This document shows, piece by piece, positions 1-32,000 of a DNA stretch of 32,000 nt. This DNA is from Desulfocapsa sulfexigens DSM 10523. Its GTDB lineage: Bacteria; Desulfobacterota; Desulfobulbia; Desulfobulbales; Desulfocapsaceae. Each line of letters begins with the position of its first letter. Positions within the stretch are counted from its first letter, which is position 1. Both the position numbers and the translations under genes were made by a program. The stretch covers positions 2,430,001 through 2,462,000 of the forward strand of contig NC_020304.1 in the NCBI RefSeq assembly GCF_000341395.1. Reading direction: 5' to 3'. The notes under the pieces are model-generated. The model saw only the letters and a program-made list of their open reading frames with translations. It did no database searches and was not told the origin of the DNA.

Positions 1-837
1 GCCGGTCGTACCCTGTCCCGTTATGACCTTGATAATTTCTGTAATGTCGTGGTGCTGACAGAGCATGGAGCCAGACGGTTGCTGGCAACCAGAAGTACTA
101 TCGGCCAGACGATTAAGCTGGGTAGTGATTATTTCGAAGTCATAGGTGTCGTCAGAAGTGAAAACAGTCAAGGGGGAGGCTTACAGAGTCCAGACCAGCA
201 GATTGACGCCTATATTCCGCTCAATGTTGCAAAGGCTACTTTCGGCGATGTCTTCACCATGTCGAGCGCGGGGTCTCGTACCCGGGAACTCGTCGAACTT
301 CACCAGATCATTGCTGAAGTGGATGACACAGCCAATGTGGAATCAACTGCGGCAGGCATAGAATCGATGCTGAAAATATTTCACAAAAAAAAGGATTATA
401 CCATATCCGTTCCCCTTGCTCTTCTTCGTCAGGCCGAATCAACAAAACGTACCTTCAATATTGTACTCGGCTCCATCGCAGGTATCAGCCTGTTGGTCGG
501 CGGTATTGGTATCATGAATATCATGCTGGCATCCGTTACTGAACGAACCAGGGAAATTGGTATTCGCCGGGCCATCGGAGCAAAACGCCGGCAGATTATT
601 ATCCAGTTTCTCATCGAAACGGTTGTTCTCTCCACAACCGGTGGGCTTATCGGCATTGCCATCGGCATCTTCATCCCCTGGCTCATCACAACAATGGCGA
701 AAATGCCCACAGTTGTTACTCCATCCAGTGTTATCCTTTCACTCGGTATCAGCTCGGGAATCGGCATCATATTCGGACTTTACCCGGCAATACGCGCTGC
801 CAGTCTTGATCCGATCATTGCCCTCCGCCATGAGTAA
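1..837 (+). CDS. ABC transporter permease, MacB/FtsX family (C-terminal part; the 5' end lies upstream of the window)
   Basis: Frame 1 is open from nt 1, with no stop before the GTG at 49. The translation ends in a multi-TM FtsX-type domain (RTREIGIRRAIGAKRRQI ... LYPAIRAASLDPIIALRHE), which is typical of MacB/LolCE-type permeases. Confidence 0.85.
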   Translation, partial: AGRTLSRYDLDNFCNVVVLTEHGARRLLATRSTIGQTIKLGSDYFEVIGVVRSENSQGGGLQSPDQQIDAYIPLNVAKATFGDVFTMSSAGSRTRELVELHQIIAEVDDTANVESTAAGIESMLKIFHKKKDYTISVPLALLRQAESTKRTFNIVLGSIAGISLLVGGIGIMNIMLASVTERTREIGIRRAIGAKRRQIIIQFLIETVVLSTTGGLIGIAIGIFIPWLITTMAKMPTVVTPSSVILSLGISSGIGIIFGLYPAIRAASLDPIIALRHE

Positions 838-873
838 TCAGCTGAGGATTGTTTTGCTCTGTTGATTGTATCC

Positions 874-2079
874 CTATTCCGTCCCTTCCTGAAGTAGCCG
901 TTTATTCAACTTCCAGTTTACTCTGATTGTTTTTACAAGAACAAAAAGTAAGGGTGCTAACAGGATGAAATATGGTACGGAAAAAATATTCAGCAAACCA
1001 GAATGGATAAGAGCTTTGTCGAGAAAAAACATCCCGAAAACCCAAAATGCCACACCGGGACAAATAAGGGCGTAACTGGCGGGAGTCCTGGCTGCGGCAA
1101 TCTCAGGATCGAGATTAACACCATGGATGAATTCGGAAAAATAGTCATTCTGACGCATGATTACAAATCCCAGGATGCCAGCAAAAATCTGGATGGACAC
1201 GATAGAACTGCACCAGATAAAATAAAAGGATGGGCTGCCGGAACCATGAAAAAGAGTGTGAAATCCGTGATGAAGGCGGATAGCTGTAATACCAAGCAGA
1301 GTAAGGATGGGAATAAGAATCCACAGGCTGGCGCTGGCTTCACGACTAATCCCTTTGTCCATCATGGCATGAAAACCTAACAACAGATTCTTGATCGCAA
1401 GCAGGGTTGCTATGGCAAAGAAGAAAATGGAACAGAATGCCGCAATGCTGATCATTACAGGATTCTCACTCATGGCGGCGGGGGCGGCAAAGCCTACGGC
1501 ATTCATGGCAAAAGTAAACGATGAAAGCATTTGACTCAGAGAGTTGTTCTTGGAATGCTGAAAGTTGCCACCGGTGAGTAGTCTGCGGTAATAGTTGTAA
1601 AACAGGGTGAGACTATAGATACCTGTGGCCAGAAATGCAAGAAAGGCAAAGGGGAAGAGGTACTCAACAATATTCCAGAGGCCGGGAACCAGCATTGCGC
1701 CGAGCACGAACATGACGTTGATCGTCATTGTCAGGGTGAGGGGAATGGTCATTAGAGATATTTCATTACTACCCTGAATAAGCTCATTATAGTCGTCAGT
1801 TTTCTTGAATAAGCGGTATTCCCGGATATTCCACACCAGCATTCGCAGATGATTGAATGCGAAATAGAGCATAAGGGCGTAGCAGACAGCAGCAAGTGCT
1901 TTGACGGGGAGTGAAGTGGCTGCAAGAGAAGTCCACACCGAGTCAAAAGTCGCAATGGGTGTATCTGGGTGGGGTGTCATAAACATGAAAAAGATAAAGA
2001 AGGCTACGGTGAGGCCGCCGTTTCCAAGGGCTGAGAGAAAAAAAAGTGGAGAATAGTTTTTGCCGATATTCCGTTTCAT
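874..2079 (-). CDS. Polytopic inner-membrane protein (about 10 TM helices), possibly a TehA/TDT-like transporter; function uncertain
   Basis: The long minus-strand ORF is highly hydrophobic throughout. I chose the ATG at 2079 (MKRNIGKNY...), which is preceded by AAGGAA. The ORF-track start at 2244 would overlap the 3' end of tex by 47 nt. The family assignment is only a resemblance by eye. Confidence 0.65.
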   Translation of the reverse strand: MKRNIGKNYSPLFFLSALGNGGLTVAFFIFFMFMTPHPDTPIATFDSVWTSLAATSLPVKALAAVCYALMLYFAFNHLRMLVWNIREYRLFKKTDDYNELIQGSNEISLMTIPLTLTMTINVMFVLGAMLVPGLWNIVEYLFPFAFLAFLATGIYSLTLFYNYYRRLLTGGNFQHSKNNSLSQMLSSFTFAMNAVGFAAPAAMSENPVMISIAAFCSIFFFAIATLLAIKNLLLGFHAMMDKGISREASASLWILIPILTLLGITAIRLHHGFHTLFHGSGSPSFYFIWCSSIVSIQIFAGILGFVIMRQNDYFSEFIHGVNLDPEIAAARTPASYALICPGVAFWVFGMFFLDKALIHSGLLNIFSVPYFILLAPLLFVLVKTIRVNWKLNKRLLQEGTE

Positions 2080-2197
2080 GGTCTGTTCCTTATACTTGTT
2101 TGAATGTACTGCATGCGATTGCTCTGAAAATTTACCACATAAACATGCCAGACAGTAAGCATGAAAGCAAATAATTAAATAGATAGGAGGCTTTTTT

Positions 2198-4324
2198 TTA
2201 CAGCTCCCGGAGGGAAAGAGCGATGCGTCGCCGCTCTTTATCAACCTCCAGTACCCGTACCGTCAGTTGCTGTCCGGCTTTAACCACTTCAGCGGGGTCA
2301 CGGACAAATCTGTCTGCCAGCTGACTGATATGAATGAGTCCGTCCTGATGTACTCCAATGTCCACGAAGGCACCAAAACGGGTTACGTTGGTCACTATGC
2401 CCGGCAGTTTCATTTCGGCAATCAGGTCATCAATTGTATTGACGTTTTTTGCAAAGGCGAAGCTGACGAAATCTTCGCGTGGATCGCGCCCGGGTTTGGC
2501 CAGTTCCTCGAGTATATCATGAAGGGTTGCTAATCCAAGAGTATCTGAAATGTAACGTTTGAGGTTGATCGAATCTCTTCGCTTCTTGCTACTCATCAGG
2601 TCAGCGATGTTACAACTGAGGTCAGAGGCAATCTTTGCAACGGTTTTGTACTGCTCTGGATGAACGGCTGAGTCATCAAGTGGATTTTTGGCACCGTGAA
2701 TACGTAAAAAACCTGCACACTGTTCGTAGGCCTTAGCCCCCAGTCTGGGCACATGCTTGAGGTCTTTCCTGTCGAGGAATGGGCCGTGTTCATTGCGATA
2801 GGCGATGATATTATCGGCAAGTACCGGGCCCAGGCCTGAAACATAGGTAAGCAGTTCACGGGAGGCACTGTTGACCTCAACTCCAACACTGTTGACACAG
2901 CTTACCACCACATCTTCCAGACCATTTTTCAGTTCGGTTTGATTTACATCGTGCTGATATTGCCCTACTCCTATTGATTTAGGATCGAGTTTGACAAGCT
3001 CTGCCAAAGGATCCTGAAGGCGTCTGCCTATGGAAACGGCCCCCCGAACAGTAATGTCATGATCAGGAAATTCCCTGCGGGCCACGTCCGATGCCGAATA
3101 AATAGAGGCGCCACTTTCATTGACCAGCGTGATCAGGATATCGTCTTTCAAGTGAAGAGAGTGGACAAATTGTTCCGTCTCTCTGCCGGCTGTACCATTC
3201 CCGATGGCAATGGCCTGGATTCCCTGTTTCTGGCATTGGGTCCGTATTATTTCCCCGGCCTCCTGCTCCTTTTTCCCCCCATGGGTTGGGTATATAGCTG
3301 AAAAATGGAGCAATTTTCCCTGCTCATCGAGACAGACCAGTTTGGCCCCGGTTCGAAATCCCGGATCGAGTGCCATGACCCTTTTTTGCCCAAGAGCCGG
3401 GGCCAAAAGGAGTTCGCGAAGGTTGCCACCAAATACCTGTATCGCTTCCTGATCGGCTTTTTCCTTGAGTTCCCTGTGCAGTTCCTTTTCAAGGCTTGGA
3501 CCGAGCAGTCGCTTATAGCTTTCTTCCATGGCAAGTGTCATCTGCTGTGAGAGTTTGCCCTGCTTTGAATATCGGCTGCGAAGGAGAGCGAGTGCAAGTT
3601 CTTCAGAGGGTTTGAGGGATACGCGTAGTATCTTCTCACTTTCACCACGAAACATCGCGAGAATGCGATGGCCTGGTGCCTTGCGGGCCTCCTCCTGCCA
3701 TTCAAAGTAATCACGGAATTTAGCGCCGGATTCCCGGTTTTTCTTTACCACAGTAGAACTGAGAATTGCTTTTTCCCGGAAAAGTTTGCGCAGATGCGAA
3801 CGTGTCGTTAAATCTTCACTCATCCACTCGGCAATGATATCTCTTGCCCCTGTGTATGCATCCTCCTGCGAGGATATTTCCATGTCGGGGGTGATAAAGG
3901 AAGAAATATCCACATTACTTTCAACGCCAGTAAAAATTGCTCTGGCCAGGGGCTCCAGGCCCCGCTCTTTTGCCATGAGCGCCCGGGTCTTTCTCTTCTG
4001 TTTGAAAGGCAGGTAGATATCTTCAAGACTTATTACATTATCGGCTTTTTCCAGGCTATCCTTCAGCTTTTCGCTGAGAAGATTTCTTTCGCTGAGAGAT
4101 TCTAAAATTGCCTGACGGCGCCTGTCAAGTTCAGCAAACTTTGCCACAAGATCTCTTATGGCTGCGACCTGGATTTCATCGAGTAATCCAGTCGTTTCCT
4201 TACGGTATCTGGATATAAAAGGAACCGTTGCCCCTCCAGCAAGAAGTTCGGCGGTGGCCGTGACCTGAGGCGTTGAGATTTGAAGAGCTGCGGAAATACG
4301 TGTGTAATGTTGGCTGCTGGTCAT
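2198..4324 (-). CDS. tex: Transcription accessory protein Tex (HTH, YqgF/RuvC-like, HhH and C-terminal S1 RNA-binding domains)
   Basis: The 708-aa product has the canonical Tex N-terminus (GATVPFISRYRKE). It has a YqgF-like core (VMALDPGFRTGAKLVCLD). It ends in an S1 domain (GIVTNVTRFGAFVDIGVHQDGLIHISQLADRFV). Confidence 0.95.
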   Translation of the reverse strand: MTSSQHYTRISAALQISTPQVTATAELLAGGATVPFISRYRKETTGLLDEIQVAAIRDLVAKFAELDRRRQAILESLSERNLLSEKLKDSLEKADNVISLEDIYLPFKQKRKTRALMAKERGLEPLARAIFTGVESNVDISSFITPDMEISSQEDAYTGARDIIAEWMSEDLTTRSHLRKLFREKAILSSTVVKKNRESGAKFRDYFEWQEEARKAPGHRILAMFRGESEKILRVSLKPSEELALALLRSRYSKQGKLSQQMTLAMEESYKRLLGPSLEKELHRELKEKADQEAIQVFGGNLRELLLAPALGQKRVMALDPGFRTGAKLVCLDEQGKLLHFSAIYPTHGGKKEQEAGEIIRTQCQKQGIQAIAIGNGTAGRETEQFVHSLHLKDDILITLVNESGASIYSASDVARREFPDHDITVRGAVSIGRRLQDPLAELVKLDPKSIGVGQYQHDVNQTELKNGLEDVVVSCVNSVGVEVNSASRELLTYVSGLGPVLADNIIAYRNEHGPFLDRKDLKHVPRLGAKAYEQCAGFLRIHGAKNPLDDSAVHPEQYKTVAKIASDLSCNIADLMSSKKRRDSINLKRYISDTLGLATLHDILEELAKPGRDPREDFVSFAFAKNVNTIDDLIAEMKLPGIVTNVTRFGAFVDIGVHQDGLIHISQLADRFVRDPAEVVKAGQQLTVRVLEVDKERRRIALSLREL

Positions 4325-4516
4325 GGAAAACTCACTTATTAACGATTTATTTTAAATTTGTTTTTAAATAGAGTGGTGCTGCGGTATAATGTGGAAAGTC
4401 AATATCACTTTTTACGGCAGTGGATTACATTTTGTATCGGTCGGGCGAGGGAAGTATACACTCTGGAAGAGACCCGGCAAAGCTATTAAACTTCATGTCC
4501 GGACAGGGAGGATTGT

Positions 4517-4762
4517 ATGGCAAAGAAAGTGGCGACATTATGTGTACATTCTGCAAAAGATTTTAAGAACCAGGGAAAAGTCATTGCAAAGCTGGCCAAG
4601 CAAAATAAGCTTATCGCCATTACAAACCGGGTGGATCTCTTTATCGATGGTAAGCCCTGCCGACGCTGGTGGTTTGCTGATAAGAAGACTGGAGTCCTCC
4701 TCTCCGTGGAATATGGCCTTGTGGATAATGAGGCGATAAATTTTCTAACCAACGCTATTTAA
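4517..4762 (+). CDS. Small hypothetical protein (81 aa), no recognisable family
   Basis: The ATG at 4517 is preceded by GGGAGGA (4506-4512). A strong intrinsic terminator follows directly. The overlapping 116-aa ORF in another frame (4389-4739) is W/R-rich and looks non-coding. Confidence 0.55.
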   Translation: MAKKVATLCVHSAKDFKNQGKVIAKLAKQNKLIAITNRVDLFIDGKPCRRWWFADKKTGVLLSVEYGLVDNEAINFLTNAI

Positions 4763-4786
4763 TCCTGGTTTTTTCTGTGATGGTTT

Positions 4787-4823
4787 GCACGATTTCTCTT
4801 TTTGAGAGAAATCGTGCTTTTTT
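4787..4823 (+). terminator. Rho-independent terminator after the 81-aa gene
   Basis: There is a perfect 12-bp stem, GCACGATTTCTC (4787-4798) pairing with GAGAAATCGTGC (4806-4817). The loop is 7 nt and a T6 run follows (4818-4823). Confidence 0.75.
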
Positions 4824-4932
4824 GCTTTCACCACCTGCACTTTTCCATTTCCCTTTCATAATATATCCCATGTGCTACACTGACCGTATCTGAGTCTGGT
4901 TTCGTTATCTATAGGCAAGTGGGGCGGTCGGT

Positions 4933-7900
4933 ATGCGTTTTGAGTCTGGAAAAGTAATCTCTGATTTTGATCCTCATTTTAAGATATTTCATGAACTGAT
5001 GCCCTTCAAGGTACAGGAAATTCTTCTGGTTTCCAGTCCCTATGACGCATTTATTATGGAAGAGGATGGTTCCCTTGCGACTCGTATTGTAAATGAGTAC
5101 CAGGGCTTGAATCTGAGTGGTGCTCCCCGCATCACGCTGGTGTCTTCGGGCAAAGAAGCTCTTGAAATCCTACGGCGCCAATCCTTTGATCTGGTTATAA
5201 CCATGCCAAACGTCGGGGGCATGGACGCCTTTGCCCTCGGTGCTGCAATAAAAAAGATCCATCCTGTTCAGCAGGTTGTTCTTATATCTCACAGCCTTCG
5301 GGGTATATATCCCATACCTGAGAATGTTGATTGCCAATCCATTGATGATATCTATCTCTGGTGCTGTGAGGCAGATCTGCTCCTCTCCTTGATCAAGAAT
5401 TTTGAAGATCATGTCAATGTCGATGCCGATACAGCCCGGGCCATGGTGAGGGTGATCATTATGGTTGAGGATTCGCCGGTATACAGATCGACTGTTCTTC
5501 CTATCCTCTATCATGAAGTAGTCCGTCAGACCCAGGCGGTGCTCGATGAAAGTCTCAACGAACCCCATCGATTGCTGCGCATGCGGGCAAGGCCTAAAAT
5601 ACTTACTGCCATTAATTATGAAGAGGCCATGGTTCTGTGTGAGGCTTACAAACCATATTTGTTTGGCATAATATCCGATGTTCGCTATCCGAGACAGGGG
5701 AAGATGGATGCCGAAGCGGGTATTCGTCTTCTTGAAAAGATGCGTGGTGAGGTTCCAGATCTGCCCATGCTGATGCTCTCTTCGGAACCTGAAAACAGAG
5801 CACGTGCCAAGGAGATCCCAGCTGTGTTTCTTGACAAGGATTCACCTTTCATTAGAGATGAAATTCATTCGTTTTTTCTCGATTATCTTGGCTTTGGTGA
5901 TTTTGTTTTTCGACATCCCGATGGCGCACCAATTGCCCGTGCTTCAAATCTGTATGAATTTGAGCAACAGCTCCGTATTCTGCCATCTGAATCGTTGCGC
6001 TATCATGCCGAGTGCAACCATTTTTCCAATTGGGTTATGGCACGGGCTGAAGTTGCCCTTGCAGCACGCCTCCATCGTGATCATGTGAGTGGAATTAAAA
6101 ACTGCGCTGATCTGCGTGACGATCTGGTCTTTAAGGTACATTCTCTCCGTAAGCTCCGACAGCTTGGAGTCGTGGTGAAGTTTTCTCGTGAGTACTTTGA
6201 TCCTGATGTTATGGATTTTGTGAAAATAGGAAACGGCTCTCTTGGGGGAAAGGCGCGGGGGCTTGCTTTTATGTGGATGCAATTACAGCAGTCACGGGGA
6301 TCTCATCCTATTTTGTCACAGAATAATGTCAGCCTTCCCAAGACCTGTGTTATTACCGCAGATGGTTTTGATGATTTTATCAGTGAAAATCAGTTACGGC
6401 TGGATAAAAATGCAAGTGATGAAGAGATTGCCGAAACCTTTCTTGCAGCGCAACTTCCCGGTTGGCTGCAGGAGGATCTGCGTGCCTTTCTGCAAAAAAT
6501 CACCTTCCCTCTTTCGGTCCGTTCTTCAAGCCTTCTTGAAGATGCTCACTTTAAACCCTACGCAGGCCTCTATTCCACGTATTTTCTGCCCAATAATCAC
6601 CCGTCTTTCAGTCTTCGCTGCCAGCAGCTCGAAGAGGCAGTCAAGCTTGTATATGCCTCAACCTGGTTTGAGAGTCCAAGGGCCTATTCCAAGGTGTCCG
6701 AGCAGGGCCGTGAGGATTCCATGGCTGTGATTGTCCAGCAGGTAGTGGGCCAGGATCATGGAGGTTTTTACTACCCGCATATCTCAGGTGTTGCCCAATC
6801 ACATAACTACTATCCGGTGATGAAAATGAAGGCGGAGGAGGGTATTTCCCATATTGCTCTTGGTATCGGTAAGACCGTCGTTGAGGGAGAGCGTTCGCTG
6901 CGTTTTTCTCCGGCACACCCAAAACGGCTTGTTCAGTTTTCCACAGTGGATGATATCCTCACAAACTCTCAACGCCATTTCTATGCACTCGATATGAGTC
7001 ATTCCACCCAACTGGATCGTAAGGGGTCAAACCTGGTTAAACGACTGGTTCAGGATGCAGAAAATGAAGATCCGGTACAGATTCTTTCCTCAACCTATAT
7101 TCCTGATGAAAACAGAATCCGGGATACTGCTATGCCTGGAGTCAAGGTCGTTACCTTTGCCAGGATTCTTAAACATCAGCTCTATCCATTGCCTGAAATT
7201 CTTCTGGAGTTACTTGATCTTGGCCGGCGCGGAATGGGCTGTGAGGTGGAAATCGAGTTTGCTGTACGTCTGGATCCAAAGATCAATAGAAGTGAATTCT
7301 TTTTTCTACAAATGCGGCCCATGGTGACGGGTGGCGAAAATAGTGATGTCGCGATTTGTTCCCAGGAAATCAAAAGGGCATTCTGTTTCTCCAGATCCTG
7401 TCTTGGGCATGGCCGACTGGAGACCATGGCAGATATCATTCTTGTCAGGCCAGAGAGCTTTGATGCCGGAGCCACCAGGAATATTGCAGGAGAGATTAAT
7501 GCATTGAACGCACGGCTCCAGGCTGAGAAACGTCCCTATCTACTGATTGGGCCCGGGCGTTGGGGTTCTGCCGATCCATGGCTTGGTATTCCTGTGCAGT
7601 GGCGTGATATCTCAGGGGTTGGAGCAATAGTCGAGCTGCAGAATGAACAGCTTCATGCTGATCCTTCCCAGGGGTCTCATTTTTTTCAGAATATAACATC
7701 ACTTGGTATTCCCTATCTGACGGTTAAGGAGACGAAGGATGGATCTTCCGGAATATGCAGTGGGAAAGATGTGGATAGTTGTCTCAATTGGGATTGGCTT
7801 ATGGGGCAGAAAGAATTTCAGGATACCCGATATCTACGTCATATTCGTTTTTCCGTTTCCTTTGTGATGAAGTGTAACGGAAAAGAGGAACTGGCTGTCA

Positions 7901-7962
7901 TTTACCAGAAGGATGGAGAGGGGGGGACAGCGAAAACCTGTGAAGAGGTACGAAGAAAGTAA
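4933..7962 (+). CDS. Multidomain signalling enzyme: degenerate receiver + response-regulator receiver + PPDK_N-type ATP-grasp (PEP synthase / pyruvate phosphate dikinase N-terminal-like) + swivel-His-like C-terminal domain
   Basis: The 1009-aa ORF has these elements. REC-like 1 reads ILLVSSPYD...DLVITMPNVGGMD and lacks the acidic pocket. REC 2 reads IIMVEDSP...GIISDVRYP...LMLSSE...FLDKDSP. The ATP-grasp motifs are GNGSLGGKARGLAFM, LSVRSSSLLEDAHFKPYAGLY, YASTWFESPRAY, MAVIVQQVVG, EVEIEFAV and FLQMRP. The C-terminal part reads LLIGPGRWGSADPWLGIPV...SQGSHFFQNITSLGIPYLTV. Confidence 0.85.
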   Translation: MRFESGKVISDFDPHFKIFHELMPFKVQEILLVSSPYDAFIMEEDGSLATRIVNEYQGLNLSGAPRITLVSSGKEALEILRRQSFDLVITMPNVGGMDAFALGAAIKKIHPVQQVVLISHSLRGIYPIPENVDCQSIDDIYLWCCEADLLLSLIKNFEDHVNVDADTARAMVRVIIMVEDSPVYRSTVLPILYHEVVRQTQAVLDESLNEPHRLLRMRARPKILTAINYEEAMVLCEAYKPYLFGIISDVRYPRQGKMDAEAGIRLLEKMRGEVPDLPMLMLSSEPENRARAKEIPAVFLDKDSPFIRDEIHSFFLDYLGFGDFVFRHPDGAPIARASNLYEFEQQLRILPSESLRYHAECNHFSNWVMARAEVALAARLHRDHVSGIKNCADLRDDLVFKVHSLRKLRQLGVVVKFSREYFDPDVMDFVKIGNGSLGGKARGLAFMWMQLQQSRGSHPILSQNNVSLPKTCVITADGFDDFISENQLRLDKNASDEEIAETFLAAQLPGWLQEDLRAFLQKITFPLSVRSSSLLEDAHFKPYAGLYSTYFLPNNHPSFSLRCQQLEEAVKLVYASTWFESPRAYSKVSEQGREDSMAVIVQQVVGQDHGGFYYPHISGVAQSHNYYPVMKMKAEEGISHIALGIGKTVVEGERSLRFSPAHPKRLVQFSTVDDILTNSQRHFYALDMSHSTQLDRKGSNLVKRLVQDAENEDPVQILSSTYIPDENRIRDTAMPGVKVVTFARILKHQLYPLPEILLELLDLGRRGMGCEVEIEFAVRLDPKINRSEFFFLQMRPMVTGGENSDVAICSQEIKRAFCFSRSCLGHGRLETMADIILVRPESFDAGATRNIAGEINALNARLQAEKRPYLLIGPGRWGSADPWLGIPVQWRDISGVGAIVELQNEQLHADPSQGSHFFQNITSLGIPYLTVKETKDGSSGICSGKDVDSCLNWDWLMGQKEFQDTRYLRHIRFSVSFVMKCNGKEELAVIYQKDGEGGTAKTCEEVRRK

Positions 7963-8038
7963 TAAACTGAATGTGATTATAAGACTTCTCAGAATTTAAT
8001 GTTTACCGAATAATTTATCTAGTGTTATGGAGGAATAT

Positions 8039-9388
8039 ATGAATGACATTATCAGCTTAATCAAAAGCAAAGATCCAGAACAACGTGAATTTCATCAGGC
8101 AGTTGAAGAAGTTATGGCCTCAGTACAGCCAGTGCTTGAGCGTAACCCCGAGTACCGGCAACAGGCGGTTCTGGCACGTGTGACGGAGCCGGAGAGGGTT
8201 ATTATGTTTCGCGTTCCCTGGATGGATGACGATGGACAGGTTCATGTGAACCGCGGATTCCGGGTGGAGATGAACTCTGCCATCGGCCCCTACAAAGGAG
8301 GTCTGCGTTTTCATCCTTCTGTGAATATCGGGATTATAAAATTTCTCGCATTTGAGCAGGTCTTTAAGAATTCGTTAACCACTCTTGCCATGGGTGGTGG
8401 AAAAGGCGGCTCCGATTTTAATCCAAAGGGGAAGTCCGATGCTGAGGTGATGCGCTTTTGCCAGGCCTTTATGGCTGAACTGTTTCGCCATATCGGGCCG
8501 AATACCGATATACCCGCAGGAGATATAGGGGTGGGAGCCCGTGAAATCGGTTTTCTTTTTGGAATGTATAAAAAACTCCGTAACGAGTTCACCGGTGTCC
8601 TCACCGGAAAGAGTCTGAATTGGGGTGGAAGTTTGATTCGTCCCGAGGCCACGGGCTATGGAACAGTTTATTTTGCGGCCGAGATGCTTGCTACCCGTGG
8701 GGAAACTCTCGAGGGGAAAACCTGCCTTGTTTCCGGGTCTGGAAATGTGGCGCAGTTTCTTACGGAAAAAGTACTTGATCTGGGCGGGAAGGTACTGACT
8801 CTTTCTGATTCATCCGGGTATATTTATGATGAAGAGGGCATTGACCGTGAGAAACTTGCCTTTGTCCAGCACTTGAAAAACATCAGACGGGGCCGTATCG
8901 GCGAATATGCTGAGACGTATCGGAATGCCGTTTATACACCTCTTGACCCCTTACTGGATCATAATCCACTCTGGAATCATACGGCTGACTGTGCCTTTCC
9001 CTGTGCCACCCAGAATGAAATCAATGAGGTGGACGGGAAAAACCTTGTGAATAATGGGGTTCAGCTGATCAGTGAAGGTGCCAATATGCCGTCGGTTCCT
9101 GCTGCTGCTGATCTCTTTGTTGAACATCGTCTCCTCTATGCTCCGGGGAAGGCTGCCAATGCAGGAGGTGTGGCGGTGTCAGGTCTTGAAATGGCCCAGA
9201 ATTCCATGCGTCTCTCCTGGCCCAGAGGAGAGGTTGATGATCGTTTGAAACAGATTATGCATTCCATACACAAAACCTGTGTGGACGCAGGGGAGAGTTA
9301 TGGTGTCCAGGGAAATTATGTTGCAGGGGCAAATATCGCAGGCTTTGTAAAAGTTGTGAATGCCATGCTGGACCAGGGACTGGTGTAA
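8039..9388 (+). CDS. gdhA: NADP-specific glutamate dehydrogenase
   Basis: The product aligns by eye along its whole length with E. coli GdhA (GPYKGGLRFHPSVN, FKNSLTTLAMGGGKGGSDFNPKGKS, GSLIRPEATGYG, PCATQNE, GANMP, PGKAANAGGVAVSGLEMAQN). The ATG at 8039 has GGAGGA 4 nt upstream. An in-frame ATG at 8027 is the alternative start. Confidence 0.95.
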   Translation: MNDIISLIKSKDPEQREFHQAVEEVMASVQPVLERNPEYRQQAVLARVTEPERVIMFRVPWMDDDGQVHVNRGFRVEMNSAIGPYKGGLRFHPSVNIGIIKFLAFEQVFKNSLTTLAMGGGKGGSDFNPKGKSDAEVMRFCQAFMAELFRHIGPNTDIPAGDIGVGAREIGFLFGMYKKLRNEFTGVLTGKSLNWGGSLIRPEATGYGTVYFAAEMLATRGETLEGKTCLVSGSGNVAQFLTEKVLDLGGKVLTLSDSSGYIYDEEGIDREKLAFVQHLKNIRRGRIGEYAETYRNAVYTPLDPLLDHNPLWNHTADCAFPCATQNEINEVDGKNLVNNGVQLISEGANMPSVPAAADLFVEHRLLYAPGKAANAGGVAVSGLEMAQNSMRLSWPRGEVDDRLKQIMHSIHKTCVDAGESYGVQGNYVAGANIAGFVKVVNAMLDQGLV

Positions 9389-9417
9389 GTGAAATATAAG
9401 GATGGGAGGTGAAAAGG

Positions 9418-9441
9418 CTGAAATGGAGTTTTTCAGTTTTT
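9418..9441 (+). terminator. Weak candidate terminator after gdhA
   Basis: CTGAAA (9418-9423) pairs with TTTCAG (9431-9436), followed by T5. The stem is short and AT-rich, so the call is tentative. Confidence 0.3.
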
Positions 9442-9461
9442 AGTCTTGAGTCTGATTTTTT

Positions 9462-10214
9462 ATGAAAATGTCTTTGTACGATGAACAGTGTGCCCGGGAT
9501 TTTGAGCTTATGGAATCCCGGATTGATCATTTCTTTGCCGAAATGGCGGTTGAATGCCCCTATCATCTTCCGCATGATGCCCGGTTTTACCAGGCTCTGT
9601 TTTCTCCGCTTTCAGACCGGGCGATGGAGCTGTTTCTTGCTTCCGGCTACCGGAGAAACGGGAACTGTCTCTACACCATGCATTGTCCCGACTGCTCGGC
9701 CTGCGTTCCTATTCGTCTGCATCCCCAGGAAATGAAACTGAATCGGAATCAGCGTCGGGTGCTCAAGAAAAATCAGGATATTGAGGTTGAATTTGCGCCA
9801 ATTACCGCAAGTGAGGAAAATATCAGGCTCTGTGAAAAATTCCTTCGTAGTCGCTATCCCCACAAATACAATGACGGAAAATCCTATTATAAGGGCTTCT
9901 TTCTTAATCGGATCATTCCGGGTATGGAATTCCGCTTTCGCCTGCGGGGACGACTGGTTGGTACCGGAATTGTGGATGTCGGGCAGAACTGGATGAATGC
10001 GGTATATTTTTACTTTGATCCCGACGAGGCTTCACGCAGCCTTGGAACCTTCAACATTCTCAGCATGATCGAAACCTGTCTTAAGCTGGATATTTCCTAT
10101 CTTTATCTTGGCTATTATATCGAAGAGGTGGCAGCCATGAATTATAAGCGTCGTTTTGATCCTCATTATCTCTATCTTGATGATGGGTGGCGGAAGATCG
10201 ATAAGTTGACCTAG
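9462..10214 (+). CDS. bpt: Arginyl/leucyl-tRNA--protein transferase of the ATE/Bpt family (N-end rule)
   Basis: The 250-aa product has the ATE_N motif (CPY...ASGYRRNGNCLYTMHCPDCSACVPIRL...RNQRRVLKKN). It also has the ATE_C motif (SRSLGTFNILSMIE...YLYLGYYIEEVAAMNYKRRF). Confidence 0.85.
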   Translation: MKMSLYDEQCARDFELMESRIDHFFAEMAVECPYHLPHDARFYQALFSPLSDRAMELFLASGYRRNGNCLYTMHCPDCSACVPIRLHPQEMKLNRNQRRVLKKNQDIEVEFAPITASEENIRLCEKFLRSRYPHKYNDGKSYYKGFFLNRIIPGMEFRFRLRGRLVGTGIVDVGQNWMNAVYFYFDPDEASRSLGTFNILSMIETCLKLDISYLYLGYYIEEVAAMNYKRRFDPHYLYLDDGWRKIDKLT

Positions 10215-10345
10215 CTGCCTCTCTGGTGTTTTTTTTCGAAATAGTAACAATTAGTTCTGTTCATCATTCCTTGTATAGCATCTCTGTTCATATTGCTGCC
10301 ATGTCAAATTAAAACGATATTTTAGCTAAATAAGATGTGCTTCTG

Positions 10346-10374
10346 TAGACGAGGGGCTGTTTTTTTGCTATAAT
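10346..10374 (+). promoter_or_regulatory. Candidate sigma70-type promoter for the PEP-CTERM metalloprotease gene
   Basis: TAGACG (10346-10351), a 17-nt spacer, then a perfect TATAAT (10369-10374), about 95 nt upstream of the ATG at 10470. This is a pattern match only. Confidence 0.35.
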
Positions 10375-10469
10375 AACACACAATAGTTTTGCACATGATT
10401 CGAGAGGATGTTTAAGAAGAATCCAACAGAAACATTTGAGTCTGCTTTGTTGAGACCTTGGGGGATGAC

Positions 10470-11606
10470 ATGAGGAAAATTGTTATTTTAGTAACCTGTT
10501 GCTTTCTATTGGGTTTTAGCAATCGTGTCCATGCGCTGGAAATTTTATATAATGATCTGTCTGGTGGGGGCATTAATGCAATTCAGATGAGTGCTTTTAA
10601 TGAAGCCGCATCCTATTGGGAATCAATTTTTGTTGATAATGTCACCGTCCGTGTTGATATTGATATGCAGGCGTTAGGTACAGGAATTATAGGCAGCGCG
10701 CAATCCTATAAGGTTGATACATATTACGGAGATATCCGTAATGCCCTTGCAGGCGATGTTCGTTCAACGGATGATATTCTTGCTACAAGTAATCTTCAAA
10801 CAACTGATCACCTGAATGTTGTCGTTAATGATTTGTATGATGACAATCATGCCTGGATACTTAATTCTTCCAGCACCGTTGAAGTGAATTCTGAACTTTG
10901 GGTGAACAGGGCAAACTTGAAGGCCCTCAGCCTCTTAAATGATGATGGACAGGCTGATGCTTCCGTCTTGATGAGCAGTAACTTTTCTTTTGATTACGAT
11001 CGCAGTGATGGCATAGATAGTGATAAATTGGACTTTGCAGGAGTGATGGTGCATGAAATCGGTCACGCCCTCGGTTTTGTGAGTGGTGTTGATATTATGG
11101 ATTATTACGGATTGGATGGGCCTGGTAATGGCTCATGGGACTGGGGATGGAGTGGCGAAGGTAGCAGCAATACATTAGAAGATGAGGGATATTTCTCTGT
11201 TCTGGATCTGTTTCGATATTCCGATTATATAAACGAATACGAATCAGGTTCTCTGTTTGGGTATTTAGACTGGACCTATGAGTCTGTTGAAGGAGGGTGG
11301 GGAGACTCGTATTTTTCCTTCGATGGAGGAACCACAAATCTGGCACCGTTTTCTACCGGCAGATATAATGGAGACGGTTATCAGGCTAGCCATTGGGAAG
11401 ATGACCTTGGTTTGGGGCGTATGGATCCGACTACGGCATACGGAGAATATTATGATTTCCTGACACCACTTGATCTCCGAGCATTTGATGTTATTGGCTG
11501 GGATTTATCTGTGACCGACCCGGTTCCAGAACCAACAACTTTATTACTTTTTGGGGCTGGACTCTCCGGGCTGATTTATGTCAGAAGCAGGAAAAAGAGA
11601 AAATAA
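10470..11606 (+). CDS. Secreted zinc metalloprotease (HExxH, LGF-type) with a C-terminal PEP-CTERM sorting signal
   Basis: There is a signal peptide (MRKIVILVTCCFLLGFSNRVHA). The zinc site is VMVHEIGHALGF. The C-terminus VPEPTTLLLFGAGLSGLIYVRSRKKRK has the PEP motif, a TM helix and a basic tail. I preferred the ATG at 10470, which has a G-rich SD at 10460-10465, over the TTG at 10458 used by the ORF track. Confidence 0.85.
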   Translation: MRKIVILVTCCFLLGFSNRVHALEILYNDLSGGGINAIQMSAFNEAASYWESIFVDNVTVRVDIDMQALGTGIIGSAQSYKVDTYYGDIRNALAGDVRSTDDILATSNLQTTDHLNVVVNDLYDDNHAWILNSSSTVEVNSELWVNRANLKALSLLNDDGQADASVLMSSNFSFDYDRSDGIDSDKLDFAGVMVHEIGHALGFVSGVDIMDYYGLDGPGNGSWDWGWSGEGSSNTLEDEGYFSVLDLFRYSDYINEYESGSLFGYLDWTYESVEGGWGDSYFSFDGGTTNLAPFSTGRYNGDGYQASHWEDDLGLGRMDPTTAYGEYYDFLTPLDLRAFDVIGWDLSVTDPVPEPTTLLLFGAGLSGLIYVRSRKKRK

Positions 11607-11637
11607 ATTACTTTTCACCCTATCGTGTAATTCAAAG

Positions 11638-11670
11638 GGCAGAGCCATTCAGTTGGTTCTGTCTTTTTTT
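11638..11670 (+). terminator. Rho-independent terminator of the metalloprotease gene
   Basis: GGCAGAGCCA (11638-11647) pairs with TGGTTCTGTC (11654-11663) as a 10-bp stem with two G-U pairs. The loop is TTCAGT and a T7 run follows (11664-11670). Confidence 0.65.
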
Positions 11671-11757
11671 GTTTTCTTACTTTTATTATCCCCCATTCTT
11701 CCTTATTAGAACTGTTGTTACGAGTTCTAGCGTCAGTGGGTTGCTGGAGTGAGCCAT

Positions 11758-11790
11758 AAAAAAAGGCAGAATCATCGAAATGAGACTGCC
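11758..11790 (-). terminator. Rho-independent terminator of the minus-strand PEP-CTERM gene
   Basis: Read on the minus strand it is GGCAGTCTCA-TTTCGA-TGATTCTGCC followed by T7 (the plus-strand A-run at 11758-11764). The stem has 8 of 10 pairs with a 2x2 internal mismatch. It lies 27 nt past the stop codon. Confidence 0.6.
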
Positions 11791-11816
11791 CTTGAAAGTG
11801 GAAAAGCTAAAGGTGA

Positions 11817-12512
11817 CTACTTTTTCTTTTTACGAAATCTCAAGCTTGAAAGACCAACCAGTCCGGTACCGAAGAGAAGCATAGTTGCAGGTTCGGGGAC
11901 GGGGGCATTGCCTACTGCAATATTGTCTATCTCAAAAGCCAAACTGGTACTAGTCAGCACAAAACTATCAAATCGTTCCAGGTCTAAAAAGTTCACATAG
12001 ACATTGGTGGAAGGTGCCGTTTGGTTACCATATTCATCATTCCCGTTTTTGATATCTGAACCAGTAAACGATTGTGTCAATGTGGAACCATTGAAAAATG
12101 AAATAGTATTATATGTATCCACCGACCCCCACCAAAGACCAAAGTAGTCATAGGTCGCACCAAGTTGTGCTGTGATACTTCCTGAACTGCTGGGGTTAGG
12201 CACCGAAAGGTAGTTTGATTGGTCTCTGGAAGTAGTTCCAAATGGAGCAGCATATTGACCACTGGCAGAGCCGTTTACAACATTTGCACTTCCAGTCCAG
12301 GTCCAGGACTGATCTAAAGAACCTGACGGTGCTGTATTGATGGGTGCCTGATTAAATGTTTCTATTAAGAAATTATCAAAGTATGTATAAACTGACGTCT
12401 TATCTGCATCACTATCTTGGCTGAAATAATTAATAGTAGTAGCGTTTACACTAGAGGTTAGACTCAAAAAAAACACCCCTGTTATAGCTGTTAGATAAAT
12501 TTTCTTTGTCAT
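11817..12512 (-). CDS. Exosortase-dependent (PEP-CTERM) surface protein, Npun_F0296-like
   Basis: There is a signal peptide (MTKKIYLTAITGVFFLSLTSSVNA). The central motifs are NYLSVP...YDYFGLWWGSVDTYNTISF...NVYVNF...AFEIDNIAVG. The C-terminus VPEPATMLLFGTGLVGLSSLRFRKKKK is a PEP-CTERM signal. Confidence 0.85.
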   Translation of the reverse strand: MTKKIYLTAITGVFFLSLTSSVNATTINYFSQDSDADKTSVYTYFDNFLIETFNQAPINTAPSGSLDQSWTWTGSANVVNGSASGQYAAPFGTTSRDQSNYLSVPNPSSSGSITAQLGATYDYFGLWWGSVDTYNTISFFNGSTLTQSFTGSDIKNGNDEYGNQTAPSTNVYVNFLDLERFDSFVLTSTSLAFEIDNIAVGNAPVPEPATMLLFGTGLVGLSSLRFRKKKK

Positions 12513-12815
12513 TGGTAACTCTCCATTTTACTAAATATGACGTGTATCGCATTCCATACAAGAATGTATATTATCATAAGATCCAATATCGCAACAGTAA
12601 AGCACTGTTTTGCGGTGTAGGTTAAAATAGGTGATCTGACTAGTTGCTGTAGAACTCTGATAAAATAAAAATAGGATAATAATCAGGGGGAAGCATAAGC
12701 CTTTTCGTGGAAACCCGACAGAGTCGTTTTTTGCTGGTTACTTGACGAAGATGAATCTTTGATGATATTAGTAAGCATAAGTGTTTCTTTATCAAAAACG
12801 TATCAGGAGGATAAT

Positions 12816-13442
12816 ATGTTACGAACAATTTCCTTTATTCTGGTTACCCTGTTTCTCTCCCCAATCCTTGTCCAAAGTGCCCCTATTGATGCAGTATGGA
12901 AGAGTGTTCAGGCTCCGGAAAATCCTGAATTGTCTTCCGTGACTATAAGCCCGGGTGATACGGCTCTGCTTATTCTTGATATTGAAGAATTGACCTGCAA
13001 TATGGAGCGACGACCCAGGTGTCTGGAAACCGTTCCCCGTATTGCTGACCTTATGGCTCGTGCTCGAAAAGCCGGAGTGGCAGTAATCTATAGCCTGACT
13101 CCCAAGGGAACTCCCGAGACTATATTGCCATCAGTTACACCTCGAAATGGAGAAGCAATAGTCCAGTCGTCTGTGGATAAATTCTGGAAAACTGACCTGG
13201 AAAAGATTCTTCAGGAGAAGAACATAGCTAAAGTTATAATCACAGGAACGGCCGCCCATGGCGCTGTTATGCACACGGCAACGGCTGCCGGATTCCGAGG
13301 GCTTGATGTTATTCTCCCAGTGGATTGTCTGTCAGCAGCGGATCTTTATACGGAACAGGCGACTGTGCAACTGCTGAAAACCGGTCCTGGAACCAGAAAG
13401 CGGATAACCATGACCAGTAGTCCTCTGATCACTTTCCCCTGA
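12816..13442 (+). CDS. Exported isochorismatase-family (cysteine-hydrolase fold) protein, apparently without the nucleophile Cys
   Basis: The ATG at 12816 has AGGAGG at 12805-12810. There is a signal peptide (MLRTISFILVTLFLSPILVQSAP). The isochorismatase-like motifs are ALLILDIEE, SSVDKFWKTDLEKIL and VIITGTAAHGAVMHTATAAGFRGLDVILPVDC. The upstream part of the ORF-track call (12759-12815) is not needed. Confidence 0.8.
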   Translation: MLRTISFILVTLFLSPILVQSAPIDAVWKSVQAPENPELSSVTISPGDTALLILDIEELTCNMERRPRCLETVPRIADLMARARKAGVAVIYSLTPKGTPETILPSVTPRNGEAIVQSSVDKFWKTDLEKILQEKNIAKVIITGTAAHGAVMHTATAAGFRGLDVILPVDCLSAADLYTEQATVQLLKTGPGTRKRITMTSSPLITFP

Positions 13443-13522
13443 TTAGGGGTAAAGGAAGAGAGGGCATCTGGTAGCAGTATGTAACTACTGTGTTATAGAA
13501 TACCTTTGATCAAGGAGAGTGT

Positions 13523-13867
13523 ATGATTTTACAAAATTTTCCTGAAGCAGTTAAAGAGTTTGCCATCCAGGTCTATCAGAAACCTGAAAATGAGAAGGAT
13601 TTACGCCGAACCCATGTCTCCTTCAGCGGCACTCCACAGAAACATCCCTATGATAAAGATAAAGTTATCCTGGTAATAGATCCCTACAGCAGTAATGTTT
13701 CTTATTTCGAGTTTTTAACTCGTGATATATCGTTTGTGGAGGATTTGACCAACATGGTGGACACCGCCGGTAATGTCATTCCCTTTATGCGACTCTGGGT
13801 CAAAAAAGAAAGTATTGGGATTCGGTCGACACCATTTGTAGTGGCTGATACCAGAGGTGTTCTGTAA
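13523..13867 (+). CDS. Hypothetical cytoplasmic protein (114 aa)
   Basis: The ATG at 13523 is preceded by AAGGAGA. The composition is clean and non-repetitive. I recognise no motif. Confidence 0.65.
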   Translation: MILQNFPEAVKEFAIQVYQKPENEKDLRRTHVSFSGTPQKHPYDKDKVILVIDPYSSNVSYFEFLTRDISFVEDLTNMVDTAGNVIPFMRLWVKKESIGIRSTPFVVADTRGVL

Positions 13868-13927
13868 AGAAAAAAGAAGTGACAGCGGTCACAATACTTA
13901 CAGCTGGGTGCAGAGAGAGGTAACTTC

Positions 13928-13947
13928 CTCCCCCTTAAAGGGGGGAG
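13928..13947. terminator. GC-rich hairpin between convergent genes (possible bidirectional terminator)
   Basis: CTCCCCC (13928-13934) pairs with GGGGGAG (13941-13947) around a 6-nt loop. It lies between the stop at 13867 (+) and the stop at 13955 (-). There is no clear U-tract on either side. Confidence 0.35.
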
Positions 13948-13954
13948 TGCCGGT

Positions 13955-14770
13955 TTAGCCCAGTGATACATCAAGTATCATCATCACTGAAAAACCAAGC
14001 ATCGTTGCCATTGTAACCATATCAATGTTTTCGTAGCTTCTCTGAGATTCTGGAATAAGTTCCTCCACCACAACAAAGATCATTGCCCCGGCAGCAAAAC
14101 AAAGAGCATAGGGGAGGATGTTCTGCATTTTCAGGACAAAAAGTGCACCCGCCACCCCGGCAATAGGTTCTACTATGCCTGAAGACTGACCGAGGAGGAA
14201 ACTTTTCCACTTGGACATGCCTTCTCTTCTCAGCGGCATCGATACAGCGGAACCTTCGGGGAAATTCTGAATTCCGATGCCAATAGCCAGGGCAATTGCT
14301 CCTCCGATCGATGCAGCGGGAAGCCCTGCTGCCACGGCGCCGAAAGCGACACCAACAGCAAGCCCTTCGGGGATGTTGTGAAGGGTTATGGCGAGAACCA
14401 GGAGAGTACTGCGCTGCCACGATGTTTTTATTCCCTCACTTTTTTCAATGCTGAGACTCGGATGGAGATGTGGCAGGAATGCATCGATTGTTCGCATGAA
14501 AATCCCACCTCCCATAAAGCCGATAACTGCGGTGAGCCAGGGCGTTTGGCCCAGTTGGTCTGCCATCTCTATACCAGGTGCCAGTAGAGACCAGAAACTG
14601 GCTGCAATCATTACTCCTGCAGCAAAACCCAGCATGGAGTCCATCAGCTTTTTATCCACTGCCCTTGTGAAAAAAACAAGTGCCGCCCCTGCGGCAGTAA
14701 CACCCCAGGTGAAGAGCGTTGCAAAGAAGGCCTGGGTAACTGGATTGAACTGTTGTATGAATTCTATCAT
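13955..14770 (-). CDS. ZIP-family divalent metal (Zn/Fe) transporter, ZupT/GufA-like
   Basis: The 271-aa polytopic protein has the ZIP signature helices (LAITLHNIPEGLAVGVAFG and AIGIGIQNFPEGSAVSMPL). Confidence 0.9.
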   Translation of the reverse strand: MIEFIQQFNPVTQAFFATLFTWGVTAAGAALVFFTRAVDKKLMDSMLGFAAGVMIAASFWSLLAPGIEMADQLGQTPWLTAVIGFMGGGIFMRTIDAFLPHLHPSLSIEKSEGIKTSWQRSTLLVLAITLHNIPEGLAVGVAFGAVAAGLPAASIGGAIALAIGIGIQNFPEGSAVSMPLRREGMSKWKSFLLGQSSGIVEPIAGVAGALFVLKMQNILPYALCFAAGAMIFVVVEELIPESQRSYENIDMVTMATMLGFSVMMILDVSLG

Positions 14771-15164
14771 TTTGGATTCGGTCGCTCCCTACGTATTTTT
14801 TGTGAAGTCAGAAGATGTCGAGATTATTGGATATGTCCACAGCATGTGGTGCTGCCGTAGGTGGTTGTGCCAATATGTTGTGGTTGATCGTTGACTCCAG
14901 TGTCTCTTTATGATAAACTAAAACAGTGGTTGTAAAAAGGTATTTTTTTTCTTGAATCTCTATTTGTTGATGGAGGCATTCCATGAAAAAATGGCACCTT
15001 GAGGGAGTCTGTTCCCGTGTTACTCCCAGAAAGCTTGTCCTTCCTGATCCCGGTCAATCTGCTTTTTATCGCTCTGTTTCCTTTTCTGAATTTTCAAAAG
15101 AATCTAAAGTTACATTGGCTTGCAGAAAGGTTGCTGTGTTTTTTATTCGTTTTTTTTAGGGGGG

Positions 15165-16181
15165 ATGATGAAAGAAGCGCTTCTCTATCAGAAGGAATCA
15201 AACGATCGGGTTACCTGCTTGCTTTGCAGTCATAACTGCTCCATTGCCAACCATCGTCGGGGCCTTTGTGGGGTTCGTGAAAACAAAGGTGGTGTGCTCT
15301 ACAGTCTGGTGTATGGGAAAGTAATTGCCGAACATATAGATCCCATTGAGAAAAAACCACTTTTTCATGTTCTTCCCGGAAGCAGAAGCTTATCTATTGC
15401 GACTGTGGGCTGTAATTTTTCCTGTCGCCATTGCCAGAATGCCTCTATTTCACAACCAGGTTCTTTCAGCAGTGATGCTGTGCCAGGGGTCGCGAAAAGT
15501 CCGGAAGCTGTTGTGGAGAGTGCCCTTGCAGCAGGATGTAACTCTATCAGTTATACCTATGTGGAACCGACGATCTTTTTCGAATATGCTTATGACTGTA
15601 TGAGTCTTGCAAAAAGAGAGGGGCTTAAAAATTGTTTTGTTTCCAATGGCTATATGAGTAAACCTGCAACTGAACTGCTGACCCCAGTGCTGGATGCTAT
15701 CAATATTGACCTGAAATCCTATCGGAATGAATTTTATAAAACTGTCTGTGGAGCACGGTTGCAGCCGGTACTGGATAGTATTCGAAGAATGCATGATGCC
15801 GGGGTTTGGGTGGAGGTTACGACTCTGTTAATTCCAGGCTTGAATGACAGCGACGAAGAGTTACGACAGATTGCTGATTTTCTGGTCTCAATTGATAAAT
15901 CGATCCCCTGGCATGTCACCGGGTTTTTCCCTACCTACAAATTAACCGATCGACCTCCAACCAGTTTAGAAAGTCTTGAGCATGCACGTGAAATTGGAAT
16001 AGCTCAGGGGCTGCAGTATGTGTACGCAGGGAACAGGCCCGGAAAGGGTGGTGAGAATAGTTCCTGCCCATCCTGCGGTTTTGAAGTGATCCTGCGCCAT
16101 GGATTTTTCATTCAAAAAAATAACCTTATTCAGGGGAAATGTCCCTCCTGTAACTCCTCAATTGCTGGAATATGGGAATAA
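15165..16181 (+). CDS. amrS: AmmeMemoRadiSam system radical SAM enzyme (PFL-activase-like)
   Basis: The CX3CX2C cluster is GCNFSCRHCQN. The family-typical N-terminus reads KEALLYQK...VTCLLCSHNCSIANHRRGLCGVRENKGGVLYSLVYGK. The C-terminal zinc-ribbon-like part reads CPSCG...GKCPSCNSSIAGIW. The start is ATG 15165 or 15168. The ORF-track TTG at 15120 is unlikely. Confidence 0.9.
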   Translation: MMKEALLYQKESNDRVTCLLCSHNCSIANHRRGLCGVRENKGGVLYSLVYGKVIAEHIDPIEKKPLFHVLPGSRSLSIATVGCNFSCRHCQNASISQPGSFSSDAVPGVAKSPEAVVESALAAGCNSISYTYVEPTIFFEYAYDCMSLAKREGLKNCFVSNGYMSKPATELLTPVLDAINIDLKSYRNEFYKTVCGARLQPVLDSIRRMHDAGVWVEVTTLLIPGLNDSDEELRQIADFLVSIDKSIPWHVTGFFPTYKLTDRPPTSLESLEHAREIGIAQGLQYVYAGNRPGKGGENSSCPSCGFEVILRHGFFIQKNNLIQGKCPSCNSSIAGIWE

Positions 16182-16300
16182 AGTCATCCCATTGCTGATT
16201 TTTTACTTGCGTTTATTTGTGGCCAGCGACTAGCCTTCAGTGTAGGTTTCTCTGACGTACAATACCATTCATCAACAATACTCCTGAAGAGGGTTATCAA

Positions 16301-16957
16301 ATGAAATTGTTATGTAAAGATGTTCTGTTTTTCTGTTCCTGTGTTTATATGCTTTTTGCTCTGACAGCCTGTTCCAGCACCTACTATGGTGCTATGGAGA
16401 AAGTTGGCGTACATAAACGTGATATCCTGGTCGATCGCGTGGAGGATGGCCGCGACTCTCAACAGCAGGCTCAGAAGCAATTTCAATCGGCTCTGCAACA
16501 GTTTGATTCAGTCGTAAAACTCGAAGAGACGGATCTGAAGAAGGCCTATGATAAACTTAATAAAGAGTACGAGAAGAGCAAAAAAGCTGCCGATGATGTC
16601 TCCATCCGGATTGGTAAAATTGAATCTGTTGCCAATGCATTGTTTAAAGAGTGGAAGAGTGAGCTGAAACAGTATGAAAGTAAAGAACTGCGACGCTCCA
16701 GTGAAGAGCAGTTAGAAAATACCAAAACACGTTACAATGAAATGCTTGCTACCATGAAGGCAGCAGAACAGACCATGGAACCGGTTCTGAAAATATTTCA
16801 CGATAATGTACTCTTTTTGAAACACAACCTGAATGCCCAGGCCATTGGTTCCCTGCAGTCTGAATTCACCAATCTTGAAGGACAGATTGGAGAGTTGATT
16901 CAGTCTATGAATGTGGCCATTGAATCATCCAATAAATTTATCGCAGATCTCAAATAA
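16301..16957 (+). CDS. DUF2959-family lipoprotein (coiled-coil)
   Basis: There is a lipobox (LFALTAC-SS). It is followed by STYYGAMEKVGVHKRDILVDRVEDGRDSQQQAQKQFQSALQQF, which I recall as the conserved DUF2959 N-terminus. The rest is K/E-rich helical sequence. Confidence 0.75.
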   Translation: MKLLCKDVLFFCSCVYMLFALTACSSTYYGAMEKVGVHKRDILVDRVEDGRDSQQQAQKQFQSALQQFDSVVKLEETDLKKAYDKLNKEYEKSKKAADDVSIRIGKIESVANALFKEWKSELKQYESKELRRSSEEQLENTKTRYNEMLATMKAAEQTMEPVLKIFHDNVLFLKHNLNAQAIGSLQSEFTNLEGQIGELIQSMNVAIESSNKFIADLK

Positions 16958-16965
16958 TCCCCATT

Positions 16966-18315
16966 ATGCCTATTCAAACACATTCAATTGTTGCCCTCGT
17001 TGGTCGCCCCAATGTTGGAAAATCGACCCTGTTTAACCGTATAACACGCTCAAGAAAGGCGCTTGTTGACCCTACTCCCGGTGTTACACGTGACCGCCAT
17101 TACGAAAAGGTCGTATGGAACGACAAGCTTTTCATGCTCGTTGATACAGGCGGTATAGAGGATGCAAGCGGTGATACCATGGGCGGACATATCCGAAACC
17201 AGGCTCTTGCTGCCATTGAGGAAGCGGATATCATACTCTTTGTGCTTGATGGTCGTGAAGGCGTAACACCTGCTGACAAGGAAGTGGCAAACCTTTTACG
17301 GCGAACAGATAAAACCATTTTCTACGTGATCAATAAAATTGACGGTCCTGAGCAGGAAACCGAGCAGATGGCTCAGTTTTATGAGTTGGGAGTAAATGAA
17401 TTATGGGCGGTGTCTGCCGAGCATAAATATGGTTTCCATACCTTAATGGATGCACTCGATGAGAGCCTTCTTGAAAGTGATGATGAGATTGATCTTCCCG
17501 ATGGGACGGTAAAAGTTGCATTTTTTGGACGACCCAACGTTGGAAAATCTTCCATGATAAACCGGATTCTGGGACACGACCGAATGGTGGTCTCCGAAGT
17601 TTCCGGTACGACACGGGATTCCGTGGATACTCTGCTGACACATGGGAAATATAACTATCTCCTGATCGATACTGCTGGTATCAGAAGGAAGGGTAAGACT
17701 AAAGAAAAACTGGAAAAATTTTCCATCCTCAAGGCTCTGGCAGCCCTTGAGAAATGCGATATTGCTGTTGTTCTCATTGATGCCGAGGAAGGAATCACCG
17801 AGCAGGATACCAAGGTGATTGGTTATACTCAGGAGCAGGGCAGGGGACTAATTCTGCTTGTGAATAAGTGGGATCTGGTGAAGGATGACAAAGAGCGTCA
17901 GAAACAGATTATGGGAGAAATTGCTCTCGCTGTCCCCTTTGTCGGATTTGCACCTCTCCTCACAGCTTCAGCCCTTACAGGCTATGGAATTAAACGACTT
18001 TTTCCCACAATAGGTTCCGTGTATCGGCAATTTACCTCTGTATTTCCGACATCTGCTCTCAACCGACTGTTACAGGATGCAGTTGAGGATCATTCGCCAC
18101 CAATTTATAAGAATAAACGCCTGAAGTTTTATTATACCTCCCAGGTTGGAAGCAGGCCTCCAAAGTTTGTCATCATGAGTAACAGTTCCAAAGGGGTTCA
18201 TTTTTCTTATGAACGATATCTGACAAACAGATTTCGCGATGGACTTGGCTTGGATAAGGTTCCTATTCAACTGTATATCCGCGACAAAAACAGAGATAAA
18301 AAAGGAAAAAAATAG
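16966..18315 (+). CDS. der: Ribosome-biogenesis GTPase Der (EngA), with two tandem GTPase domains and a KH-like domain
   Basis: There are two P-loops (GRPNVGKST and GRPNVGKSS). There are two DTGG/DTAG motifs and two NKxD motifs (NKID and NKWD). The C-terminus is basic. Confidence 0.95.
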   Translation: MPIQTHSIVALVGRPNVGKSTLFNRITRSRKALVDPTPGVTRDRHYEKVVWNDKLFMLVDTGGIEDASGDTMGGHIRNQALAAIEEADIILFVLDGREGVTPADKEVANLLRRTDKTIFYVINKIDGPEQETEQMAQFYELGVNELWAVSAEHKYGFHTLMDALDESLLESDDEIDLPDGTVKVAFFGRPNVGKSSMINRILGHDRMVVSEVSGTTRDSVDTLLTHGKYNYLLIDTAGIRRKGKTKEKLEKFSILKALAALEKCDIAVVLIDAEEGITEQDTKVIGYTQEQGRGLILLVNKWDLVKDDKERQKQIMGEIALAVPFVGFAPLLTASALTGYGIKRLFPTIGSVYRQFTSVFPTSALNRLLQDAVEDHSPPIYKNKRLKFYYTSQVGSRPPKFVIMSNSSKGVHFSYERYLTNRFRDGLGLDKVPIQLYIRDKNRDKKGKK

Positions 18316-18322
18316 TTTACTT

Positions 18323-20122
18323 ATGTCTCCTCTAGTTATCGTTGTCTGTATTCTGCTAGTAACATTTGGTCTTCTTATTTTCAGTAAACTTCCCCCGGCA
18401 GCCGTATTTATCGGAGCCCTGACCCTGACCATCACCTTTAAACTTGCCCCCTTGGATGATTCTCTGAAGGGCTTTAGTAATCCAGGAGTCCTGACCATTG
18501 GAGCTCTGTTTATGATTGCCGCCGGAATGTATTCAACCGGTGCTGTCTCAATCCTCAGTGAAAAACTTATCGGGCGTCCACGGTCCATTTTAAAGGCCCA
18601 GCTCAAAATATTGCCAAATATTGCCTTTGGTTCGGCATTCTTGAACAACACTCCACTAGTTGCCATGATGATCCCTGTTATCAGGGATCTTTCCAGGAGC
18701 TGCGGGTTGGATGCGAAGAAACTGCTTATTCCGGTAAGCTATGCCTCCATTCTGGGCGGAACCTGTACCCTGATTGGAACCGCTACAAATCTTGTGATTG
18801 CAGGTCTTGTCAATGAGACCCTTAAGCGTGGGGGTGCTGATCTGCCGCATATGGTTCCCGTTGGAATGTTTGATCTCTCCTTGATTGGGGTACCTGTTAC
18901 GATTGTAGGGCTTGTCTTCCTTATGACGGTTGGGACATCTCTTCTTCCTGCAACTGCTGAAGGGCTTGACGTGAAGGGGGAAGTGCGACGCAGATGGTTC
19001 CGGGTGGAACTTGCCATTGAAGACAAGAGTCCGCTCATTGGAAAAACCCTTGATGATGCGGGACTTATGGCCAGTGACGGCTTTTATATCATGTCTATTT
19101 CGCGAAACAGAAACAAACTGGAGTTGAATCCTGATATTACTTTAGTCGCAGGAGATATGCTGAGCTTTTCTGCCGATGTCAGTGGCGCAAAAGGTTTGTG
19201 GGCGACGATTGGGCTTAAACCGCTCTATTCGACCAAAGAACAGAAGGCTGATCGTCATCGGCATCATCTGGTGGAAGTGGTTGTGTCCCGACGGAATCCC
19301 ATGATAGGGCATCAGATCGGAGAGGTGGAAGCTGCAGACAGAAATTTTGAAGTATGGCTGGTGGCCTTTGCCCGTGGTGAGGCAGCCATGCATTATCCAC
19401 TGGAAGAAACGGTCATTCAGGCAGGTGATGTTGCCCTGCTCGAAGTGAAAGACAGGTTTTTCTATCGTAACCGCAACGAAACCGATTTTGCGATGACTAA
19501 AAAACTTCGTGGCGCCCGTATTCAGCGAACGGATAAGGCCCTGCTGGCATCTGTGATAACGGGAACCATGGTGTTTTCCGTTGCCTTTGGCCTTATGAGT
19601 ATGTTGAATGCTGCACTGCTTGCAGCAGGAGGGATGCTGCTTAGCGGGTGCATGAATCTGGAAGACGCCGGACGTTCCGTTGATTTCTCAACTCTTATGG
19701 TGATTGCTTCGGCCATGGGACTCGAGTCTGCAGTAACTGCATCGGGATTATCTTCAGTAATAGGTGATTTCCTGGGACTGCTTGGCGGCGACAATGCCTA
19801 TATGGCACTTGCCGTGGTCTTTCTCGGCTGTGTACTTATGGATGCCATGGTCACTAATGTGGCGTCGGCGGTGTTCATGTTCCCCATTTCCATGTCCATT
19901 GCCTCGGCCCTGGATGTGAGTTTTATGCCATTTGTGATAGTGGTTATGGTGGGAGCATCCTGCAGCTTTATCTCTCCTGTGAGTTACCAGACAAATCTTA
20001 TGGTGTATGGGCCTGGAAAATACAGTTTTGGTGACTTTGTAAAAATCGGTATTCCACTTACTATGCTTGTTGGTGTGATTACGGTTTTTCTTACGCCTCT
20101 GTTCTTCCCATTTCATGTCTGA
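18323..20122 (+). CDS. SLC13/DASS-type anion permease with two central TrkA-C (RCK-C) domains
   Basis: The ATG at 18323 lies 7 nt after the der stop. The ORF-track start at 18239 would overlap der. The N- and C-terminal halves are hydrophobic and flank a soluble region of about 200 aa with two repeats (LIGKTLDDAGL...GDMLSF and MIGHQIGEVEA...GDVALLE), which is typical of TrkA-C. Confidence 0.85.
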   Translation: MSPLVIVVCILLVTFGLLIFSKLPPAAVFIGALTLTITFKLAPLDDSLKGFSNPGVLTIGALFMIAAGMYSTGAVSILSEKLIGRPRSILKAQLKILPNIAFGSAFLNNTPLVAMMIPVIRDLSRSCGLDAKKLLIPVSYASILGGTCTLIGTATNLVIAGLVNETLKRGGADLPHMVPVGMFDLSLIGVPVTIVGLVFLMTVGTSLLPATAEGLDVKGEVRRRWFRVELAIEDKSPLIGKTLDDAGLMASDGFYIMSISRNRNKLELNPDITLVAGDMLSFSADVSGAKGLWATIGLKPLYSTKEQKADRHRHHLVEVVVSRRNPMIGHQIGEVEAADRNFEVWLVAFARGEAAMHYPLEETVIQAGDVALLEVKDRFFYRNRNETDFAMTKKLRGARIQRTDKALLASVITGTMVFSVAFGLMSMLNAALLAAGGMLLSGCMNLEDAGRSVDFSTLMVIASAMGLESAVTASGLSSVIGDFLGLLGGDNAYMALAVVFLGCVLMDAMVTNVASAVFMFPISMSIASALDVSFMPFVIVVMVGASCSFISPVSYQTNLMVYGPGKYSFGDFVKIGIPLTMLVGVITVFLTPLFFPFHV

Positions 20123-20137
20123 GGCGACTGCTCAGAC
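20117..20137. terminator. Hairpin between the convergent SLC13 and SPFH genes (possible terminator)
   Basis: GTCTGAG (20117-20123) pairs with CTCAGAC (20131-20137) around a 7-nt loop. It overlaps the SLC13 stop codon and has no U-tract. Confidence 0.25.
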
Positions 20138-20159
20138 ATGCAATGGACGGAGAGAGTGT

Positions 20160-21143
20160 TTATGGTTGCAGTGTTTCCCGAGGCCGGACAGGTCTTTTGA
20201 CGGGCGGTTGTGGTTTTGGTTGAAGAGGTTTGTTGGCCTGCTTGATGGTGGACATGGCAGCAGTTACCATGGAAGCCACGTCTGTAAGATTGGCGGGAAG
20301 AATCATGGTGTTGTTTTCTTTGGCTAGTTTTCCGAACTCGTTAATGTAGCTTTTTGCAACTTCCAGATTTGCCGCTTCGCTTCCACCCGGCATGCTTAGT
20401 GCTTCGGCTACTCTTCGGATTCCTTCGGCAGTGGCCTCTGCAACCATGGTGATTTCCCTGGCCCTTCCCTCTGCTTCATTAATCCGTTTCAGTTTCTCGC
20501 CTTCTGACCTGGCAATGGCTTCTGCTTTATCACCTTCGGCCCGGTTGATGGTAGACTGTTTATCACCTTCAGACCGTGCGATATCAGCCCGCTTTTCCCG
20601 TTCCGCCTTCATCTGCTTTTCCATGGCCTCCAGGACTGTACGTGGCGGCTGGATATCTTTGATTTCATAACGAAGGACTTTAACACCCCAGTTTTCTGCT
20701 GCTTCGTCGAGTGCCAAAACAACCTGGCCATTCAGGGTTTCTCGTGCTTCAAAGGTTTTATCAAGATCAATTTTACCTATGGCCGAGCGAAGGCTGGTCT
20801 GGGCAAGCTGGGCAGCGGCAAAATGGAAATTATCAATTCCATAGGCTGATTTTTTGGAGTCAATAACCTGGATATACAAAATACCGTCCACCTCCAATGT
20901 GACATTGTCGGCAGTGATACAGGTTTGTGCCTCAATATCGATCGGTTCTTCCTTGAGACTTCGTTTATAGGCCACCCGGTCAAAGAAGGGGATCAGAATG
21001 TGAAATCCTGCCTGTAAGGTTCCTCTGTATTTTCCAAGCCGCTCCACAACAAATTCCATACGCTGTGGAACAATTACCGCAGTTTTAATGAGAATGATGA
21101 GTAAAAAGGCAATGAGGATGCCAAGGGCTATAAAAGTTTCCAT
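20160..21143 (-). CDS. SPFH/Band 7 (stomatin/paraslipin-like) membrane protein
   Basis: There is an N-terminal TM helix followed by an SPFH core (VPQRMEFVVERLGKYRGTLQAGFHILIPFFDRV...ITADNVTLEVDGILYIQV...LRSAIGKIDLDKTFE). An E/A/K-rich coiled coil follows. The tail is Pro/Lys-rich. Confidence 0.92.
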   Translation of the reverse strand: METFIALGILIAFLLIILIKTAVIVPQRMEFVVERLGKYRGTLQAGFHILIPFFDRVAYKRSLKEEPIDIEAQTCITADNVTLEVDGILYIQVIDSKKSAYGIDNFHFAAAQLAQTSLRSAIGKIDLDKTFEARETLNGQVVLALDEAAENWGVKVLRYEIKDIQPPRTVLEAMEKQMKAEREKRADIARSEGDKQSTINRAEGDKAEAIARSEGEKLKRINEAEGRAREITMVAEATAEGIRRVAEALSMPGGSEAANLEVAKSYINEFGKLAKENNTMILPANLTDVASMVTAAMSTIKQANKPLQPKPQPPVKRPVRPRETLQP

Positions 21144-21167
21144 TCTATTCTCCTTGATTGAAGGGAT

Positions 21168-21614
21168 TTAAGAAAGTTTTTTTACTGTAATAAGCAGTTC
21201 TTTCTGTTCGACTATTTCAACGACCTCACCTGACTCTATTGCTTCATCTGATACGGCACGCCAGAATGTGCCGGCAAATTTGACCTGTCCTTCTGCGGGT
21301 GGTTTGATCGTGGCGGTAACCACGCATTTTTCGCCACCGCTTGCCAGGATAGAATCTGCTTCTTCGTTCTTTTTATCTCCAATGAAGACCTTTTTAACTA
21401 TTCCCCGAAGGCCGAAAAGACAGACCAGTGAGAGCACCAGGAATACTCCAAGCTGAGTGTTGACGCTCCATGGGAAGATGTAGCAGCCAAGGGCCGTGAG
21501 CCATGCGGCAAGCCCAAAAAAGAAGAGAACAAAGCCTGGAACGGCCATTTCCAATACAAAAAATGTCACACCGATACTGAGCCACATCAGTCCGGGATAG
21601 GTGATTTCCATCAT
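21168..21614 (-). CDS. NfeD-family membrane protein (partner of the SPFH protein)
   Basis: The 148-aa product has three or four TM helices and then a soluble OB-like C-terminus (GEKCVVTATIKPPAEGQVKFAGTFWRAVS...). It lies 24 nt upstream of the SPFH gene on the same strand, which is the classical nfeD-SPFH operon. Confidence 0.88.
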   Translation of the reverse strand: MMEITYPGLMWLSIGVTFFVLEMAVPGFVLFFFGLAAWLTALGCYIFPWSVNTQLGVFLVLSLVCLFGLRGIVKKVFIGDKKNEEADSILASGGEKCVVTATIKPPAEGQVKFAGTFWRAVSDEAIESGEVVEIVEQKELLITVKKLS

Positions 21615-21839
21615 TTAAAGATCCTCTTAGGTGGAAGTTGATTTTCAGGTATTGTACGGGAACAGGATGAAACAGTCAAATTGAAGATGGTTGTTTGTGT
21701 TGGGAATTACCTGCCATTGGAAAAAAGTGTTGTTATCACCTGTATTTTCTGGAATGATACGCGACAGTTCATGATGAATTCTTAAATTTTATCACGGGAT
21801 ATTAATCCTTAATTCTGAAGAGGCATAATTGAGGTTACC

Positions 21840-22214
21840 ATGAAAGCACCTTCAAAAGAACCTGCTATCCGTCTCGTCATGTTACCTAAATATACGAATC
21901 CCGATGGTGATATCTTTGGTGGGGTGATTCTTTCCATGATTGATGAGGCTGCGGCCGTTGAGGCACAGCGGCAGGCTCACCATCGCTATGTTACCGTGTG
22001 CATGGATTCCATTCAGTTCCATCATCCTGTACAGGTAGGGGATGTAGTCAGTCTCTGGTGTGAGACTATAACAATTGGCAGGAGTTCCCTTAAAATTCAT
22101 ATTATTGTCTTTGCCCGTCCAAGATGGTCCGATGAGGAGATTAAAGTGACGGAGGCCACGGTGACCATGGTGGCTATAAACGAACAGAGAAAAGCGGTTC
22201 CAGTCTTTGAGTAA
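21840..22214 (+). CDS. Acyl-CoA thioesterase, hotdog fold (YciA-like)
   Basis: The 124-aa product has MLPKYTNPDGDIFGGVILSMIDEAAAVEA...VTVCMDSIQFHHPVQVGDVV...VFAR, which matches the YciA/4HBT pattern. A GAGGT SD lies 4 nt before the ATG. Confidence 0.85.
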   Translation: MKAPSKEPAIRLVMLPKYTNPDGDIFGGVILSMIDEAAAVEAQRQAHHRYVTVCMDSIQFHHPVQVGDVVSLWCETITIGRSSLKIHIIVFARPRWSDEEIKVTEATVTMVAINEQRKAVPVFE

Positions 22215-22968
22215 GTTTATTAGATATCTGATAACGTGGATTGATATATTTTTCTTTCGCTCCATTATCATTCTGGTCGTCCTGGGAGTCTTTTCTCCAT
22301 TGAGTTACGCACAGGATATTCACGTTGCCACGGATATCTGGGAAGGATATTCCAATAGGGATGGTACTGGCTATTATTTTGATATACTGAGAGAAATCTA
22401 TCCATCTCCAGAATATAGCCTTAAAATAAGTTATGTTCCTTTCAGACGTGGACTCCGTATGGTTGAAACCTCCCGGGCCGATCTTACCCTGGGGGTGAAC
22501 AGGGGGGATATGGATGATGGTTTTATTGCAAAAGCTGTCGTCGAGAATGATACCGTAGACCTCCTTATGAGTAGAGACTTGGCCCAGAAATGGCAGGGGC
22601 TCAATTCCCTAAAAAATAAAAGGATTGCAGCCAGAAGTGGTTATAATTTTGATATTCATTTTGATTTCCCCATCGAATACAGTGAAAATAACAGCCTGCT
22701 GGGAATGATGCGGATGCTCAAAATCGGGCGGATAGATGCTGTACTTGATTATCTTGCTGATATGAAGAACCTGTGGGAGCAGGCCTGCCTTGATGATAAT
22801 TATATCATTATGGAGGCAGTGCTTGCCAGTCCCGCCTTCTTTGCCTTTTCAAGAGAGCAACAAGATCTGAAAAAACATTTTGAAACAAAATTCCAGGAAT
22901 TACTTCAATCGGGAAGGATTTACGAATTAGGAAGGAAGTATGGCATTGAGGAAAGCCAACTCCCTTGA
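22207..22968 (+). CDS. Periplasmic solute-binding protein, family 3-like (orphan; no cognate permease or ATPase nearby)
   Basis: There is a signal/anchor sequence (IIILVVLGVFSPLSYAQD). An SBP_bac_3-like pattern follows (IHVATDIWEGYS...YVPFRRGLRMVETSRADLTLGVNR...IAARSGYNF...GRIDAVLDY). The only in-frame start is the TTG at 22207, which overlaps the thioesterase stop by 8 nt, so the start is uncertain. Confidence 0.7.
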   Translation: MSKFIRYLITWIDIFFFRSIIILVVLGVFSPLSYAQDIHVATDIWEGYSNRDGTGYYFDILREIYPSPEYSLKISYVPFRRGLRMVETSRADLTLGVNRGDMDDGFIAKAVVENDTVDLLMSRDLAQKWQGLNSLKNKRIAARSGYNFDIHFDFPIEYSENNSLLGMMRMLKIGRIDAVLDYLADMKNLWEQACLDDNYIIMEAVLASPAFFAFSREQQDLKKHFETKFQELLQSGRIYELGRKYGIEESQLP

Positions 22969-23160
22969 ATTAAGAGTTGTCCTTGCTGTACCAACCAGCC
23001 TTTGTCTCCAGGATTCCTGATCCACAGAATTTACTGTACTCTCCTACCATTTTGCTATCCTTTCTGGTCACCTTAGTCAAAAAAAGCCTCCATCTTTACG
23101 TTAAGTAATCGCTGGTGTCTTAGTGGTAAATATTATTTTATGAGAACGTTTCTTCTTTTA

Positions 23161-23188
23161 TTGACTTTTCTGTTAGGGCTTTTATTAT
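23161..23188 (+). promoter_or_regulatory. Candidate sigma70-type promoter for the multihaem cytochrome gene
   Basis: TTGACT (23161-23166), a 16-nt spacer, then TATTAT (23183-23188), about 140 nt upstream of the ATG at 23328. This is a pattern match only. Confidence 0.35.
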
Positions 23189-23327
23189 GTGTAAATGTCT
23201 TTTTCGTTTGGGTTTAACAGCGCATTTCCAAATAGAGAAATCGAATCAAAATGATACACTGTAATGTACTGTCGGTAATCACCACGCTGGCAAACTAAAA
23301 AAAATCTACCCATGAAGGAGAGAATGA

Positions 23328-24785
23328 ATGAAAGGAAAGTATTCGGGAATAACTATTGGAATGAGTGCAGGCCTTATCGCTGTTGCATCATTGGCAATGG
23401 CAACAGGAAATGGTGTGGACATGGAGCAGTATCCCTATGCACCATCACTGATCCAATGGGAGAAGTCAGCGGCGGAATTTACTGAACCCGAAACCTGCGC
23501 CGAGTGTCATCCTCAGCAATACGAGGAATGGCGTGGCTCCATGCACTCCATTGCTTTTCAGGATCCTATTTATCAGGGAGAGTTGAAACTTGCTATTGAA
23601 GCAGTGGGTCATGATGTTGCAAAACAGTGTGAAGGCTGCCATACCGCAGCAGCTGTAGTTAATGGAGAAGTAAAAGGGGCGGGTTTGAAAGATCTGAGTC
23701 CTCTTGCCATGGCTGGGGTTTCCTGTGATGTCTGCCATTCCATAAAGGGACATACCCACTGGCAGACTCCGACCCATCAACCGGAAAACGGGTCGATGAT
23801 CCTGTCTCCCGGAAAAGAAGTGGATGGCGAAGTCATTCTTACGAAATTCGGTCCCTTTCCTGCCAGTGAAGATTGTGGCGAAGGGTTTCATGAGTGCGTT
23901 GAGTCCCCCCTCCATCTGAAGACGGAGCTCTGTGCCTCCTGCCATCAGGTCACCCATTACGAAAAACATACCCCTCTGGAAATGACGTATACGGAGTGGA
24001 AAAACAGTACCTACGCAGCAAAAGATATTAATTGTCAGGACTGCCATATGGTTGATCTGGAAACGTTCAAACGTTCTGCAGACACCTTCCAGAAACCTGT
24101 TCGAGGTGAATATCATCATTATTTTAACGGCGCTAATTTTCTGATGTATGCACTGACTGAAATGGCGGCAAAAAAGGCTGGAGATGAGGAGTTGGCTGTC
24201 AGCGCCCGCCAAAAATATGAGATGGCAGTAGGTCGGTTACAGGCTGCAGCTGAGTTGGATATCGATCCCATTTATCGGGACGGCAGGCTGGCTGAAGTGA
24301 AGATTCGAGTGAATAACAGACGTGCCGGGCATAACCTTCCAACCTCTCTGACAAATATTCGTCAGATGTGGCTTGAGGTGACAGCCACTGATGCCTCAGG
24401 AAAGGTCGTGATGAGCAGTGGGCATATTGATGAAAAAGGAAAACTTCCAGAAGGAACCAGACTGTTTAATTCAGACGGAATGGGGGAAAATATGCATTTT
24501 GCTCTTGATCCCTGGGAAATAGTCAGTTTTTCCAAGCACGATACAATACCCCCGAAGGGGTACCGCGAGGTGCATTATGGGCTGAGCAGTAACAGCAGTA
24601 CTCCGATCACCTTGAATGTAAAACTTCGTTTTCGTCAGGCAAACCAGAAAGTGGCTGAAAAACTTCTTAGTCATGTTCCCGATGATATGCACCTGGATGT
24701 CATTTACGGAATTAAGGAAGTGCCACCCGTACCCATTATAGATATGGTGGAGAAAACCTTGCAATTCGAGACCAGCGAGAAATAA
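23328..24785 (+). CDS. Periplasmic pentahaem c-type cytochrome with a haem-free C-terminal domain
   Basis: GAAGGAG lies 7 nt before the ATG. The signal peptide ends in SLAMA-TG. There are five CXXCH motifs (CAECH, CEGCH, CDVCH, CASCH, CQDCH), all within residues 57-240. Residues from about 241 to 485 contain no haem motif. Confidence 0.9.
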   Translation: MKGKYSGITIGMSAGLIAVASLAMATGNGVDMEQYPYAPSLIQWEKSAAEFTEPETCAECHPQQYEEWRGSMHSIAFQDPIYQGELKLAIEAVGHDVAKQCEGCHTAAAVVNGEVKGAGLKDLSPLAMAGVSCDVCHSIKGHTHWQTPTHQPENGSMILSPGKEVDGEVILTKFGPFPASEDCGEGFHECVESPLHLKTELCASCHQVTHYEKHTPLEMTYTEWKNSTYAAKDINCQDCHMVDLETFKRSADTFQKPVRGEYHHYFNGANFLMYALTEMAAKKAGDEELAVSARQKYEMAVGRLQAAAELDIDPIYRDGRLAEVKIRVNNRRAGHNLPTSLTNIRQMWLEVTATDASGKVVMSSGHIDEKGKLPEGTRLFNSDGMGENMHFALDPWEIVSFSKHDTIPPKGYREVHYGLSSNSSTPITLNVKLRFRQANQKVAEKLLSHVPDDMHLDVIYGIKEVPPVPIIDMVEKTLQFETSEK

Positions 24786-25039
24786 TTAGTTAATATTACA
24801 GTATCTTATTTGTTTCTAATCAAAAATGCTGGAAATTAATTACCATATACATATATACTACAAAGATATCAACAAGAGGTGGATGATTTCACCATCATCC
24901 AAACTGCCAACCCCAAAAGGAGCTAAACATGCCTGAAGAAGCAGCTGTGGGATGTGCCAGACCTACCGGAGGACCGGTTGGTGAAGAGCCGGACAGCAAA
25001 GTAACAGATGAAAAACAACCAGCAAAAAAGGAGATTTCC

Positions 25040-25648
25040 ATGATTAAAGTTGGTAAAAAAGCCCCGGACTTCACAGCTCCGGGATTCCATAAGGGAGAAT
25101 TTATTAACACCAAGCTTTCAGATTATCTGGGAAAATGGGTTTTACTCTGTTTTTATCCGGGTGATTTTACTTTTGTCTGAGCTACTGAAATTTCAGCGGT
25201 CGCTGAAAAATATCCTGAACTTCAGAAATTAGGTGTTGAAGTCCTCTCCATGTCTATTGACTCCATGTTCACCCACAAGATGTGGGATGAAGATGAGCTG
25301 AGTAAGATGGTGGACGGCGGAGTCCCCTTTCCAATGCTTTCAGATGCGGGCGGTAAAGTTGGGACCGTCTATGGTGTTTATGACGAGGATGCGGGAGTTG
25401 AGGCCCGTGGCCGTTTTATCATTGATCCCGATGGTGTGGTTCAGGGCTATGAGGTTCTCACTCCACCAGTTGGCCGAAATGTCAATGAGACCTTCCGTCA
25501 GGTACAGGCATTTCAACTGGTACGGGAAACCAAGGGCGGAGAAGCTACACCTTCTGGATGGCGACCAGGTAAGGCAACGCTCAAACCGGGAATTGATCTT
25601 GTTGGTAAGGTCTGGAAAGTGTGGAAGACAGAACAGGCCTTTGACTGA
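25040..25648 (+). CDS. prxU: Selenocysteine-containing peroxiredoxin (PrxU type); the TGA at 25178-25180 is read as Sec
   Basis: ORFs 24929-25180 and 25250-25648 are in the same frame and are separated only by a TGA. Read-through gives [45 protein letters not shown]. The stop therefore sits exactly where 2-Cys Prx/AhpC proteins have the peroxidatic Cys (FYPxDFTFVCPTE). Downstream Prx motifs are intact ([28 protein letters not shown]). AAGGAG lies 6 nt before the ATG at 25040, giving 202 aa. Confidence 0.85.
25191..25208 (+). promoter_or_regulatory. Bacterial SECIS-like hairpin directing Sec insertion at TGA 25178
   Basis: TTTCAGC (25191-25197) pairs with GCTGAAA (25202-25208). The 4-nt apical loop is GGTC (25198-25201). 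The stem starts 10-11 nt after the UGA. The E. coli fdhF SECIS also has a GGUC apical loop and an 11-nt spacing requirement (from memory). Confidence 0.6.
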
Positions 25649-25712
25649 TACTTTGTTTGCAGTAAAAAGCAGAATGGGATGAAAAAATTTATATTCTAAA
25701 AGAGGTGTTATT

Positions 25713-25871
25713 ATGCAGAAATGGGAATGCCCTTGTGGCTATATATACGATCCTGAAGAAGGGGATTATGAGAATGGGGTTGAGCCTGGTACTCCCTGGG
25801 AAAAACTCCCGGAAGGGTGGGTTTGTCCTAAATGCGGCGCAGAAAAAGAAGATTTCTGGAAAGCTGACTAA
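25713..25871 (+). CDS. Rubredoxin (52 aa) with an atypical C-x-C first knuckle
   Basis: This gene is absent from the ORF track because it is under 60 aa. My translation is [52 protein letters not shown]. It has the rubredoxin hallmarks GYIYDP, PGT.W..LP..W.CP.CGA.K..F. AGAGGTG lies 5 nt upstream of the ATG. Confidence 0.85.
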
Positions 25872-25884
25872 GTAAGCTATAAAA

Positions 25885-25918
25885 GGCAGAATCATTAAGT
25901 TGATTCTGCCTTTTTTTT
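25885..25918. terminator. Strong rho-independent terminator after rubredoxin; possibly bidirectional, also serving convergent tamB
   Basis: There is a perfect 10-bp stem, GGCAGAATCA (25885-25894) pairing with TGATTCTGCC (25901-25910). The loop is TTAAGT and a T8 run follows (25911-25918). An A4 run precedes the stem. Confidence 0.8.
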
Positions 25919-25997
25919 GACCACGAGAATAACCCGTATTTCTCTCTTGAAGGGACTGTAAACAAATAGCTGGCAGTCTGGATTTATGACCAAATGG

Positions 25998-28900
25998 TCA
26001 CCACAGGCGTGTAGGTACGACAGCAGCATCTTCAAGTTCAATGGTGTAGAAGATATCTCCGGCATTACTGCTTGTACCGGTTGTGGTCTGGAGATGAATA
26101 TTGCGGTTCAGGCGATAGCGGGTTATAAACTCACTTTCACCCGTTTTCACATCCGTGCCCACTGAAACGGAAAGTTTACTGTTGATCTGCCTGCCAATGG
26201 AGAGTCTTGTCCCCGTTGATGTCTCTGGCGAGGATCCGGTGAGCAGGTAAGATATTACATGACTTTCAGACATCGGCGGGTTGGAAAAGGTGGTCAACCT
26301 GGGTTTTTTCAGTGGACCGATGGCATAGATTCCCGCCACAACATCTCCGACGGTACGTGTTGCTCGAAGATTTATGCCCGGCTGGCTTAACGGGCCACCG
26401 GCAAAAGAAATCACCCCTGTTTCTATATCAAGATCCTGACCATAGGCCCGAAAACTTCCCTGTTCAATATAAAAAGCACCACTGCCGATCATCTGTTCAT
26501 CCGGTTCGGAGAGGATGGTTATTTGACCATTGATGTAGGTGTTAAACCCAAGTCCCACAAAGTGCACCCTGTCTTCAAGACTAATTTTGAGCAGCATACG
26601 AAATGGCGATTTTACCTCATTCTCCTTTTGTTGTTCCTGAAGAATAACCACGTCAGGAGAGGCTGACAGGCTGCCAGGTGGTAATTCCCGCAGTAAAATA
26701 TCGGCTTTGGGAATGCTGGCTACTCCGGTGAGACTCACAAGGCCATTGTTTTTTTCAAAAAGAATGTCAGATGAAAGCAATATAGTAATATCGGGCAGGT
26801 TGACCAGTCTGAAGTTGTTGCCCTTAAGCGTAAGACGTGCAGGCCAACCCTTTTCGCTGTCAAGAGTTGCGTTTCCTTCAAGCTGCATTGATCCCTCGGG
26901 GGACTGGAGGCTTCCTTTAAGGGTTATCTCTTTGTTGTCTGCTGTAAGATCAAAACTGCTGTCCGTGAGATCAAGTCCTATCACAGGAATAAGGACGTGG
27001 CTAATGCTAAGTTGTCCATTTCCATCAATGTCAGGTTCTTCGACGGTTCCGAGAATTGTGAAATTGAGGTCTATGGCTCCACTTAAACCTTTAACATCGG
27101 GAACCAGAGCTTCGACCAGCTCGAAGTGTTTGGCATTAACCAGGAGAGTACCCTGAAGCTTCGCCTTGCCTCCAATATCTTTCTGGAGAAGATTTGGTGA
27201 TTGTATATGACCACTCAGGATATTCGAATTTGCACTGATATGAAAGTCTGTCTCGAGGGCATCGTCAACGATCTTCAGTTTGAGGGCTAATCCTTCATGG
27301 GGAAGCGTCCCTTCCGCTTTCTCAGTTTGATAGGAGATTTCTCCAGGTGTTATTGCCGCAGTTGCATCAACTTTGAGTTTGTCTTTCATGGTGACCGTGG
27401 CCTGGGCAGAAAAGAGACCCGTCAGGCTCTCCAGAGTCTCGGGGAACCATGGGGAAAGCCAGTTAAGCGGAATTTTATTTATTCGTAAGTTTCCACTGGT
27501 ATCTTTGTTTTCAGAATTCCACATTCCCTCAATACAGAGATCTGAATTGTCTCTTCTGAGACAGAGAGGGGCAAGCGAAGCAGCAGTCACAGAGGCGGAA
27601 ATTGTTGTAGGCTCCTGCATCTGCCAATTACCGAGTTCCGTGGAAAGAATCGAAAATGTATCGAGCAGTCCACGCCATTTATCGTCACTGTAGCCTCCGC
27701 TGAGGGTAAGGCTGATATCCGCCATATCATGGTCTGCTTTGATTTGAACTGTGTGCTCTTCTCTGTTGCCTTTTCCCTGTAAATAAAAGGCGTTAATCAG
27801 GCTATATCCCGATTTGAGGCCGCCTGCGTTGAAAGTGAAAGAAAAGGGGTTGGTCCAGCTTAAATCGAGATCCACATCTGCTTGAATAGTATCCAGGGTT
27901 AAATCGGTGTAGGTAATGGAGTTTCCAGAAAGCGCGATGTCAATCTGTGGTTCTGTCATGCTCTTCCGTATCGTCCCGGAGGCTTTGATTTGTCCGGAGC
28001 TGTCTGGCAGGAGGTCTGAAAAATCTGCGATATCTGCTTTCCACTGCAGATTGGATTGTTCACCGAGGTTGCCAGAGGCAGTGATTGTTGCGCTGCCGGA
28101 TGCCAGATTTAAATCCTCAATGCGGATATCATTTGGCTTTACTGTGATACCTCCCGTTCCGGTGATGGGGAGTTCCCGTAACCTGCCATTCAGACTGTCG
28201 ATTATGATATTACTACTAACGCCATCCTCTTCAATAAAACCGTTCGATCCTATCAACCAGTTGAGTCTCCCAGGCCAGTCTGGGTAGTAGATTCCGGGAT
28301 TGATCTGTGTGCCTTTTATTTTCAGGTTCCATTTGATATCTGGTCCCCACGCAACATCACCCTGGAGAACAACTTCGCCCCCCAAAAGGCCAAGAGTGAG
28401 CTGCAGGTTCTTGAGATTGTCTGCGGAACCTTGCGCGTTCAGGTTGACCGTGCTCGCTGGAAGGTCATTGCCGGTAAGCAGGCCATCAAGAACTATATGA
28501 TAGGAATCAATAGTTCCTTTGAGGGTAGCTTCACCCTTGGGAGAGCCATAGTCTGCAGCTCCGTGAACGGGCCATTGCAGCTCCTGCCAGTGCAGCAGTA
28601 AATCGAAGAAGTTTTGTCCAATGTCAGCGATTCCTGTGATATCGAGAATAGCTTCGTTTTCTGGTTGTTTCAGGGTGAATTGTTTGATGTCAAGTGTGAG
28701 ACTTTCAAGATTTACCTGAACGTTTATGTCTGCGTCCCAGTTGACTTCAGCTGCTGTTTTATCACGTATGCTAAGCGTTGAGGCAAGTTCTGTCTGCTTG
28801 AGTGTCCCGCTTGTGGTGAGTTTTCCCGTCACTCTTCCCGGGATATCCGGAGCGAAAGCTGCCGGGATAAGTTCAGCGATCGTGAGCTTTCCATGCCAGC

Positions 28901-29660
28901 CGGGATCAGAAAGGATCTCTTTCACGGTTATATCCAGATTGGCACTGATGTCGCCACTGATTTCTTCCACTATCTGCAATTCCTCCAGATCACCACTAAG
29001 GCTCCCTTTTATTGTTATGGTTGGAATCGCTTGACTTAGGGTCGTAACATCAGTTGTGAGCTGCAGGGGGTAATTGGCGTTGGGATGTATTTTCCCCCGT
29101 ATCTGAATGGATGCCATGTCCGTGGTAACATTAAGTGTCTCGATCTGTATGGTGTCTTCGTCCCATGCCAGTTTAAGGGCTGCCTTGTCAATAGAAAGTG
29201 CTTCCGTGTCCGGGGCGGATAAGAAAGTGAAGTTGTTCAGGGCAAGTTTTTCAATGCTGAGCCTGATGGGCAGGGCGATTTCCGGCAGTGTTCCAGGGCC
29301 ACTTTCTCGCTGGTTTACCTGGCTGTTCTGGGGAGTCGCTTCGTAGGAAACATCGTCTGCTAAAATTTCCAAAATGTGAAGGTGGAGTCTGAACAGGTCT
29401 GTACTCTTCCAGTCCAGTACCAGATGTCTGATCTGAGCAACACCTGTGGAACTGCTGAACCTGATATCAGCAAGTTCCAGGCGATCAAGAATCCTGCCTC
29501 TGGCAGTCCCTATCTGCAGATTTTCATCGAGCAGTTTCTCAGCCTGAACAATAAGAAATTGAGTTCCGCTTTCGGTGCCAAGCAGAAAGAACGCAGCTGT
29601 AAACAGAAGGGACACGAGTCCGAAGAAGGCAATCGCTGCGCCAGGGAGCCATTTTTTCAC
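25998..29660 (-). CDS. tamB: Translocation and assembly module inner-membrane protein TamB (DUF490 family)
   Basis: The protein is very long (1220-1231 aa). It has an N-terminal signal-anchor (KKWLPGAAIAFFGLVSLLFTAAFFLLGTESG). The body is beta-rich and repetitive. The conserved DUF490 C-terminus reads GQITILS...GSFRAYGQDLDIETGVISFAGGPLSQPGINLRATR...LTGSSP...YRLNRNIHLQT. I preferred the GTG at 29660, which forms a GTGA overlap with the tamA stop. The TTG at 29693 from the ORF track is the alternative. Confidence 0.9.
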   Translation of the reverse strand: MKKWLPGAAIAFFGLVSLLFTAAFFLLGTESGTQFLIVQAEKLLDENLQIGTARGRILDRLELADIRFSSSTGVAQIRHLVLDWKSTDLFRLHLHILEILADDVSYEATPQNSQVNQRESGPGTLPEIALPIRLSIEKLALNNFTFLSAPDTEALSIDKAALKLAWDEDTIQIETLNVTTDMASIQIRGKIHPNANYPLQLTTDVTTLSQAIPTITIKGSLSGDLEELQIVEEISGDISANLDITVKEILSDPGWHGKLTIAELIPAAFAPDIPGRVTGKLTTSGTLKQTELASTLSIRDKTAAEVNWDADINVQVNLESLTLDIKQFTLKQPENEAILDITGIADIGQNFFDLLLHWQELQWPVHGAADYGSPKGEATLKGTIDSYHIVLDGLLTGNDLPASTVNLNAQGSADNLKNLQLTLGLLGGEVVLQGDVAWGPDIKWNLKIKGTQINPGIYYPDWPGRLNWLIGSNGFIEEDGVSSNIIIDSLNGRLRELPITGTGGITVKPNDIRIEDLNLASGSATITASGNLGEQSNLQWKADIADFSDLLPDSSGQIKASGTIRKSMTEPQIDIALSGNSITYTDLTLDTIQADVDLDLSWTNPFSFTFNAGGLKSGYSLINAFYLQGKGNREEHTVQIKADHDMADISLTLSGGYSDDKWRGLLDTFSILSTELGNWQMQEPTTISASVTAASLAPLCLRRDNSDLCIEGMWNSENKDTSGNLRINKIPLNWLSPWFPETLESLTGLFSAQATVTMKDKLKVDATAAITPGEISYQTEKAEGTLPHEGLALKLKIVDDALETDFHISANSNILSGHIQSPNLLQKDIGGKAKLQGTLLVNAKHFELVEALVPDVKGLSGAIDLNFTILGTVEEPDIDGNGQLSISHVLIPVIGLDLTDSSFDLTADNKEITLKGSLQSPEGSMQLEGNATLDSEKGWPARLTLKGNNFRLVNLPDITILLSSDILFEKNNGLVSLTGVASIPKADILLRELPPGSLSASPDVVILQEQQKENEVKSPFRMLLKISLEDRVHFVGLGFNTYINGQITILSEPDEQMIGSGAFYIEQGSFRAYGQDLDIETGVISFAGGPLSQPGINLRATRTVGDVVAGIYAIGPLKKPRLTTFSNPPMSESHVISYLLTGSSPETSTGTRLSIGRQINSKLSVSVGTDVKTGESEFITRYRLNRNIHLQTTTGTSSNAGDIFYTIELEDAAVVPTRLW

Positions 29661-31450
29661 AATGTTGCTCCAAAACCAATATGAAATCGCCAATCATTTA
29701 ATTCAGGACTTTCACTTACCGGATATGCAATATCGATACGCAGCGAACCAAAGGGTGCCAGCCAGCGCAACCCGACCCCTGCACCGACATATGCGTCCCC
29801 AAGTTTGTCATTGTAAGCATTTCCTGCATCTACAAATCCTGCTAATACCCAGGACTGGGAGACTCGATGATCATACTCCAGGCTCCCTGTTACTACATTT
29901 TTACCACCGACGCTGACACCATTAGCATTCTTCGGCCCCAGTGATTCGTATGAATATCCACGGACAGAAGTGTCTCCACCGGCAAAAAACCTGAGGGTGG
30001 CCGGGTACATGTCGAAGTCTTCAACCCAGGTTGTGCCTATCTCAATTTGTGTGTCGATACGGCCATTTTTGCCTAATCCCACCATGTACCTTCCCTTCAT
30101 GTGAAGACGGGCATAGGATGTGTCGGAAAGAAGTGCTTCTGAGGCACCGCGAAGATCTATAAACAGATAGTCGCCGTATTGAGGGAAAATAGATTCTTCT
30201 GTATCTGAAAAACGAAAGGTTCCACCAAGACTGTAGAGAGCAGTGTTTTCGTCGGGCTCACCTTCAACACTGAACTGTTCGCTTGAAGCGAGGACGAAGC
30301 CTTTGTAAAGAAGTGTGTCGGCAAGGTTTCTTCGTACGAATGCTGTTTCCATTTCAAGGGTGGCACTGCTTGTGTCGGGAGTCTGGTCAAATTCATAACT
30401 GGCTGTCGATACCCATCTGTCAGTGAGAGGTTTTACAACCGGGATATTATACTGAGCCCGAATGATGCTTTCTGTCCAGGCAAGTTTGACAGAAAGCTCC
30501 GAGTGGTGGCCGTAACGATTGAGTAATCTGTCGTCCCAGCGTGCGGATCCACGAATTCCTGTGTCGGAATCATAGCCGACCCCAAATGTAAATTTATGTG
30601 GGGCAATCGGTTTCATAATCACAGTCAAAGGTAATTGTTGATCCAGTGATTCTTCGTAACGTGGGGTAATGGTTACTTCTCTGGCGTAATTACTTGCAAT
30701 CAGATTCTGCTGAAATTCCAGCAGGGCCTCATAGGAATAGGGGGTTCCCTTTTCCATGGTGATGTATTTTGTGAGCAGGTCTGGATTAAGAAAATCCTGC
30801 AGAAAAGTGATATTTCCAAAGTAATACAGAGGACCGGTATCCATGTGAAGAGTTAATTTTGCAGTGTTGCTATCAAGATCAACCAGCCATTCACTTGTTA
30901 TGAATCTTGCCTTTGGATATCCATTGGAAAAGGCTATGTTCATAAAAGTATTCTTTGCTGCTTCATACTCTGCATGGATCAGGGTTTTCCCTGCCTTTCT
31001 AAGGTAATCCTTTATGCTCTGCTGGAGTGCCGGATGGTTCATTCCTTCACCAAACCATTGTACGTCTCTACCTGTTATGACAACAGGTTCTCCCTTGTCT
31101 ACTCTGTAGGTGGCGAACCATTGACCATCTTCTTCGATCAACGCCGAGCGAATCTCTGGAATATAATAGCCAAAGGGTTGCAGGGCTTCACGAATTTCCT
31201 GCGGCGCCTGCTGGTGTAGCTTCTTGATCCAACGCGGGGTGAGATCCTCGTCATTTTTCATTTTGTTGATATCGAGAAAAAGGAGGACATTTTGCCGAAA
31301 GGGGGCTTCGAGTCCGGTAAGGTCTACACTAAGAGGTGTTGCAGCCATGGCCGGAAAGGAAAACAGGATAAGGAGCAGGCTGAATGCAAGTTGGATGCTT
31401 CGTAAAACATACTGGCTGGGAATGCTTGGGAGGAACATAAAAATGTTCAT
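29657..31450 (-). CDS. tamA: Outer-membrane protein assembly factor TamA (Omp85/BamA family: POTRA domains plus a 16-stranded barrel)
   Basis: The signal peptide ends in FPAMA-AT. A POTRA-like N-terminal region follows. The Omp85 barrel motifs are FFAGGDTSVRGYSYESLGP...GGKNVVTGSLEY...FVDAGNAY...GAGVGLRWLAPFGSLRIDIAYP...RFHIGFGATL. The gene lies directly upstream of tamB. Confidence 0.9.
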   Translation of the reverse strand: MNIFMFLPSIPSQYVLRSIQLAFSLLLILFSFPAMAATPLSVDLTGLEAPFRQNVLLFLDINKMKNDEDLTPRWIKKLHQQAPQEIREALQPFGYYIPEIRSALIEEDGQWFATYRVDKGEPVVITGRDVQWFGEGMNHPALQQSIKDYLRKAGKTLIHAEYEAAKNTFMNIAFSNGYPKARFITSEWLVDLDSNTAKLTLHMDTGPLYYFGNITFLQDFLNPDLLTKYITMEKGTPYSYEALLEFQQNLIASNYAREVTITPRYEESLDQQLPLTVIMKPIAPHKFTFGVGYDSDTGIRGSARWDDRLLNRYGHHSELSVKLAWTESIIRAQYNIPVVKPLTDRWVSTASYEFDQTPDTSSATLEMETAFVRRNLADTLLYKGFVLASSEQFSVEGEPDENTALYSLGGTFRFSDTEESIFPQYGDYLFIDLRGASEALLSDTSYARLHMKGRYMVGLGKNGRIDTQIEIGTTWVEDFDMYPATLRFFAGGDTSVRGYSYESLGPKNANGVSVGGKNVVTGSLEYDHRVSQSWVLAGFVDAGNAYNDKLGDAYVGAGVGLRWLAPFGSLRIDIAYPVSESPELNDWRFHIGFGATL

Positions 31451-31464
31451 AACAGAGCTTGTGA

Positions 31465-31929
31465 CTACTGGGTGGGTAGTGATTGTTTGCCTGAAATACT
31501 TTCTATTGAGACCTTGATAACAGCAGTTGCCTGTACCATTTTGTCTGGGAAGTCAAATTGCTTGTCACTGTACTGTGCCATGATGATAGCAAGGGCAAAT
31601 TTTTTCGCCTCGTTATTTTCCACTAGAGAAGCCTTGCCAAATCCTACAATGGACTGAAACTTCATACTCCAACTGCATGCTTTTTCGGCTGCAACCGTTT
31701 CAATGAGATGGTCAAACTCAAAACAGACATTCGGGTTGGTTGTAATCAGATTGATCTTTTTTCCCTCTTTGGCACCGTGGAAATAGAGTACATTGTCATG
31801 GTAGCCAAAGGAGAGCGGAATTACATAAGGTGTGTCTCCATCCACCATGGCAAGTCTGCAGATTTTCGCTTTTGCTATAATCGCAAGGAGTTCAGCGTGG
31901 TCTGTAATCTCTTTTTCTTTTCTTCGCAT
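31465..31929 (-). CDS. Pyridoxamine 5'-phosphate oxidase-family FMN-binding protein (NimA-like split barrel)
   Basis: The 154-aa product begins MRRKEKEITDHAELLAIIAKAKICRLAMVDGDTPYVIPLSFGY...LYFHGAKEGKKINLI..NPNVCFEFD, which matches the Pyridox_ox_2/Nim pattern. Its stop is 14 nt before the tamA start. Confidence 0.85.
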   Translation of the reverse strand: MRRKEKEITDHAELLAIIAKAKICRLAMVDGDTPYVIPLSFGYHDNVLYFHGAKEGKKINLITTNPNVCFEFDHLIETVAAEKACSWSMKFQSIVGFGKASLVENNEAKKFALAIIMAQYSDKQFDFPDKMVQATAVIKVSIESISGKQSLPTQ

Positions 31930-32000
31930 GATGGTTTTTTGTCTGGGTAAAAAAAGGAGGCGTTTCTCAATCTTTTAGTAAAATAGCACAGCCTGCTGTA

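Follow-up and report, generated by a model that had tools for sequence, protein, structure and literature searches.

A probable prxU orthologue with selenocysteine encoded at the peroxidatic position, a covarying SECIS hairpin and two conserved translation starts

The window (the whole 32-kb stretch of DNA analysed here) very probably contains an orthologue of prxU, a gene for a peroxide-detoxifying peroxiredoxin of the Prx1/AhpC fold in which selenocysteine (Sec) takes the place of the peroxidatic cysteine, and this reading is the best explanation of the locus as a whole. Translation of positions 25040-25648 yields a whole peroxiredoxin (from MIKVGKK to AFD and the terminal stop) that is interrupted by one internal stop. 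Mechanical ORF calling cuts the gene into two pieces, 24929-25180 and 25250-25648, in agreement with the split described in an earlier note on this DNA, while the AhpC/TSA peroxiredoxin frame runs continuously through the in-frame TGA at 25178-25180 up to 25648. The earlier note opened the gene at 25040. This position holds as an internal start but not as the sole start, as the ORF opens at an ATG at 24929 and carries a conserved, translated N-terminal extension. Consistent with the longer frame, the closest homologues returned by the protein search are mostly ~237–240 aa in length, and residues 1–239 are matched by tblastn in nearly all of 80 genome loci. The annotation needed is a single CDS, 24929-25648, with a translation exception at 25178-25180. 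The features of the locus are collected in Table 1.

Table 1. Positions of the prxU features within the window.
Feature	Coordinates	Strand	Remarks
Shine-Dalgarno sequence AAAGGAG of the long-form start	24916..24922	+	From the sequence; SD core kept in relatives
prxU, full ORF	24929..25648	+	239 codons plus stop; Sec at codon 84
N-terminal tail motif (12 residues)	24950..24985	+	Invariant Cys9 codon at 24953-24955
Internal Shine-Dalgarno sequence AAGGAG, inside the coding sequence	25028..25033	+	Conserved in 83 distinct sequences
Internal ATG (Met38), probable start of the short 202-aa isoform	25040..25042	+	ATG in 81/83, GTG in one, ATT in one
Thr81 codon, active-site motif PxxxTxxU	25169..25171	+	Invariant column T81 in alignment A1
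UGA, very probably read as selenocysteine	25178..25180	+	Residue 84 of the long isoform and 47 of the short one; falls in the peroxidatic-Cys column
SECIS hairpin UUUCAGC-GGUC-GCUGAAA	25191..25208	+	7-bp stem; apical loop GGUC at 25198-25201; 10 nt after UGA
Catalytic Arg160 codon (ARGRFIID)	25406..25408	+	Matched by a conserved Arg in Prx1 structures; invariant in A1
prxU own stop codon	25646..25648	+	UGA, with no hairpin after it; ends of homologues coincide

The assignment to the peroxiredoxins rests on both sequence families and solved structures. With the internal stop replaced, the protein matches the Pfam family AhpC-TSA (1.3e-38) as well as Redoxin and 1-cysPrx_C, and it aligns with solved Prx1/AhpC structures at E values from 1e-41 to 1.5e-49, the latter being the best match. 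In these alignments the TGA falls in the peroxidatic-Cys column (DFTFVCPTE in the structures, DFTFV*ATE here). The earlier note had placed the TGA at the peroxidatic Cys of a motif ending in VCPTE; the position was right, while the motif itself ends in VUATE. The active-site motif of the family has been written as PxxxTxxU (PMC13188914), and its Thr is present here as Thr81. Within the peroxiredoxins, the protein scores 421.9 bits against NF040737 (peroxi_PrxU), an NCBIfam equivalog model with a curated cutoff of 270 bits, and residues 7–235 cover positions 2–232 of the 233 in the profile. The AhpC equivalog model, TIGR03137, gives a score of 190.8, which is under its cutoff of 272. The NF040737 score, along with 67.8% full-length identity to the prxU product of Peptoclostridium (Eubacterium) acidaminophilum, bears out the class named earlier for this gene. 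Prx (TxxU) is listed in reviews among the experimentally verified prokaryotic selenoproteins (PMC13188914; PMC9312934), and Desulfotignum and Desulfobacterium have been reported to carry PrxU genes (PMC4046663). The selenoprotein family to which the locus belongs is thus already known and curated, and the locus is an ordinary case of it.

The distribution of the in-frame TGA among relatives provides the most direct evidence for its meaning. With one genome per species scanned, at least 594 relatives were returned, and the best 80 of these were analysed. These 80 belong mostly to the Thermodesulfobacteriota (Desulfocapsa, Desulfobulbaceae, Desulfobacterales, Syntrophales), and the remainder are metagenome-assembled genomes labelled Nitrospirota, Spirochaetota, Caldithrix, KSB1, Cloacimonadota, Acidobacteria and Chloroflexi. 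Among the best 80, each locus in which the motif was found has TGA as the Sec codon, and the codon is TGA in 80/80 distinct aligned relatives. Its position in the Cys column of the structures and its presence in all 80 relatives uphold the earlier claim that the peroxidatic residue is encoded as Sec. Other codons do occur at this site: Cys orthologues with TGC exist (P0020, P0048, P0104, P0114), and two loci have GGA (Gly) (L006 and L007). The 16-residue Sec peptide proposed earlier for detection is corrected, as the tryptic peptide would have 25 residues.

Two other readings of the TGA were weighed against selenocysteine, and both are very improbable. In the first, UGA would be read as Trp, Gly or Cys, either through a reassigned genetic code or by near-cognate read-through, and selenocysteine would play no part. 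This idea draws on the protein databases, where the search returned thousands of relatives and most of the closest homologues carry W at the Sec column, as would be expected for a code-4 organism. These W residues resolve to TGA codons once the DNA is fetched, and the Trp at the Sec position of PrxU is a gene-caller artefact in many entries. Furthermore, TGA serves as the stop codon of 6 of the 23 family-supported genes in the window, prxU among them, and a reassignment of the code is thereby ruled out. A peroxiredoxin with Trp or Gly as its peroxidatic residue would be catalytically dead, and the conserved hairpin described below, which is of the SelB type and has an invariant GU in its loop, also speaks against an ordinary amino acid. 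In the founding member of the family, selenium was shown by Söhling et al. (2001), according to the account of that work in PMC13188914. The mishandling of prxU by gene callers bears on a further point of the earlier note, which expected an automatic annotator to call a truncated gene or a pseudogene. This expectation fails for the NCBI pipeline, which has a dedicated model and annotates a full prxU in RefSeq (WP_084481301.1), but it is fair for other gene callers, as the W at the Sec column attests.

The second reading, that a TGC or TGT Cys codon was mutated or misread and that the locus is a dead or truncated peroxiredoxin, might be entertained from the window alone, which shows a mid-gene stop codon, and from the single-base variants that occur naturally at this codon (GGA in L006 and L007), but it is effectively refuted by the TGA in 80/80 relatives from many phyla, by the downstream frame that is intact and conserved in each of them, and by a hairpin that has been kept through compensatory changes at synonymous sites, which is unexpected for a dead gene.

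The hairpin directly downstream of the UGA occupies nucleotides 14–31 counted from the U of UGA, with G22 and U23 in the loop. Folding of the single sequence returned the 7-bp stem and GGUC loop at the distance of 10 nt from the UGA that the earlier note had described. With a z-score of -0.87 for the 63-nt fold and a folding energy of -7.3 kcal/mol for the 18-mer, the hairpin alone is not thermodynamically exceptional. Due to the insignificant z-score, the single-sequence fold was dropped as evidence for a SECIS element and covariation was used in its place. Searches of Rfam gave only chance matches, and no SECIS family was found either in the whole window at gathering thresholds or in positions 25150-25260 at E <= 10.

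For the covariation analysis, 80 distinct sequences were aligned over the 45 nt that begin with the TGA. Pairing is present in 99.5% of cells, compared to 39–67% when the partner columns are slid. Compensatory changes were found in 4 of 8 pairs and in 99 cells, and the observed score was reached by none of 500 shuffles. Three of the covarying pairs are especially informative. Pair 18–27 is AU in 36, GC in 35, UA in 7, CG in 1 and GU in 1 of the 80 sequences, and pair 15–30 is UA in 60, CG in 15, AU in 4 and UG in 1. The third pair, 21–24, involves the first and last positions of the loop and is GC in 43, AU in 36 and GU in 1. These three pairs join third-codon positions of Ile/Val-Glu, Ser-Ala and Ala-Val, which are synonymous, so that constraint on the protein is no explanation for the covariation. 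In one relative (L064) two amino acids have changed (SAVAE to SSVGE) and the pairing is kept. G22 and U23 are invariant in the 80 aligned sequences, and the apical loops in 83 TGA sequences are GGUC (45), AGUU (37) and GGUU (1). The covariation of loop positions 1 and 4 suggests that the G-U dinucleotide is extruded from a closed stem. When RNAalifold was applied to the region from -15 to +75, this hairpin was the sole consensus structure, and a conserved lower stem was not found.

Comparison with PrxU and Cys orthologues, which had been proposed as a check on the recoding, points in the same direction. The P. acidaminophilum gene has the same TGA and hairpin. In the four TGC relatives the hairpin has been lost in two, is reduced to 4 bp in one, and is intact with a GAUC loop in one; this control sample of four is small, and its direction is as expected.

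Based on the E. coli model of selenocysteine insertion, the hairpin would present the apical G22-U23 to SelB carrying Sec-tRNA(Sec), and UGA-84 would be decoded as Sec rather than as a stop. Translation of the same mRNA would then terminate at the ordinary UGA 468 nt further on, which is not followed by a hairpin. The presence of prxU implies that the organism decodes selenocysteine, and the machinery for doing so is inferred to be present in the genome. Within the 32-kb window, no selA, selB, selC or selD was found (Sel-family domains in the annotated ORFs were searched), and no tRNA genes were found, tRNA-Sec included. A scan of the window for in-frame TGA codons gave no further convincing split gene. 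A neighbouring multihaem cytochrome shows weak similarity to seleno-cytochrome families and has no in-frame TGA.

Upstream of the Sec codon, the gene has two in-frame starts, each of which has a conserved Shine-Dalgarno (SD) sequence, and this arrangement suggests that two isoforms are probably made, a tailed form of 239 aa and a tail-less form of 202 aa. In 76 of 80 relatives, the ATG equivalent to the upstream start is preceded by an SD core at a distance of 3–10 nt (13 nt in one case). The internal SD reads AAGGAGG at -15 to -9 of the internal ATG in almost every relative (83 distinct sequences), and a match of at least 6 nt is found at this site in 89% of sequences, compared to 1.6% at in-frame control positions elsewhere. 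Glu is encoded by GAG within the internal SD in 81/83 sequences, while GAG accounts for 37% in the gene body. The internal SD is also kept in Cys forms despite their differing amino acids, and in L091, a relative that lacks the extension, the ordinary gene start coincides with the site of the internal ATG.

The alternative that only one isoform is made, which we consider somewhat less than an even prospect, takes two forms. Either the short form alone is produced from 25040 and the sequence upstream is a leader, or the long form alone is produced from 24929 and the internal SD is a relic or a pause site. The short form is favoured by the extreme conservation of the internal SD and by the relatives without the extension, which begin at the internal site. 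It is also favoured by history: PrxU purified from E. acidaminophilum was reportedly described in 2001 as a protein of 22 kDa and 203 aa with Sec at position 47 (U47), i.e., as the short form. The internal ATG at 25040 is presumably the start that this model implies, and the 203-aa/U47 model agrees with the P. acidaminophilum ORF when it is started at Met38. The long form is favoured by its use in the NCBIfam model and in the RefSeq annotation, and by the replacement of the internal ATG with GTG or ATT in two relatives. Each of the single-isoform views leaves one signal unexplained. Amino-acid selection on residues 1–19 and the upstream SD in 76/80 relatives argue that the long form is made, and the synonymous preference for GAG (81/83) within the internal SD argues that the internal site is used, so that production of both isoforms is the preferred reading. 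Neither of the historical annotations captures this two-start architecture.

The extension that distinguishes the long form consists of the 37 residues upstream of Met38. Its first 19 residues (the initial Met and 18 more) contain the tail motif, and they are followed by a variable, acidic and Lys-rich linker of ~20 residues. In 84 distinct sequences, nearly every codon of the tail motif has a third-position entropy of ~1.0–2.0 bits with values near 0 at positions 1 and 2. This combination of variable third positions and nearly fixed first and second positions indicates that the tail is a translated peptide under selection at the protein level. Cys9, which lies in the motif, is invariant in 93 aligned proteins (the alignment used for the cysteines is led by the Cys orthologue P0104). 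The extension is wholly absent from P0114 (locus L091), a Cys-type relative. In the AlphaFold2 model, which is of a monomer and has contacts between subunits outside its scope, the core is confident, residues 1–19 have a pLDDT of ~65, and the linker (residues 20–35) falls below 50 and is predicted to be disordered.

The C-terminal resolving Cys (VCP motif) is missing from this protein, which has GEATPSGW where Prx1 has GEVCPAGW, and none of 93 family members has a Cys in the C-terminal resolving region. The only invariant cysteines besides are Cys9 and Cys74 (Cys75 in the numbering of alignment A3). By analogy with known peroxiredoxin chemistry, the selenolate in the PxxxTxxU/Arg160 pocket would attack the hydroperoxide, producing a selenenic acid. 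With no C-terminal resolving Cys available, resolution of the oxidised Sec would fall either to another protein thiol or directly to a thioredoxin-type reductant. In the former case, a thiol would convert the selenenic acid to a selenenylsulfide, and a thioredoxin-type reductant would then reduce it. Within the protein, the invariant Cys9 on its flexible N-terminal tail would be the best candidate for this thiol, and the alternative would be the invariant Cys74.

An N-terminal ('Nt') location is one of the five recognised positions of the resolving Cys in peroxiredoxins and is associated with intersubunit bonds (PMC4749874), and it is the existence of this category that makes Cys9 attractive as a resolving residue. 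Several observations count against this role: a Cys-type relative (P0114, L091) does without the tail, the AF2 monomer model gives the tail a pLDDT of only ~65, and the purified clostridial PrxU is said to have been the short form. Consequently, a resolving function of Cys9 for Sec84 is put forward only tentatively from the sequence comparisons. It is similarly doubtful, though possible, that Cys9 of the long form makes an intersubunit selenenylsulfide with Sec84 while the internal start supplies tail-less subunits, in which case mixed oligomers would set the recycling of the oxidised selenium.

The surroundings of the gene were examined for a possible reductant. No family is present in more than ~10 of 83 loci, and a conserved prxU neighbourhood was therefore not found. 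In the window, a rubredoxin gene (25713-25871) lies 64 nt downstream of prxU. Rubredoxin is found downstream of prxU in 6 of ~83 loci, among them that of the closest relative (L008), and this placement fits a loose clustering of oxidative-stress genes.

The present locus adds nothing new on recoding: PrxU was already known in 2001, NCBI curates a model for it, and genome assemblies contain hundreds of relatives. A by-product of the analysis is a covariation-supported model of the PrxU SECIS element. Two features of the family are mildly new, namely the pair of starts found throughout it and the N-terminal tail with its invariant Cys, and together they offer a testable idea for how a Sec-peroxiredoxin that lacks a C-terminal resolving Cys may be recycled.

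The closest known counterpart is the founding member of the family. Its gene was located by tblastn of plasmid records on an 809-kb megaplasmid of P. acidaminophilum DSM 3953, where it is annotated as 'prxU, thioredoxin-dependent peroxiredoxin' under the RefSeq accession given above. The identity between the two proteins extends over residues 1–239, and both genes have UGA at codon 84 within a shared 13-residue motif, a 7-bp hairpin 10 nt downstream (UUUCAGC-AGUU-GCUGAAA in P. acidaminophilum), an N-terminal GCARP motif, and an internal SD and ATG; both lack the C-terminal resolving Cys. They differ in the apical loop, which is GGUC here and AGUU there, both of which are common in the family (45 vs 37). 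The hosts also differ, being a Gram-negative, Desulfobulbales-like bacterium here and a clostridium there, and the two genes stand among unrelated neighbours. At 12 residues, the tail motif of the present protein exceeds the GCARPKSQ of P. acidaminophilum in length.

Typical 2-Cys peroxiredoxins, such as human PRDX2 (1QMV) and S. typhimurium AhpC (4MA9), share with this protein the fold, the PxxxTxx(C/U) motif and the catalytic Arg, and the matches to them have E values of 1e-41 to 1e-49. In contrast to these enzymes, the protein described here has Sec in place of the peroxidatic Cys, lacks the C-terminal resolving Cys and possesses a Cys-bearing N-terminal tail, and its score against the AhpC model lies below the cutoff of that model.

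The hairpin can be compared with the E. coli fdhF SECIS. The upper stem-loop of the latter has 17 nt (nt 15–31), begins 11 nt from the UGA and contacts SelB through G23 and a bulged U17 (PMC8659212). The hairpin of prxU is likewise located directly 3' of the UGA and has the same GGUC apical loop, with the essential G/U at nt 22/23 rather than at 23/24 as in fdhF; the earlier description of an fdhF-like SECIS after the UGA is well founded in this respect. The two elements differ in that the hairpin begins 10 nt after the UGA in prxU instead of 11, in that the first and fourth loop positions of the prxU family behave as a covarying pair, and in that the 7-bp stem of prxU and its relatives is perfect, with no bulged U17. 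The requirement for a bulged U17 is particular to recognition by E. coli SelB, and its absence therefore counts against the hairpin being identical to that of fdhF and not against its function as a SECIS.

Finally, the tail invites comparison with the 'Nt' peroxiredoxins (Poole and Nelson 2016, PMC4749874), with which PrxU shares a far N-terminal Cys, invariant in the 93 proteins, and the lack of a C-terminal resolving Cys. The putative bond between Cys9 and Sec84 would be of the selenenylsulfide type, not a disulfide, and if both starts are used, the tail of PrxU may be carried by some of the subunits only.

In most public protein entries of the PrxU family (P0001-P0120), the Sec position is occupied by Trp. 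The DNA behind these entries carries TGA (384-386 in L001 and 1803-1805 in L002, both loci of prxU relatives), and the Trp arises because gene callers apply a code in which TGA is read as Trp. These entries represent a database-hygiene problem for selenoproteins. Natural variants of the catalytic codon are also observed. In two independent assemblies the codon is GGA (Gly; L006 5250-5252 and L007 4492-4494) with the SECIS hairpin intact, and this variant is probably a copy that was recently inactivated or has been repurposed. An orthologue with TGC (Cys; L089 2723-2767) retains a complete 7-bp hairpin with a GAUC loop, in contrast to the GGUC or AGUU loops found elsewhere, and this hairpin looks like a relic SECIS left by a recent Sec-to-Cys conversion. 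UGA has two meanings within a single prxU mRNA, encoding Sec at codon 84 and termination at codon 240; a hairpin accompanies the former and none accompanies the latter.

Two start codons lie in frame in the prxU region, and a separate conserved Shine-Dalgarno (SD) sequence accompanies each of them, both in the window and in the equivalent regions of L001-L092. The internal SD, AAGGAGG, lies inside the prxU coding sequence, where it is conserved at synonymous sites across 83 relatives. The published PrxU model has 203 residues versus 240 in the RefSeq model, and each of these models matches a different one of the two starts.

Two cysteines of PrxU are invariant. Cys9 falls within a conserved N-terminal motif in a disordered tail; it may act as an N-terminal resolving residue in this peroxiredoxin, which has no C-terminal one. 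Cys74 (LLCFYPGDF; Cys75 in alignment A3, the protein alignment of the family) is likewise invariant.

Features in and around prxU, with window coordinates
Feature	Coordinates	Position or orientation
PEP-CTERM-anchored proteins	10458-11606; 11817-12512	divergent
Multihaem c-type cytochrome	23328-24785	directly upstream of prxU
Palindrome	24880-24901	between weak promoter-like site and prxU SD
prxU region with two starts	24929-25042	
Cys9 motif	24950-24985	
UGA codon 240	25646-25648	
Rubredoxin	25713-25871	same strand as prxU, 64 nt downstream
TamA/TamB genes	25998-31450	

The palindrome is a perfect 8-6-8 repeat (TGGATGAT-TTCACC-ATCATCCA) that may serve as an operator or form a hairpin in the 5' UTR. 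L008 and L009, the closest relatives, carry similar GATGA...TCATC palindromes at the equivalent position. No terminator was detected between prxU and the rubredoxin gene, and this gene pair recurs in different lineages, at 6 of about 83 loci (L008, L047, L062, L063, L069, and L077).

The two PEP-CTERM-anchored proteins have no further recognisable domain; together with the TamA/TamB genes, they are consistent with a Gram-negative sediment bacterium. The cytochrome shows weak, sub-threshold similarity to the NCBIfam "(seleno)protein" cytochrome families (ExtKL and UshA-like PCGU), and no in-frame TGA was detected in its gene.

Follow-up and report, generated by a model that had tools for sequence, protein, structure and literature searches.

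The selenocysteine peroxiredoxin gene prxU and the rubredoxin gene downstream of it in Desulfocapsa sulfexigens probably form a lineage-specific oxidative-stress operon comprised of two known kinds of genes, and not an electron-transfer pair; judging from sequence comparison, we assign this reading a probability of roughly 60%. It keeps a part of what the earlier note on this locus had proposed, as the bicistronic layout and the link to oxidative stress hold at the sequence level, while the reduction of the Sec-peroxiredoxin by the rubredoxin does not. The features of the unit and its surroundings in the window (the whole analyzed stretch of DNA, 32,000 nucleotides) are as follows.

24830-24859, plus strand: promoter-like site upstream of prxU (TGGAAA, 18 nt, TATACT; consensus scan, 9/12 matches).
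24880-24901, plus strand: inverted repeat TGGATGAT-N6-ATCATCCA, a hairpin in the scan, between the promoter-like site and the Shine-Dalgarno (SD) sequence.
24917-24922, plus strand: SD sequence AAGGAG of the long prxU ORF, 6 nt 5' of the start.
24929-25648, plus strand: prxU, 239-aa selenocysteine peroxiredoxin (NF040737; Pfam AhpC-TSA and 1-cysPrx_C), with Cys9 at 24953-24955, Cys74, Sec84 (TGA) at 25178-25180 and Thr207 at 25547-25549.
24929-25039, plus strand: N-terminal arm of 37 residues, a conserved Cys-bearing motif followed by a variable Glu/Lys/Pro/Thr-rich linker.
25028-25042, plus strand: internal SD AAGGAG (25028-25033) and in-frame ATG (25040-25042), the start assumed in the earlier note.
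25191-25208, plus strand: SECIS-type hairpin, stems 25191-25197 and 25202-25208, loop GGUC at 25198-25201, 13 nt after the UGA.
25649-25712, plus strand: 64-nt spacer (fold and scan), including the rubredoxin SD AAGAGGTG at 25700-25707.
25713-25871, plus strand: rubredoxin, 52 aa, first knuckle C6-P-C8 (CxC), second knuckle C38-P-K-C41.
25881-25918, plus strand: intrinsic terminator (14-bp stem, 6-nt loop, U8 tail) that ends the two-gene unit.
25998-29693, minus strand: tamB (Pfam TamB), convergent with the two-gene unit.

The ATG at 25040 is too late as the start of prxU: the ORF begins 37 codons upstream, at 24929, and this additional segment is covered by the family profile. Residues 7-235 match positions 2-232 of the 233 positions of NF040737 (peroxi_PrxU) with 421.9 bits against the cut-off of 270, and the six-frame search of the genome with the same profile yields prxU with 415.8 bits. 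In each of the 19 relatives in the alignment, AGGAG lies 6-7 nt ahead of the long-ORF start. The core of the protein is of the AhpC/Prx1 type (PF00578, 131.5 bits), matching PDB entry 4fh8 with E 3.7e-60 and Prx2 with E 1.7e-58; in the AF2 monomer model its pLDDT is mostly above 90, while arm residues 9-33 are below 50. The gene was detected in 127 of 401 genomes of the phylum, nearly all 127 having a single in-frame TGA, and also in at least eight other phyla, as judged by record titles. Sec-peroxiredoxin is a listed prokaryotic selenoprotein family.

The in-frame UGA occupies the peroxidatic position, in the context FTFV-U-ATE. The seven base pairs of the SECIS-type hairpin are retained in 123-142 of 142 sequences, though this count is biased towards the hairpin, since the structure was specified by hand from the fold of the window; RNAalifold gave no consensus structure for the 142 post-UGA segments. 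Three of the seven pairs have changes on both sides (UA/GC/CG/AU; UA/AU/GC; GC/AU/CG), and the hairpin is supported because this covariation falls on third codon positions. The loop among the relatives is GGUC or AGUU. Of the Sec-decoding genes, the search covered selB, which is present in the genome (375 bits against the cut-off of 242). As the comparison shows, the hairpin directs Sec insertion into PrxU.

The position usually occupied by the resolving Cys indeed lacks it, as the earlier note had observed: the segment reads GEATPSGW, with Thr207 aligned to this position of 4fh8. The statement that the protein has no resolving Cys at all fails when the long ORF is considered, as its arm contains Cys9, which, like Cys74 and position 84 (Sec), is invariant among 51 diverse homologues. 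The premise that another reductant is needed for want of a resolving Cys falls with it, the arm Cys being the likely resolving residue. The arm motif and its Cys are conserved in 123 arm-bearing PrxUs of the phylum sample and at all 80 cross-phylum loci. The C-terminal Cys is absent from 113 of these 123 proteins and from the products of all 80 cross-phylum loci, while 21 of the 25 armless PrxUs in the phylum sample have either Cys+123 or the Cys+111/+143 pair. Since the arm Cys and the C-terminal resolving cysteines have complementary distributions, Cys9 is likely the resolving residue of PrxU, and this complementarity argues against the 1-Sec status of arm-bearing PrxUs. The arm is disordered in the AF2 monomer, and no Cys9-Sec84 contact follows from the model. 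The resolving Cys appears to be relocated to a disordered N-terminal tether, Cys9 having probably replaced the C-terminal resolving Cys in evolution. A lipoprotein or signal peptide was considered for the arm and rejected, as no hydrophobic segment precedes Cys9. The literature search gave nothing relevant on an N-terminal resolving cysteine or on the PrxU mechanism.

With this arrangement, Sec84 would reduce the peroxide, and the resulting selenenic acid would most likely condense with Cys9 to form a selenenylsulfide. The latter may be reduced by a dithiol protein, the simplest candidate being the thioredoxin/thioredoxin reductase pair encoded elsewhere in the genome, where trxA and trxB are adjacent (C1:1860834-1862133). 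The observation in the earlier note that no thiol-redox gene is nearby is correct: the window has no thioredoxin or thioredoxin reductase match, and none of the 10 flanking genes encodes a thiol-redox domain. Thioredoxin or thioredoxin reductase genes are found near PrxU at just 4 of 229 loci, so thioredoxin finds no support in the gene context either.

PrxU was first described in Eubacterium acidaminophilum (Sohling et al. 2001, as cited in PMC13188914). The D. sulfexigens protein is a clear family member, exceeding the NF040737 cut-off by 152 bits, with Sec in the motif FTFVU(A/P)TE and an AhpC/Prx1-like fold, and it represents the long form, with the 37-residue arm, Cys9 and no C-terminal Cys. 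The E. acidaminophilum protein, which we take to be about 203 residues long, would match the short forms that in the phylum sample have Cys+123 or Cys+111/+143. Typical 2-Cys peroxiredoxins (AhpC, human Prx1/Prx2; 4fh8, 1qmv, 1yep) align with PrxU over a core of approximately 190 residues with E from 1e-50 to 1e-60 and have the same active-site motif and, towards the C-terminus, the same GE..P.GW segment. PrxU differs from them in the peroxidatic Sec, in Thr207 replacing the resolving Cys, and in the candidate resolving Cys residing on a disordered arm at the other terminus of the protein. Cysteines upstream of the peroxiredoxin core take part in disulfide chemistry in yeast Ahp1 (Cys31, the resolving residue near the N-terminus) and in human Prx4 (N-terminal Cys51). 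Chains of Prx4 (3tkp and related entries) align to the PrxU profile from position 9 onward, but Prx4 retains the C-terminal resolving Cys, and Ahp1, a member of a different subfamily, lacks a long tether.

The start assumed in the earlier note seems to have its own role. Of 197 long-form prxU genes, 191 have an in-frame internal ATG. AGGAG or GGAGG occurs at positions -16 to -5 relative to it in 87%, compared to 0-20% for the remaining 12-nt windows along the gene. Such strong conservation of an internal ribosome-binding site implies two PrxU isoforms. The ATG at 25040 is a probable second initiation site, which together with its SD would yield an armless isoform as well, and the latter would be a 1-Sec peroxiredoxin. 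No description of an internal ribosome-binding site in prxU was found in the literature search.

The transcription signals agree with those in the earlier note. Both genes are on the plus strand, the stop codon TGA of prxU (25646-25648) and the ATG of the rubredoxin gene (25713) being separated by 64 nt. The spacer has no terminator (a weak fold of -10.5 kcal/mol, z -1.3, and nothing terminator-like in the scan), and the consensus scan shows no promoter-like site in 25649-25712. The rubredoxin gene is followed by a strong terminator (-20.4 kcal/mol, z -5.8, 0 of 200 shuffles), identified by folding against shuffled sequences and unlisted by the simple scan. Upstream of prxU, the TATACT element is also found in the closest relatives (L017, L013 and L014), where it aligns with the one here, and we infer that 24830-24859 is the prxU promoter. 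In the inverted repeat following it, the GGATGA..TCATCC core is retained in most members of the genus, and one relative (L009) has a compensatory GGAATGG/CCATTCC; the repeat would represent a hairpin of the 5'-UTR or else an operator. The Rfam E-value scan of 24700-26000 gave chance matches only (snoRNA/miRNA models, below gathering scores), and neither the 5'-UTR repeat nor the SECIS hairpin matched an Rfam family. By these signals, prxU and the rubredoxin gene of D. sulfexigens look co-transcribed.

The rubredoxin is recognized by PF00301 with 72.2 bits (cut-off 23) and scores below the cut-off of the NCBIfam equivalog NF045768 (RubredRD), with 76.9 against 90. Its first knuckle is not CxxC, having a one-residue deletion relative to every solved rubredoxin shown in the PDB matches, while the second, C38-P-K-C41, is canonical. 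The ECPCGY motif is retained in 27 relatives, the 28th having ECDCGY; one more, partial match lacks the knuckle. The CxC knuckle spans about 11 families, and the contexts of its genes vary, with no peroxiredoxin neighbour at 18 of 29 loci. PrxU was not detected in 10 of the relatives that have the CxC rubredoxin. In three of these (L170, L173 and L175) the rubredoxin adjoins an ordinary 2-Cys AhpC, the orthologue of the AhpC-type peroxiredoxin of D. sulfexigens. A Rubredoxin_C-type C-terminal domain of NADH:rubredoxin reductase was not found in this genome.

The adjacency of the two genes, which the earlier note had named as the test of its proposal, is largely not conserved: prxU and rubredoxin genes are neighbours at 9 of 18 loci in the genus, at 3 of the 132 loci that the phylum sample contains outside it and at 3 of 80 in the cross-phylum set. 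The pairing is largely restricted to a single genus, and even there at least five state changes are required on the gene tree. A prxU gene that stands apart from the rubredoxin gene has a hairpin of its own downstream. Of 18 genomes having both PrxU and the CxC rubredoxin, 10 have the genes on different contigs. Within the genus the two genes co-occur strongly: 17 genomes carry both, six lack both, two carry just the CxC rubredoxin, and PrxU is never found without it. Outside the genus, a rubredoxin gene lies within 1.5 kb of PrxU at seven further loci, and canonical rubredoxins are found beside PrxU independently in L021, L137/L139, L240 and L248. The several independent rubredoxin-peroxiredoxin juxtapositions exceed chance and could reflect a closer functional tie. 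Still, the conserved linkage seen in dedicated reductant-peroxidase pairs, such as ahpC-ahpF or rubredoxin with superoxide reductase, is not observed.

The earlier note had proposed the adjacent rubredoxin as the physiological reductant of the Sec-peroxiredoxin, acting directly or via a thiol. One form that this could take is rubredoxin giving two electrons, one at a time, to the selenenic acid that the armless isoform forms. The proposal is in line with the co-transcribed-looking layout, with the adjacency at half of the genus loci and co-occurrence of the two proteins within the genus, with the independent pairings involving canonical rubredoxins, and with the internal start, which could yield a form without the resolving Cys; besides, selenium tolerates one-electron chemistry better than sulfur. 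On the other hand, direct adjacency is rare outside the genus and unstable inside it, the CxC rubredoxin occurs without a detected PrxU or on a different contig, and the invariant Cys9 supplies a resolving residue. As rubredoxin also adjoins peroxiredoxins that have a resolving Cys, among them the short PrxUs of L137 and L139, the lack of this residue is not what attracts it. Moreover, rubredoxin carries one electron, while the recycling of selenenic acid or selenenylsulfide needs two, and the literature search gave nothing relevant on a rubredoxin-dependent peroxiredoxin. Since PrxU is probably recycled by the invariant arm Cys, rubredoxin as its electron donor is unlikely and unsupported by the comparison, and we consider the proposal of the earlier note very improbable. 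The narrower version, where rubredoxin recycles only the armless 1-Sec isoform by two one-electron transfers and the arm-bearing isoform uses Cys9 and thioredoxin, seems even less probable.

Somewhat less improbable, though still doubtful, is a broader role of the CxC rubredoxin in this order, as a factor associated with peroxiredoxins in general and working with both PrxU and the AhpC-type peroxiredoxin. It might then act as a redox adaptor, as a sensor or in metal handling, and not just supply electrons to rubrerythrin or superoxide reductase. This reading would explain one CxC clade beside two peroxiredoxin subfamilies (PrxU in the genus, AhpC-type in L170, L173 and L175) and fits the conservation of the knuckle over about 11 families, with no solved CxC precedent among the matched rubredoxins, but the majority of CxC loci, in varied contexts, have no peroxiredoxin neighbour, and nothing but the one-residue deletion distinguishes the protein from a textbook rubredoxin. 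The adjacency may also have no functional meaning, a small mobile gene having landed 3' of prxU in the ancestor of a part of the genus, where it is read through from the prxU promoter. We find this unlikely as well, yet it deserves more credit, given the labile arrangement on the tree, the hairpin of the separated prxU genes and the many different contexts of the rubredoxin. Against it, seven further loci outside the genus have the two genes within 1.5 kb, rubrerythrin, superoxide reductase and PerR-like genes recur near PrxU, and repeated independent juxtapositions of peroxiredoxin and rubredoxin are more than expected by chance for a few genes per genome.

The preferred reading, an oxidative-stress operon, implies that rubredoxin and prxU would have regulation in common, not electrons. 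The neighbours of PrxU elsewhere include genes for rubrerythrin, PerR-like Fur, superoxide reductase (desulfoferrodoxin) and flavodiiron protein, as well as flavodoxin, rubredoxin-reductase-like, cytochrome bd and catalase genes. In oxidative-stress systems of anaerobes, rubredoxin works with rubrerythrin, superoxide reductase or flavodiiron protein (Weinberg et al. 2004, as cited in PMC7465337). The same genes thus recur near PrxU, and the families of rubrerythrin and superoxide reductase are represented in this genome by six and two matches, respectively, so the CxC rubredoxin most likely has its usual role, that of a one-electron donor to these proteins. In such systems rubredoxin passes single electrons to iron centres, and the literature searched has no thiol or selenol peroxidase as a rubredoxin acceptor.

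If rubredoxin did reduce a peroxiredoxin, the peroxide defences of anaerobes that rely on iron would be connected with those that rely on thiols, and selenium would gain a new catalytic rationale. With the armless isoform, this would be the first peroxiredoxin cycle to be driven by an iron-sulfur protein and to work independently of thiols. The comparative data give no such indication, and hence the operon itself is ordinary. Of interest to specialists in peroxiredoxins and selenoproteins would be PrxU itself, the commonest bacterial Sec-peroxiredoxin, with its apparently relocated resolving Cys and conserved internal ribosome-binding site.

The selenocysteine peroxiredoxin PrxU (prxU, 24929-25648, plus strand) belongs to a known, curated family. 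The ORF starting at ATG 24929 matches NF040737 (NCBIfam PrxU) with 421.9 bits, the curated cut-off being 270 bits, and its residues 7-235 are aligned to profile positions 2-232 of 233. Because of this span, the family takes in the 37 residues upstream of 25040, so the latter position, proposed as the gene start in the earlier note, does not stand as such. AAGGAG is found six bases 5' of ATG 24929, and AGGAG occurs at the same spacing in 19 of 19 aligned relatives. The in-frame TGA (25178-25180) is located within FTFV-U-ATE and is followed by a hairpin; almost every PrxU match, from 127 of 401 sampled genomes of the phylum, likewise has one in-frame TGA. The features of the locus are as follows.

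25028-25033, plus strand: internal Shine-Dalgarno (SD) site, from the AGGAG/GGAGG scan
25040-25042, plus strand: internal in-frame ATG, from the comparison of long-form genes
25191-25208, plus strand: SECIS-type hairpin of 7 bp with a GGUC loop, 13 nt 3' of the UGA
25646-25648, plus strand: prxU stop codon TGA, from the reading frame
25713, plus strand: rubredoxin ATG, from the reading frame

Given the hairpin structure that we specified, every pair is kept in 123-142 of 142 sequences, and in three pairs both partners vary, at third codon positions. The selB gene lies about 6 kb outside the window, and this PrxU has already been catalogued as a bona fide selenoprotein (PMC13188914).

The N-terminal arm (37 residues, 24929-25039) consists of a conserved start and a variable linker rich in Glu, Lys, Pro and Thr. 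Cys9 in the arm, Cys74 and the Sec position are invariant in the alignment of 51 diverse long forms (PrxUs with the arm), 55-95% identical to the window's protein. In the AF2 model, pLDDT is mostly above 90 in the core and below 50 in residues 9-33, and the latter are predicted to behave like a flexible tether. The loss of the C-terminal resolving Cys, the partner of the peroxidatic residue, is indeed observed, as the motif reads GEATPSGW, with Thr207 in the 2-Cys peroxiredoxin position. We classed 148 PrxU copies of the phylum sample by their cysteines.

Cysteines of PrxU copies in the phylum sample (positions counted from Sec)
With arm Cys (123 copies): no Cys after Sec, 113; Cys near +123 (GxEVCPAGW), 10; Cys+111/Cys+143 pair, 0
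Without arm (25 copies): no Cys after Sec, 4; Cys near +123, 10; Cys+111/Cys+143 pair, 11

At least two of the four armless proteins with no such Cys have a truncated or misread N-terminus. Across the species collection, the arm Cys is present and the C-terminal Cys absent in 80 of the 80 best matches, which by record title include Nitrospirota, Spirochaetota, Acidobacteria, Caldithrix, Cloacimonadota, Fibrobacter, KSB1 and Anaerolineae. In these sequences, the distributions of the arm Cys and the C-terminal Cys are clearly complementary (no P-value is assigned, since related sequences are not independent), the pattern expected had the resolving role passed to Cys9. For the full-length protein, the premise that PrxU has no resolving Cys, and hence an unusual reductant, fails. 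Eleven short PrxUs with neither the arm nor Cys+123 (the second copy in locus L115, and loci L134-L136, L138, L140-L142, L145, L147, L148) have the Cys+111/Cys+143 pair, which may be a third resolving arrangement inside the family.

The prxU and rubredoxin (25713-25871, plus strand) genes have an operon-like layout. The spacer is 64 nt long, as had been claimed; its fold is weak (-10.5 kcal/mol, z -1.3), in agreement with the claimed absence of a terminator, and the consensus scan yielded neither promoter-like nor terminator-like sites in it. The strong terminator expected after rubredoxin (25881-25918, -20.4 kcal/mol, z -5.8) consists of a 14-bp hairpin and a U8 tail, and faces the convergent tamB. 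Of the ten genes that flank the pair, one has a product with no Pfam match; the products of the others are a transporter, Band 7/NfeD, a thioesterase, a c554-like multihaem cytochrome, TamB/TamA, Der and DUF2959. Between a promoter-like site and the prxU SD there is an inverted repeat TGGATGAT-N6-ATCATCCA (24880-24901), kept in most genus members, with compensatory GGAATGG/CCATTCC in locus L009 and no match in Rfam; it is a 5'-UTR hairpin or else an operator, and a candidate control element. In several genus members (loci L007, L011, L012, L020, L023, L182 and L185), prxU is directly preceded by a gene for a protein of about 200 aa with a rubredoxin-like zinc ribbon N-terminally and a hydrophobic C-terminal part, its place in the window being taken by the multihaem cytochrome (23328-24785).

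The rubredoxin, 52 residues long, is a CxC variant of a known family (PF00301, 72 bits; below the NCBIfam equivalog cut-off). Its first knuckle, C-P-C, lacks one residue compared with the solved rubredoxins shown, none of which has the CxC spacing. This is no sequencing slip, as ECPCGY (one ECDCGY) recurs in 28 of 29 orthologues, which come from about 11 families within the order; the remaining one is a partial match that does not cover the knuckle. These orthologues (loci L153-L179) form a conserved clade, mostly stand-alone and in varied contexts.

Among 41 relatives, whose counts are not independent, the CxC rubredoxin is present in 29 and PrxU above the cut-off in 19. Both occur in 18, being adjacent in eight and on different contigs in ten; many of the genomes surveyed are fragmented MAGs, and loci L004-L051 cover only 1.5 kb of flank. 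PrxU was not found in ten relatives with the CxC rubredoxin, one of them 100% complete. Co-occurrence in the genus is strong (both, 17; neither, 6; rubredoxin alone, 2; PrxU alone, 0), and on the prxU tree (20 tips) the adjacent/separate state requires at least five changes. Where prxU lies apart from rubredoxin, it is followed by its own hairpin. The pairing is largely limited to this genus: a small rubredoxin in the same orientation and no more than 300 nt away is seen for 3 of 132 PrxU copies outside the genus in the phylum sample (upstream in L021, downstream in L137 and L139), and for 3 of 80 across phyla (L181, L240, L248). The rubredoxins of L021, L137 and L139 are canonical CxxC ones, and the PrxUs of the latter two are short forms with a C-terminal Cys. 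The operon is a genus-level arrangement of already known kinds of genes.

Outside the genus, flavodoxin-like and zinc-ribbon genes are commoner direct neighbours of PrxU than rubredoxin. The commoner direct neighbours in the phylum sample are flavodoxin-like (14 loci, 11 downstream and 3 upstream, e.g. L087, L110), rubrerythrin (11), Fur/PerR-like (6) and desulfoferrodoxin (6) genes; a 65-aa zinc-ribbon protein is encoded directly downstream in four loci, and genes for flavodiiron protein, rubredoxin-reductase-like protein, cytochrome bd and catalase lie within 1.5 kb. In three other families (L170, L173, L175) the CxC rubredoxin stands beside an orthologue (69-73% identity) of the genome's own AhpC-type peroxiredoxin, which has its resolving Cys in YGDVCPANW. 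In the same loci the CxC rubredoxin also neighbours a conserved 124-127-aa protein (MMNLEELK...DWTMTPEKAI...; no Pfam match for the L175 copy), and in L166, L174 and L178 it follows another conserved protein of about 107-146 aa (no Pfam match in L174 and L178). Thus, rubredoxin and peroxiredoxin genes meet repeatedly, above chance, and these meetings span different rubredoxins and peroxiredoxins, with or without the resolving Cys. Their wider setting is always an oxidative-stress island of an anaerobe, whose iron enzymes are established rubredoxin clients.

Direct reduction of PrxU by rubredoxin, one form of the proposal built on the gene pair, is unlikely. It would require two one-electron steps to selenenic acid or selenenylsulfide; the literature searched offers no precedent for it. 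Rather, Sec84-OH and Cys9 would condense to a selenenylsulfide reduced by thioredoxin. The lack of a nearby thioredoxin gene stated in the earlier note is borne out, no thioredoxin or thioredoxin reductase match being found within the window; adjacent trxA and trxB are located at C1:1860834-1862133 of the same genome, trxB scoring above the equivalog cut-off. Rubredoxin would serve rubrerythrin or superoxide reductase, and would share a stress-responsive promoter with prxU. The genome has six rubrerythrin-family and two superoxide reductase-family matches, and no Rubredoxin_C-type reductase was found in it. Some of these matches lie in an oxidative-stress island (C1:1685464-1689120, partly covered by locus L002) that encodes two rubrerythrins, the AhpC-type peroxiredoxin, desulfoferrodoxin and a double rubredoxin of 180 aa, with C-x4-C in the first domain (YQCQMVNCGY).

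Position 25040, rejected as the gene start, is retained as a site. An in-frame ATG directly precedes the peroxiredoxin core in 191 of 197 long-form genes, and AGGAG or GGAGG is found 5-16 nt 5' of it in 87%, compared to 0-20% in other 12-nt windows of the gene. As both the internal ribosome-binding site and the ATG are conserved, an armless second isoform is likely made too, across many phyla, so that PrxU would exist in two isoforms. No description of the tethered N-terminal Cys or of the conserved internal start was found in the literature searched; these features pertain to the whole PrxU family, not to the two-gene module, and are worth a follow-up of their own.
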